The position numbers were made by a program, and so were the translations under genes. 64,000 bases of DNA from Curvularia clavata (taxonomy: Eukaryota). The stretch is taken from assembly GCA_023920165.1 (NCBI GenBank), contig CP089275.1, positions 1,488,001 to 1,552,000 on the forward strand. The letters are read 5' to 3'. Shown in pieces: positions 1 to 64,000 of the stretch (within the stretch, counting starts at the first letter, position 1; the number at the start of each line of letters is the position of its first letter). The notes under the pieces were generated by a model, which searched no databases, was not told where the DNA came from, and was given only the letters and a program-made list of their open reading frames with translations.

Positions 1-512
1 TTTCCTTCTTCGCAAGCGCAGATTCGATCAGTGGAGCAGCGGCAAGTAGTGCGTTGTATTGGTCGATTGTAAGAGAGATGCCCTGTATTTGTTAGGGTCA
101 CAATCTTACGCTGGGATACAAGACACCATGAACGTACCTTTTTTCCAGGTTTCGTCTCTCCAGAATCTGTGACATAGTATTCACGGATGCTGACGAATGT
201 GTTCTTGTTGAAGTCGCTGACTGTGACACGTCGTTTACCGCTACTGTTTAACTGTCCTTCTGATCAGCACCATCCCTCTCATTCTGACTTTGTGGAGTCA
301 GGCTCTCTGATAGCGCCACATACGCTAACGAATGGATCTCCGTTGTCGTCTGTCTTGAGTTCGGGGACGACAGGGATCGAATCATCGTCTTCATCGCCCT
401 TGACTTTCTTGCTTGCGCGTGGTGCGCTATCATCTTCGTCGGGTGAGGAACGCTTATTTGTGAAGCCTTTTTTGAAGCCACCTCGGGCACCGCCCCGTTT
501 AAAGCCTGCCAT
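1..512 (-). CDS. SUB1: Transcriptional coactivator p15/PC4 (Sub1), 3' end runs off the window
   Basis: Exons 512-324, 251-138, 82-<1 with GT-AG introns give MAGFKRGG...GKRRVTVSDFNKNTFVSIREYY...KPGKKGISLTIDQY, the PC4 ssDNA-binding domain signature. Confidence 0.92.
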
Positions 513-739
513 TGAAGGACTGGAAGCGCATGCAATAGCGTGGGGAGTGGTTGGGATTACGATTACAGCGATGACGCAGGGCAGCCTTGACGCGCTAGAA
601 AAGCGCGCTAGAGACGCGATCACATGATATGTCTCCAGAGCCAGATCAACGCGCATGGAAGGGTAACGAGTGTTTCTATACTATGGAAGCGAGTGTCGGG
701 GTTCATAAATCTATATGGCTTTTGATGTGTGGACAACGT

Positions 740-1777
740 TCACATCGCATGTCCGACTTCTTCTGCTCTCTTTTTACTAGGAGCCTCACTCCACGGTCTT
801 GACGGTCGAGCTTGCTGTGATTTTTCTGCCTTCTGTACAATCGACGATCCCGAAATACTGCTCTGAGACCCAATCGACAGTCTTGCCTCTTCGCTCATAA
901 CGGTTCCTGTGCGTCCCATCTCTAGGCTCCTGCCTGCTGAATCTTTTTTCTGGGCACTGTTCCACGCCGTCGCAGTGGCGTCGTCCTGATTTAGAGGCAT
1001 TTCCGGATCATAAACACTCGGTGGCCGACTGTGCACCGAAGGTGGTAAGACTGTGCTGTATCCATGGGTCATGCCCAGTCCGGATGCTGTGGGTTCAAAA
1101 GAGCAGCTTTCCTTCTCTTTAGCGCGCCTGCATGCATCCACAGTTGCCGTGATAAAGGTGATTAAGAACAGTATCCATCCAGTACCAGCCGCCGCAGTGT
1201 AGATCAGACTAAGGTCTACGAGCACGGCAAACGCCCTAAGTTCCGGAGAAGCCGATGTATCAAGAGTTCTCTTCCCGAATGCATCCAGGTTCAGGGCGAA
1301 ACTAAGAGAAATGCCAGCCGCTGCCCCCATAACACACATGCTCACGCATTCCATGGGGATCATGATTGCGGAGCGGATTCGTGTAGTTGGTAGAATCGTT
1401 GCCAAAACTATGGCAATACCCATCAAAGAAGAAAAGGCAGCCTATGTCGTCAGTGCTGTTCCAAATGGATGGTCAAAAGACCTACCGATGCAACAGAAAT
1501 CCACATCTTGATTGCACTATCAAGAACTGTACCAAAGAATCCGGTCCAGCGTTGTTCCATCTCTTGTGACCCAAATTGAACATTGTCAAGAATGGTCTTG
1601 TGACGCACTTGAATATCATGAATGATAAACATAGCTGTATGATACTGTCAGTTTGCTGAGCCTATTTTACATAAGTTCTAATTTGCACTTACACCAAGCG
1701 CCCACTCCAGCCACTCCCAGCACGACAATGAGGGCCATCACCCTCAGAGCTAACACTGTCGATTTACCGCATCCCAT
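740..1777 (-). CDS. Hypothetical multi-pass membrane protein (about 4 TM, MARVEL-like layout, disordered C-tail)
   Basis: Exons 1777-1693, 1634-1486, 1441-740 splice in frame with canonical signals; several hydrophobic helices then an S/P-rich tail. Confidence 0.7.
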
Positions 1778-3792
1778 TTTGGAATTATATACAAAATGAA
1801 CGTATATACTTAAAGAAGAAGGAAAAAAAAAGGTGTACAAGGATTAGCACAGTCCAGCTGGCAGCAGCTTCCAGAGCGCTAGGATAGAAGGGAATAAGTT
1901 AGGGAAAGTGGGTTGCAAACGCTGATAGAGATTTCGTATCTAACTATGGGCGAGCATAGTTATAGAGAGAAACATCACAAAGCAGTGCTTTCGGAGACGT
2001 CTCAGCCGAATGTCCGGCCGAGATGCAATGTGCACTGTTGGCAAGGTCGAAACGTCCCTTGTGGCTGCATCTGCGTGAGCCTGCACGCGGCGCTGATCTA
2101 GGACAACGGATGACGGTGTGCCACATCCCTTGGGCATATTCAATTGGTAGGTGTCAGATACAACGAGCATAGCGCGGTGGATCTGTGTCGAGGCATTGAT
2201 CCATAGTTGACCTCGGTCACTCACCATGTTGTTCGTAACGAAATCGTTCCAACACCCACAGAGCGATGAGTGATCAATGCATCTTAGATTCCTCCACGAT
2301 AACCGTATGATGTACACTTGGGAGGCGTCATCTCATGCAACGACAGTCCTGACGTCCAGGCAACTGGGAGTGGCTGGGGAACTCGCTTCTCCACATGATC
2401 GGTACTGAGACGAACCTGAGGCAACAAGGCTCTCGGCCGTTACGAGGCTGAAACGCCCTCGTATCCGGCCATTCAACGTCGGCGTATTCTGTTGCTAGGC
2501 TAGTCACCTTGTCGGCAGCGATGGTACCGCATCGGTACCGTCGCAAGACCGTATTTCAGCCAACAAGACCTCCCAAGTGCAAAGCGCGCTTGACATATGT
2601 AGTGGGCCAGATTGAAATTAAGAGTTAAAGCGCAATGCGCTAATATTGAAATGGTCATAATGATGATGACATCTGCTATACCTTGCATGAAAGTAAAGCT
2701 AAAGGGAAGTTATTAGGTGTATATGGTGTATTGCAAAGTGACTGGCATGACTGGGTGTGGATTAGCTATAGGTAGGGTCCAGGGTGGGGGCGGGGCCTAA
2801 CTGCAACTCAGCTTGGACACCAACTCTTCGTCCCTGCATCTTCAGCCTCTCTTCCATTGTCATTTTGTACTACAAGGCGATAACGCCAGAACACTCATGT
2901 TTCTATCATCAGTCTTCTCAAACTTCGGGAGTTACTATGTCATTAATCTTAGCGCGTACCTAGATCACAGACGCTCAGCTTGAATATCCAATCATCTCAG
3001 TCGAGTCGAAAGAGAAGCTTTACGCGTTTGTGCGTCTCATCGAGCCCCAGCACCTTCCATGGCTTGGAAGAAGACATTGACTTTGTTCAATAATTGTGCG
3101 CCCTCTGAAAATAAGATACCGTCAGTAACAAGAGCTTCCTCGCCATACCAAGACAGAAGGATCCACGCTCGGATCAGTCCAACAGTGGCTGATTACTCTG
3201 TCAAGAGCAAAAGCTCAAATCATGATGTAGCTATCCTTACCACTTCGAGTAATCCCTGCGCCATGGCTCGCCACAGCTCGCCATAACTGGCGCGAACCTT
3301 TGGAGGATCCAGTCTGGTAGTAAGCTTTGATAAGGCAAGTGGCCAATCAAGCCAGTCTACGTCGAGAGACGTCTTACATCTTCGACAAGCACTTCAGTCA
3401 GCGCTGATTGCCAAGAGCCAAATGTTCGAAGAACTAAGCCAATCGAAGTAGTTTCTTTAGAAGTGCAGCGCATGCAACAATTGACAATAGAGATGAACCT
3501 GACAAAGCATGTGGGCTGCCTTCTTAGAAGCTTCATTTCTTCGTTCTTTGAGCCTGTCCGGGATGTGGTGTCTGTGGAGTCATGTTTCCTAATCGGGTTC
3601 TTTGAGTCTCCTGATATTTGGCCCATACTAGCTAATCCCCCAAGTTGGATTTCCTTTGGCCTCGCGTATTGCAGCGTAACCATAAGCGCGTTCCAACTCA
3701 GCTCTCTCAGCTGCTCACATCAGCAGACATTTTAAAATACTCATGACTTTGCCTCACAAGCTTTTCTACACAAAAGAGCTCGTACACACAAC

Positions 3793-4641
3793 ATGGCACA
3801 TCCTTTCTGCTTTCGTACCCATACCGAACCCATGTTCGTTTTTTCGCCGCTGGGTTACTCTAAACTACCGTGTGGAGAATCACAGCCAACCAACCGATTT
3901 GCGAGAATGCGGGCTCTTAGCAGCTCACAGCACCCAAACTTTAATCGCCTTCCCACCGAACTTATCCTGGAAATTTGCGAACATCTTTCCACGTACGACC
4001 TCTGGCATAATATACGTCCAACATCCCGTCTTCTAGCTGCATGTGCTCAAGAACTATTACCACGAAAGTTCTTCCAAGAAAGCAGTATCCATATCTGTTG
4101 GTGCTGTTTTTGGTGCAGTTTAGGACACCATACTCTACGCACGGCATGCAGTCCCATCACACGGCTATTTCCGAATTCGAAACGCGTAGAGATTGCCATG
4201 ATTAGCAACCGGGCGCTATTAACGAAAGTGATTTTCGGCAACCTTTGCAATCTGATCACAAGTCGTGAGCCGAAAATTTGGATTCGTTTAGGTGAAGAAG
4301 AACGAGACATCAGGGTTGGGAGTGACGATATTTTTTCGCAAGGACAAAAGCACACAGGAAATTCTGTTCAGGACTTGCGATTGAGCCAACAGAAGTTCCT
4401 GGCTTGGTACTTTGCAAAGAAGAGACAAGAGGTAGTCAATGGTCGAGTCGTCGGGTCCCTCGAATATGCTGCACACTTACTCCGTTTCTTTACCACTAGC
4501 GTCATCCTAATAGCTATCGGCTTAGCACTCACGGTATTTGCCTGTATTGCTTTGGAAGTTTTCAAGTTGGTCACAAACTCCTACAAAGTTCTAAGGGGTC
4601 TAATGCGCTTCTGCCTAGGGAAGGAACCTCTGTCGCACTAA
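3793..4641 (+). CDS. F-box-like protein with C-terminal transmembrane segment
   Basis: 282-aa ORF with FNRLPTELILEICEHL (F-box start consensus) and hydrophobic FFTTSVILIAIGLALTVFACIALEVF. The true start may be the later Met of MRALSS. Confidence 0.6.
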   Translation: MAHPFCFRTHTEPMFVFSPLGYSKLPCGESQPTNRFARMRALSSSQHPNFNRLPTELILEICEHLSTYDLWHNIRPTSRLLAACAQELLPRKFFQESSIHICWCCFWCSLGHHTLRTACSPITRLFPNSKRVEIAMISNRALLTKVIFGNLCNLITSREPKIWIRLGEEERDIRVGSDDIFSQGQKHTGNSVQDLRLSQQKFLAWYFAKKRQEVVNGRVVGSLEYAAHLLRFFTTSVILIAIGLALTVFACIALEVFKLVTNSYKVLRGLMRFCLGKEPLSH

Positions 4642-5467
4642 AAGAGAAAAGTAAGGCATCAGGAACAGTAATACTATTGGCAGCATCAAGCTATTTTGAT
4701 TTTCCCGCTCCGCGGAAATTACTCATTTCAGGTGCAAAACAAATCTCTCCAGTTACCAGAAGAAAAAACTAATATAGAAGCATGGTCTAACCCCCCAGTA
4801 AATAGAAAACAGTTGATGGAGAGATCCGTCCCGCATGGGCTTCCGCACCAGCGAAGTCGGTCCCTCTCAACAGGTCTACATACACACACACCCACTTGCA
4901 TACCTACACCCTAGCAGATAAGCAGAGAGCACTTACTGTTCAATTTCACCGGAACTGCCGCCCAGCCAACAAAACTTGTAAAGAGTGCATACTGCAGTCC
5001 TGTGTGGAAGCTTGTAATTCAATTCGTAACATATACGCAGAGCCATACAGCTCACCATGGTTGAGTAAAGAAGGATTTATCTACCAGTAAACCCCTTTGA
5101 TAGAGCGTGGAGCTCTCCCCTCTTTCATGTCTAACCAGAAGATGAGCAATGTTTACCTTTGACTTCGATGCATCTGGGCACAGCGCACACATCACTATCA
5201 GCTCCTCTCGAGACGTCCAAGTGCTTGTGGAATGTAGCATCGCGTTGCCACATGATCATAGCACCCATCTTATCATCTTAGAAGCAGTCCGGTCGTGCAC
5301 ATGGCATTCTCTAATGCATGCGAAAATATTGCTTTCGTTTCTTTTTGCTCCTTTTCATATTTGGTTTGCATATTATCCCAAAAATATCCCCTTGCCCCGC
5401 TACTTGCAGCACATTAGTTCCATCTTTAACCTATCCACGCATCAACAACTCCTCACTTTTGACCAAC

Positions 5468-6586
5468 ATGAACGACGATATATTCGACAATATGACTGAC
5501 GACATGACCGTCACAACCGACGATAAGCACAAGTCCCGCGTCCGACTCTGGGCCAAGAGACTCGGAAGGTGCTTAAGCAAATGCCAGCCGCGTCGCAGAT
5601 GCAAAGCTTCCTACTTGGACACAGAAAATCCCATTCCGCCGCCTTATCGTGCCAGTATTACCGAACATATGCCACGGCATACATTTTCTATCCGGAAATG
5701 GAAATCTGCCAGTCTGAGAGCAGGAAGTATCAACTCAAGAGCAAACAATACCGGCTCAACTCGAGCTTTTCCTTCGCAAGGAAAACTTCAACCCAACAAG
5801 CGATCAAACATCCGCTTCGAAAGAACCATTCGGCTCGTGAACTCGAGTGTGAGTTCGTTGGTCGGAGGGCCTGGGTCGCAGTCCACGAGGTTCCCCAGGA
5901 AGGGCTCACTCTACACGCCACACGAATCTGACACCGACAAAACCGTGCTTGAGGAAACTGAGACTTCAATCGAAGGTAGAGGCCAAGAACCGCTTCCAGG
6001 ACCTCGGTCGGTACTTTCATGGCTAGACTCGTTCCATGCCCATCAGGTATTCCACAGAGGATCACCACGATCGCCTACATTGAGGAACGACTCTGCTGCC
6101 GACCTCACTGTTCGGCCAGGCCAGACACGTCCACATCCTGCTGATGATATATACCGCCGAACGTCGCCGACACAGAGCGCTACTTCTACTCAAGGAAAGT
6201 CAAGCGCCGGTATAAGAATCTGCCACCCACCTCCAGTTCATTCCCACGTCGCCTTGGACGCAATGTCAAGCGAAAATATCAAAATATGGGAGCAGGACTG
6301 GGACGAGCCAACCCACCATCGCCTCGGTAGCTTGAAAGGCTTATGGAGAAGCCCATCACAACGTTTCATGCTCAGAAACAAGGACAGCATCCAGCGTCTG
6401 AAGGCCGAGAGCGCGGAGCAAGACAAGCCTCTTGAGAATAAGCAGACGGGGAGCCAGCGGTTGTCTCAGATGCGAAGCATGGACAGACTTCAGAAGATAG
6501 CCGAGGAGGAACGGAAGGCAGACGAGGAATGGAGCGGTACGTGGAAAGCGTTTGATCGAGCATTTGGCGGTCTGGCGCAAAGCTAG
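5468..6586 (+). CDS. Hypothetical low-complexity S/R-rich protein
   Basis: Long intronless ORF (track 5318-6586); ATG at 5468 (caacATG) chosen on context; no recognisable domain. Confidence 0.6.
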   Translation: MNDDIFDNMTDDMTVTTDDKHKSRVRLWAKRLGRCLSKCQPRRRCKASYLDTENPIPPPYRASITEHMPRHTFSIRKWKSASLRAGSINSRANNTGSTRAFPSQGKLQPNKRSNIRFERTIRLVNSSVSSLVGGPGSQSTRFPRKGSLYTPHESDTDKTVLEETETSIEGRGQEPLPGPRSVLSWLDSFHAHQVFHRGSPRSPTLRNDSAADLTVRPGQTRPHPADDIYRRTSPTQSATSTQGKSSAGIRICHPPPVHSHVALDAMSSENIKIWEQDWDEPTHHRLGSLKGLWRSPSQRFMLRNKDSIQRLKAESAEQDKPLENKQTGSQRLSQMRSMDRLQKIAEEERKADEEWSGTWKAFDRAFGGLAQS

Positions 6587-7580
6587 GCAGATACTGACTT
6601 GTCGTGCTCGACTTCTCAGGCATCAAACTTCAGCTTTTCGCAAAAGCACAGAGGCCAGATATCCAGGAGGTGAAGTCGGTATCATACCGACACCAGTGCT
6701 GCTAGACATTCCGCGTCCCTGTTGTTTATGAGGGTTTCGTCATTAATTCATTGTTGGGTCATGCAAGGTTGGTTGACACGCATGCATGTACATGACGTTT
6801 TTTTTAACAAGCGTGCGGGCACCTATCACGATTGTTTGGTAATGTATGAACGTACATGAGCATCTGATCACGCTGCTTAGATATGAGATCATGGGATGAT
6901 CGTGAGTTGGCATTTTTTAGACTAGATAGCATAATTTAACCGCATGATTTCCTCAATGCGCTGGATTGCTGATTGGTCCTTCTCACAAAAGTAAATCCCT
7001 TTGAGAATCGCGGCTTTACCAATTTGTGGCTCCTACACAATATCCAAGCTTTGCTGAATGTGCAGAGGTATAGTGCTCATACGCATATACGCAGGTACAC
7101 ACGTACTCCGATACACAGCGCTGTGTTTTTTCTTGTGATTCAACGAATGGGCGAGAGTCGGGACAGGGCCCGCCCCAGACCTTGTATTTGCTTTTTAGAA
7201 AACTGTGCTCACATCAGATCACAGGTGGACATGAGCTCACAAAAGCAGCCATTTCTTACTTCTTCCTGGAATTACCCGTGCCAGTCTTCCGCGCTGATCT
7301 TAGAAGCGAGCACTGACAGATTCGATAGCCACGTCAGTCCGTTGTGCCTTGGGAAGGCTGATCTTACACATACTTAGCAAGGTCCAGGACAACACAGCCT
7401 CTTGATCGCTGTGGCGAAGGTATTCTCTGGTAGCCATCAGAAGCAAGCAAGCAAGACCCCGCATACCCAGCCACCTTTCTCCCATCGCAATCCAGACATA
7501 GTTGGGACGCGCTGCTTTTGAGGAATTCTAAATAGCGTCAGTGTCTCAGGTCTGCAGATGCCACTCAACTCGTTACCAGC

Positions 7581-8468
7581 ATGTCGTCCACACCATTCTT
7601 AGGAAGATTTTATTTTGAAAGGTCGCTCGCGGACCTACCCAGCGTCTTCTGCAACACCTGCCATCATATCGTGTCGGAGACCGGTGGCCGCAGACATGTT
7701 TGCAAGACAAGACCAACGTCCATTTACGGCTATCCTATGTGCTACTTGCCGCATACCGTAATCACATCTGACCTTGGCTCCCCGAACGGCAACTACCATC
7801 TCGAATTCAATCGCGTCCTGTCAGAAAACTCAGCCGTGGCCGTATTCTCAGTTGGACAAGAAGCTCCAATAGCTGGCGCCTGGCCACGCAATCAGCGGTC
7901 GAGTGGATGCTGGTCACGGATATTTCCTACAGCATCCCCTCAATGTTACGCCACGGTCAGTGTTGGATCGTATTGGCCATTTAAGCTGTCGTATCAGGCA
8001 ATCTGGTACTGGAATGCCGAGGATGGAGTTTTGCTGGTGGACTGGAGCAGGTTATACAGCGACTATTTCGCGCAGGCAAGAAGCAACAAGAGCAAGAGAA
8101 GAATTGAGAGAATCGTTCAGCGATACCGAGATTTGGAAGCGGAAAAGATGCGAAACGACACAGAGGGACAGTGGTCAGCGTACGGCGACTGGGACGTTTT
8201 CCCCGCAACACACGCTGAGATAGCCATGGTTTGTCGGTCTGAAGGGCCCAGGACGAATTTTGAAGACCGATTCGATCCCAAAAAGAATCAAATGAGCGCA
8301 CAAGAGTTGATTATGCGGCTAGGAGATAGCATCGTTGCTGTAGGCGATGCACTCAGGAGATGTGTTGATGGCAAATCCAATCTGTATGCAGTGGATGACA
8401 GGGAAGAAGAATGTCCGAAGGGACCTGTGTCGTTGTGGAAGAAGGCCGGCCACACCAAAATTTCGTAA
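7581..8468 (+). CDS. Hypothetical protein, possibly the intact 3' part of a decayed F-box-type gene
   Basis: 295-aa ORF with protein-like composition (LLVDWSRLYSDYF); no clear domain. Confidence 0.5.
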   Translation: MSSTPFLGRFYFERSLADLPSVFCNTCHHIVSETGGRRHVCKTRPTSIYGYPMCYLPHTVITSDLGSPNGNYHLEFNRVLSENSAVAVFSVGQEAPIAGAWPRNQRSSGCWSRIFPTASPQCYATVSVGSYWPFKLSYQAIWYWNAEDGVLLVDWSRLYSDYFAQARSNKSKRRIERIVQRYRDLEAEKMRNDTEGQWSAYGDWDVFPATHAEIAMVCRSEGPRTNFEDRFDPKKNQMSAQELIMRLGDSIVAVGDALRRCVDGKSNLYAVDDREEECPKGPVSLWKKAGHTKIS

Positions 8469-8690
8469 TTGTACACCATAACGTGGAAATAATAATACTA
8501 TTGCATCTTTCGGCGAGCAAGATCGCGGCTCTTGCTGTCCCTGGGAATGACGTGTGTGTGCAATTAGACGCGTGACGCGTGTGGAACAGTCTTTCGCCTC
8601 TAGTGACAAAAAGTTCCAAACCCCGCTAATGCCCCGCCAAACATTTCACCAACACTTGTATCACGCAAAATCCATATTAAATCGATAAAA

Positions 8691-9551
8691 ATGTCTGGCT
8701 GTGTAATTTGCGAAAAGCCTCTCGAGGTCGAGGTCGAGCGCGACGAGGACGAAGAGTACGAAGGCGAGGCGTCATCATCAGGCAAAGCACCCGCAGCAGC
8801 CCCAGAAACGTACCCAGATGATGTCCAATTGTCCTGCGGATGCCACTTCCACTGGTAAGTCAGAACTTTGGACTCTACATGCGCTTACTTACATTGAAAC
8901 TCTAGGGATTGCCTGCTATCTGCCTACGAAATAACTTCATGTCCCAATTGCTCAAAAGAAATTTCCACCACCGAAGACGGCACACAAAAGGTCCTCTGCA
9001 GGCTCAACAATGAAGGAGGGGTCCAGGAAAACCTCGATATTCTCCCTCTCCTCGTAGAAGAGTCCTACTTGAAAGCCTACCCTGAAGATCGCAAGGCGCG
9101 CGCCTTCCTCGAGTTTTGTCGCGCGGGTGATTACAAGGCTATCGTCGAGTTGCTGGTGGACGATAGTTCGGACGATGATGAGGAGGACGAACAGGGAGAT
9201 GTAGAGATGAGCACCACGGATGATCCCGGAAAGGAAACTGGTATTGATCGGGTATTGAGGTACCAGGACCCAATTGGCGATATGCAGTCAGGTCTCCACG
9301 CAGCGGTACATGCGCAGAGCAGGGAAGTAGCTTGGTTGCTGCTGCTCTTAGCGAGCAATTACCCCCTGTTGGACTTTCCGCCAGAGGTGTTCCAGGAAGC
9401 AGAGTCTATGGGTATCATGCGAGGTTTGACGGAAGACAAGGTCGACATCAGGAGCCTCAAGGACATTAACGGCCGGACTGCAGAGGATATTGCAAAGGAG
9501 GTCGGTGGAGTGTGGCATGGATGGGTCGGAAACAACAGGCTGGCGATATGA
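8691..9551 (+). CDS. RING-H2 finger and ankyrin-like repeat protein (putative E3 ligase)
   Basis: Exons 8691-8854 and 8906-9551 give CVIC...CGCHFHWDC...CPNC, followed by ankyrin-like SGLHAAVHAQSREVAWLLL and KDINGRTAEDIA. Confidence 0.8.
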
Positions 9552-9951
9552 TTGATGGCGCATAAGATATTGCGCTGGATCAACTATACGCGAAGGCTGA
9601 TTGAAAGGTACGATAGAACGATGTGAAACTGTGTAGTTATATACCACTGTGAATTACAGAATTGCATGCACGACATGCAGGTACTCATGCTAGCGTACAG
9701 AAACGTCAATGACAGTGTCAATGGCTCGGCTGCTTCAATGTTTTGTATCCAAATCGATATCCTCACTGAACATGTAACATCGTCCAAGTCATTCCCTGGT
9801 TATAACCATAAAGGACATACATGCTGTAAGGCTGTGAAGCAACAAAAAAGGGGTGGTGCAACTTGAGTAGCAACCCTTGATTGCCACCCGAGATGTCCCC
9901 TAGATGAACAAAAAGAATGGTTCGAAGAACCCTGAGCAAGCTCAGGCACGA

Positions 9952-10038
9952 TGTCCCCTTCGTGGATCGAACACGATACCTCCAGATTTAGTGACCGAAG
10001 ACTTCAGTCTGGCGCTCTCCCAATTGAGCTAAGGAGAC
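9952..10038 (-). tRNA. tRNA-Phe: tRNA-Phe(GAA) with a short (about 14 nt) intron
   Basis: Acceptor stem GTCTCCT/AGGGGAC plus A, D arm TAGCTCAATTGGGAGAGC, anticodon arm CCAGA-CTGAAG-[intron]-A-TCTGG, T loop GTTCGATCC; T-run downstream. Confidence 0.95.
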
Positions 10039-10961
10039 GGTTTGTGTTTTAGATGAAGATTTTCATCACCAGTCAAAATATGTAGTCACAAAATGCGGAA
10101 AATCAACCAAGCAGAGCCTCAGCTTCAAAATTTGACGGAGGGCTTCGGTGAGAAGTGGATGCTAGCGTGTTGTTGAAAATCTTCCTCTGGTGGTGGGGTG
10201 AAGCGGGGCATTGGCGGCTGGTTGACAATTGCCGAGCTCATATGCTGCATGGGTAACTCGAGTCTACAGTCGTGTCCAGAATTACTTGTAGAGATATATT
10301 TTCTTGTTCAAGCCTCCCACCAAGTCATACAAAGAAATTTCTTGATTTCAAGCATTATTCGGCTCAAGTCTTGCCTGAGGATGGCTTTGCGAGACCAGTC
10401 TATGTATGACTGACCAGCAGACTAGTCTCGACTTTGTAAGAATCTCACGCTCTGATAGGCGCAATTATTCCCAGTTTTCCCAGGAAATGTCTACGATGGG
10501 TCAGTGTTACATCTCGTATCGACTAGGTATTACTAGTTGTCCTTGTAGCTGCCCTAGACTTGGTCAGATTTTCTAATGCTCCCATGACAATTAATTCCCT
10601 TCCAATGGAGAGTGGTTGCCCTGTTTTCTTCTGAAACCAAGATCTCGGCTTTTGACATGATTCTCTGGCGCCAGCACTATTGGTCTTGAACCCCGGAATA
10701 GTCAGTTGCAAAGGAAAAGAGAGTGATCGGTGATGAATGGCGCATTCTTGGAACCACAAGCAGTAGTCAAAAGTCAAAGTTTGTTGAATTCCACACCCTA
10801 CGCCTATGCAATAACCTCACTTGTGTCGCTACAGATGCTCATTCCCTTGACCGAGTCCTCACTCCTCGCTTATGGTATCTCATGCTCGCGTAAATGGTAG
10901 AATTCGTTCGATCGTTCTCGTTCACTCATGAGTCCGGTCGTTCGGATGGGGTGCGTGGAAC

Positions 10962-11338
10962 TTATTTCACGACACCCTCGTCCGCATTGAAGCAGTCAGC
11001 AAAGTCCTTGCTGTGCTTGTTGGAGGCATGGTCGGTCAGCATCTTGCGGCTTGTGGTACCCTGGAAGGTCTGGAAGCAGGTTTTGCACTTGATGGTTTGG
11101 GCGGCCGCGTTCTGGCAACACGTTAGCAGCCTGACTTTGGGGCAAAAGCAACCTGCAACCGGAGGCGCAAAGCACAGAATATTGTGGCGTACATACAGCC
11201 TTGAGTTGACTCTTGGCCTCCTTGGGACCTGAGTCGCCCTTGCGGTCGCGCTTCTGCTGTGCCCTGTTTTTTTGATCAGTGACTGCCCCTCTATCCTCGG
11301 CCTATCGAGATAGTCGCGTACTTGGCTCCGTTACCCAT
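10962..11338 (-). CDS. Small 4F5/SERF-like zinc-binding protein (At2g23090/DUF1909-like, C2H2)
   Basis: Not in the ORF track. Three exons (11338-11322, about 11264-11198, about 11112-10962) give MGNGAKAQQKRDRKGDSGPKEAKSQLKANAAAQTIKCKTCFQTFQGTTSRKMLTDHASNKHSKDFADCF. Confidence 0.9.
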
Positions 11339-11988
11339 GGTGGAGTATGCTGGCTGGTAGATTACTGGCTGACTGTGTGAGCACCAAAGGTGGAAGGTTG
11401 CCTGGGTGAAGGCTGACTTGTCGCTGCGAGATATTTTGTGGCGCGGGGAGGGTCCAGGCCTGCGAGGCAAAGGCGGTGATTGCCTCCGGACGCTAGCATG
11501 CATGCAGCTAGCCAGCCGCGCTATCATGTGAAGACCAATCCGTTTCTTTCAGCCCGCGTTACGGACCAACCTCATAGACAGTCGTCGGCTTCTGATACGC
11601 CGTTGTAAACCATACTTGTTGCGTCACGTTACTGCGGCCGTTGCTAAAATGGTGTCTTGAAGCGATGACTATCCGTTGTCGCAAGTTTGAGCGGGTCGCA
11701 GCCGCGTCACGAATCGCACACCAACGAAGCAATTCGATCTGTCACCGACTTTGACATGGATGTCGGCAACGAGTTGTATATCTTGCGAACCATGTGTTGT
11801 CCAGGTCCCTTATTCAACGCACATTCAACGATTATCCTTGGCTTTTCTTGAATACGGTACCGAGAGTTCCTGTTTGGATAGTCCCGTACCTTCTTTTCTT
11901 TGCCTATATATGTGTCTATTGCCTTGCTCGTCCAGGGACTCCTTCTACACACATTTCTAGCCCTCAACTGCAATTGTCCGTCATCACT

Positions 11989-13214
11989 ATGTTCCACATT
12001 AGTCGAAAGACGCGCCTCCGTGCTGTCATCGGAATATCCTTTTCCTTCTTTATAGCCGAGATCTCGGTCGGCTTCTACACAGGCTCCTTAGCCCTTGTGG
12101 CTGATGCTTTCCACTATGTAAGTTCTGGTACTGGGTCTTAGCTCCATGCCCTATCAAGTGCACTGAGCTTCCATCCTCCCTTTAGCATAACTTCTAACCT
12201 TTTCTCTAGCTCAACGACCTAATCGGTTTTGTCATAGCCTTGGTGGCTGTCCAAGTGACAGAGCGCAAGACATCGCCTGCAGATCTCACATTTGGCTGGG
12301 CGCGTGCGCAATTGCTCGGTGCTTTCTTCAACGGCGCCTTTCTACTTGCTCTAGGGCTTAGCATCGCCCTACAATCGATCGAACGCTTCATTACAGTCGA
12401 GCACGTTGAGAACCCCAAGCTGGTCTTGATTATAGGCGGTGTTGGGCTGTTCCTCAACATTATTAGCGCACTGTTTCTCCATGAGCATGATCATGGTCAT
12501 GATCATGGCCACGGACATGGACATGGGCACGGGCACAACCATAGCCACAGCAATGATGAGGAATCCGTTTCATCCACCTCGATACACATCAATCACCTTC
12601 ATGTAATCGCAAAACCTAGGAAACACGAAAGAGATCTGGGAATCTTCGCCGTTCTCATACATGTTATTGGCGATGCCATCAACAACATTGGCGTCATTAT
12701 CTCAGCTCTCATCATTTGGTTCGTCAAGTCACCCAGCCGCTTCTACGCAGATCCGGCAGTCAGCATGTGGATAGCAATCATGATCTTTGGCTCCGCTATT
12801 CCTCTTACGAAGCGTAGTGGCAAGATGCTTCTAATGTCTACTCCAGCTGGTGTTAAGACTGAAGACATCAAGCATGATCTGGAAGCCATCCCTGGCGTTC
12901 TGAGTGTGCACGAGCTACATGTTTGGTGCCTGGACCAAAGAAAATCAGTTGCATCAGCACATATCAGAGTCAGTGATCCTGACATTGCGAGCTTTATGCA
13001 GAAAGCTAAGATCATCTCTGAATGCCTACACGCATATGGCGTACACTCTGCAACAATCCAGCCTGAGCTTGCATCGTCTGGAGAGAGCAGAGGCGCGTCT
13101 GAGGAGGCAGACTCAGCTGTCACCACAGAAACTACGAGCGAAGTGCAGATAAGCGCAGAAAAGTGTGGCCTTCCGTGCGGGACGGTCTGCGAAGAGTTGA
13201 AGTGTTGTAATTAG
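11989..13214 (+). CDS. Cation diffusion facilitator zinc/cobalt transporter (Zrc1/Cot1-like)
   Basis: Exons 11989-12117 and 12210-13214. Motifs SLALVADAFHYLND, TFGWARAQLLGAFFN, a His-rich loop, HVIGD and VHELHVW. Confidence 0.95.
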
Positions 13215-13557
13215 TTTCATCAGGCCCTAAGCGTATCTAATAAGACTTGTATAAACTTACCAAGTAGCAAACAATTCATATTCCACTAAAGATTCGGCTC
13301 CAAATATAGTAAAACCCGGACTCATCTCGGTAGTGTTGCACTACATAAGCTAGTAAGTACCTAGGTAACGCGGGGCTCCGCAACACATCTTCAACACCAT
13401 CAACCCATGACGTTCGCAAGCTTTGTTTTCGAACGTACTAGGAACTAAAACGGTTCCTGACAAGATTCATTTGCGATTTATAAAATTCACAATTGATGAA
13501 ATTCCAGCAGCGCATTTAGACTCCGTACACAGTTGCCAACGAACAGCTCCGTCCATC

Positions 13558-14844
13558 ATGTCTAACCCCACAATTCACAAATATGGGACTGACGACGGGT
13601 GGCACGGTGTGATCCAAGAGGGCGGAGAGTTTCCCCCGGAGAAGGACAGATACCATCTTTACATTGGTAAGCTCAGTCAACATCCTACATAGTTTCTTTC
13701 TACAGCAAACCATCCAAACTACTAACAATCAAATTCCCCGCCATTCAAGTCCCGACCTCCTGCATCCTCCCTTCTCTAACCAAAACAGGTCTCTTCTGCC
13801 CCTACGCCCACCGCCCCAACTCAATCCGGCATCTCATGAACCTGGAATCATATCTCCCCCTCTCCATAGTCAAACCCTATCCCAAAGGCGAACCTGGCTG
13901 GCGCTTCGACGCCACCTACCCAGGCAGCACGCCCGACCATCTTTTCAACAGTCAATTCATGCATCAAATCTACTTCCGCGACGATCCCGCCTACAAAGGC
14001 AAGTACAGCGTGCCTCTCATCTGGGACAAGAAAACCTCGCGCATCGTCTGCAACGAAAGCGCTGAAATGGTAAAATGGCTCCCTCACGCCTTCACTTCCT
14101 TGACCGGACCGCCGGACCCCAAAGCAAACCTGGACCTGTACCCCACCTCCCAGCGCGAGAAAATCGACAGCATTAAGTCCTGGCTCACAGACCTCGTCTG
14201 CAACGGCGTGTACAAAGCCGGGTTCGCGCGGACCCAGCAAGACTACGAGACGCACGTTGTGCCTCTTTTCGCCGCCTTGAACCGCCTCGAAGCCTTGATC
14301 CATGAGAATGGCGGGCCGTATATTTTGGGTTCCCAGATGACCGAACTGGATATCTTTGCTTTCCCGACCATTGTACGCTTCGATACGGTATACGCTCAGC
14401 ATTTTAAGACAAATCTGGGCTCGATTCGGCATGATTATCCGGTGCTGAATAATTGGCTTAAGGGATTATATTGGAATGTGAAGGCTTTCAGGGAGAGTAC
14501 AGACTTCAGGCACATCAAGGAGAATGTCAGTTGATATGGTTTTCTTTCTACGAGACTCAAGTTCTACCCCTTATTCTATGACTGGCAGGTCAGGGGGGAG
14601 AAGCGAAGAGATATGAATTTCTGGTGTGAACGAGTTCAGATGAATTTTGCTGACAGGAGATGCGCCCGAATAGTACACGAAGAGCCACGGCGACATTAAC
14701 CCGTTGGCTATCACTCCCCTTGGTCCTTATCCCAATGTTGAAGAGAGATACGAGGAGGACTGGAGTAAATTGAGGCCAGGCAATGTTGCTCACCCACGGG
14801 TGCTAGAGGTGCAGAGTACGCTGGAAGCGCAGAGTAAGTTATAA
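13558..14844 (+). CDS. Omega-class glutathione transferase / glutathionyl-hydroquinone reductase (Ecm4/Gto-like), C-terminal SKL
   Basis: Exons 13558-13666, 13789-14525, about 14674-14844. RYHLYIGLFCPYAHR active site, VPLIWDKK, NGVYKAGFA, RFDTVY, HIKENYTKSH; ends ...EAQSKL. Confidence 0.93.
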
Positions 14845-15087
14845 CGGTGCAGTGTTGACACTTTTTGGCCGTGAAGAAACACGAAAATGTTCAAGATGAT
14901 GAAAGAAAGCAATCCAGGGTAGTGATAACATCAAAGATATCATTGCGATCTAAGTTTTGGGTTATTTCAATGCCCTAGTTCCTATAGTGTACATATCGCG
15001 CGCTGACAAACATAGTCCTGGCTTCAAAATAGCGCTACAACAGCGAATACTTCCTTTTTACAACCCCCACAACCAAGAAAAATCCAT

Positions 15088-16728
15088 CTACTGCGTCTTC
15101 TTGGTGCTCTTCTCGGTAGGTGCACTGTACAACCAGACAGCAACAAAAGCGAGCCATCCGAGAACGGTGACCCAGATGCCACCGATCCATACCCACGCAC
15201 CGCTGATCTGGAAACTCCTTGGGTATTCATCATGCGCAAAGTGCCTGACAGTAACTTGCCTCTTCTCATCAATGTTGGTAACGAATGGGCGGCGGTAGTT
15301 GACACGGAAGTTGAAGATTCCGTGCTGGTCGGGTGTCTTAAATCCGGTACCGAAGATGGTAGCGTTCTCGGTTTGCGCGATTGGAGACAGATTGAGGCGG
15401 TGGAAAGGCGAAAGCATGCTGAATTCAAGCTGGATGTTGTCATTAGGAGGGAGGACGAATGGAGCGAGGTGGTCGTTTTCATATTCGGAGATCTCGATTT
15501 GGAAATGCTATCGTCAAGTTAGCTACGAATAATGGGAGTGAACAAATAAGTAACTTACAACATCGCTCTTGACACGATAAATGCTGGGGTTGTTCTCAGG
15601 AACAGCGGAGCTGGTGTTTAGCTTCTTGCTCTCACCCTCGTCCTGGTAGTGGATGAGCTTGCCAACCTTGAGCACACCTGTCTCCTTGAAAGCCCAAGCT
15701 GAAAGCTTCTGGGCGAATTCGCGGTTTCCAGTAGTGATAGACTTGTCTCCAAGCTTTGCCTTCTCGGCGAACCACTTGTTCTGGAGCATCTCAGCAGAAC
15801 CAACAACGACCAAGCGGGCGGCATTGTTTGCCTGCATGGCGGAGACCAAGTTCAGCTGACCGCCGACCGCAAATGGGTCTTCGGATGCCTCGGCTTCGTC
15901 CTTGGGGTTATAGCTGTATGCAGTGCTGGGTGCGCGAAGAATGGGCGAAGTTAGTGGGGACTCGTTTCCAAGAGCCTGGCCAACAGCGCGCGGGACTGCA
16001 ATGTATCCTTCGCCAGCAAAGTAGTTCTTGACGTCGGGCCTGAGCGCTTTCGGGAATGGAAGGAGAAGCACATCGTGCTTCTCATCTGCGGACAGCGAAT
16101 CATAGTTGAAGTGATCAACAACCAATGCTCCCTTGTCGTTGGGGACACTGATGTCAACTTCGAGTAGCATCGATTGGACGGCCGTGGGAATAGGGTGTTC
16201 GCTCGAGAGGGCAACGAGGACGTTTCCATCCTTCTTCATGAATTCGAGGAGGTTGTTCGCAGTCAGCGCAGGGCCGAGTCCCTTAGACTTGCCCGGGAGG
16301 AGGAGAACATGGTCGAATGCTCGTTCACCATGCTTTAGTAGTGTGAGCTTGCTCTCCTTTGGCGATTCGACGGTTGTGCTGAATCCTCGTGCTGCATTGC
16401 AATGTTAGCGCTATTGCATGCGACAATGGTGTTGATCGATCGTTGGTTGCTCGTATGAGGCCAAGTTGCAAGTTCCCCAACTTGACAAGTCCACGACCAG
16501 GGCGTGGAATAATCCAATGCTGGGTAACTGCACCACATATATGCCGGCCACCCAGCTGCAATTGACAGAATGGATCAACTTACACGTCAAGTCCTCGAGA
16601 AACACACTGTACTTCTCCCGCTCTGCCTGCTCCTCGAGCACAACCAGCAACCGGCTGCCAGTAAAGCTCTTGGCCTGGACGACCACCGACCAGACAAAGA
16701 CGACGGTAAAAGAAAGTAACCACCTCAT
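15088..16728 (-). CDS. WBP1: Oligosaccharyltransferase beta subunit (Wbp1/OST48)
   Basis: Exons 16728-16584, 16391-15559, 15507-15088. Signal peptide, PDQHGIFNFRVNYRRPF, VRHFAHDEYPRS, C-terminal TM and KKTQ ER-retrieval signal. Confidence 0.95.
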
Positions 16729-17053
16729 CTTGTGGCTGTTTGGAAGTTGAACCTGTCAGAATGCGCAGCCGCGTGGAGAGCTGTCGGGAGATACGTATGC
16801 ATTTGCCAAGACTTGTCGGCCCCGGAAAATCGCTGGACGCCGATTGGAGGTGAGCGGGAGTGTTCGCTGAGCTGCAAGCAGCTAACCTCACGACATAGCG
16901 TTTGACTGCCATTGTGACGCCAGACCGAGGCATTGGGCCCTTCGCATATTGTGCCTCCATTTCTTCGCTATACGTCAACGATATCCGTACGCGCGCGCAT
17001 AGTTCCCGCATTCTCCAGACCCGCGCTTACACACGAGCAGCATCACAGCCAAC

Positions 17054-17405
17054 ATGTCCGGTGTCCCTCCCTCCCCGCTCTTCTTCCGCCAGCCACTGCG
17101 CTACCTCAAGTGGGCTGCTTACAACAAGCCGGCATACTTTTATTCCATCGTCATCGGCTGCGCGGGTCCCATAATGGTGGTTACTGTCCCACCGATCCGG
17201 AGATACATGGGCGAGGAGCCCATCCAGAAGATTCCCTTGACATACCCAGGTACGTGAGAGCGAAGAGGAGGAAAGAAAACGCGAACCAGGATACTCTTCC
17301 ACGCGCGGAGATTTTCTTCTCTTTCCAGGTGGTGGAGTGGTATGCTAACCCATGATAGTACCAAAGGGACCACGACCAAGGCCAGCAGGATTCGATGACG
17401 AGTAA
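17054..17405 (+). CDS. NDUFA3: NADH-ubiquinone oxidoreductase 9.5 kDa subunit (NDUFA3/B9-like)
   Basis: Exons 17054-17249 and 17359-17405 give PLRYLKWAAYNKPAYFYSIVIG...IPLTYPVPKGPRPRPAGFDDE. Confidence 0.88.
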
Positions 17406-17704
17406 AGGGACGTTAGAAGAAGTGGGAGTCAAGAGATTACAAATGGTTCCATGAGACGCTTGCGTGGCTCAAAAGCAGGACACGCGAGCAAGTGTATGAC
17501 GCAGGCAGTTCGGTACCTTTAGTCGTAGATGTACGGCAGCATACTGTACAAAGCATATTTTTCATTCTGTTACTATGTACACTGGAAACCACGCAAGATA
17601 TCAAGAACTGTTCTCCTCCCTTTCCCCTGCCCAATTTCAACCAACACTTTTTTGCATCTCATACTGATGGTGTAGCCTCCAACCAAACACGGCGGTTATA
17701 CGAA

Positions 17705-19137
17705 TCAGGTCATCTTCGTACGTTTTCCCCTCTCAGATCCAGACTCCATATCATCACTTTCAAACTCATCATCCCCCTCATCTCCTTCCTCTCCTTCTCT
17801 CATGTCCACACCACTTATCCCCTTACTCTTCCTGGCCGAATTCAAGTTCAGCATGGCAATATCGTTGCCCCCAGGCAAATACTTCTTCCTCTTTCCCAAC
17901 GCCCCTCCTTGCATGTGGCTTTCCCACGGATACTCTCGCTTGTCGAAGACGACGCATGTCAAATATGAGACCGGGAATTTCTCAACATTGAGCTGACACT
18001 TTGACGTGAGAATACCATATTCCTCCACCACCTCCTTGACGCAGTTCTTAATGTCCATGAGGTGATGTTCCATGACCCGAACCGCCTTAGACGATGTAGT
18101 GAACTTCGTCTCCTGGAACTCTTTGAGAAGCTCGCGATCCGCATCCGCATCTGCTCCTGCACCAAGCTCCTTGTACAGTGCGTATCCGCAGTCGGCGGCG
18201 TGCTGACCTTGGTTCTTGACCAGGCACTGAGTGAACCACTCTCGGTAGAACGTGAGTGCGGCCCAGCCCAAGATATGTTTGGCGAGGTCGGCACGCGTGG
18301 CGTATTGGCTAGGCAGAATTGTGCTCGGAATCAACGACACGATGCTCAGCTCGAGTTTCTGGCACCGTTCCAGCAGCTGTTTGTGGTGCCGCTCGATGAG
18401 TGCAACCAAACCGGGAATTTCCGACAATTGCTTTCGAACATCCAAATGAGGTTTCTTTTCTAGGGCACGCCAGTTTCCGACCAGATGGACAAGGCATTCT
18501 TGAAAGAGAAGTTCGCTGCGGATTCGGACTGCTAGCTTAACCCATGCATGTGGCGCGTTGGCAATTGCCTGGAATACTTCTTGGCCGTACTTTAGCAGAG
18601 CGACTTCGATTGGCTTTGAAATGACGTTCGTGCAGCCCAGGTAGTCTGACTTCTCGAGAAGATCATCGCAGTGTTCCAAAGCAGTGACCATATTAGTCCC
18701 CTTGATAACGAGATCCTTGTTGTAAAAGGCATAAAGTATAGACTCATATTGTTTGAAGCATTTTTTGGCTTGCGGGATCAATCCGTTCTCATTGACGATG
18801 AGACCTTCGCAGTTGTCAGCCCGCTCGCCTAGTTTATTGAGCTTCTACAGTGGTGGTCAGTGACAATGTTCTTTGGATGTGGGGAAAGGATCAAGTGCTG
18901 AAAACTTACGACTAGATCGAAACGACCGGCCGGGTATTTGTCACAGGGTAGTTGAACGAGCTCGATCATCCATCTGATCTTAATACCGGCATTGCGAGCC
19001 CGACTGCTCAGTTGGGCAGCATTTGGCTCAGTTAACATGTCTGCGAAAAGAGGGGAGTTGCGGGCCAATGTTCCTGAGTGGAATTTGTAGTGGCGCCCAT
19101 AGCCCAGGATGACCTCGACGTCTTCCGGTTGGTTCAT
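17705..19137 (-). CDS. Fungal BTB/POZ-like domain protein
   Basis: Exons 19137-18910 and 18844-17705. DVEVILG..YKFHSGTLARNSPLFADML, SDYLGC, RIRSELLFQECLVHLVGNW; acidic and basic tail. Confidence 0.75.
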
Positions 19138-20050
19138 GTCGAATTTGTTCGGGACTGGATGAAGTGGCTGTAGTAAGAGATGGTTGAAGATTCCAAGTAG
19201 CAATGGAGTGGATGGAGTGAATTTGACGAGGGATGGTTGCAGACTGTAAGCAGAAAAGTTTTGTAGAAATCACAAAAGTCTACGTGGAACTCAAATACTG
19301 TCGGGCGGGCTCCAACATGTGATAAAAGTCTGTAATAATAGTCGGTGAAGTGAAGGATATCAGACAACTTAGTGCACTGTGTTTGCCACAGTTATTCAAA
19401 GAGTGATAGTAATATACACTGTGCCAAATACAGGGCATCTCAGATGTCGCAGAAGCGATGGATGAGGCTTTGTAGTTGCCCAACACCACCTTGATTAGGT
19501 CCCTCGTTACAAGTAACTTGCATGATGTATTGATTCTTTTAGGATTTTTGAATGCCAAATTCTATGGTTATTTATAAGATTATAGAAAGATGCACTGCGC
19601 GAAACACTAGGTCTTCCGGATATCGTAGAAGTGTTTGACAAGGTTGAATAGTTGCCCAACCCTTACTATGGAACTGGTTCTTCGCTGCAAGGTAATTTGC
19701 ACGATGACACAGTTATCTAGAATGTCGCAGGCAACTTCATTATATCATGTCAGTTTATCCAAAACCTTGGTGCCATTATCCATTTGCGAATAATCGCAAG
19801 CATGGCCTACATTCCTTCTACCTACTGAGGAAAGCTTACAAAGTTCAAGAGCGAATTAACTTTGAGGAGGTATGCAAGCTGAAGAACTACAGCATCTAGG
19901 TTAGAAAGATAAATCGAGGAACATCCCGGCAGCAAAAACCTTCTCTTGACTACGTCTCGATGCAATAAGCATCATTCGGCGTGAGCTTTTGTGCACCATT
20001 CCCACCTCTTTGATATCATCTGCATCAAACATCCCTTCTGCTCCTACTGC

Positions 20051-21101
20051 CTACTTAGAAGGTTCAGTGGTGACCCTCGTCAGCTTATTCTCACTCGCCT
20101 CGCTATGATTCCCACTGAACCGCCATCGGCCAAAACATGTCTTCTTCTCTGACTGCCCAGCACTAGCGCCTTTGACGTCTTTGAAGCAGAACGCCGGGTG
20201 GCATATATTCATGAGTAGTACAGACGCGATAACGACTGCTCCCTCGAGACCGATAAAGTATCTTTGAGTAGTCGCTAGATAGCCTCTCCAGCCCTCACTC
20301 AGCTCAGCAACTCGAAAGACACATCTTGTGAAGATGCAGAGGGTAGATAACGTCAAGGCGATGATAAAAGCCTTGAATGACCGAGACTGCCTGATTGCCT
20401 GCTGCGACTGATTTGGAACGGGCAGTGAAGGTGCTTTTCGGCCACGGAATGTGCGCCACGCGAAGTCGGCGGATATGAGGATAAAGGCGAACATTGTTGC
20501 AACTTGGAAAGCCAAACCGGCGATCATGACACGGTCACCCTTGGTCGGGTTCTCTCCTCGGTGTATAGCAACACTGGCCATACCTCCTCCAATAGCCTGA
20601 AGCACGAGAGAGACGACGTCGCAGGGAATGAAAATCTTTGGGTAGGAGTAAGGCTTGATGCGTGAATTTTCTGGACCGATGGTGGTGACAATACGGGAGA
20701 GACAGAGATAGAGACCTGCAGCGAGGAAGGCAGGGCCAATAGTCAAGCAGACGATTTGGATGAGGAAGGGATTCTGAACGGTATCAGCGTCTGAGGGAGT
20801 GGTTCGAACAACACTGTTATCTATCACCAATACTTGCCTCTGAAAACATGTCCTCATGCGCTAGTATGCGTCCAATGTAGCCAATGACTTCGAGTGCACA
20901 GCCTGCAGCCATAGCACTACTAAATGCGAGCCATTTTCTGTTCGTGGCGCCCTGAATCACAAAAGTGATAAACGATATTCCGAAAAGCACCAGAAAGGTG
21001 GTGTTAATGCTAAAAGACGGCCGGTACATCCAGTATGCATAGTAGATGGGGCAGTTGTCGGAAGGAAGGTAGCAGGGCGTGCCGTCATATCCTAACATCA
21101 T
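20051..21101 (-). CDS. RTA1-like lipid-translocating exporter (7-TM)
   Basis: Exons 21101-20838 and 20773-20051 (GC-AG intron). GCALEVIGYIGR, IGPAFLAAGLY, CDVVSLVLQAIGGG, RCVFRVAELSEGW, HPA. Confidence 0.92.
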
Positions 21102-23258
21102 AGTGGGCAATCTTGCTAATTTGGAGTCGCTGTGGGTGTGTGGTTATGTGTAATCAAGGGTGTGGTAGAAAAGTTGTGGTCTGTGTGAGCTGAAAAAAAT
21201 CAAAGTATGAGAAGTGGGTGAGTTGCTCAGAGCACTCATGGAGCGAACCGTGGATACCAAAGTCCCCGTTGAACCAGGGGAGTAGTGTGGGAGCAAACAT
21301 AGAAAGCGGGTCCAAATGATATGCAACCCCGCTTCGAAGGAGTGAAACCACTCCAGTGCGACAAACAAAATCTGGCCTCGATTGGGCACAGGCCCTCATC
21401 ACAAGATGGCATGAACGATGAGACGCAGGATTGAGAAAGAACGTTTTTACAATAGGATACATGCCAGAGACAAAGGCATTGGTTGGAAGGGAAAGAGGCG
21501 AAACCCTTTGGTTCCATGGTGCCATCGTGGCAAGTGGTGAGATTGGTTTACTGCAAAGTAGTGCGAGAGTTTTGAGGCCCGGGAAACACGACCTTTGGGT
21601 GGGCTTCAATTTCCATAAAGTAGAATATGTGGAAAATCACTGGATCCTGAACCGAGTACTTCCAATGGACCTTGGCAGAGAGCCTCGAGGATAGTGCCTC
21701 CATGGCATAACAATACTTACAGATATTGTGCTTATGTTGTAGCCCGAAATTGCAGCCGAAGACGATACTAGTGTACTCAGAGTCACAAGGGCATCGTTGC
21801 ATTGCCTGTAAAAAGAAACATGGTTGCGAAACAGAGGAGAAATTTCAAATCATAGATGCGATGTACTTTTGGGCATGAAAGGAAACCATGGCGGCATGCA
21901 AGGCTGGTTATACAACGGACACGAGGTTAGCTATGAACTCTGTTATGACGTAGGCGGTCACCGGCAATCGATACGGGAGGCTTATCCCCATGCATAACGC
22001 CGGCCAAAGCCACAGAGGACTACAAACGCCGTTAAGCAAGGGTCTCAACTATGATCGTCACTAGGTGGATATCGCGTCTTTTGCGTCTTCTGTAATCAAC
22101 AGCCAAGGCATGTATTCGTGCCTTTGCATGTGTCTGTGGGGTTGTCAGGCGCCAGCGACGCAGGTACGAGCGGGATGGCCAGAGGGGGTAAAGCCGATCA
22201 CTATGCACATGCCAGCCAGCGACAACATGGCAGCCCCTGGACGAGGATACCAGGCTTGTTTTGGAGATTGCATTTGCTTCTAGAGGAGCGTCAGAGTGAG
22301 ATGTGGCTGGCCAATTAGCACACGCATGTCGAGGCCCGTAGGTCTCGTCCAGGCTGCAACCTAGGCTGCTGGACCCGGATACGGCGGTGGGCAGGACGAT
22401 GCCAGCGCAGGCGGCTGTGATAAGTGCATGCAGGGAGCTTCGACAATGGTAGGACAGGCTGACGGTGGGCGCAAGACGGGGCGGTGGAAGTGCCAGGACG
22501 GACGTCGAGTCGGGTCGAGTCGAGTAATCGCCAATCCCCTGTCGGTACTAGCGCCACCAGCACGGCCGCCGTGGTGAGATGGCATGCAAGCCGACGTCGA
22601 CGTCGTTTCCCGCCGACGACTGTACGTTCCTCTGCCCAACCTCTACCGGGCTGCTTGTATACACGGCTTCGACTTTGTGCATCTGCGACTTGGTTCAACT
22701 TGGGCCTCCGAGGCGCTAGTAGAGTCCCTGCTTTGGCGAGCAGAGGCCACCACCACAGCAGCCAGAGCGCGTGGATTGGCTGGCCTTGGCGGCGGCGGCG
22801 AACCCAATCCCACGTCTTCGGCATTGACACATCCATCACCCAGTCACTCGTTCCCACCACCTTTGAGCCCGCTGCTTGACGACTCAGTCTGTTGGACTTG
22901 AACATATTATCCTGTTGTTGTTCTGGCTGCATCCGGTTGGTCACCATCCCACGCAAATAATAGAGGGGTTCTCCGCTAACTAGTCTCCAGTACTGTCCCT
23001 CACACAAACCCCCCTCGAAAAAGGTGCGTACAGCTTCCGATTCCCCAACACCGCGTTTCGCCACGAGTCCAAAGGATCAGAAGTTGCTGCAAATCCCCCT
23101 GCGCTTGGGGCAGCCACGGTGGTCAAGGGTGCAGTGCTGACGTGGGAACGCCAGGCCACGACCGAGGAGAGTCTTAAGCATAGCTGGTCCTTTTTTTTGG
23201 AGGCACGATACCGGCCACTCCGCCTTGCTGATTGGGCATCGGAGGAAGCATTGCCAGC

Positions 23259-25187
23259 ATGGCAGCGGCGACTGCGGGTAAGTACTAGACGTTGTCATGG
23301 ACTGCCCACCTCTCTGCCTATTTCCTTGTCGCGGACCACATCATTGCACCCACATACCCAGTCCGAGCCTATTTTTGTTCGCTCTACGTGTATCTGACAC
23401 GGCTTGTTTCCTTCACAGGCTACGAGTGGAATCGTTCCTCGCCGCTGCGCTCTTCGCCCGACACTTCCTCGTCCATGTACCCCGACCGGCCCATTCGCCC
23501 TCTACCCAGCCGCTCTCTGCGCGCTCGGCTGTCGCCCGAGCAGGCCGAGACGATTGTGTATCCCCACAATCCGCCCCCCACAGGCCCGCTCTTCAACTTC
23601 CCATATGTGGCCGACGAACGAGTGCGTCCACACAGGACTGGAACCAACGACCACCATGCCTGTCACTGTGGCCATACACACTCTGAGGTAGAGAGCGACG
23701 ACGATGAGGATGACCGAAATGGGCCGCTGCCTACATCTCCGAGTTACGCGTACAGCAGACATGCATCTGGGAAACCTGTTGCCAGCGTCACGGGCGCCCA
23801 TCGCAAGCCAGCTTCGCCAACGTCTTCAGTGGATGGCTATGAGTCGTTTGAGAATACGAATAACAAGAAGAAGCGCAAGATTCCAAACATGGGTAGCAAC
23901 GGTTCCCATCATGCGAGCCTCTCGGCGGACCTGGCTGGTATAGCCGTGGCACCTGTCCAAGAGGCAGGAGCGACTGACGATGGTGACGGAGATGGTGCGG
24001 CGCGCTATTACGGCTCGGCGCCCTCTACACCTCAACACACCACTGCTTCTGGAACAGGCATCTCGGGCGCAGGCAGAGGGCGCTTTGGTCGCTCTGGCTC
24101 AGGACGATCAGAGAGACGCGTCTTGACCACGTCGAGTACCCTCGCCAACGCCAAAGCGAACAGCAAACGTACGGTCCCACCTCGGAAACTCGTTTATCTT
24201 AAATTTAAAAAGATAGTCCGTGCGCTGACTACTTGTTTTCTAGGTCCCCCAGAGCAAAGCGGCATCATTTCAACGGCCATCGCCAACGCTGCAGCAACCC
24301 CGCCACCCCACGGCAACGAGAACGTCAGTCTTTTGCAACAGGAAGCCGCCAAGAATAGCGCAAACAAGACGCAGTTCACCTTCACCTGCGGCTCTGACTC
24401 GGCGAACAAGATGGTTTGGCCAGGCCAGGAAAACGGGCAGTATTCTCAGCCACCGGGTACCTACTCCAATACTGCCACACCCCAATCCCACCCTCAAGGC
24501 GTCCGTGCCCGCCCTCCTGTCCGCTCCGACGTCCCAATGGTGTCTACGCAGGGCACTCAGACCAGTCCGAGCATGAATGAGGCAGGTGGATACCCTCCTC
24601 CTCCCAACGGAACCCCACGCCGGCCTACTGGACCCCCACCACCACAGCAAGCTCCACCGCCACGAAAGCCTCGACGCAGTGCCTCAAAGTTATACGAGTA
24701 CGCTGCCCGCAAGCGTCGCATCCAGCAAGAATACGCCAATTTTCACAACCCTCCCACCCAGCCGTGGATCTGCGAATTCTGCGAATATGAGGATATATTT
24801 GGTCATCCCCCTATGGCTCTCATTCGCCAGTATGAGATCAAGGACAGGAAAGAGCGTAAGCGTTTAGCGGAGAAGCGTCGTCTGTTGGAGAAGGCCAGGA
24901 TGAAGGGACGCAAGGGCAAGAAGGCGAGCAAAAAGGCACAAAATAATGCCAACAATGCTGCGCATAACCAAAACCCTCCGCCAGGTACCTATGACCGACG
25001 GGACGACGAAGGCTCGCTAGACCCACAAGACGAGTACTACGATGACGACTATGACGAGCCTATTGCGACTTGCCCGCACGGTTGCCCGCATCACTCGCAC
25101 CCTAGCCATCCGCCTCCTCAGAAAGTTCCAGGATTGCCACCCGGGGATCCCCGTGGAGGAGGGCCGCCGGTGACCAATGGCGCCTAA
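23259..25187 (+). CDS. Conserved-type fungal nuclear protein of unknown function (CxxC motif, basic coiled coil)
   Basis: Exons 23259-23277, 23419-24168, 24244-25187. MYPDRPIRPLP, FENTNNKKKRKIP (NLS-like), WICEFCEYEDIFG..P.ALIRQYEIKDRKE. Confidence 0.8.
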
Positions 25188-26091
25188 CAAATGGACGAGA
25201 TGGGGTGGGCCGTCTGTGTTCTTGCATTATGTCTCGTTTTCCTGTCTTTTCGAGTCGCCTTCATCGTCGGGGTTGTTGCAGCAGTGGGTCGAATCTCAAG
25301 ACGTGGATTGAAGAGAATCTTTGAAGTGAGAGGAGGCTGAGCATGTGTGGTCTCTTCTCCTATCGATTCCCAATTCAAGGCCACCATTACCTGGACCCTG
25401 ACCCGGACAACCCCAGCGTGTGGCGCATTCCCTTACCCTTTGTGTGTTTTTTCTCGAGCGTTCTAGCATTGTTTCTAGCATTTCCCCGGAGCCCCTGTAC
25501 ATTCAGTCGTTTCCGACTCTACGTTGTATAAAGGACGACAACTCCCTACAACCACCTTCCCGAACCCCACATGCACATCCTACACCACATCACATACCTC
25601 CAACCATACAACCCCACTCTATAACAAACCAAAAAACATACATGGTCGAAACCTGAGACGGACTCGAGCATAGGTCCATCGTCCTACAGGTATTGTAGAA
25701 ACAGCACAGGAAACAATTTGGGTAGCGCCTTCAACCTTTTCAGCTACTGCATCTTGGTTCTGCTACTGGGACTTGTGCGTGCTATATTGGACGCTGCCGG
25801 CTCATACATTTTCTGTCGGTATACATACGGATAGGGAGATCACGTATGAGACGGTAGCCATGAGGCTAGAATAAGGACCATGTTTATAGCATCCAATAAT
25901 GAATAAAAAAAAGCCTTAGTCCCCAGTTATGTCTTGAATTCTTGTATGTGCTGAGTGATCTTTTATGTCGTCAAAAGAAAAGCTTGTGGATATTTGTAGA
26001 AGAGAAGAAAAAAGTCTTATTCATTGCATATCCCAATGTCGTAAATAACATGGCACCATAGTCTATCTGTTTCTTTTTCCCTCGTTTTTTT

Positions 26092-28535
26092 TTACATCCT
26101 CTCAACAGGACTCAGACCAAGCACCCTCATACCATTGTACAGAACCTGCCTAGCAGCAACATACAGCGCCAACCTAGCAATCAGCACATTCCTCTCCGAG
26201 CCCACAACCTGTAGGTGGTCGTAGCTGCTGCTCAGGGCATGTGCCATCTTGAACAGATACGTGAGGACCGTGGTAGGCTCCTGTGTCTTGAGCGTGTTGA
26301 TGAAAGTGTCGGGCCAGCTGGCGAGTTGGCGGACGAGGTCGACGGCCTTGTCTTCCTGGAGGAGACTCAGGTCGGCAGCGGTGGCGAGATCGAGCTCAGC
26401 GAGCGAAGGGTCCGAGTCGACGGCCTTGCGGTAGATGGAGCAGAGACGGGCGTGGGCGTATTGCAGGTATGGGCCTGTGTCGCCTTCGAACGATGTCATG
26501 CGGTCCATGTCGAAGGTGTAGTTATTGATGCGCTTGCCCTTCATATCTTGGACCATGACGGCGGAGATGCCGAGTGTGTCTGCTGTTTGCTCGGGGTCCT
26601 TGACCTGGGCGTATTTGGTCTCGTTGGTCTTCATGACTTCATGCATCTTGTCGCCCACGTCCCGGAGAATATCGTCGAGGAACTTGGCGGTACCTTTTCG
26701 GGTCGACATGCCTGTAGCGGACCAATTAGTTTGAGATCTGGTACTGTGATGATGCAAGTAGGCACTTACCGAGGACCATGCCGAAGTTGATGTGTTGACA
26801 CCTGTCTGAGATGTCTTTCCTTCCCATGAGCTCCTCAATCTTGAAGAGCTGGGCCAGGTGGAGATCTTGCTGTGAGGCAACAACGTAGATCATTTTGCTG
26901 CAAGACGTTAGCGTCCCTTTCCTTTCTTGCCTTTGGAAACAAATCGTGATACATACTCGAAGTGGTACTTCTCGTCACGCTCAATGGCCGCACCGATGTC
27001 TCGCGTCAGGTACAGCGATGTGCCGTCCTTCTTCTTGACAACTGCCTTGCCCAACTTCTTGGAATGCGGTGTGAGATCTACAATGACAGCACCCTCTGAG
27101 TCCTCGCAGACCTTCTTCTCCCACATGGTCTTGGCAGCAAGTTCCATGCTCTCGTCCTTGACTTGCGACTCTCCGCTGTAGTCATCGTAGTGGATGTTCA
27201 ACCGGGCATATGTCTGCTTGTACTTTTCAATAGAAAGATCCTGCCTCCATTAGTACAAGGTATGTCAATGAATAAAGCAAATATGCTCACCCTGAAGCGT
27301 TTCCAGATACCAAGAGCCTTGGGCTCGCCATCTACCATTCCCTTGAAGTATTTTCTGGCCTGCTCATCAATTCCCTCTTCCTCAATCTTCTTAATCTGCT
27401 TCTCCTGCTCCGATGCGTCTTTGCCCTCCTCTTTGAGCTTCGCGACCTCAGCCTTGAGAGCCTTGACCTGCTCTGCCTCGTTGTGCTGAACATTGCTGAC
27501 CTTGACGTAGATGTCGTACAGATGTCCGATAGGGTTCTTGACGAGCTCTTCCTCGCTTCCGTACAGATCAAAACCAATAGCCAACACACCATATTGCTTT
27601 CCCCAATCACCGAGATAGTTCATGCGAATAACATCCCATCCCGCACCCTCATACAGGTTTGCAAGGAAACCACCAATAATTGTGCTTCGCAAGTGACCGG
27701 CGTGGAACGGCTTCGCAATGTTGGGCGAACTGAACTCGACGATCATCTTCTTGGGACCAGATGAAGGGTCGGACGGGTCCTTGAGGCCCAGGTTCTTGTT
27801 GAATCCATAGCTTTCCTTGGACTTGAGGACCATAGGTAGAACAAGCGAGGTGAGGGTTTCGGGCTTGAAGAAGAAGCCAATTGAAGTGTTGGTAACAATT
27901 GGCTTCTTGACTAGGGGTGACTCTGGGAAGGCGTCTGCCAACTCCTGTGCGAATGCCTTCATGTCCTTCTTCTTTTGGCGAAGCGCCGGAACAGCCAACT
28001 GCAGATCGCCATGCTCGGGCTTCGCGGTCCAAGCCAACGTAGGGTATATTATTTTCTTGTCGACGCCGGAGACAGAGGAAAGCAACTCTGTGATGTGACT
28101 CCTGTAGATGTCGAAGGGGTTCAGGGTAGGGTATGTGTTGGGCTCTTGTGGGACCTTCTCAAGGCCGAGCTTTGATAGAGTGTTTGTGAGATCTTCCATG
28201 GTGACTACTGGGTGCGCCGACGCGTCAAGATCTGGAAAAGGCTTGAAGGGTGCCAAGCTGATGTGTGAGTAGCGTCGAAGAGACAGGAGGGTTTGTGGCT
28301 CTCTCTTAGTCTCGTAGCTGAGTGTAGTAGGTCTCGTGTACGAGTGTGGTGCGAATTGGGTGCGGAGTGGTAGTTGGGATGAGAATGCGCGCAGAGTAGA
28401 AGCACGCTTAGGGCCGGCGTGTGACAAGAGTGTCTGAGTCAAAGAAGAGGAGCAAGTCGCCAGCGGCCTCGTCAAATGAGTGGTAGGAAAATTTAAAAGT
28501 CTGGCGCGACAAATATTCGTAAGGCTTTGCTGCAT
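26092..28535 (-). CDS. argS: Arginyl-tRNA synthetase; in-frame ATGs at 28535 (long form) and 28199 (short form)
   Basis: Four exons (introns 27290-27241, 26956-26898, 26769-26712). [22 protein letters not shown] (HIGH), [27 protein letters not shown], ends ERM. Confidence 0.97.
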
Positions 28536-31500
28536 TCCAAATGTGGGGTAGCTGCGATGCGTCAATGGTTCCAGAGGGTTGCAATGAGAACGCGCTAACT
28601 AAAATTTTGGAGGGGCATTTCATCGCGCTAAAGCCTGGTTGGGACTAGCACAGTTTGCCCCTCCATCTTGTATAGTATCGAAGGTGCTGCTTGTATCAAC
28701 GAACACCAGATGAGGCTGTCACTCGCGTGACGGCAGTAATGAATAATTGGACGCAATCTGCCAGAAGCCCAAACGCCACCCTGCACTCTATTTGATTACC
28801 CGCATAAAAGGTGTCACGACATTGCTATGAGGCATGTACCGGCACGCCTCGCGCAATCCAGCTCTTGTACCTCTACATTCTGACGTGCGCATAAGGTACA
28901 AGACCATCATATACTCGAACCAGCAACCAATACATCTTGCCCCAGTGATAGGGTACAGCATGTAGAAGGCTGAGTGACCGCATATTGCTCGTGTCAGGTG
29001 AGACTGGGTAGGCGTATGGTAGCGCGCCATGCCGATTCCATTGAGCTTCTTTCCGATTCATGATCGTGTATGTGTCTTGCAAAACCGAATCCCTTTCTTT
29101 CTTCTTAGCAGAAGTATATTTTCGAGAAGGAGGCATAGAATATCGACGTGCATGTCTTGTTTGCGTAGGGGCTCACCTGACCCTATTTTCTCTTCTTCGT
29201 GCTAGTTGCTGTCTCGCAATCGTTGAAGAAACTAAGTCATCGCTCCAACAGAGAATCAAAGCAAATGCAGGGAAGACGCTTGAACTTTCGCTGTTCTTCT
29301 TTGAAATTCGTTAGCGAATGGTGTCCGCCATATGTGTCCAATTCAGAGTAACTTCTTTCCAATTAATTGGTGTCATTCTGCTTTCCAAGGCTTGGGATGA
29401 TCTTTGTAGATCTATGCATTCCACTCGATGACAGAATCATACTGCGCCACATATACCTTGGCAGTACATAAATGCCACCTCAACATCTATCTGGTTGGGA
29501 TGCTTGTATCACATTTGCTTTGATCACCATAAAGCGTGCCCTGCATGGCTACTGCTTTTTGAACTGTTTTAGTATAACGCCTTTGCACAGAACCATCACT
29601 AAGCGGACTATGCCATGCCTAGACAAGGAACTATATATGATGCGTTATTGTGCTTTTCTATCCATTTGCCTTGTCGGAAGTCACTTCAGTGGTGATGACT
29701 GAGGTTGGGTCGAAAGGCGGTGCAGGATTCAGATATGACATGAACATTCATCTGTGTAGAAAAGACTGCAAACAGTCCGCAGGCAAGCCCGGAAAAAGCA
29801 AATGGCAACTTCTTTCTTTGTTTGTCTGGTGCCAGGTTTGATTGAAGCTTCGAGGATCAGGCTGACAATTCGACCCCCCTGACATTACGCCATGACAGCC
29901 TCGGGGCGCTCGGTGGCGCTGCGCGATCCTGCGCGCGCAGCGTGATACTCGAAAGCCTCCGCAAGCCTCCCAATATTTGCTACTATCCACTGATATAGGC
30001 AGGATGCTTCACATCAGTCAAATCGTTAACCCTACTTTCGCAAGCAGTCTTAAAGCCGTGCAACGCCCTAAGAGAGCTGATTTCAATTCTAAAACAAAAA
30101 TTCTGAATGCCCGATTTTGTGGCTGTGAGTCGCCGAGTCATAACGAGGCTGGTTTGGATGCATGCGGTAAATAAAGCCTTGAGATATGCAATGATAGAGG
30201 TCAAAGTAGTTAGTGGTACTTCATCCAACCCCGAGACATCGTAGATAGCTTTCTCGAACTTGCAAATGTGAGCAGGGTCACAAATCACGCAGCAACAACC
30301 ACTGCCAGCGGGTGTAGACTGCATTGAGAGAAGTGCCTGACCAATTAGGACCGCAAAGTGACATCTTGCTTTGTCGATAGGTGAAGAGTCTGGGCAGCTG
30401 CGATCGCTGGGCCAGACTGTCAGCAGTACATGCCGCTGACTTTGTGACTCCTCCGAATCACGTTCTTGGCTCAAAGCCAAGAACCTAGGACGATCCTGAA
30501 GGGTCATATGGTTTGGTCAACAAGAATGAATTATTTGCGTACACTGTGCCTAGTCTTTCCGGACTTTAGTCATCCCTCTTTTGCTCTCGTGCATGACGAA
30601 GGCACATAGTCAGATTCTACACAGACACAGCTGAACACTGATGCATCATCAGCTTCAACACTCAAGAGGTATGGAGATTGCCAGAATACCCTAGCCAAAT
30701 CGTGACAGGGTCTGGGTTGTATCTGAGAGGGTAGCGGCTTGTACAACGTGACACCATCGATTGATTGCTGCACTCCACCACGTTCCAAGATATCGTCGCA
30801 TTTCATGGCCATGGTTTCGTCTGAACCGGTACTGGGTTCGCTTCCAATGCCATGGTTGAACAGATACTCACGCTTTTGAGCAAATCTGACTAGGGGTGAG
30901 CCTCACGATCTTGGTTTGTACCCAGAACGAGTATGCGAGTATCCTATGACTCGGGAAAATTACTCTTTGTAGAAAATGTGGCAGTCAACAAAAGTGCTGC
31001 CTCCGAAAGACGACTTGCAAGAAATCAAGCGGAGAACCGACTCCACCTGCCAAAGGGGGTTCGCTGAAGTTTGCATCATGTAAGCGGGGCGCATTGAATT
31101 TAACCATCATGCGGTAAAGAGAGCTCACGGCTGAAAAGATGATGTTGAATTAGGCATCCAGAAGCGTCTGTCAAAAGTCTCAGACGGTTGGAAAGGTGAG
31201 GCGAACGAAAAGATATGCAGGTATCTCGACACGGCCAAGAAGAGTGGGACCGTCGGAATCTTGGAACCAATCTGTAGCTAGCGATCAAATAGCAAGTGGG
31301 CTCGCTGGTAGGATCTCAGTTGCTGCATTGAGCTTCTGCTAAAGCATCACCGCCTTTTCCTGCGTGAAACTAGTATGGCCTCTCCTAGGGAAATGAGTGT
31401 AGGACAAAGCAAGGCTGTCCTTGCCATGTTCTCATGTTCGCAAACGTGCATTGATGTTGAGCAAACCGAGTCGAGAAACTCCAAGGCCACATAGTGTGCG

Positions 31501-33555
31501 CGTCTTCTGGGCGGCCTCACTAATGGATCATCAGGTCAAGTCAGGTTTACGGGTTCCTGTCGAAAGCTAAACTTGGAGCAGGGGTTCGGAAGAAGCTGAA
31601 TCAGAAAAAGTGCACCAGTAATGATGGACCACTTGGAGGTTACACAAGCTAGCAAAAACGCCAACTGACCAAAGAGGTAGGTCCTTGGCCAGTGGATTCG
31701 GAAGTAGGCATGGACCTGAGGCCTAAAGTCGTCGAGTTGATGCAGATCCGGTGTGCGTAACGAGATCCGCAACGGCACAACGGAGAAGCTGCAGCATCTG
31801 ACGTAAGGATTGCCCTGTAGAGGGATTGAGTCTGTCAGAATGTCATGTAGTAGCTGCGTGTAGCCGTCGATTATACCGGCGAGGCATTCAGACGCACGAT
31901 ACTTGCGTGGGTTTGATGCAAGCAAATTGCTTTTGATGCCGCTGGGGGAGATGGCAAGAGGAAGCAGGTGGCAGGTGTTCGACGGGAAGCTGGGTTCAAT
32001 CCAGGGCGACGGCTCGGTACTTGATACATTATCCCGCAAGGGTGGAGCAGCGGTCGTGCATGGGATCGGCAATCGGAGATGACAGCCGCAAAATGATGGG
32101 ACGCTAGGAACAGTGGCAGGCCATGAAGGTTGAGAATGTTGCACTCGACGGCCGACATGTCCGTGGCGGCTGCACCAGACAGACGCGCAAGAGGCACGAG
32201 GGGAGATGTGCTTTCCTAGGCTGACAAAAGGGAAGGAAGCAGGCGGCAGGCCAGAAGAGGCAGCTGCAGCCCACTCCAAGAGGCAAGAGCAATGTAGGCG
32301 GTTGCTGCAAGTGAGTCGTCTGTATAAGACGGCCTATTCACCGTCTTGTACTCACAGGCATTGCTCTTCGACTGTTCTACCAAGTGAGACACGGCTCCTC
32401 CCGTCGCCCTTCATCACCTGCGGATCACGGAACCGTCCAGTTCCGCTGTATATACTTGGCTCCATCTGTATGCACTAGATCTTACGTGCCACGGACAAAG
32501 ACGGCCCACCACAGGTACCTGAAGTGCAAATGAAGGTTTAGAGGGCAACGCGTGGCTGATGTATCCAAGCAGGACGTTGGTTCCGAAACAGGGCCCTTGC
32601 AGCTGTGTACGTACCATTACGACGGGCGTGTCGCAGTAAGGCATCAAGGCATCAAGTCGACGGCCACAATCGTAATCCATCGAGGAGCACGGCATTGTGT
32701 AACGGGCCCGAGGCAAAACCGGGGAAGCCAGAGCAAAGCAAGACCAACCATCAAGTAAACGGCCCTGCGTGCCTTGGCCGACGATAAGGTGGGTGAGCAG
32801 TTCATTTCGCTTGCCTGAGCCGTTCCTGCCTTCCCTTGTCCCCCCGACTCGCCATCCCTGTCGCCCACATGGCGGGCTGGGTTCGTGCGACGCATCACAT
32901 TCGTCAATTTACCTGCAACGCCCTCTGCTGCACTTCCACCACATCCTCCGCACCCTCGCTGTCTCTACCATCGTCTACTTTGGACTGCTGCATGTCTCTT
33001 CACGGCCTGCGCATGGACGACTCGTCCCTTTTGGGCCAGACAACTCCCTCTCTCTCCCCACCGAACCTGCCCGCCTGTGGGGCTCGGGCGGGCCCAGACG
33101 GAGACCCTGCCCGCATCATCTCGGCCTATATTCTGCCTTGTTATTGCTCGTCGCTGTACCTTCTGCTCTACATCACCTGTCTATGAGATTAAAGGGCTCA
33201 CCTGTTAGGCTTTCATCACGCTTGGTGAACCGTTGTCGCCATGATGGAGGGCCGGATGTATGCCCTCCACAACACGGCCTTGATGACATGTCTGACTCGT
33301 GGCCTGTCCTGATTTCCTATATCTTCGCTATCCAGCGTCACCTGGTAGTAGCTCCATGGCGTCATCCTTGGTTGCCATTCCTCGTCTGTCATTACCTACT
33401 GTCATTACCGAGCCACATTGTGCTTTTTTCTTGATCCTTATTTGATCCCCATCCCCCAAACATCTGCCCTTTACCATCATATCAAAGCTGATGACGGCTT
33501 GGTTCAAGTCATTCCGTGAAACTCTGCTAAGCAAAATAGCCTCAACCTTCGTCAG

Positions 33556-34534
33556 ATGCCAAGGGGTTTACGACGAGGAAGAGGTAGAGAACAGAATCCC
33601 AACCGAGCCGCCGCATCCAGGAGAACCACATCCAACGCACAAGCTCAATCTACGCGTGGCAGCACCACTCGGCGCAACATCGACAATCAAATTCCACTCA
33701 GGAGATCTGCCCGTATTGCTCAGTTACTCAACGGCCAATCTGACCAACGGGTAGCTGACGCGGCTTCCTCTATGGCTGACGTTGCAAGGCCGAGGCAGCT
33801 GGGAAGCACGTCTGTTCGCTCAAGACATCACTCTGGAGGCGCTCGTGCATCAGGGCATTCAAGATCAGGTCCAACATCTCTATCGCCAGACGAGATTCGG
33901 TACGCCATGGATATTGTGGTACAGCCGCCACGTACTGCCCAAGTGGGACAAACTATGCCTGGCTCAATCATTGTGCGGTTGAAGACCACCAACGCTGACG
34001 CTGATGATGCTATTGCAGAGTCCGCCAACCTCGTCGCAGTCGCAGCTCTAGTCCCTGACTCCGGCTCGTCCGATTCACCAGACCCCAATGCCCTCAATAC
34101 ATTGCTCGCAGGGCGAATCTTCGATACCATCCATCCTTTCAGCGACGACGAAGCTGACGGCTGTATTGCCTCAATGGATATGGCTGATCCAAACGGCGTG
34201 GGCTACATGCGCTTCCCTGAGCTTGTGATCCGCCAGGTGGGCACCTATCGCATACGCATCACTCTCATCCGTATGGCGAATCCCTCTTCAGATCCTCCAG
34301 CTGCATCTACAGGCAGCGGATTGGCTGTGCACGTTGTCGATAGTAACCCAGTCGTTGTCGTCAATAGCGGAGGGCCTGCCACAAGTCACAACGGTAAGTA
34401 CATGATGGCTACCTATTGAGTTTCTTCAGCTTCCTGATTTTTTCTTTCCATATATCACAGGGGATGACAATATTGATGATGGTGGATGGCTTGAGGTTCT
34501 GCGTTCCATTCAGGATAGACGCCGGTCACGCTGA
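33556..34534 (+). CDS. Divergent velvet-domain-like protein
   Basis: Exons 33556-34393 and 34461-34534. YAMDIVVQPP and GYMRFPELVIRQVGTYRIRITLIRM resemble the velvet-domain motifs Y.L.VRQQP and FIFPDLSVR.EG.YRL.F.L; basic N-terminus. Confidence 0.7.
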
Positions 34535-35079
34535 TTTTATGCTTTCGGGTTTATATGAGGCTGTGTTGCTTTTCTCATGATACACCCTTTTTCCAAAAAC
34601 AACATTCTTCTCTTGGGCTGTGGACCGGGTTTTCATTTCAGCAGCATATGTAGTGTCTACATATTAGCGTCTTAGGGATTTCAGCATACCGCTATGATTC
34701 TGGTCAAACAAAAGCTGCATCAGGTTCCTTGACTTGTTGCATTTCCATACTTTCCATTGAAAATTTATTTCCTTTCCATTTCTTCTTTTCCCAATGTGCC
34801 AGAAAGATAGACGCATCGATATCTTCTTTCGTTATTAACAGCGCTTTTTCGGATTGTAGTATACCAGCACTGCCAATGCATATGGTTGAACTAAAACTGC
34901 ATAGCTCATTCATAAAAAAAGAAACACGTGTGAATTCATAGCGACATCAAATCGGAAGATTGGCTATTTACAGGTCCGAAACCGTCACCATGACCACCAT
35001 CTTGCACCCCCGCCCGACTTCACCTTGCATCAACTTCCCCCTATTTCACTCCCTCATCCAGTCTCTCTAATCCATCCAT

Positions 35080-35927
35080 CTACTGGAAGTCAAGCTCAAC
35101 ATTGGGGTTGCCAATGCCAATGGTGTCGCTGCCGCTGCCACCGCTTCCGCTTCCAGCCTCGCACTTCCTCCACGCAACGTGCAGCTGCTGAGTGAATGCA
35201 ACAGTAGCATCATCATTGCTCATCTCACCTGCCTGGGTCGACTTCTTGTTGGTGAGCGCAATACGGTTGTTGATGTTGAGGATGCCGTTCTGGCCGCACG
35301 GGCTCCAGATAGTGGCGGTAGTCTCGACAGTATCGGTCTTGGTGTAGACCTGGCCGTTGGCGAGGGCACCGCCGCCGACGGCTGACATACGCGTGGTCTG
35401 CGTCTTGCCGGCGTCCTGGCTGAAGTAGTAGGTCGTGATGAAGCTGCCGGTGACGCCCTCGTCAAGGCGAGCCCAGCCGTGGTAGGTGGCGTCGACGACG
35501 GCGTACTGGAAGCCTCCAGGGTACTTCAGGTTGAGGTGAAGCTGGCAGTTCTTGGAGCGGTCGGAGGGGCTGGTGCCGGGACCGATGTAGGTCTGGAAGG
35601 CGTCGAAGCCGTAGGTTACGACCTAAAGAATAAAGTGTAAGCTGAGTTGGAGAGATTGAACGAGCAAAAGATAACCTATTTTCTATCCATATCTTTCTTC
35701 TTTTTCTTCCAATATATCTTGTTTTATAGCCATATTCGTGCGTATATAGAAACACTTACAGTCTTGTCGGTCGAAGTACTGGTAGACACGGAGCCCTGGG
35801 GACATCCGTTACCAGAGTAGCTCGTGTCGACAATGGTGATTTGGTTTGGGTCGGGAGCATCACCACGCCTCACTGGAGTCGCCGCAGCGAGAACCGGAAG
35901 GAGAAGAGTAGCGAGTTTGCCGTGCAT
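35080..35927 (-). CDS. Secreted DUF4360-family protein
   Basis: Exons 35927-35760 and 35622-35080. Signal peptide, YSGNGCPQGS, KNCQLHLNLKYPGGFQYAV, IWSPCG, W..C. Confidence 0.9.
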
Positions 35928-38900
35928 TTTGAGAATCGTAGAGACAAAAGATTGTCGAGCGAGCTGTCGTGCTGAAGTGAGTGTTGGAAGTGAAGGACTG
36001 GATGATCCGCGATGGTCGAGAGTAAGACCAGACCACAGCGTCGTCTTTATACTCGGTCCCGGATCACGGTATACTACTCCATTATCCCGCGGCTTCACAG
36101 CATTCTCCTCTTAGGCACCCTGCTTCTCCGCCTCGATGCCGAATCCAGAACTTCCAATATCAACCACTGGAGGCAGTGTGGCCTCTGGACGACCAGGTAC
36201 TGTATCCAATTTTAGGTTCAAACCCAGAGTCATCGGTATTAAGACTACCATGTTCTTAATACTGGACCAGGTTCTTCGAGATGCCCGTTAGATTGAAGGA
36301 TCGAGACCACTGGAAACGTGACTAGAGCAGGATTGCCGGATACGAGTCCATGACCAAGAGGAACTGAGGATGAAGTGTAAAGATTACACTGATTCGGGCC
36401 ATGATCAGCGTTTGTAGTATGAGGTCTGCAGCAGTACCAGCGTCTTGATGGTGGCGTATGCACCCAGACCCTGGAAAGGCGCAGTGAAGCATTATAGTAA
36501 CGATACGAAAAGCTTCAATCGCAGGTAGATTGACATGATCTCCACAACCAAGCTCTGGACCTGCATGATAGTGCTGTGCCGTCTGTTGCAGCGCTTAAAA
36601 ATAGCCGTCGGCCGTGTCCCGGCAATATATAGCGATTGGTGTGGGATGAAAGGCTGCTGGTCAGGTGATGCAGGGTGGTACATAGGTGACAACAAGTACC
36701 AACAGAGCAACGGGTGCTGCAGGCGGTACTCCAGTCCGCTACAAAAAAGAAAACACATCTCCAAAATTCCGAGGTACTCAAGCGATGTGCTTACAGAACA
36801 CGGTCTCGACTAGCGCGTTGTAATATATTCTGCAATCTGGCGGCTCGGTAAGCGGGTCGCTTAATTGGGTAATATGCCATGTACCAAACTCTCGCTTCAT
36901 TGTCTTCCGACTCAATCTGCGAGGTTTAACCGGGGTCTGCCATCAACCGTTTGCTTATTTCACCCCTGCATCTCCAAGACCAGAATGCATATGGGAAGTT
37001 TAAGTGGGGAAAACACCTGGTCAACAAGTCGTCCTTCCAATCTCTTTACATATGAATGTACATTAATCGAACCACTGTTGCGATTCGCTTCGCCTCAGCC
37101 CTAAGCTCCCAGTATAGATTTCGCCTCCGGGTAATTCGATATACGACGTTTATAGAGTTTCACGTTGCTGCCGTAGGACCACACAGTTGAGTAAAAGGTA
37201 TAACGTAATATCGTGCTCAACAGGAACATTCCTAAGCTGCCGAGCTAAGTATGAGAACCGCTATTGCCCCAGCGAAATCGGCACTCAGACACCGAAAGCT
37301 GATTCCAATATGGCTGCTTAAACGCGTTCGTTCAGGCCGATGGATCAATCTCGGACTAGAGACCGATAATACATCACGTTGTCTTGCATTCGAATTAGTA
37401 AGATTCAAAGATGCCTATGCGCTTGGGAAGCCAGACATCTCTGCCTTCAGCTCAGCAGTAATTGCGTCCAATAAGGAGGAAGACACCGAAGTACGCCTTC
37501 GCGGCACAGCAACAAAGACGTACTTGCGCCTTCCCGTTGCGCCTTCATCCGCCAAGACGTGCAAATAGCCTCGTGATCTAGAACCGAACAAACATGTAGA
37601 GGTGTGGTGGAACACACCAAGACTGCTACGAGCTATTGAAAACTCAACAAGAGTTGGAGCTGACACCGCTATACCGGAACACGAAAAGTATGCAGTTTCT
37701 GCAGCATATAACTTTCGGCAGACACCGCCAGGATGCACCACAATCCAAGTGGCCTAGGTATCCGGCAAGCAAAGGCCATACCGAATTCAATATCAGCACA
37801 CTGCACTGACATTGGGGTTGAGGCCAAGACGTTGCGGGCTCGAAATGCTGACAAGCAGAACCATGCCAAGGTGTTCGAGCCAGCGTTGATGGTGGAAGTT
37901 TGCACCCGACAAAACTCTGATTTTCAGCTCGTGTGGTAATTCAAATAGTGAGGTAGAGTGGCGGTACGTACCGGCAACAGCCACATATGTAAGTGGGGAT
38001 GCCACAGGGCGTGCCCCTGTGCGAGCCGACTTCTACTAGCAAAGACCTATGTACTGCGTCCATGCACGAGGTGGGCTTCAACACGCGCACGACCGATCTG
38101 AACGGGATGCAAGGGCCATGTGGGCCAAGAGAGCAGGCAGTAGCTTTGCACAAATATGGATTCGTGATGATGTTCTCTTTACGTATAGCTCTTGAGGGTG
38201 GGGACGCTCGTTCCATGTCGAAGAAACTCTTGCCCAGGACCTAGGTCGACCTCGGCCGCATCGGAGAAGTGCTCGCCTACTGTAAGCAGAAATAGACGTC
38301 TCGGGGCTCTTGCTCCTGGAACTATGCCTATTTTGCCGTCACATCTGTGACCTCGAACAGCTAACTATGGAAAGCTTCACCAGCTCGGACTCGGGCTTCG
38401 GAAGCGCTGTAGCAATCGGGGGGTTCTAGTCTGCATGTCGTCGACCCGGAGTGCCAAGCAAGGCGGCGGCTCGAATGAATAGTACAAGCAGTGGTGAGGG
38501 GCGCACATGGTCGTGAACTATGCAAATTGATGACGCAAACACGATGGCTAGATGCCTGGTGGGCGCATGATTTGGCATACAGCCACATGCCGCGGAGAGG
38601 GTCGAGACGGCAGACAGACTCATGGGCAACAGAGCCCGGAAAGACGGATGCCCGTTAGCAGACAGGCATGACATGAGGGTCGCCGTTGATACTGTTGCGG
38701 TGTTGGTGGTGGTAAAGGGGTCATAAGGCCGAGGTAAGCGAAAAGGGACTAGTGTCATCTAGTGGGATCGACCGAGCCGTTAGCGTCCGACTTACGAGAG
38801 AGCCAAATGATCCACTCCGCCCTCTCCTTGTCAGCTCCTTGGGCCAGACGGGACAACGCTGCTGGCATCGCTCACCGGCGACTTTACCGAAGCACAACAA

Positions 38901-40354
38901 TGCTGGATCATCATGGGAGCGTTGCGAGGCCGATCTGCCGCACATCCGCTGGGCTGGGTACAGCCCACAAAGTAGCCCTTCCATCACATCCGAATCCGAG
39001 TGCGACGGAACAAAGACCGACTTCACAACAAAAGTTCCTATTACTAGCGCAGTAGAGGAACCATGGTACAAGTTGGTGCCCTGCATGACTTCTCAACTCC
39101 GAGTGCCTTGGCCTCGACAACGTGTCGTGACTTTAGGAGCCGCAGGCAAGCCCACTCATCAAACACTGCGAGTCTTGGGAGCTGCTCTAGCCACCCGCTC
39201 GTTGCTTCTAGTTCTGCATCGCCACAGCTAGAACAACAGCCTAGCATTTACAGCCGAGGCGCCCGTGATTTGGTCCGGTGAGCAAAAGTCACCACTAACT
39301 GTGACGCACCCATGTGCAAATCAGGTCTTTGACGATGCAGCTCCGAGGCTTAGCTGAAAATCGGCTATCCAACCGAGACTTGACTAGAGGAAACAATGTG
39401 GGGAATGAAACGCTTTACTGCTATTTTCTACCCGTATGGCATCATATAGTGCACATCTTCCTAGTTGTGCACTTGCAACATGTTTGCCGAGAGGCGAGTA
39501 GCTGAGTGCGCAAGAGTCTGGCCTCGGCCAGCCGAAAAAGCTTATCGCTGCTCAAACGTTAGTCTGAACACTGCATCCCGAATGGGCTCGCTGGCACCCG
39601 TGTAGGGAAATACATACCTGTACCCCTGAAGGAAACTATCGATATAGTAAACAATGGCCTGTCGGCTAGTTGCTTTCGGCTAGCTGCACTCCCCAAAACG
39701 CCAACCGAACGGGCAAAAATAGCTAGACTTTCGCTCCATGACTCGCTTCCACCACGACAATACGGAATCAGGAGAAAACAACACTGCAAACACCAAGGAT
39801 CCAGCAAGAGTTGGAAGCAACGTTTCCAGCAGCAGGATGCCGGGGTAGTGGTTCTCAACATTGTCTTATCGCACCCCCTGTTGCTGATCCTGTCGCGCCG
39901 ATACCTTTATGAGTTGTTCTTTCAAAGGCAGCACGAATTGTTACTGCTGGAGGATAATGCAGTTTGAACCGCAAGGCTGTGTTGACCACGACTAGTTGGT
40001 GATATCGTTTCTGTACCTGCATGTGCTTCTGCAAGCGCGCGGCGACTACACCACAGGTATGACAATTCATCCGGGCCTAAGTTAAAGTTCAGCAGACTAG
40101 TGCCTCCAGCTACCGCCACCAAATCCAGCCACAAGAAGGACCGAACCTACCGGCAATGTTTGTGGCTCCACCCATGACATGGATCCGGATCAGTAGTCGA
40201 AAAATCGAGGCGTCGAGATTGAGCACGACTTGTTGTATATAAGACCATAGGGACACGGCTCAACATCTCATCATCAGCACTGGTCTTCACCATTCTCACG
40301 ATCGTTCTCACATCTAATACATTCTCCACAATCGTTCCCAAACGCTCTCTCGCT

Positions 40355-41809
40355 ATGCGTTCTTACCACCTTCTCGTGGCTTCGGCTGCCTTCGTTGCAG
40401 CCTCGCCTGCCCCCCAGGGTCTTGCCTTTGACCAGCTTGATGCCATCACCAACAGCGTTCCTCAGGGTCCCAAGGTTGGCGTTGAGGCTCCAGTTGTTGC
40501 TCAAGCCGATGTTTACGACGCAAAGGCGGCTATCAATGCTGCTGCCGCAAAGGTTGCTGGTCCTGCTCAAGCCCAGCAGGCCAAGAGGGACCTGAACGCC
40601 CGCAGCCCGACCTTCTGGAACTGGTTCCCCCAAGCCCAGACATACAACAAGCCCCAGCCCCAGCCCCAGTACGGCAACAACAGCCCACCACCGGCACCTA
40701 ACCCAGTTTATGGAGGAGGCCCAGGTGCTGGCCCTACACCCTCAAAGAATGCTCCCCCACCATCGGGCCCTGCCCCTACTCCTGCCCCTACTCCTGGCAA
40801 CGCTCTGCCTCCTCAGGGCGCGTCGTCGACTAACCAGGCCCCATCCTCTTGCACTCCAGTCAGCTGGACCAACACCTGGGCTTTCACTGCTGACCCCGCC
40901 TGTGCTACTCAGATCGAGGTCGGCACCTACTGTGGATTCATCAACCCACTTGACCCTTGCGCTGCTCAGCCCAACGCCTACGCTCCCAACACCACGCCCG
41001 ACACTGTCGATGCCTTCAAGAACAACCCCGTCTACCACAAGATGGCCACTTCTGCCAAGACTCCCGATGGCTGGGAGAGCGCTTTCACTGACCTGAGCGG
41101 CTCCGTTACCGGCAGCGGATACCTTGGATACTTCGAGATGACCAGCTACGACCCTCTTACCTGCGCCAAGAAGTGCGACGACACCAAGACCTGCACTGGT
41201 TTCAACGTCTTCGTTGAGCGTGACCCCAAGTGGAACCCTGAGCAGTGCTCCTGCGACAAGGCCGACTCTGTTGCCCGCTTCAAGTGCACTCTCTGGGGTC
41301 AGGACGTCACCAAGGAGTCTGCCACCAACGTCGGTCAGACCCAGTCTGGCTTCGAGGTCATCATTGTCGCCTCCAACGGATACAACAAGAAGGCTTACAC
41401 TCCTCCTCCCCCACCTTCCTGCAGCAAGCCCCAGTCTTGCGGCCGCAAGCTTGTCAACAAGCAGCCCTACTGCATGGGTCAGATCACTATCCCCGGTCCC
41501 TTCAACCCCGACCTCTGCGCTGCCTATGCTCAGAAGCAGAACGAAGTCAACCGCAAGTCCGGCATCATTGCTCAGTGGATGTCGCTCTTTGGCTTCAACA
41601 AGGGCGGCTGCGTCCAGTTCCAGGCTGCTTACCTTGAGAAGAACGGCATCGGTTTCGGTACCCACTGCCGTCTCTACACTCAGAAGTTCACTTCCATCAA
41701 CGCTGACCTCGACATCAGCGTCAGCTCCCAGAACAAGTGGGGCTGCCAGAAGTCCTTCCTCTTTGACCTCGATGTCAACGCCAGCTTCAACTGGGGTCGT
41801 CGTGCCTAA
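40355..41809 (+). CDS. Secreted Pro-rich, Cys-rich protein with PAN/apple-like module(s)
   Basis: 484-aa ORF with signal peptide, KR (Kex2-like) site, Pro-rich linker and CAKKCDDTKTCTGFNVFVERDP; strong C-ending codon bias. Confidence 0.85.
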   Translation: MRSYHLLVASAAFVAASPAPQGLAFDQLDAITNSVPQGPKVGVEAPVVAQADVYDAKAAINAAAAKVAGPAQAQQAKRDLNARSPTFWNWFPQAQTYNKPQPQPQYGNNSPPPAPNPVYGGGPGAGPTPSKNAPPPSGPAPTPAPTPGNALPPQGASSTNQAPSSCTPVSWTNTWAFTADPACATQIEVGTYCGFINPLDPCAAQPNAYAPNTTPDTVDAFKNNPVYHKMATSAKTPDGWESAFTDLSGSVTGSGYLGYFEMTSYDPLTCAKKCDDTKTCTGFNVFVERDPKWNPEQCSCDKADSVARFKCTLWGQDVTKESATNVGQTQSGFEVIIVASNGYNKKAYTPPPPPSCSKPQSCGRKLVNKQPYCMGQITIPGPFNPDLCAAYAQKQNEVNRKSGIIAQWMSLFGFNKGGCVQFQAAYLEKNGIGFGTHCRLYTQKFTSINADLDISVSSQNKWGCQKSFLFDLDVNASFNWGRRA

Positions 41810-42866
41810 ACACCATAACACCCTTGTACTACTGATGTTCCGACTTTCACGAAACATGAGTGGGATGCTAATGAGTAATAATATATCGTCCCTGGGTAGT
41901 CTTCATGGTTTGGGAGTTTTCTGTTCCCATACTCTTTGTACATAACTGTTTGGCTTTACAATTGGGTCTTTGCTGGCCCCTCGCATAGTCACTCCTTAAA
42001 ATCGTTTAGCATATTCATAGTGGTAATGTAAGAATACTGGTTTCACCAAATTTTAAATGTGCCTTTGTTGTGAGTCGCGAGTGTTTCCAAGTGGTCGAAA
42101 AATGTTGCATCACTGCTCGCTAACAACCAAGTGACAACTTGATGGTGACATCTTTTCTCTAGCATCATATCAGCCTCAACGCGGTTAATATGTTGTTGCA
42201 AAAAAAGACGCGGTTGACTTTTGCCGCTCAAGTTTGGGCAGCCATTATGTCAGCAGAAGTCAGGCTTCGTTGGTGCCAAACAAGGAAGGAGGGCTTCTAA
42301 AGCGAGTTTTAGTAGCCCAGAATGCCGGGACGCGCGTGCCCCACAGCGCGTGATCGGGTGGTACGGGCGGGGAACGGTACGCTCGCCTTGTATACACACC
42401 ACCATTACGCGCTTCTAGAATGACGGGAATTCGAAAAAGAAGGGCGTCCGGGATTAAATACGGCTTATGTCTTTGGCGCACCTGGGTTGTGGCGGTCGAC
42501 AGCGTAAGGCGGGTATGGTGGTACGACAAGAGGGGGCGGGAACCTGAGTTCAAACGTGGGGTAGGGTGTCAAGCAAGGAGGGGAGTGATTGAAAGTGCGG
42601 GGAAGCTGATGCCCCCCGTTTCATCTGATTCGATAGGAGGCAATGCGAACGTATCCGCGGGACGCGGCCCAAAGGTACGTACCACCCCTTATGTACCTTC
42701 GAGGGTGAGTTGACAACCGTGGCACCTTTTCAGTGCTCACTTACACGGTCCTTTTTGCAAGTCTCCTACTGCCATCTTTTTGCTATTCTTTTCAGGAACA
42801 AGACAGCCAGCAGATGCGGGTACCGGGCTTCTTCTCCTCTCTTTGCTTGCCCTCGTTCAAGACAGC

Positions 42867-45800
42867 ATGAGGTCCTCAGCAAACTGTCTCGCCGGGTGCA
42901 GGACAGCCGTTTGTCCGCCGCGGGGCAGCGTGCTTGCTGCCTTGAAGCCACCAGTCGTCAGATCAACGCCTGTGTTTCGACGACAGATCCGCTCCAAGCA
43001 CAACGGGATCCAAGTTGGTACTACTGGCGTACGCAGCCTTAGCCGTCCGCTCCCGCTGTCCCTGCAGAAGCATGTCTCGCAGATTACTGCTGTTGCGCGC
43101 TATGCATCCCATGCACCGGAGCCACACGACGAGGAATTGCCTACCTCACCGCCTTTCTCTGCAGGTCCGTATGCGAATTTAACCATTGGTGTGCCAAAGG
43201 AAAGCTTTCCCGGCGAGAGGCGTGTAGCCATTACGCCACAGAATGTGAAGCTACTTCTCAAAAAAGGTTTCTCGCGCGTCTTGGTCGAGCGGGGTGCGGG
43301 GGCAGAGGCTCAGTTCGTAGATGAAGCGTACGAACAAGCTGGTGCCCACGTCGTAGACCGCCGAAGTGTCTTCTTACAAAGCGACATCTTGCTCAAGGTG
43401 CGAGCGCTTAGCATCGATGGGAAGGATAGTGAGGTCGACTCCATCCGAGAGGGTGCTACTGTCATTTCCATGCTCTACCCCGTGCAGAACCGACCAACTG
43501 TTGAACGTCTAGCCTCCCGAAAGGCGACCGCGTTTGCCATGGATATGGTTCCTCGAATTTCTCGAGCCCAGGTTTTCGATGCTTTGAGTTCCATGGCAAA
43601 TATTGCTGGCTACAAAGCTGTTTTGGAGGCCTCGAATCACTTTGGACGCTTTCTCACTGGTCAAGTCACTGCTGCTGGAAAAATTCCTCCTTGCAAAGTT
43701 CTCGTTATTGGAGCTGGTGTCGCGGGTTTGAGTGCTATTGCTACTGTCAGTATATTCTTAGTCCAAGGAGGAATAACACTAACGCCCCAAAAATAGGCTC
43801 ACCGCATGGGAGCCATAGTCCGTGGTTTTGATACTCGCTCCGCTGCACGTGAGCAGGTCCAGTCTCTTGGGGCTGAGTTCATTGAAGTCGACATCAAAGA
43901 GGACGGATCTGGTGCCGGCGGTTATGCCAAAGTAATGTCCAAGGAATTCATCGAAGCCGAAATGAAGCTGTTCTACGAACAGTGCCGAGAAGTCGATATC
44001 GTGATTACCACAGCTCTGATCCCAGGAAAGCCCGCCCCTAAACTCATTACCAAGGCTATGCTCGGTGCAATGAAACCCGGCTCGGTCGTGGTTGATTTGG
44101 CCGCCGAGGCTGGCGGCAATTGCGAAGCTACTGTTCCTGGACAGCTGATCAAATACGAAGGAGTCAATGTCATCGGTGGGTGACGATACATGCTGAAGGT
44201 GTTCGCTGCTGATTCAGTGCCTAGGCTATACCGACCTTCCATCTCGTTTGCCTACTCAGTCATCCACTCTTTACTCGAACAATGTGACCAAGTTTCTGCT
44301 CTCACTGACCCCGAAAGACAAGAAAGATAAGTACTACGACGTTGATCTTACCGATGAAGTCACCCGCGGAGCTATCGTTACCTACAACGGCCAGATTCTG
44401 CCTCCAGCTCCGCGTCCTGCTCCTCCACCAGTTCAGGCTAAGCCAGCCCCGTCGCCAGCTGACCAGGACGCAAACGTCGTCGCTCTAACGCCATGGCAAA
44501 CCCAGACTAGACAGGTAGCAACTGTGACGGCTGGTATGACTACTGCTCTTGCCCTCGGAAAGCTTACCGGCCCACTGTTTATGTCCAACGCATTTACATT
44601 CGCTCTGGCCAGTCTTATTGGATACCGCGTCGTATGGGGAGTGGCACCAGCACTGGTACGTAATCTTTATACTGAAGTCAAGCAGGAGGCGATTACTAAC
44701 GTCATGAACCTGAACTTAGCATTCCCCATTGATGAGTGTGACGAATGCAATTTCTGGAATGGTAGGTGTAGGAGGTCTCTTCGTCATGGGTGGCGGGTAC
44801 CTGCCGGAAACGATTCCCCAGACGCTCGGTGCCTTGTCGGTCCTACTCGCTTTTGTCAACGTATCTGGAGGCTTTGTTATCTCGAAGAGGATGCTAGATA
44901 TGTTCCGGCGCCCCACGGACCCGAAGGAGTATCCTTGGCTGTATGCTATCCCTGCAGCTTTGTTCGGCGGCGGCTACATAGCAGCCGCCTCAACTGGTAT
45001 GGCTGGTCTTGTCCAAGCAGGCTACCTTGTCAGTAGCCTTCTCTGTATGACTTCGTTGTCAGGGTTGGCATCACAGACCACGGCTCGTCGTGGGAACATT
45101 CTGGGTATACTCGGTGTGTTCTCTGGTATCCTGGCGTCGCTGGCAGCCGTTGGCTTTACCACCGATGTACTTACTCAATTCGCTGGATTGGCCACTGTCG
45201 GTACTGTCGCTGGACTTGTGATTGGACGGCGAATAACTCCAACATCCCTTCCGCAGACAGTGGCAGCGCTACACTCGGTTGTTGGTCTTGCTGCCGTTCT
45301 CACCAGTATCGGCAGTGTCCTTGAGCACACTGGCGAGATTTCGACTCTCCACATGGTTTCTGCGTACTTGGGTGTCCTCATCGGTGGAGTCACATTCACT
45401 GGATCGATTGTAGCCTTCCTAAAGCTGGCCGCAAAGATGAGCTCGAAACCATTAGCACTGCCTGGTCGACATGTCATCAACAGTTCACTTCTGGGGGCAA
45501 ATTTTGCGACCATGGGAGCATTCCTGGCTTACGCACCAGGTGCACCTATGATAGGTGCGGCATGTCTTGTTGGCAACGCTGTTCTATCGTTCATCAAGGG
45601 ATATACCACCACGGCTGCCATCGGTGGAGCCGACATGCCTGTGGTCATCACGGTTCTGAACGCATACTCGGGCTTTGCCCTCGTTGCTGAAGGCTTCATG
45701 CTTGACAACTCATTGCTGACAACCATTGGTGCACTCATTGGTGTATCCGGTTCCATCCTTTCCTACATCATGTGCGTGGCCATGAACCGGTCATTGACTA

Positions 45801-46449
45801 ATGTGTTGTTTGGCGGCATAGCGCCAACAGCCCAGGCACAATCGGCGGTTGAGGGAGAGATAACCAAGACGACAGCCGAGGAGACGGCCGACTCGCTTGT
45901 CAACGCAGAGAATGTCATCATCGTTGTAGGCTACGGAATGGCCGTGGCCAAGGCGCAATACGCATTGGCTGAGTTTGTGAGTATGCTGCGTGCAAAGGGC
46001 GTCAATGTCCGATTCGCCATCCACCCGGTTGCAGGACGGATGCCTGGTCAATGCAACGTTCTTCTAGCCGAAGCCAGTGTTCCGTACGACATTGTCCTGG
46101 AAATGGACGAGATCAACGACGATTTTGCGGACACGGACGTAACGCTCGTGATTGGGGCAAACGATACGGTAAACCCAATCGCTCTGGAGCCAGGCAGCGC
46201 GATTGCAGGCATGCCGGTCTTGCACGCATGGAAGAGCAAGCAAGTCGTCATCATGAAGCGCGGTATGGCCAGTGGATATGCGGATGTGCCGAACCCGATG
46301 TTCTTTATGGAGAATACCAAGATGTTGTTTGGCGACGCCAACGACAGCTGCAATGGTAAGTACTCGGGCCATGACTGTGAGTGAAGCATATGCTAACGAC
46401 AAGGTCAGCTATCAAGCGCGCGCTGGAGGAGAAGATCAAAGGATTGTAG
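42867..46449 (+). CDS. NNT: Mitochondrial proton-translocating NAD(P) transhydrogenase (fused alpha-beta)
   Basis: Exons 42867-43745, 43797-44175, 44225-44655, 44720-46355, 46409-46449. Presequence, [59 protein letters not shown]. Confidence 0.97.
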
Positions 46450-47763
46450 GTGGGGACGTTGGGGGGGCACCCTGGGGGGATATCTCTGGTTAGATAACTA
46501 GTGGGTTTTGAACTTTTCGCATATCTTGCATAAATGGCGAAGCGCCAATCTTGAGGCTCGGCCTATGTGAAACCGCAGTGACGGCATATTACCAGCCCCC
46601 TTGCGAAAGCCCAGGAAAAAAAAAAGGGCCAGCCATATGGCCGCTGAAGTTTGTTTTCTTTTCGGAGAGAGGCCATGGCATGGCTGTTGCAGCGATGCGT
46701 GACCCTGTTCGCGTGTGCGAGCCGTGTTCCCGTGACTGCTAATAATTGTGCTTGGCGACACTACTTTGCTAGTGGAAGCATGGGACCATCAGCGCTGCTG
46801 TGTCAGTGGCATGTCGTAGACGGCAATTCTTCGCGGCGCAGTCTGGCAGTCTGGCAGTCGGGAGGCAGTCTCGGCACGTCGTGACCTGTTGACCAGTAGC
46901 CTGCATGAAGGCGGTTCCGCGCATGCACAAGAGGGCCATGGTGACGATGATGCAGTAGGCGGGACCGCGGGCGAAAAGAAGCTAGCGTGACTGCCTCATC
47001 GGCAACAGATGGCAACTTCTGTCACCGTCCCAACCTGCCAGCATCTTGTACCCCTCACCGTTTTCTATACTCCAGACACTCGTCCGATAGATTCAGCACG
47101 CAGACGGCCTCGAGGCCCGGTCGCCCTGCGCAGCGCGAACCCGCCGGCCAGCTCGGCGAGGGTGCTGGCCGCCGTGGCAGGGTTGCGAGGCGCCCGGCGC
47201 AGGTGGATCACGTGACGTGGGATTACGGCTGGCGCTTCGTTCCAGATGAGACCCCAAATCGCGTTGCCCGCTAGAGCGTGAGGAGTAAAATCGAGTCCTG
47301 GCAGCTCGGTCTCTCCCACTGCATTGCCCCGGTACAGCCCTCCAGACACCCACTCGAGCCCCATACCATGTTCCTGTCGCAAGCTGGTATTCCGTTCCAG
47401 TCGTCAATCTACCATCCTCGCGTCGCCCTTTGAAAGCTCGTCGAGCTTTTGGCCCGCTCTCTCCGCACCTGCACCCTCACAGCTGCGCTCCCGTACACGC
47501 CCACTGTCGCCCGCTCGAGAGCGCCTGTTGCGCGACGCTGCCCGCCTTGCCATTGGGCCCGCCCCATCTTTGTTCTCTTCTCTCTCGCTCCCATCGGTCC
47601 CTCCTCTCTGCTCGTCCTTCCCGCCTCCTACCACGTCTGGCCGCACGCCCTCGCTGGCGCACCCAACACTATCCACCTTACGACCTCCCGCCTCGCTGCC
47701 GCCTCGCTCCCTCCTGTAGTCCTCAGCTATCGCTCCTAGACGCCCGAGGCAGCTACATACGCA

Positions 47764-49692
47764 ATGTCGCCGCGACGCTCATCGCGGGCCCGTACCACCC
47801 AGCCCCCACCCAGCGGCGCAACACACAGCAGCAACTCCTCATCCTCTGTCTCATCATCGCGTACCGATCGTGCGTCACGAACCAACGCCAAACAGACCTC
47901 ACCCCCCAAGTCGTCCACCCCGCACTCGCTTTCCTCGGAAGAGCCCGAAGAGGCACTTCACGATGCACAGCCCGAGCCGCCCTTGACACGCCGACGAACG
48001 CGCGAGCACGACATGGACGAAGACGAACCCACCAAGCTCGATGACGACCTCGACGATGAGATAGCCGAAGAAGATGAGGTCACTCGATGCGTCTGTGGCT
48101 ACCAAGATTACCCGGGCCCCCCATCCGACACTGTCAAGCCGGGCATGTCCTTGGCAGATTTGGAGGCTCAAGCTGATGAACTCGGCGGCCTCTTTATTCA
48201 ATGCGACGTCTGCAAGGTATGGCAACACGGTGGATGCGTAGGCATCATGGATGAAGCTGCCAGCCCAGACGAATACTTCTGCGAGGAGTGCAGAAAGGAT
48301 CTCCACAAGGTCTCGACAAGTCCAAAAGGGTGCGTATTTGCTCTCATTTATATTCTGCACCGCGTTCAGACGCGATCATGATGACTCTCGCTATTCCTTT
48401 TCGTTCCCCTTTGGTCCGCGAAGAGGCAGAAATAGCTAACAAGATCATTCCAATAGCCAAAAATACTCCCGCTACCTCCCTGTCTACGACCAACAACACG
48501 GCAAGCATCGTAAATCGTCAGTCTCCAAAGAATCCGAAAGCAATTCGGCGAGGGACAAGGATCGGAACAACAGAGCCAGCGTGGATTCCTTTGGGAAGCG
48601 CAGGTCAACTATGAACAGTCGAGCTGCATACGACGAAGATGAGGTCCTACGAAAAGTGCTTGAAGAAAGCAGGCACGAGGGCGGGGCGTCCTCAGAGAAT
48701 GGAAATCGCAAGAAGCGAAGTCGTGATGATAGTGAAGAGTACGTTTCGCCTACTGAGTCGCAAACTACTGGCATTTTAGCTGACAAGCTTTGCCATAGGA
48801 CAAAACCAGAAGTCAAACGACAGCGCACAAGTTCCCGATCTCCAAGCAATTCACCCGTTTTGGAATCCGAAGACGACAGCACCAAAGCCTCAGCACCAAA
48901 ACAGAAGCCGCGCGGAGCTGCAGCCAAGAGCCAACGAGAAAAGGAGCAGCGCGACAAGGAGCGCGAAAACAGCCGTAACGAAGCCGCCAATAGGCGGAAA
49001 GGCCGCGCTGAGCGCAGAAAGGGTGATGGTAGGACTCGATATGCTATTTGAGAAGTTCCCGGCTAATAGTTGTAGATCCTGAAGATCCAGAGCCTACGCC
49101 CACACCTGCCATAGAAGAACCCACAATGCCTCCGCAAGAGCCCGAGACTACACTTCCCGAACCACCCGTTACGGAACCTAAGCCTGCGCCTGCCCCACGG
49201 AGAGGCGGACGCCCACCGCAGAAGTCGCGAGGTCGACTCGGACGGAATCAATACTCGAGAGACACGGTCCCCGCAACCAATGGCACCTCGCCCAAGAACG
49301 ATGCTGCGCAGTCACCACAAGCCACTGCTACGAACGGCACCAGCAATGGTCATGAAAGCAGTGACGGAACAACGGGGAACAAACCCACCAAGAGCAAGAA
49401 TTGGCGTCTTCAGAAGCTCTCATGGAACGACATACGAAGGCCAGCAGGGGCTATGCAGAGCTACATAGCACAGCGACAAGTCGAGATGGCTATCGTCGAA
49501 AAACACATCAACCTTGCGCCTGCTGTACAACCAGCAGCTCCAGCATCCAACGGAGACACCAAAGACGACGATGCAGAGCTGGCCAAGTTCAAGGATCTGA
49601 GCACAACCCAGATGATGGACTTTTTGAGCCGAGACCTCATGCACTGGCAGCAGATGATATCTGAGCCAACGGATAAGTCACCGAAACCATGA
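47764..49692 (+). CDS. CTI6: PHD-finger protein, Rpd3L histone deacetylase complex subunit Cti6-like
   Basis: Exons 47764-48329, 48457-48738, 48799-49028, 49076-49692. TRCVCG...FIQCDVCKVWQHGGCVGI...YFCEECRKDLH, KRRSTMNSR, C-terminal MMDFLSRDLMHWQQ. Confidence 0.85.
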
Positions 49693-50150
49693 CTTTTTTC
49701 TACACATTGACTACGGGCGTATTGGGACCGCCACCACGGCATGGGCATCTTTCTAGAGCGGCGTTTTTTCCGGCATCATGTTTGAATCTTTTGCTTGCGA
49801 CACGGATACCCTCCACTTGGTTTGCGCGACGCGCTGGAGGAACTAGTGCGTCGACTATTTTTTTCTCTCTTCTCATCATTACTACACGGCTCCACCTCGA
49901 TAGAGCCTTCTCTTTTCTTATGTATTGTACGTAGGGTGCTACTGCCAAATAAATCACGTTGATGCTGGGGAATGCAAATAAAAAAGGGGACGACGCGCTT
50001 GTATGAAAGTAGTGCATAAAATATATCAATGCAACGATTCGAGCATTTTAAGAAAAAAAAAAGACAAACTATGATATGAATTCAATACTTGTGAAAATAA
50101 CATGTAGTTAACGATTTCTTGTGTTTTTCTTTTATCCTGTACGACTACTC

Positions 50151-50393
50151 TCATTCATCCTTACCCAGCTTAATCTCCAACACACCCATGGTGGGATTAC
50201 CCCGCAGCATCTCGACAATGGCGCCAAAATTCTCTTCAGTCACGACTGTGTATTCGGGCCACAGTTTGGCATCGCGGTTCTTCATGTCCCAGTGTATCTT
50301 GAACTCTTGGATCTGCTCGGCTGGACCGTCCTTGGACTTGTGCTTGGCCATGACTTTGGTGGGGGTTAGTTTTATCCTTGATTCTTTGTTGTC

Positions 50394-50425
<32 letters not shown>

Positions 50426-50646
50426 GGCGGAAAGTATGTTATGGGTGTGGAGGTATATGGCAAGACAGAGGCTGAAGGAAAAGGGGGAAACATACATTCG
50501 GCGCAGTTTGGGCTCTGAGCGATGAGTGAAGTGATTTGCTTGTTCAGCGCCTTCAGAGAAGTCTTTGCGCTTGTGTCGATGAGGAGGAATTCGTGGCGGT
50601 TGGAGGGGGGAATGGTGAAGAGGAGGGGGAGGTGCGTGGAAGACAT
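50151..50646 (-). CDS. Small conserved-type hypothetical protein (about 117 aa)
   Basis: Exons 50646-50496 and 50353-50151 join in frame: ...SPNCAE-F-MAKHK...FKIHWD...WPEYTVVTEENFGAIVEML. Confidence 0.75.
50395..50427. repeat. T10-G23 homopolymer tract inside an intron
   Basis: Direct reading: T-run 50395-50404, G-run 50405-50427. Confidence 0.9.
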
Positions 50647-52070
50647 TGTTGGTTTCTCTTTTGACTTTTGTGTTAGGATTGACTTGATGTTAATTCTCTG
50701 TTTCGTTGTGTAGTTTGCGACTGGAGTGTTGACTGGGTTTTTTGAGGATTGGGACGATTGATTCAGGCGAGGTTGAGAGACTGTAAGGGGATTAAAGAAT
50801 GCGGCTGAGTATGAAATCACACGTCAAGTACTTCCCACACCACCCTCCTTCCCTTCGATCCTGTTACGGGATTCCCGCGTTGCGTATTCTTGGTTATCGC
50901 TGCTATTGCATGGCGTGTTATTCAACCCATGTACGTCATAGGGCGCTAATTGGGGAGGCGATCGGCGCGCTCGACAGGGGTGCTTGATTTGCCCCGCTTT
51001 GCTTACATGAAGTGGACTGAGTGGATGCGTGCCTTACATACTTACTGATTGGACGTTTTGAGAGTATGGTAAGACTACATTCAATCTGCATAGCATATGT
51101 CTAAATGCTGTATTAGCTATCTCGAAACATCGCTCATTGATCGCTATCATGTGAATTGTGCGTACGTAAGCCAAGACTACGTTATGCAATCAATATACAA
51201 TCTTCAAAGAGGAACCAATAACACTACTCCACCTTCAAATATGACTATGGTTGTTTTTTGTGATTGATTCAATGATCCGCGGGAGTGACCAAGTCCTGAG
51301 AGACAGACCATGAACCTTGAGTAGTCCAACTACGTAAGAAGTTGTTACTTGTTCAATTGGCCCTTGTCTTAAAAACAAATAAGGTGCCCAGCGTGGGTTC
51401 GGTTGTAACGTTGATGACAAGGACTCAAATCGAAGAAGTTCCATTGTAGTGGATCGTAATGCGGGATAAGGCCGCGATTTACGCAAGGTTTCCACACTTT
51501 GGATTCTTTTTAGTGGCCTTGGTGGTGCTCTTGCCAGCGCGTAGGTCGAGGACACAAGAGCAGTAGTATCATATCCAGCAAGCATACCCACAGATAATGC
51601 TCTACCTACATCTCAACCTAGAAAGATAGTCTCAAAAGACATTGGTGCGTTTATGCGAGATCAACTAGATGTAAATAGCTTGGCACGTTATCCCTATACC
51701 ATACTACAACGTTAGTGCCATTACGGCGTGTGATAACATACTCATACGGCGACCTATCCAGTAACTACTATGCATTTCCCTCAAGAACTTGGTTAGCTAT
51801 TTTCATCGGAACACGGTGACAGCATATATTAGTGTTGAAACCGAAAAGGGGTTGTGTCTAAGGGTCATTGGAACTAACTGATCCTCTTGAGTAACTCATA
51901 TATTCCAAATTCTTTGTGTAATACAAGATCCGAAAACAGAACATGGTCTGCAAGACATTCAATGAGCGATATACCGTTTTCCGCCGGAATCCGAACATGC
52001 CCGATGACGCACCTTCGGCTGAGGGTATGCCAAGCCCACCAATAACAGCCGCAAGCCGAAGCTACTTAGG

Positions 52071-52086
52071 GTCCGACGCGTCGGAC
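52071..52086. promoter_or_regulatory. Perfect 16-bp palindrome GTCCGACGCGTCGGAC (CCG-N6-CGG), candidate Zn2Cys6 binding site
   Basis: Seen 85 bp upstream of the Zn2Cys6 gene ATG; CGG triplets are the established Zn2Cys6 half-site. Confidence 0.5.
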
Positions 52087-52171
52087 GCCCGTCTCAACAC
52101 CACGGAAGCTCCGTCGACCGCATTCCGTCCCCGACTGTCCACAAACGTACCTCAGCTGCCGCAGGCTCGAA

Positions 52172-54581
52172 ATGTCCGCACTAACAGATCAGCTGGCAGC
52201 GCCATCTGACAAAAGACGGCGTATTGATCGCGTCATAGCAGCATGCGATCTGTGCAGAAGAAGAAAAGTGAAGTGCAACGGCGAATTACCATGTGCATAC
52301 TGCATCCGGAAGAATCACGCTGCTACATGTGCCTTCAGTGGTCCATCCAAGGAAAATCAAATTCGTTCTGCTGGAGGCTCTCCTAATACACGCGTTCATA
52401 CTGAGGGTTCTCCTTTTCGTCGACTTCACTCAGGCCATACGTCAGAAAATCGAGATAACAACGTCCGAACAAACACTCCTCAAGGATCACGATACCAGCA
52501 TGACAACGCTCAAACTGGGACATCTTTGTCACCGACTCTGAGCAGAGATGACCAACAAGCTGACACAGTTGTACCCCTTGAAGGCCGTATCCTCCGTGAT
52601 GCACAAGGCAAGCTCATCTTCATTGGTGATTGCGCACCATTGTCCTTTCTGCAAACGGTCAAACATCTCATTACATCCGAGGTGGACTCGGGAGTTCCGG
52701 TACAGGCCGCGAGGGATCCCATCATCGAAATTACGCGGCCCACATTAGTGGACCAACAACATTGTCCGTCCGTGGAGCTTCATCAGGTGGATGTTCTAGT
52801 CTCAGAGTACATTGTGGCTAGCAGTGGCCTTGTGCAACTATTCGAACGCGAGGATCTATTGCCCGAGCTGAAGCATTGGGCGAGTGGTCAGAATTCCGGC
52901 CCTGATGATGCTGCGGCTGCTGTCTTTTATCTGGTGCTCGCCATTGGTGCCCAAGACAAGTTCGAAGACAAAGCAGAAGCCTGGTTCAAGCATGCGCTCA
53001 ACATTCTACAAAAATTCTTATGCAGTAATATGAATGTGTCAACGGTACAGGGCTTCACACTAGTTGCTGTCTTTATGCTCCGCGCTTCTCAGCCAAATGG
53101 CGCATACTTGTATTTTTGTAAGCGGCAGCATATATGACCGGTTCCAGATTACTGGCTGACAACCACTAGCTTTGGCTGCACGAACTGCCTATGCGATTGG
53201 TCTTCACCGGACTGAAGTCAATGCATCTTTTGGCCAGAATATCAGACTAGTTAGGGATCGCATATGGAAGAGTCTACGTGTTATTGACCAACTTATCAGG
53301 TAAGTTTGCATGATACAAGTTCTCTTAGCAGGTGCCTGCAACGAAATTTTGAACAATCTGCTAATGCGACAAAGGTATGTTCAATGTTTTCCTACATCGA
53401 GTATTTCAAAATACCGACCCTTCCATGGTCCCATTGCGGTATGACCCGCTAACCAATGCTGTGCGGCAATGCAGTAATGTTCTAGGTCGACCTCCCTCCA
53501 CTTCTGATGTTGACTGCACTGTCAAATACACGCCTCCTGAAGAAATACAGGAAGACTTTAATGCCAATGTCCTGGATGCAAGTGTGCAAATCTTCATGAT
53601 AATCGAACGTGTAGTCGTTGAAGTGTACTCGCGCAAGCGGATATCTTTACGGATTGCTGATTATGTGTCGAAGCAATTGAAGAGTTGGGCATCCAAATGG
53701 CTCAGCAGTCTATCTGATGTCACAGCCAGACGACCCTCTCGTGAGGCAACAATCGGCGCTTGCTCTACGTTATGCTCCTATTACTATGGTATCATGCTAC
53801 TTACCCGGCCCTTCCTGATATACGAGCTTTACGAGTACATGGGTGCTTCGCTCAAGAGCGGAGGCACACCAGCTGATCATCAAGAGAAACGCAAATATGC
53901 GGATGCCGCAATTGATGCTGCTTCGGTGTTAGTTGATACGCTACGGAATTTGATCAACGCAGATCAGCTGCCTCGCAGGATGCCATTGGTGGTGTAAGTT
54001 GAATTACGCTTCAAAACTGACGTCTGCTGATCAATCCTAGATCCTGGCTCTTTACCGCTACACTAGTGCTAGCTGTCGGTATTCTAGGGAACTCTGGTCT
54101 TCTTTTGGAGGATACCTGCAAAGAAGGCATTGCCTGCATGGATTACTTTGGCCAAGTTGACCATCACGCTCGTCAATACTCACACGCTGCTCAGTCTCTG
54201 CTCAAAATCACAACAGCACATGCGAAGAAGAGGGAACTCCATCTGCGCCGAAAGAGGAAACAGGCTTCATCTGAATTGTTTGGTCTACTACCAACCGAGC
54301 CGATTCATCAGGCACATTCAACCGATGGTCATCAGCCACGACCAGAGCCCCGTTTACTAGCCCCTACGGAAACCACGCAGCAGAATCTCCCCGCACATGC
54401 GCCGCTTGATTGGACTATTTACGATGCTGACTTTTTCGCTCTGCCATGGCCAAGTGAGAACGATCAAGGTCTTCAGGATTTCCTTCAGCCAGGCACTCAT
54501 AATCTTGATGGTGCATCTGTGGCTGATATACCGCTCTTTCCCATTCATGACCAACAGATGGCCAGCGGATTCTTCCCTTAG
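52172..54581 (+). CDS. Zn(II)2Cys6 transcription factor with fungal middle homology region
   Basis: ACDLCRRRKVKCNGELPCAYCIRKNHAATC, AYAIGLHR, DQLISNVLGRP, LLTRPFL. Exons 52172-53117, 53170-53299, 53475-53993, 54041-54581. Confidence 0.93.
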
Positions 54582-54639
54582 ACCAATGGTAATCTTGGCT
54601 GTCATTAGAGGTTTCAAACTACTCTTCATATTCGAGCTT

Positions 54640-55955
54640 TCAATGTGTGACCTTCGTTTCGCTGGTTTCATCTCTTGATGTTCGTAGGAACGGAATCAGC
54701 TTGGTGCCTCCAGTGCCAACCAGCTCTTGCGTCTTTGGCTTTTCCGAGGCCATCTTCGTAGAAGCAGAAGCGATATCCATCCTCTTGATATGGCTTACTG
54801 GCTTCCCCATGCGACTTGGTATGATAATGTACCTTGTAACGAGGGCAATGTGCTTATCGCGGAAGCCACTGAGGGCTGCGACTGCTGCGTTGAAAGCTGA
54901 AAGAAGGACAGCATTGTCTTGATGGTCATTCACGTAACTGCGGATGTTCGCGATGGATTCAACGTCGTCCAAGAATCTAGCGTGGGGTCCGGGCATGTAT
55001 CCACGCATTTCTGAGTGGAAGCCACCACTTCTCGAATGGTCCACAGAAAGCACCGCGTCGAAGAACTGTAGTAAGGATGATTGTCCATTCGAACCACCTC
55101 GGTAGGCTCGCCATGTGCCCTTGCCATTGCCTTCGTCATAGAACACACCGTTCGGGAGACCGGCAGCTGCCATGTTCATGCTACCAGCCAAAAATGGTCG
55201 AATGGTGTGATAAAACATCTGGGGATCGCATCGCTCATCCATACGTTCTAGGAGTTTTCCAATGCTCTCCATGCCTGTCTCAAAGTATTGCAGAGCATTT
55301 ACAACTGTCGCGGCATCGTCCCTCTCCACGGCGTCAATGGCGCCGAGCATAGTCTCGATGAGTGGGCCAGCCCTTGCCTCCATAGCATTCGAGATGATGA
55401 AGAACCATGATTCGTCATCGCTGCCAGTAGCTGTGTGCAGAGAAACCATGTTCTCCGGTTGGGTCAGATCAGCGTCATCCGACAATGGTCTCCAGTTCCA
55501 TAGGTTCAGCGAGGCATATGTGGCAACGGGGTGTACCTCAAGATGTGCAGCCGTCTCAAGGAAAGGTACAGTTATCGCAGGAGGTAATCGCTGTGTTTTT
55601 AGTCAGTGCTGTTGGTCAATACACGGGAAGAGGCTGCCTTGCTTACTTCTGAAGGCTCAGGTCCTGTCCAAATGTATCCTTGGGCCATGACAGCTAGCAT
55701 CGAGTGTGCTCTTTGCCATTCTGCCTCAGTATCCAGATATGATGTCTCGAGAACAGGCAATTCATCAACCCATTGTCGTATTTGTTGTGTTTCGATAAGG
55801 ACAGGAAGCTTTTCTATGATCTGTTCCCAGGGGCGGTAGTAGGCCTGGGGTAATTGTGACAACGGAGGCTCAGCTGGGAGAAACCCATTTTTGGAAATGC
55901 CATATTCTGGTAGCGCAGAAGGCGACGGAAGAGTGGGAATTTTGTGAGGACTCAT
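54640..55955 (-). CDS. BNA2: Indoleamine 2,3-dioxygenase
   Basis: Exons 55955-55647 and 55590-54640. FYHTIRPFLAG, GGSNGQSSLLQFFD, MRGYMPGPH, FRDKH (proximal His), GTGGT. Paralog class not determined. Confidence 0.95.
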
Positions 55956-56363
55956 TGTGAACAGAACAAATTGCACTAAGATTCTCTAGATTCTGAGCTA
56001 TAGGTCTACTAAAAGAGCGGCGAAGACCGCATTTATCATAAAGCTATAAAAGCCATGATGGCCCACTTGGCTAGGTCAAACAGGTATCACGATTGCGAAA
56101 GGCCTAGGCGCGTCGGATCGGATGCCAGACGGAAGCGCAACGGAAGTCAAACGGGCGCGCGACGGAACATCGTCGGATAGCCAAAACAAGAAGGTGGCAG
56201 GCTAACGCATACATGCCGGTTCTTGTGCCAGGTGTTGCAAGACGTAAGTGAAACTGCCGAATATATATTTGGACGTCTGTTTCTCATTCAAATTTCACAA
56301 ACCGTTCATTCAGTCGTCAGCAAAAGTTCGTGTTACACATCGTCATCTTGATCCATAATCATC
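55956..56363. promoter_or_regulatory. 408-bp bidirectional IDO/kynureninase promoter with a CGG(A) cluster
   Basis: Head-to-head genes; seven co-oriented CGG triplets in 56111-56178; TA-rich boxes near 56045 and 56261. Confidence 0.65.
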
Positions 56364-57836
56364 ATGGACGTTTCCAGCGCGATCAAGCAACTCCGCCAAG
56401 GACAAAAGCCACAGTGGCCCACAGACGCCGAGTCATTCGACTTTGCCCGAAAACTCGATGAAAGTACCGAAATACCGCATACGTTTCGCCCCGAGTTCGT
56501 CGTTCCCAGCAAAGCGCAACTCAAGCGAAAAACTCTCAAGGACGATGCGCAAACAGCAAACCCAGCAACGAGTGCAGACGATGAGGCCATATACTTCTGC
56601 GGCAACTCGTTAGGCCTCCAGCCGAAGGCTGTCGGCGAGCACTTGAACGCCTACCTCAAGACATGGGGGTCCATAGCTGTCGGCGGCCATTTCACTGCCC
56701 TTGAGGATTCACCACTTACTCCCTATCAAGACATGGCTGCTGAATGTTCAAGAAAAATGGCCAAAATCGTTGGAGCATCACCTTCAGAGATTGTTGCTAT
56801 GAACACGTTGACCATCAACTTGCACCTGATGATGGCGGCTTTCTACAAGCCGACTGGAACGAAGCACAAGATCATGTGCGAATGGCGGCCTTTTCCCAGC
56901 GACTGGTATGCAATTGAGTCGCAGATTGAATGGCACGGACTGGACCCAAAGAAGTCAATGTTGCTGGTACAGCCAGACGACGGCTACAGCATGACAACGG
57001 AAAACATCCTCAGGCTTATTGATGAGAACGTTAATGAGCTCGCACTCATAATGCTGCCTGGTATCCAATATTATAGTGGCCAACTCCTTGACATTCCAAC
57101 CATTACTGCCCATGCGCGGAAACACAACATCACGATTGGTTGGGACCTTGCTCATGCTGCTGGCAATGTCGAACTCAAGCTACATGAATGGGACGTTGAC
57201 TTTGCCTGCTGGTGTACATACAAGTACATGAATGCAGGAGCTGGTGCTATCGCAGGTGCCTTCATTCACGAGAAGCATGGCAACAACGACCACTACAAGG
57301 GCCTCAAGGGCTGGTACGGTCACGACAAGTCCTCCCGCTTCCAGATGGACAACCGATTTGTTCCTACACCTGGCGCGCAAGGTTTCCAGTGCTCAAACCC
57401 TTCGATCGTCGACCTCACTTGCTTGTCTGGGGCACTTAGCGTCTTCGAACAGACATCAATGACAGACCTGCGCTCGAGGTCATTGCTGCTTACCGCCTAC
57501 GCTGAACACCTTCTTTCCCAAATCGCCGCACGAAACATCAAAGACGGCGCTTTTCCTTTCGAAATCATTACTCCCATGGATCCTCGTTTCCGCGGCGCAC
57601 AGCTTAGCGTTCTGCTGCCCGAAGACATGTTTGACGAGGCCAGTGCAAGACTGGTAGAGAACGGCGTCGTGTGCGACAAGAGGAAACCAGGTATCATTCG
57701 AGTTGCACCCGTTCCCTTGTACAATACTTTTGGCGATGTTTGGAGGTTTATGCAGATCTTTGAAGAGGCGCTGAGGACGAAGGGAAAGGATCAAAGTCAG
57801 TCGAAGGGGGCAGCGCCAGTAGAGGCTAGACTTTAG
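56364..57836 (+). CDS. BNA5: Kynureninase (PLP-dependent), C-terminal ARL
   Basis: Intronless 490 aa. YFCGNSLGLQP, MNTLTINLHLMM, GWDLAHAAGN, WCTYKYMNAG (PLP Lys), IRVAPVPLYN. Confidence 0.96.
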   Translation: MDVSSAIKQLRQGQKPQWPTDAESFDFARKLDESTEIPHTFRPEFVVPSKAQLKRKTLKDDAQTANPATSADDEAIYFCGNSLGLQPKAVGEHLNAYLKTWGSIAVGGHFTALEDSPLTPYQDMAAECSRKMAKIVGASPSEIVAMNTLTINLHLMMAAFYKPTGTKHKIMCEWRPFPSDWYAIESQIEWHGLDPKKSMLLVQPDDGYSMTTENILRLIDENVNELALIMLPGIQYYSGQLLDIPTITAHARKHNITIGWDLAHAAGNVELKLHEWDVDFACWCTYKYMNAGAGAIAGAFIHEKHGNNDHYKGLKGWYGHDKSSRFQMDNRFVPTPGAQGFQCSNPSIVDLTCLSGALSVFEQTSMTDLRSRSLLLTAYAEHLLSQIAARNIKDGAFPFEIITPMDPRFRGAQLSVLLPEDMFDEASARLVENGVVCDKRKPGIIRVAPVPLYNTFGDVWRFMQIFEEALRTKGKDQSQSKGAAPVEARL

Positions 57837-58111
57837 AGCAAAGATTTCCTTTTATTTGGTTTGAGCGAGTTATGATAACTATGGTAGATCTAGACAAATA
57901 TCTGATCAAAATTTTTTTGTTAAAAAATAGTCTTGGAATGTTAATTTGGAATCTATGAACACCTTATCGAGATACTGCACGAAAACACCTTAGCGGATGC
58001 AACGCCGTAGTATTATAATGTATTGATTTCACAGAACTTCAATCCGCCACACGAATGCTAATGATAGATACTTGGAAACCCGCCTCGCAGACTCTACTCA
58101 GAGCCTCTTCT

Positions 58112-58474
58112 TTAGGCACAGCAACGCACTTCACACCTCTTGCAGATAGTTTCGCCCTGATCATCCAAGTTGCAATCAAACTGAATGATATCAGATAAAC
58201 ATTCGTGCTGGCCAGAAATATAGAATGTATCTACTTACACAGCTGCCTCTTTTGCAGAAAGCATTCCAACGAGTGCAGATGTCACCTCCTTGTGATCTGG
58301 TGAGCACCTCGCAGACATTGTCGGCTCCAAGCGAACATCTCTAAGGGCTATTTAGTTTTCTGTTCACTACATATAGAGCTGTTTACACACCCCCGAGTCG
58401 CATGAAGTGAAGCGGCGGCAAGCTGCCATTGCGTTCGCAGCAAAGAAAAAGGTTAGAATGGCAGAGATCTTCAT
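58112..58474 (-). CDS. Small secreted cysteine-rich protein (84 aa, 12 Cys), effector or antimicrobial-peptide candidate
   Basis: Not in the ORF track. Exons 58474-58391, 58340-58239, 58180-58112 (two phase-0 introns) give MKISAILTFFFAANAMA-ACRRFTSCDSGRCSLGADNVCEVLTRSQGGDICTRWNAFCKRGSCFDCNLDDQGETICKRCEVRCCA. Confidence 0.82.
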
Positions 58475-59795
58475 GATGAACGGATAAGATCAGGTATATG
58501 AAACTGCGTCGATTTATTAAGACTGAAGACGAAACTCAGGACAATAGTGCGATGGAGAAATAAATGAGTAGCCGAAAGGACCTAAATATTCAGCGGAGAT
58601 AGGACATTCATGTGTTTGAATCCCGAAATGGCCGTTCGGTAAAATTTGGAGGTCTACATTCGCAGCTCGGTTGATCAAATAAAATAGTGCGCACTCCATA
58701 TTGGAGATATCCACTCTGATCGTATTCATCCCTCATTATCAAACGAGTGACCGACAAAGGCACCGAAATTCCCGCCGTGCATCTTCTAGTATTGCGTTGC
58801 GTTTGAGAACATCTCCAGTATCTTGTTAGGTCGCCTTGCGAAGCCGATACTAACCAGCCCTAAGTTTCCGCTATTACCATTACTCTAATAGAATCCTGCA
58901 GAGAATTTAACGACTTATACACTTTATGTAACCCTGCATGTTTTTAGAAAGCGTCTAAAACTAGGCCTAATTTTCGTGAATCCGGCTGAATTATGCACAT
59001 CTCAATCTGAGTGCTGATGTGAGAACACTAGCACCCATGCCGGTACCTACGTACGTATACGGAATAAAAGAACTCCTCGTAAGACAGCGACGTGTTACTC
59101 GGGGTATTGCCCTTATTCTCGGCCGAAGATCACGACGGATCGTAAGGTACTATATCAATTGCGTCATTTTATTTTTTTCGAGGAAAGCGGAGCATGATAG
59201 ATTTGTGGCAGTTGTTACAAGAACCAAGCCCCTGTTCTCAACATCTCAAGAATCCTAGTCCCAGAAGTGACAGCAAATGGCGCAAGAACGTTCTTTATAG
59301 CATGCACCCATTTCAAAAGTCCAGATGAATTGATTCATAGATAAATAAAATAAACAAGTGTGCGCAATCGCGGTGGTCTCGGTATCGACCAAAGTCTTAG
59401 GTTGGGGGAACAGTAAGAAACAAGCAGTCCATTTAACACAAGGGTAGCTATAAGAAACTTGACATGTATGTCAGAAAGCCGTATTTTATGCTTCTAGAGA
59501 CGTTTGCTGATACTCAGCGAGCGTGACGTTGTCACAGATGACGTAGTCTCTTTTAATGGCCATGTGACGATCTTGAAGCTAGAATCGGAGTAATTACTTG
59601 ACTGCTAATACATGAACGGTGGAATTCTCGGCTCCGAAATATAACAAACAACTCAAATGTCGTCCTTTTAGCATTTTCTATCACATGGAGTACGCCAAGG
59701 CAGAGCGTGGTCTTCTATCAAAACTTGGATATTTGAAAACATACGCCACCACAGCGGAACTCCTCTCGCCATGCCAATATCGCTGTTCCACAAAC

Positions 59796-60695
59796 TCAAG
59801 GCTGTGAACTACTAGCATCTGCATCTGTAGTTGTCAAATCCACCCAACACTTCGCCATCTTCTGCTTCGCCGGCCAAAACGGCCTACGCCCTTCCTCGTC
59901 CTCAAAAGTCTCACACTCAAACTCGCTAATCACCCTACCCTGAAATGGCTTCTGCGCGCCATCCGTCCAAACATGGATTACCGGATCTGCCATAGCCTCA
60001 ATCTGTACGCCTCTGAACCCCATGAGCGCCGCTTCACGCTGCAGCCACCTCGCTGTCGCAGCCATGATACCTTTGCCCTCATAGTCGTGTCGCGTAGACG
60101 TCGCATTACGCATGAGCACCTGTCTCGGTCCTGTTGGCTTCCACGAAGCAGGATCCCGCTGATCGCGCTTCTCGAGCGCACCGTAAAGGATAGGAAATTC
60201 CGGCCACGCGGCGAGCAGTGGCTTCATTTTTTCTTGGTTCAGCGGCGTATAACCGTCATAGCTCAGCACTACGCTGACGAGCGGGAAGTCCATTTGCTCC
60301 AGTAGCCGCATGCCCTCTGCTGCCCTGCCTTGGCTCTTTTCTACACTGTGTAAGGCTGTCTCGTCGAAATCCCAGAGAAGAGCGCCGCCGATGGCTTTGG
60401 CCTCATCGGTCTTGCATTCGTACTCTGTGTCGAATACACCATATGAAAGACCAGAATCAATCTGGTGGCGGACGAGGTATTCCAGGGTGATAGCCATATC
60501 TAGTGTCCAACGACCTGTTTCGTGCTCAGCAGGCCATACCTTGTTCCAGACACTGGTGTGGAAACCATGGCTGTGGGCCATGATGGCGGTAACCCAGGGA
60601 AGGTGAACAGGTTTCAGTTTGCGGATCTCATAGCGAGGTGGCAAAGTCGAGGGGTTCGACGGCGTAGGTACACGGGTATTTGTGAATCCTGGCAT
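59796..60695 (-). CDS. GNAT-fold putative N-acyltransferase
   Basis: 299-aa ORF with YEIRKL at the N-terminus and motif-A-like ATSTRHDYEGKGIMAATARWL...GFRGVQIE. Confidence 0.7.
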   Translation of the reverse strand: MPGFTNTRVPTPSNPSTLPPRYEIRKLKPVHLPWVTAIMAHSHGFHTSVWNKVWPAEHETGRWTLDMAITLEYLVRHQIDSGLSYGVFDTEYECKTDEAKAIGGALLWDFDETALHSVEKSQGRAAEGMRLLEQMDFPLVSVVLSYDGYTPLNQEKMKPLLAAWPEFPILYGALEKRDQRDPASWKPTGPRQVLMRNATSTRHDYEGKGIMAATARWLQREAALMGFRGVQIEAMADPVIHVWTDGAQKPFQGRVISEFECETFEDEEGRRPFWPAKQKMAKCWVDLTTTDADASSSQP

Positions 60696-61485
60696 TTTTA
60701 AGTCTCAAATGACTCTTTCTTTTCTTGTTTGTAGTTAAGGCACTAATGTCGATACACCGGCGGTGTTGCGGTAGGGATGCAACGCTGAAATGCCAAATTT
60801 TCACTGAGAGGTCCCTCAACAGGCGGCAACAATGAAGGAAATGATGAGAAAGAGCTGGCTTCTTATCATCATTGTGGACAGTAAGCGACTGGGGAGATCA
60901 ATGTTGACGAATCGTGCATACAAGCTGCAGACTAAGAAAAAGAATTGTTGCCCACTTTTCCACCAATCTTTTTGCCATTCCACGACCACTGTCAAGATAA
61001 GCAATGAGGGGACTAAGAAGCCAAGGCGAATTTTCAATATCAAGCTTTCGTTCTGGTCCACGAAACGTACATTTGCTGGTCAGAGAAAGCTAGAAACTGG
61101 TACCATTTTCCTGGTGCTGACATTTTCTCTAGCTTCCTGAAAGTAAGCACAAGTCACTATAACCTCGCTTACATGCATCTTAGATTAGCATGGCACTGAC
61201 ATCCCTGCTCTCGCATTGAGAAGAATTTTAGGCATCTTGTGGGGTGCCGCACGGTACGGAAGGAACGGAGACCTAAAGTGAACCCACTCTAGCACTAAAC
61301 GTTTAGACTATGGCTATCAGACTTTAGCGTATTGTGAGGGCCACAATTCTAACCATATACCCAGATCGGCTCACACACTGTCGACCTAGGCTAAATCAAC
61401 TGCTGTCGTAATTCTTACTAATCATAGTATACACATGGCTGGAGACAATGCCAGCTAGCGATATCATCCCCAAGATTCCCCGCTC

Positions 61486-63605
61486 TCACATCAGCCCTTT
61501 GCCTTCTTGTAGTAGCGCGATACCTTGCTCTTTTAACTTGAACTTTTGTATCTTGCCGCTCGCTGTCTTGGGATAATTGTCTACCCAGAAAACGTATTTT
61601 GGTACTTGGTTTAGATGTCAGCTTGTATCGCGCTTGCAATCTTCATGTATACTTACCCAGATGATGGCTTAGCTTTTCCCTGACCCAAGTTCTCACTTCA
61701 TCGGCGGTTATTTTTCCGTCTTCTCCAGCATGTCTTACAATGAAAGCTGCGACGACCTCACCGTATCGCTCATCTGGTAGCCCGACGACACTAACTTCGC
61801 TGACGGCTGGATGGGCGAAGAGACAGTTCTCAACTTCTAATGGGTGGATATTCTCTCCGCCTTTGATAATGAGATCTTTGATCCGACCGGTGATCTTGAT
61901 GTAGCCTTCCTCATCCATGGATGCCTCGTCGCCAGTGTGCATCCACATAATGCCGTCTTTATCTGGTTGGAGTACTTCTGCCGTGCGCCCCGGATCGTTC
62001 CAATAACCTTTCATGAGGAGATATCCCGAGACGGCCAGTTCACCACGTTGACCCACATTGAGCGTTTGTGACCAGTCAGAAGCATTGACGACCTTGGCAC
62101 GAACATGTGGAAGAAGACGGCCTACGGTGTTGATGCGCTTCTCAATGGGATCGTCGGTAGTGGTCATGGCGGATACGGGACTTGTCTCTGTCATGCCATA
62201 GCAGATTGTCAATTCTGTCAGGTTCAAGATCTTATGAAGCTTGCGCATGAGCTCGGCAGGAATGGAGGAGCCGGCTGCAATGCCAGTGCGCAAATGCTGG
62301 AAACCTTCGTATGGCACAACACCGTTGGCTAGGAGCTCCAGCTCCGCCACAAACATGGTAGGAACACCGTATAGGGCAGTGCACTTGTATTCGCGGACGG
62401 CTTCGAGAGTGGCAAGATCATTGAACGCCTCAGTCGGGAAGACTATGGCACTTCCATGCGTAGCTGTAGCCATGTATCCGAGGATGCATCCGAAGCAGCT
62501 GTGTATAGTCAGGCGTCAAATAGTTCAATGCATGCAGGGCGACTTACTGGAAGAGTGGAGGTGGACAACAAACCACATCGTTTTCCGTCAGTAACATCCT
62601 GTCGCCGATACTATTGCCATTGTTCAAGATACTTCTGTGGCTCAAACACGCAGCTTTCGGCATGCTCGTCGTACCCGATGTAAATTGGATATTGACAATA
62701 TCATTGGGATCCAATCCCTGGTCCTCCAATGCCGCGCCTTGGCCACCGTCCTCTATTATATTTTGGTATCTTCCCAAGCTCCTGTACTCATCTAGACTTA
62801 TCCTCCCTTGGGCATTGTCCACCAATACGACATTCTTCAGCGAAGGAACGAGTTCGGATTCGAGTTTCGGGCCAGTAAGATTAGGTATCAGATGGGTAAG
62901 CAACGGGATGTTCGGGCGTGGGTCTTTGCGAGGAAGGTTTGTTTCGGCTCCGATTATGAGATGGGCGGTGTCCAGGTGGTTGATTGCGTTCAGAACCTGT
63001 GGGGCGTTGAACGAGGGATTGAGGGGTACCTATGAGTCAATTGGCTTACAGCCCATCTTTTTTCACTCCGGATTCTTACATACCAGTATCGCCCCCAGTT
63101 TGAAAAGCGCATACGTGATCTTTGAGGTCATCAGCTTTTGTTTCTCACAATATAGACTCGCAACATACAGTAGCAAACTCAATGTTATTGCCCAAGCTCA
63201 CGGCGACCCTGTCTCCCTTCTTTACGCCCAGGTTTTGTAGTCCCCTTGCGAGCCTGTTCGAATCGCGATCCAGTCCATCGTACGTCAACCGGATGCGTTG
63301 ATGGTGCGAGATTACTCTACACAAGACTTAGTCATGATGCGACCAGACGGATAGTGGCCCGCATACGCATCACGGTCACCATACTGTCTCACAACTCCTG
63401 CAAAGTGTTGGGGGACAGTTTGTTCGAGCAATGGGGGCTGTACCGAGTTGTCAGTACAATGGAAGCTATGAGGTCGTGGGGAAGTGGGGCCGAATTGATG
63501 TACCTCGGTAGGTCCAATGCTGTATGCTTGTGTGAGGAGGCCTCTCTGTGTAATTCGCACAGGCTTAGGGTATCTTGTAGCTCTTGACACGAGCTTCCGG
63601 AGCAT
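61486..63605 (-). CDS. Acyl-CoA synthetase (ACSF2-like), probably mitochondrial
   Basis: Seven exons. Basic presequence, [55 protein letters not shown]. Confidence 0.93.
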
Positions 63606-64000
63606 CTTCGACCAGAGAAAGCATCAAGAAACTAGAAGAAAGAGGAGCGAACATGGTTGCATATGTCGGATGCGGAGGTAAGAGGGATAGGTTTAGTGCG
63701 TGTTGCTTTTCGGAATTAGGCCGCGCTCCACTTCGGGTGACGATTGTGCCCTGAAGATCAAGGCCATGACTAAGTTTTGAGTCCTTAGCATTACCTGTAC
63801 ATCTGCAAGACACATCAGACTTTTACTTGCATCCAGACTCTACCTACATGCCAGCGTAGCCTAATGCTCAGTGCTTGAATTTTGAATCACATAACTTGGC
63901 ATTTTAGGAACTCGATTTTGTTGCTTTGTAACTATAACATTTGGATCGCATTTGTCACCCATAACCCACACAGTCTCGTACATGCGGGGTAGCTTCGGGT

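Follow-up and report, generated by a model that had tools for sequence, protein, structure and literature searches.

The present study identified, in the window (the whole 64-kb stretch of DNA analysed), a three-gene locus in which an enzyme pair of tryptophan breakdown that is already known from other fungi, IDO (indoleamine 2,3-dioxygenase) together with kynureninase (KYNU), is probably joined by a new pathway-specific, autoregulated transcription factor (TF) of the Zn2Cys6 class. The locus belongs to a Pleosporaceae-like Dothideomycete, a plant-associated mould. In fungi, tryptophan breakdown by way of IDO bears on NAD supply, on host interaction (a topic of work on the Aspergillus ido genes) and on the engineering of tryptophan-derived products. 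The gene structures, transcription, gene order and motif distribution reported below were computed in this study, while tryptophan induction and enzyme function are carried over by analogy from the pair of Aspergillus nidulans.

Structure and transcription of the locus

The three genes follow one another as TF (+), IDO (-) and KYNU (+), as read from the sequence of the 64-kb window (Table 1). The TF stop codon ends at 54581 and the convergent IDO stop codon at 54640, leaving 58 bp between the two, and 408 bp lie between the IDO start codon at 55955 and that of the divergent KYNU gene at 56364. Pfam searches and the sequence thus confirmed the three genes at the positions given in the preliminary description, and both of its distances were exact.

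TF, IDO and KYNU are all transcribed and spliced according to the models. Every intron of the trio has GT..AG borders, and in RNA-derived contigs from three studies all four (three in TF and one in IDO) were spliced out at the exact model borders. Contigs of runs X1 and X2 lack the TF introns of 52, 175 and 47 nt, those of X1, X2 and X9 lack the 56-nt IDO intron, and KYNU was covered by contigs of X1, X2, X9 and X10. The TF contigs start at 52121 and 52133, and the IDO contig of X9 extends to 55980. These contigs are unstranded and reveal transcription rather than its level or condition, their depth being unfit for ranking expression. Further along, positions 57942-59000 were without contig cover in all four runs, a gap that is no sign of silence.

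Table 1. Positions of the genes and of the observed and predicted promoter elements in the window.
Feature	Position	Strand	Description
Zn2Cys6 TF gene	52172..54581	+	4 exons, 711 aa; PF00172 and Cys pattern
TF exons	52172-53117, 53170-53299, 53475-53993, 54041-54581	+	
IDO gene (putative idoB / IDO-beta type)	54640..55955	-	2 exons, 55955-55647 and 55590-54640; 419 aa; PF01231
Kynureninase gene ('kynureninase 2' / kynU2 type)	56364..57836	+	single exon, 490 aa; PF22580 KYNU_C and PF00266
Shared bidirectional IDO/kynureninase promoter, 408 bp	55956..56363	.	read from sequence
Seven half-sites with CCG, of which six are TCCGWY and one is CCCGTT	56112..56177	-	predicted TF-binding array
Four TCCGWC sites, 43-100 bp upstream of TF start	52072..52129	+	predicted autoregulatory site
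TATA-like ATAAATGCGG	56027..56036	-	81 bp upstream of IDO start codon

Contigs of X9 (54297-55980) and X10 (54497-54724) cross from IDO into the last TF exon. Together with the short distance between the stop codons, this could suggest that the TF is a repressor, or that it works through convergent overlap with IDO (transcriptional interference), and not as an activator. We regard this as highly improbable, since unstranded contigs are unable to show the overlap of single transcripts, and the pathway regulators found in catabolic clusters with such a domain architecture are for the most part activators.

The IDO-kynureninase pair

Each of the two minus-strand ORFs matched the IDO family profile PF01231 (E 1e-118 and 1.2e-30), and the two exons span profile positions 2-93 and 91-411 of 412, a full-length match. 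The protein is 89% identical to an IDO of Bipolaris zeicola. In the comparison with human IDO2 and IDO1, H350 (RDKHIAL) aligned with the His in RSYHIT of IDO2 and is presumably the proximal haem-ligand His, and GGSNGQSS aligned with GGSAAQST. Assignment to the beta/idoB subtype is suggested by the names of several matches (74-84% identity), which their sources call 'IDO beta type', and by linkage, as the 408-bp divergent layout is the head-to-head arrangement with kynureninase that serves as synteny criterion for idoB in the available text of PMC11530996.

KYNU matched human kynureninase (3e9k) with an E value of 2e-111 and is 84-90% identical to kynureninases of Pleosporales, several of which are named 'Kynureninase 2'. 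Its K287 (TYKYMNAG), aligned with SYKYLNAG of the human enzyme, is taken by us to be the PLP-binding lysine. H109, S344 and N345 aligned with human H102, S332 and N333, so that the window enzyme has H109/N345 in place of the Trp/Thr of the kynurenine-specific (bacterial-type) kynureninases. In an exhaustive search of a representative set with the kynureninase, the ten representatives that were named are all from other taxa (Gaeumannomyces, Ramalina, Blastocladiella, Mucor and an animal), and the search is uninformative on a second copy in Pleosporales.

The preliminary description had supposed that the linkage of the two enzymes might already be known; indeed, the pair is of the idoB-kynU2 type of A. 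nidulans (ANIA_01858/ANIA_01857). According to the available text of PMC11530996 (Microb Biotechnol 2024), the A. nidulans genes likewise stand head to head on a common bidirectional promoter, are induced by 10 mM tryptophan and complement the yeast bna2 and bna5 mutants, and such clusters also occur in Alternaria and other ascomycetes. In Aspergillus fumigatus, idoB (Afu4g09830) and Bna5 (Afu4g09840) have neighbouring locus numbers in the part of PMC5786828 available to us.

A Pfam scan of a further 34 ORFs in the window, each 150 aa or longer, found no formamidase, kynurenine monooxygenase or later NAD-pathway families, in agreement with the preliminary description. Its term 'self-contained' is nevertheless too strong, since the formamidase step has to be supplied from outside the locus or circumvented. 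An Abhydrolase_3 domain fused to a kynureninase model of Pyrenophora teres was considered as a formamidase neighbour and rejected, as nothing in the window matches this C-terminal part and the family is generic.

The further proposal of a tryptophan-to-anthranilate shunt separate from NAD synthesis may be too narrow. The His/Asn pair is nominally a hallmark of 3-hydroxykynurenine-preferring enzymes, and high kynurenine activity is possible without the Trp/Thr motif (PMC11329768, available text); moreover, the A. nidulans kynureninase orthologue restores 3-hydroxyanthranilate in yeast bna5 mutants (PMC11530996, available text). As H109/N345 are kept in the window, the enzymes can also feed NAD synthesis. 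The same evidence would accord with the pair being the sole, constitutive BNA2/BNA5 route to NAD, with the TF tuning NAD supply and not tryptophan catabolism, but we consider this improbable. The names 'beta type' and 'Kynureninase 2' carried by the closest enzymes imply other types in the reference species, and two metagenome loci (L026 and L027) carry IDO paralogues at 46% identity without KYNU or TF. In addition, the NAD-essential gene of A. nidulans is idoA, not idoB (PMC11530996), and IDO alpha, beta and gamma are present in some Ascomycota (PMC4191572), as far as the available texts of both articles go.

The Zn2Cys6 gene and conservation of the trio

Pfam identified PF00172 (Zn_clus) in the ORF 52172-53137 (E 2.7e-9), and residues 25-53 of the TF contain six cysteines arranged as CX2CX6CX5CX2CX8C, within the general pattern CX2CX6CX5-12CX2CX6-8C. 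Matches with the DNA-binding domains of Gal4 (E 1.6e-4) and Put3 were weak. The protein aligned end to end with orthologues of 707-712 aa (66-79% identity) carrying both PF00172 and PF04082 (Fungal_trans); the latter was missed when single TF exons were scanned because introns split this region. The automatic source names of the TF matches (Put3, Asg1 and Fgr27) are those of yeast proteins, and an ESM Atlas search with a TF orthologue returned generic Zn2Cys6 clusters only. A literature search on this TF, including the locus tags of orthologues, found no report of binding, deletion or induction among the papers listed.

The association of the TF with the pair was first evaluated in 29 IDO-beta-like metagenome loci, 22 of which have usable sequence downstream of IDO. 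The TF lies convergent directly after IDO in 21 of these 22, and wherever the upstream flank exceeds 500 bp (21 loci) KYNU lies divergent upstream of IDO, in a set that derives from few studies and comprises about four identity groups with several near-duplicates. Adjacency, judged by consecutive locus tags or accessions, was also found in 18 of 22 named species belonging to Pleosporales, Mycosphaerellales, Cladosporium and three Sordariomycetes. The full trio was seen in Neocucurbitaria sp., Corynespora cassiicola, Cladosporium fusiforme, Dothistroma septosporum and three Cercospora species, and the TF adjoins IDO in eight more Pleosporales. In the Sordariomycetes Neoarthrinium moseri, Xylariales sp. 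PMI_506 and Geosmithia morbida, the TF is within two genes of KYNU. Lecanosticta acicola, which is among the 22 species, is ambiguous. A fused model of Seiridium cupressi (IDO, TF-like and dynamin parts) was set aside as evidence of synteny, its IDO part being only 42% identical to the window's IDO and possibly a paralogue. The regulator link, which the preliminary description had singled out as the part to be checked by synteny, is therefore backed by both sets, and by a common cis-element as well.

The neighbours of the trio in the window are shared only by one close relative (L007), and the flanking Pfam families vary between lineages. As the flanks change while the trio stays, the trio appears as the conserved unit, which argues against the view that the Zn2Cys6 gene is a mere conserved neighbour and that the TCCGWC arrays described below are bound by another factor governing both promoters, such as a general amino-acid or nitrogen regulator or another zinc-cluster protein. 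Certain exceptions speak for that view. One locus (L022) keeps the IDO-KYNU pair without the TF, and a TF-like gene is located away from KYNU in three of the 22 species (Elsinoe batatas, Microdochium bolleyi and Conoideocrella luteorostrata). Further, no named Eurotiomycete occurs among the best 120 of 152 TF matches, yet the Aspergillus pair is induced by tryptophan; a different factor must thus operate there, and it could act here too. With the promoter data below also taken into account, we judge this explanation unlikely, though far from negligible.

TCCGWC arrays in the two promoters

The head-to-head layout of IDO and KYNU recurs in 21 loci, with 356-670 bp between the start codons. In the shared promoter of the window, all seven half-sites are on the IDO-sense strand, spaced by 11, 11, 11, 11, 11 and 5 bp. 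The sites upstream of the TF are at 52072(+), 52080(-), 52110(+) and 52124(+); clusters of at least four sites in 70 bp occur only twice in the 64-kb window, one of them being 52072-52129, and a cluster of four was reached in 0 of 200 Markov-1 random windows.

The motif recurs in most of the orthologous loci. Of 16 non-redundant orthologous promoters, 15 contain TCCGAC, and 13 of 16 loci have the motif no more than 150 bp upstream of the TF start. In 12 shared promoters the density of TCCGWC was 9.4/kb, and in the 200-bp stretches upstream of the TF it was 14.2/kb, compared with 0.96/kb in the other 204 kb. The enrichment is thus about 10-fold and about 15-fold, respectively, the former being partly circular because the shared promoters were the source of the motif. 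TCCGWC ranked first of 120 letter permutations in both promoter classes, and at least four sites were found in 0 of 1864 background windows of 400 bp. Across the 12 trio sequences, all clusters of at least three sites in 200 bp were at the shared or the TF promoter. The TF-less locus L022 has no array, and its 500 bp upstream of IDO are free of the motif; this contrast (n=1) and the TF-promoter clusters are the two lines of evidence independent of the motif derivation. Weak loci also exist: the shared promoter of L008 has two sites, and upstream of the TF L017, L011 and L012 have none and L013 has one.

These data suggest that the TCCG(A/T)C arrays are bound by the neighbouring TF. Zinc-cluster sites typically have a CCG triplet, as does the motif, which stands at the TF's own promoter in most loci and is missing from the one locus without the TF; all of this weighs against a role of the TF as a bystander.

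Regarding other promoter features, strict 11-bp spacing was rejected as a general property, as most spacings in relatives fall between 4 and 37 bp and no period dominates. The window and 11 of 21 orthologous promoters have a TATA-like ATAAATGCGG or ATAAAGCAGG at a distance of 70-86 bp upstream of the IDO ATG.

Proposed regulation and comparison with known systems

Based on this evidence, we propose that the TF is probably an undescribed switch of IDO and kynureninase. The idoB-type IDO would convert tryptophan to N-formylkynurenine, which would be deformylated by an enzyme encoded outside the locus, and kynureninase would then yield alanine and anthranilate, or 3-hydroxyanthranilate from 3-hydroxykynurenine. 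Both enzyme genes would be under the control of the shared 408-bp bidirectional promoter, and the convergent Zn2Cys6 gene would encode the pathway-specific regulator. This protein may bind the half-site arrays in the middle of that promoter and, for autoregulation, the other array immediately upstream of the TF gene. We infer that it would act as an activator rather than a repressor, triggered by tryptophan or a catabolite.

Aro80 of Saccharomyces cerevisiae, likewise of the Zn2Cys6 class, activates genes for the catabolism of aromatic amino acids in response to tryptophan and other members of this group, and it binds repeated CCG half-sites, including sites in its own promoter. The likeness is one of description; unlike the window TF, Aro80 serves the Ehrlich route (ARO9 and ARO10) and is not clustered with its targets. 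The Zn2Cys6 genes qutA/qa-1F, prnA and alcR lie inside or beside the catabolic genes that they control, and such clustered regulators are often autoregulated, with multiple half-sites in divergent promoters. They differ from the candidate regulator of the window in that they belong to other substrate pathways.

Within the kynurenine route, the link to a regulator appears to be new. No regulator is named for the A. nidulans cluster in the available text of PMC11530996, whereas the window offers a Zn2Cys6 gene as third member together with a candidate motif; the available text of a network study (PMC7557846) likewise names no TF for inducible ido genes. We see about an even chance that the gene encodes the first pathway-specific TF of the fungal kynurenine route, that is, an autoregulated activator responsive to tryptophan or kynurenine and reading TCCG(A/T)C arrays, which would have been linked to idoB-kynU2 before the split of Dothideomycetes and Sordariomycetes and later lost or replaced, for example in Aspergillus. 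One more clustered Zn2Cys6 regulator is useful to specialists and not surprising; with a candidate regulator and a candidate site in many crop-associated Dothideomycetes, idoB/kynU2 induction becomes open to direct experiment. Regarding the mode of binding, yeast work on other TFs (PMC10250231, available text) reported that zinc-cluster factors frequently activate their targets through non-canonical half-site binding, and the single-TCCG arrays with variable spacing described here fit such a mode.

Structure and transcription of the gene trio

The window, which is fungal DNA, has a G+C content of about 49%, and Pfam searches together with reading of the sequence placed the tryptophan-catabolism cluster of the preliminary description, namely a Zn2Cys6 gene (TF), an indoleamine 2,3-dioxygenase gene (IDO) and a kynureninase gene (KYNU), at 52172-57836 exactly as claimed. 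The Zn2Cys6 cluster (PF00172) lies at the start of the plus-strand TF gene, IDO (PF01231) falls in two minus-strand ORFs, and KYNU_C and Aminotran_5 occur in a plus-strand ORF of 490 aa. TF and IDO are convergent with a gap of 58 bp (the TF stop codon ending at 54581 and that of IDO at 54640), and IDO and KYNU are divergent across a shared promoter of 408 bp (ATGs at 55955 and 56364). For the gene models, Bipolaris orthologues were aligned to the window and GT..AG borders were placed. The closest named matches were from Bipolaris for TF (79% identity) and IDO (89%) and from Alternaria for KYNU (88-90%), with Pyrenophora and other Pleosporales also among the best named matches of the trio. These matches make the source a Pleosporaceae-like Dothideomycete, itself absent from the named matches.

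Gene models of the trio
Gene	Exons	Strand	Product
TF	52172-53117, 53170-53299, 53475-53993, 54041-54581	+	711 aa; orthologues 707-712 aa
IDO	55955-55647, 55590-54640	-	419 aa; orthologues 419 aa
KYNU	single exon from ATG 56364	+	490 aa

Transcription was assessed by placing the contigs of four sequencing runs on the window, which give no level, strand or condition; X1 and X2 represent one organism in two studies, and X9 carries a different organism label and comes from a third study. In X1 and X2, the TF introns, of 52, 175 and 47 nt, and the 56-nt IDO intron are all spliced out at exactly the modelled borders, the IDO intron is also spliced out in X9, and KYNU is covered in all four runs. Since the introns are removed at the modelled borders, the contigs stem from RNA, and the whole trio is expressed.

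The second TF intron (53300-53474) is more than three times as long as any other intron in the three genes (47-56 nt), yet it is removed in X1 and X2. Contigs also span the gap between TF and IDO (54246-54724), at 54297-55980 in X9, at 54497-54724 in X10 and throughout in X1 and X2; the 3' ends of the two mRNAs may overlap, although unstranded contigs are no proof of this. KYNU contigs begin at 56311 in X9 and 56313 in X10, that of X1 reaches back past the motif array to 56088, and a single X2 contig (52121-57869) bridges the entire trio. This pattern over 56077-56363 could reflect an alternative upstream start under some condition, or DNA carry-over.

Conservation of the linkage

The proposal that the cluster has its own regulator called for synteny in relatives, and TF was found within two genes of IDO or KYNU in 18 of 22 comparable species, positions being taken from positional locus tags (three homologue searches) and accession numbers. 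The trio is consecutive in seven species (Neocucurbitaria sp. VM-36, Corynespora cassiicola, Cladosporium fusiforme, Dothistroma septosporum, Cercospora beticola, C. kikuchii and C. berteroae), and TF and IDO tags are consecutive in eight further Pleosporales. Among Sordariomycetes, TF and KYNU are consecutive in Geosmithia morbida and two apart in Neoarthrinium moseri and Xylariales sp. PMI_506. TF is not adjacent in three of the 22, Elsinoe batatas (where the TF-like match has only 40% identity), Microdochium bolleyi and Conoideocrella luteorostrata; the arrangement in Lecanosticta acicola, with accession numbers 66-68 apart on the same contig, is ambiguous. The best 120 of 152 TF matches include no named Eurotiomycete, an absence that is weak evidence because the search depends on shared words.

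Metagenome contigs scanned with an IDO alignment yielded 58 loci, 31 of which encode a real IDO relative, and partners were identified by tblastn with the three window proteins. Twenty-nine loci are IDO-beta-like (62-87% identity, tblastn); seven of these end inside IDO or within 200 bp after it, leaving 22 informative. TF lies convergent and directly after IDO in 21 of the 22, and KYNU lies divergent upstream in all 21 loci with more than 500 bp of upstream flank. Owing to the few studies and the near-duplicates, these loci amount to roughly four lineages, not 21. The exception, locus L022 (IDO 62%, KYNU 58%), has no TF in the 8 kb downstream, where MFS, SARAF and KIN17 genes lie, and loci L026 and L027 carry an IDO paralogue (46% identity) with neither KYNU nor TF nearby.

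The downstream neighbours in the window are common only to the close relative L007, and the flanking families of other long loci differ, including GNAT/lipase/MFS, acetyl-CoA carboxylase, ferric reductase/D123, carboxylesterase, XPB helicase and chitin synthase. Thus, it is the trio that is conserved while its surroundings change.

Two fused gene models were also seen. The Seiridium cupressi protein P0106 (1944 aa) joins IDO (42% to window IDO), TF (37% to window TF) and dynamin domains; this Sordariomycete may have a TF relative beside a different IDO paralogue. In Pyrenophora teres (P0258), an Abhydrolase_3/BD-FAE domain, with no match in the window, is fused to the KYNU model, and a gene of this family lies about 2 kb beyond TF at L007:10686-11357. 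In some lineages, this may be a neighbour resembling a formamidase.

A candidate motif at both promoters

Seven CCG half-sites lie on a single strand of the shared promoter of the window at 56112-56177 (spacing 11, 11, 11, 11, 11 and 5 bp), and TCCGAC is the most widespread 6-mer in the orthologous promoters (15 of 16 non-redundant, 46 copies). The candidate motif TCCGWC is not enriched over the whole window (51 sites vs 55 expected), and clusters of at least four sites in 70 bp occur there only twice, at this array and, 43-100 bp ahead of the TF start codon, at 52072-52129; none of 200 Markov-1 random windows reached a four-site cluster. TF contigs start at 52121 and 52133, just downstream of the cluster upstream of TF, and in 13 of 16 loci TCCGWC is present in the 150 bp preceding the TF start.

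Across 12 trio sequences, the density of TCCGWC is 9.4/kb in shared promoters and 14.2/kb in the 200 bp before TF, vs 0.96/kb in the remaining 204 kb, and the motif ranks top of 120 same-letter permutations in both regions. All clusters of at least three sites per 200 bp sit at a shared promoter (11/12) or a TF promoter (10/12), and none of 1864 background 400-bp windows holds four or more sites. The TF-less L022 has no array, and the 500 bp preceding its IDO gene contain no site; only two sites occur in the 500 bp upstream at L026 and L027. As the motif was derived from shared promoters, only its presence at TF promoters and its absence at L022 are independent. The spacing of sites differs between lineages.

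Relation to the known enzyme pair and proposed regulation

According to PMC11530996 (Microb Biotechnol 2024), Aspergillus nidulans idoB and its neighbour kynU2, a kynureninase gene, share a bidirectional promoter, 10 mM tryptophan induces both genes and not idoA, the cDNAs complement yeast bna2 and bna5 mutants, and idoA deletion is lethal on minimal medium without added nicotinamide or tryptophan. In A. fumigatus, idoB and Bna5 have neighbouring locus numbers (PMC5786828). Therefore, the linkage and its inducible, catabolic character are already published, as the preliminary description had guessed for the linkage. The window pair is likewise divergent and is very likely the idoB-kynU2 module.

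No regulator of idoB-kynU2 is named in the available portions of PMC11530996 or of the IDO network study PMC7557846. In the literature searched, which covered few subscription journals, kynureninase together with Zn2Cys6 led only to two unrelated papers, and six TF orthologue locus tags were not mentioned. The enzyme pair is already known; what appears to be new is the conserved third gene with its candidate site.

On the basis of gene order and motif placement, we lean towards TF being the regulator of the pair. Tryptophan or a catabolite would activate the Zn2Cys6 protein, which would bind the TCCGWC arrays, located upstream of IDO by about 160-220 bp and of KYNU by about 190-250 bp, to drive both genes, and would bind its own promoter in autoregulation. 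IDO would produce N-formylkynurenine, from which the KYNU substrate would arise through a formamidase whose gene lies elsewhere or through slow direct cleavage, giving alanine and anthranilate or 3-hydroxyanthranilate. Such a TF fits the known class of pathway-specific Zn2Cys6 regulators clustered with their catabolic genes.

In IDO, H350 (the proximal histidine) and the GGSxxQSS loop are retained, and KYNU retains the PLP lysine K287; its H109, S344 and N345 correspond in position to human H102, S332 and N333. PMC11329768 describes H102/N333 as, nominally, the signature of enzymes that prefer 3-hydroxykynurenine and W/T as the bacterial kynurenine-preferring motif, and shows that generalist kynureninases with H/N exist. 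Because KYNU has H/N (H109/N345), its sequence lends no support to the anthranilate-only shunt proposed earlier. By its residues and by analogy with the Aspergillus orthologue in yeast, KYNU probably takes both kynurenine and 3-hydroxykynurenine. Neurospora has a tryptophan-inducible kynureninase for both substrates and a constitutive hydroxykynureninase.

Other genes of the window

The gene after KYNU (59796-60704, minus strand) encodes a protein of 302 aa that matches no Pfam family. The ESM Atlas groups it with ascomycete 'N-acetyltransferase domain' clusters (score 0.98, TM 0.85-0.87), and it resembles arthropod aralkylamine N-acetyltransferases less strongly (score 0.91, TM 0.57). An arylalkylamine acetyltransferase beside tryptophan catabolism would merit attention. 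This gene and an AMP-binding gene at 61643-62515 are outside the conserved trio, since they are common only to L007. A multi-exon NAD(P) transhydrogenase gene with AlaDh_PNT and PNTB domains (42714-46384, plus strand) lies about 6 kb upstream of TF, and the remaining genes are housekeeping (OST48, arginyl-tRNA synthetase, cation-efflux transporter, GST, RTA1-like, DUF4360 and PHD-finger proteins).

Follow-up and report, generated by a model that had tools for sequence, protein, structure and literature searches.

The window, by which we mean the whole 64,000-nt stretch of Curvularia clavata DNA that was analysed, holds a gene for a Zn2Cys6/fungal-specific transcription factor (TF) that runs from ATG to stop in four exons (Table 1). 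Pfam Zn_clus (PF00172) matched residues 24-61, encoded by exon 1, with an E value of 3.2e-09. PF04082 gave no match when the TF exons were scanned singly; full-length orthologues of the TF, at up to 79% identity, carry both PF00172 and PF04082 in their precomputed annotation. Judged by the protein searches, the gene belongs in the Pleosporales: the best match was a protein of Bipolaris oryzae (79% in the part encoded by exon 1, 85% in that of exon 3), and the next matches came from Alternaria and Pyrenophora.

The TF gene is followed by a convergent gene for indoleamine 2,3-dioxygenase and, beyond it, by a gene for kynureninase, each recognized from a large exon. This arrangement recurred among the 30 loci with orthologues of the TF gene that a metagenome scan returned. 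The dioxygenase lies downstream of the TF in 20 of them and kynureninase in 14; in many of the remaining loci the sequence stops at or shortly after the TF gene. Because these neighbours are conserved, the TF is more likely, as far as a neighbourhood can tell, to regulate tryptophan breakdown than a secondary-metabolite cluster. The label "cluster regulator", given to it in the first-pass annotation of this DNA, thus does not suit a gene that stands in a conserved neighbourhood of three with indoleamine dioxygenase and kynureninase.

Table 1. Features of the TF gene, its second intron and the neighbouring genes (positions in the window)
Feature	Position	Strand	Description
TF gene (Zn2Cys6/fungal-specific)	52172..54581	+	ATG to stop, 4 exons
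TF exons	52172-53117, 53170-53299, 53475-53993, 54041-54581	+	
Intron 1	53118..53169	+	52 nt, GTAAGC..TAG; ordinary control intron; joint 53117^53170 in X1
Candidate composite intron	53300..53474	+	175 nt, phase 2, within the Ser codon of LIS|NxLGRP; joint in X1
Unit A	53300..53374	+	75 nt; GTAAGT donor, GCTAAT branch motif at 53360-53365, AAG acceptor
Unit B	53375..53474	+	100 nt; GTATGT donor, GCTAAC branch motif at 53448-53453, CAG acceptor
Putative zero-length-exon site, AG|GTATGT	53373..53380	+	acceptor of A abuts donor of B
Cassette, "RS-exon"-like	53375..53438	+	64 nt; begins with GTATGT donor; retained in X15 contig 3
Alternative intron B'	53439..53485	+	47 nt, GTATGA..TAG; acceptor 11 nt inside exon 3; joint in X15
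Intron 3	53994..54040	+	47 nt; ordinary control intron; joint 53993^54041 in X1
Indoleamine 2,3-dioxygenase gene (large exon)	54640..55602	-	Pfam IDO, E 1e-118; convergent neighbour
Kynureninase gene (large exon)	56352..57836	+	Pfam KYNU_C, E 5.2e-20, and Aminotran_5

Splicing signals within the 175-nt intron

Exon 2 of the TF gene ends with ...ATCAG at 53299, and exon 3 begins at 53475. The first-pass annotation had described the DNA between them as two complete introns that abut, and on rereading the sequence we found every signal and coordinate that it gave for units A and B to be correct. The branch adenosine of unit A sits 10 nt before the G of the acceptor, with no AG between the two, and the CAG acceptor of unit B is the first AG past its branch motif. 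Once unit A is excised, the join reads CAG|GTATGT. We infer that unit B can likewise be excised separately. When 53299 is joined to 53475, the TF frame is open over 711 codons and the LIS|NxLGRP stretch, gap-free in 59 of 60 aligned orthologue proteins, is restored, as had been claimed earlier for removal of all 175 nt. What had been said of partial removal holds as well: retention of A leads to an immediate TAA, and retention of B to a TGA after 22 further codons.

To describe how often such an arrangement occurs, we counted as a strict site any CTRAY branch motif that is followed after 5-35 nt by its first AG, provided that GTRHGT comes directly after this AG. When the intron interior was shuffled 20000 times with its dinucleotides preserved, 8 of the shuffles (0.04%) contained a strict internal site and 131 contained a site with a loose donor. 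A scan of 452,558 nt, made up of the window and the 30 related loci on both strands, returned a single strict site, which was the present one, together with 13 loose ones. The abutting arrangement is more than chance would be expected to give.

Several possible origins or properties of the intron were considered and rejected. Tandem duplication of one intron finds no trace in the sequence, the local alignment of A with B scoring 11 against a shuffle mean of 13.6, with 479 of 500 shuffles scoring as high. An introner-like repeat was also discarded: searches with A, with B and with the whole intron (blastn-short against the window and the loci) recovered the intron itself and, beyond it, one 16-nt chance match with an E value of 0.7. 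Finally, an RNA fold that would bridge the outer splice sites was rejected, the minimum free energy of -38.8 kcal/mol corresponding to a z of -0.39 and 65 of 200 shuffles folding equally well.

The intron in related loci

Both flanks of the intron site are present in 28 of the 30 orthologue loci. The intron is absent from 21 of these; the other seven, which represent five distinct sequences, are interrupted at the same codon, and in the same phase, by an intron of 102-163 nt. All seven intron-bearing loci best match proteins of Alternaria or Pyrenophora, and the six intronless loci that were checked best match proteins from Plenodomus, Phaeosphaeriaceae, Didymellaceae or Capnodiales-like fungi. 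The families of Bipolaris, Pyrenophora, Plenodomus and Paraphoma were confirmed by look-up; for Alternaria and the remaining groups named among the loci we rely on an assumed family placement. Since, among the 28 loci, the intron is confined to Alternaria-like and Pyrenophora-like ones, we take it, on this distribution, to be a gain of the Pleosporaceae lineage, long wherever it is present.

None of the five distinct orthologous introns from these Alternaria-like and Pyrenophora-like loci has a strict AG|GTRHGT with a branch motif. The intron of locus L009 has, some 50 nt from its start, a weaker TAG|GTAAAC preceded by the branch motif CTGAC; in those of L002, L005/6 and L007/8 a single donor is accompanied by a single branch site close to the 3' end. 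The orthologous introns resemble one another only in their donor, acceptor and 3' branch motif, at a mean column identity of 54%. Because the internal AG|GTRHGT is absent from all five, these alignments give no sign of purifying selection on it. The first-pass annotation had proposed conservation of the internal AG|GT as a check on its reading, and on this point the outcome went against it: absence from relatives is one half of what it had said would refute that reading.

The other introns of the TF gene provide a measure of size. Of 27 sequences, 21 have an intron 1 of 47-64 nt, and 10 of 10 have an intron 3 of 44-54 nt; units A and B, at 75 and 100 nt, are nearer to these usual sizes than the 175 nt of the whole. 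An AAG acceptor, the kind that ends unit A, is found in 8 of the 27 copies of intron 1. Introns of 175-243 nt do occur elsewhere in the TF gene family, and they are without strict internal sites.

Transcripts across the intron

Sixteen sequencing runs were listed, and contigs of four of them (X1, X9, X15 and X16) were aligned to the window, a bridge across a joint being counted where at least 31 letters lay on each side. X1 yielded a single contig of 3790 nt, at a depth of 103, from which all three TF introns are precisely absent (Table 1); its joint at 53299^53475 skips 175 nt bounded by GT..AG. The outer junction is therefore real and the fully spliced form abundant, and at this high depth X1 gave the fully spliced form only. 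The eight runs X1-X8, which come from two studies, each contain 0.69-0.70 of the sampled words; by our own arithmetic this is about what a spliced message with a few strain differences would give. In X9, an RNA run with a share of 0.11, no contig aligned. X16 covers intron 1 unspliced and ends 15 nt into unit A; it looks like DNA and is uninformative on splicing.

A different form was seen in X15. Its contig 3 is 228 nt long, at a depth of 3.15, and every letter of it lies on the window with no mismatch. It joins 53299^53375 by a GT..AG skip, keeps 64 nt, and then joins 53438^53486 by a second GT..AG skip; the regenerated GTATGT is not used. As aligned, the retained cassette was 53373-53437, which becomes 53375-53438 after the cuts are shifted. 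X15 behaves as RNA, since it has no cover in any TF intron. The first joint suggests, from this one low-depth contig of one run, that unit A can be cut out alone in some transcripts. The first-pass annotation had named two diagnostic junctions for stepwise removal; 53299^53375 was thus recovered in the X15 contig, and 53374^53475, which would mark removal of B first, was not seen in the contigs of X1, X9, X15 and X16.

The partner event in X15, a 47-nt intron that follows a 64-nt exon, had not been foreseen in that annotation. The cassette starts with GTATGT and has a downstream donor of its own, GTATGA at 53439, and its inclusion isoform is seen at low depth in this single run. Together with the shift of the acceptor by 11 nt, the cassette adds a net 53 nt to the message, resulting in a frameshift and a stop at codon 417. 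GCTAAC lies only 3 nt past the donor of intron B', which cannot easily use it as a branch; the use of TAG at 53485 rather than CAG at 53474 suggests that a non-consensus branch near 53477 serves this intron instead.

We looked for the same isoform among proteins. The sole exception to the gap-free alignment of the 60 orthologue proteins is P0005 of Alternaria alternata, which has an 11-residue insert at the junction. In locus L003, whose exon 3 agrees with P0005 at 100% identity, the insert corresponds to a 44-nt internal exon joined to the +11 acceptor that X15 also uses. This is suggestive of a similar isoform; it may also be the choice of a gene predictor guided by similarity, which could produce such an insert, and we therefore do not count it as RNA evidence. 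Among 122 matches to shorter proteins (173-552 aa), the 24 that were inspected do not show the new isoform; they either stop within intron 1, having been predicted from unspliced DNA, or follow the canonical junction. A comparison of the 46-aa reading frame in the intron with longer proteins gave six candidates, none of which scored, and revealed no further isoform.

The same transcripts could come from one ordinary long intron, removed in a single reaction with its donor at 53300, branch at 53452 and acceptor at 53474. The internal sites would then be cryptic, with AAG, GTATGT and GTATGA used occasionally as noise, and the X15 isoform would be an error product without function. The direct skip of 175 nt in X1 as the sole abundant form agrees with this, as do the alternative form's single contig at a depth of 3.15, the failure of relatives to keep the internal signals (their introns measure 102-163 nt, and those of L002, L005/6 and L007/8 are plain), and the existence in the TF family of introns of 175-243 nt without strict internal sites. 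It is at odds with the rarity of a full set of signals for two units meeting at one point (the 0.04% of shuffles given above) and with X15, where the alternative form is the only one assembled across the site. Nor is there an evident reason why unit A, with a perfect GTAAGT and a branch 10 nt from its AG, should be bypassed. We regard a single ordinary intron as a serious possibility, though not as the probable one.

That the X15 junctions are artefacts, arising from a chimeric contig, a reverse-transcriptase jump across AGGTA or strain DNA with deletions, we consider very unlikely. The suspicion attaches to the first joint, where the 5' side has only 28-30 letters, under the 31-letter rule, and the five letters AGGTA are common to both sides; moreover, the run type of X15 is not on record. 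Against it, both skips are GT..AG at consensus motifs, an outcome that a template jump would not give twice, and the second joint (a 47-nt skip, cut +1) is anchored by 65 and 135 letters. All 228 of 228 contig letters lie on the window with 0 mismatches, and the lack of cover over any TF intron is as for RNA. A stwintron, in which introns are nested and the outer one becomes functional only once the inner one is removed, would suit the taxon (Pezizomycotina) and two units that are excisable in sequence, but it has a negligible chance of being the explanation, given that A ends before G1 of the B donor, that all six signals are contiguous and B is intact in the primary transcript, that the whole 175 nt has complete outer signals, and that the arrangement falls outside the definition in the available text of PMC5639578 and PMC6616335; the earlier distinction from stwintrons, based on the absence of any interrupted splice signal in the genomic sequence, is upheld.

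Proposed order of removal and known systems

We lean, with reserve, towards a composite intron with two self-sufficient units that is removed partly in two steps. The 175-nt intron would be a young, family-specific long intron with acquired internal splice sites, in which a working internal acceptor, the AAG at 53374, came to stand directly before the consensus donor GTATGT at 53375; new splice sites inside an existing intron are the probable origin of this layout. Unit A would often be spliced first, recreating CAG|GTATGT at the join, because it has a perfect donor and a nearby branch site and is transcribed first, about 100 nt ahead of the branch site of unit B. Splice-site pairing across the intron in fungi is described, in the available text of PMC7138796, as picking the smallest intron or the nearest sites. 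Such nearest-site pairing, combined with the good signals of unit A and the commonness of AAG acceptors, leads us to expect A to be removed first in many molecules.

In most molecules the regenerated donor would then pair with GCTAAC as its branch and with the acceptor CAG at 53474, and productive mRNA would thus arise by recursive splicing, with a zero-nucleotide exon between the two steps. A minority would instead be spliced from the weaker donor, GTATGA at 53439, to the TAG that lies 11 nt into exon 3, leaving the 64-nt "RS-exon" in a frameshifted message, with a truncated protein or degradation as the result. One-step removal, by the donor of A with the branch and acceptor of B, may run in parallel; the mature mRNA is identical for both routes, so that it does not apportion their shares. 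Two-step removal in productive mRNA is plausible, the second step being one that we infer.

The composite intron would be a new example of a kind already reported, as zero-nucleotide exons, in Schizosaccharomyces pombe and Cryptococcus neoformans. In C. neoformans BOT1 a 375-nt intron is split into 210 and 165 nt (bioRxiv 10.1101/224170), and in S. pombe the 336-nt intron of SPNCRNA.445 and one more case are described (bioRxiv 10.1101/226894). As far as the available text of these reports goes, the present intron resembles theirs in that an acceptor adjoins a donor within an intron of unusual length for its species, nothing of the intron is left in the final mRNA, and a first-step junction is detectable, which for the present intron is the tentative one of X15. 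The reported cases are supported by spliceosome-bound intermediates, branches and both junctions, whereas here the support is one low-depth contig; the present intron is also half as long and lies in a coding gene of a filamentous ascomycete. Whereas the S. pombe site is reported to be conserved in related species, the present site is not conserved in the relatives examined.

The X15 isoform has a likeness in animals. RS-exons are known from vertebrates and Drosophila (Sibley 2015 and Joseph 2018, as cited in PMC6224609), and their inclusion depends, according to the available text of PMC6224609 (Blazquez 2018), on which of two competing donors prevails, the regenerated one or the one that the exon itself has downstream: in the first case the exon disappears completely, in the second it is included. 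Judged by that text, the present cassette is alike in being a cryptic exon whose initial donor motif is completed on joining, in having a donor of its own downstream, and in appearing in a rare inclusion isoform. It differs in scale and setting, animal RS-exons residing in introns of tens of kilobases under exon definition and the present one within 186 nt under intron pairing, and in that its inclusion isoform also moves the acceptor by 11 nt.

Among fungal complex intervening sequences, as the available text on them describes these, the likeness is in having two U2 units at one intron position in an ascomycete. The closest evolutionary parallel is the "stwintron sensu lato" of Lipomyces starkeyi, which is excised in one or two reactions; its authors proposed that new splice sites in an older long intron created the two units (PMC7138796, available text), and the plain long introns of the relatives fit this. 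The Lipomyces case shares with ours, on that text, the possibility of one-step or two-step removal and a tie to alternative splicing and exon skipping, and the retention of a plain intron at the same position by relatives is as in the proposed origin of stwintrons. In stwintrons as there described a splice motif of the outer intron is split by the inner one, which forces the order of removal; here, in contrast, the units abut and are mutually independent. PMC6616335 gives "abutting U2 introns excised by recursive splicing" a class of their own, for which its available text cites only Drosophila work and a general review of recursive splicing. In the literature outside subscription journals, as far as its available text reaches, we found, among the papers listed, neither a zero-nucleotide exon from a filamentous ascomycete nor an RS-exon from any fungus.

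The usual account of recursive splicing is that it helps animals to deal with very long introns. The few fungal cases, in introns of 300-400 nt, already strain this view, and the composite intron, if it is one, would show the logic of recursive splicing at work in introns of ordinary fungal size. A further lesson would be that an existing intron can split in two by point changes, a route proposed for the origin of stwintrons. With three small introns within 186 nt, the locus would offer a simple and mutable model of how an intron-pairing spliceosome chooses branch sites and donors. For annotation it serves as a warning that long fungal introns may conceal alternative, frame-breaking products.

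A further-reaching version, which we think unlikely, holds that a true recursive site with an RS-exon is at work here in a filamentous ascomycete and switches a regulator of the neighbouring genes for tryptophan degradation; a post-transcriptional switch on the TF, as put forward in the first-pass annotation, remains speculation. If the switch were real, competition between GTATGT and GTATGA after the removal of unit A would decide between a full activator and either a degraded frameshifted message or a DNA-binding stub without most of the regulatory domain. This would then be the first such site in an organism other than a yeast or an animal, and much the shortest, and a recently gained intron would have been caught in the act of dividing itself into two.

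The intron at the junction of exons 2 and 3 and its relatives

We compared the intron of the Zn2Cys6 transcription factor gene that holds the two abutting units with the same site in metagenome loci carrying orthologues of the gene. An intron at this codon was absent from 21 of the 28 loci that retain both flanks, and its only carriers were the window and Alternaria- and Pyrenophora-like loci; this distribution indicates a lineage-specific gain. The intron is unusually long in all carriers (102-175 nt), and its interior evolves fast. By its sequence, one carrier, L009, is a second lineage with a putative, weaker version of the window's abutting-site layout, lying ~50 nt into a 157-nt intron.

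Intron 1 of the gene is 47-64 nt in most lineages, and is longer (175-243 nt) in four loci, L004, L011, L013 and L015, whose best matches are Plenodomus or Phaeosphaeriaceae proteins. The long intron 1 of these four showed no strict internal abutting site.

Features of the window and of metagenome loci (L-numbers)
Feature	Position	Strand	Detail
NAD(P) transhydrogenase	42714-46384	+	alpha and beta parts
Arginyl-tRNA synthetase	27198-28598	-	
AMP-binding enzyme	61643-62515	-	
Factor-dioxygenase-kynureninase trio	52172-57836		
Intron carrier	L002:4120-4222		
Intron carrier	L003:3420-3574		
Intron carrier	L005:2535-2636		
Intron carrier	L007:854-1016		
Intron carrier	L009:4130-4286		
Internal site	L009:4165-4185		CTGAC branch motif, TAG acceptor, abutting GTAAAC
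Internal exon	L003:3466-3509		44 nt

The alternative acceptor in relatives

The Alternaria alternata protein model P0005 has 11 additional residues at the studied junction, which correspond to the internal exon in L003 together with an acceptor 11 nt inside exon 3 (YTAG/GTCGACC), the same one used by the alternative isoform of the window. Among the orthologous intron loci compared, this AG is shared by the window, L002, L003 and L009, and is missing from L005/L006 and L007/L008.

Gene neighbourhood of the factor

In Dothideomycete metagenome loci (L002, L004-L010, L012, L013, L015, L017-L019, L021-L025 and L028) the factor belongs to a conserved trio with an indoleamine 2,3-dioxygenase gene on the opposite strand and a kynureninase gene, found in 20 and 14 of the 30 loci, respectively. 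No polyketide or peptide synthetase domains were found in the 12 large open frames scanned in the window.

Three public gene models (P0008, P0036 and P0106) merge the factor with neighbouring genes, adding either acetyltransferase and transporter or dynamin and dioxygenase domains; these fusions are probably annotation mergers. Since the trio is conserved, and since P0106, from a Sordariomycete, joins factor and dioxygenase domain in one model, the evidence suggests that the transcription factor is dedicated to regulating the kynurenine pathway.
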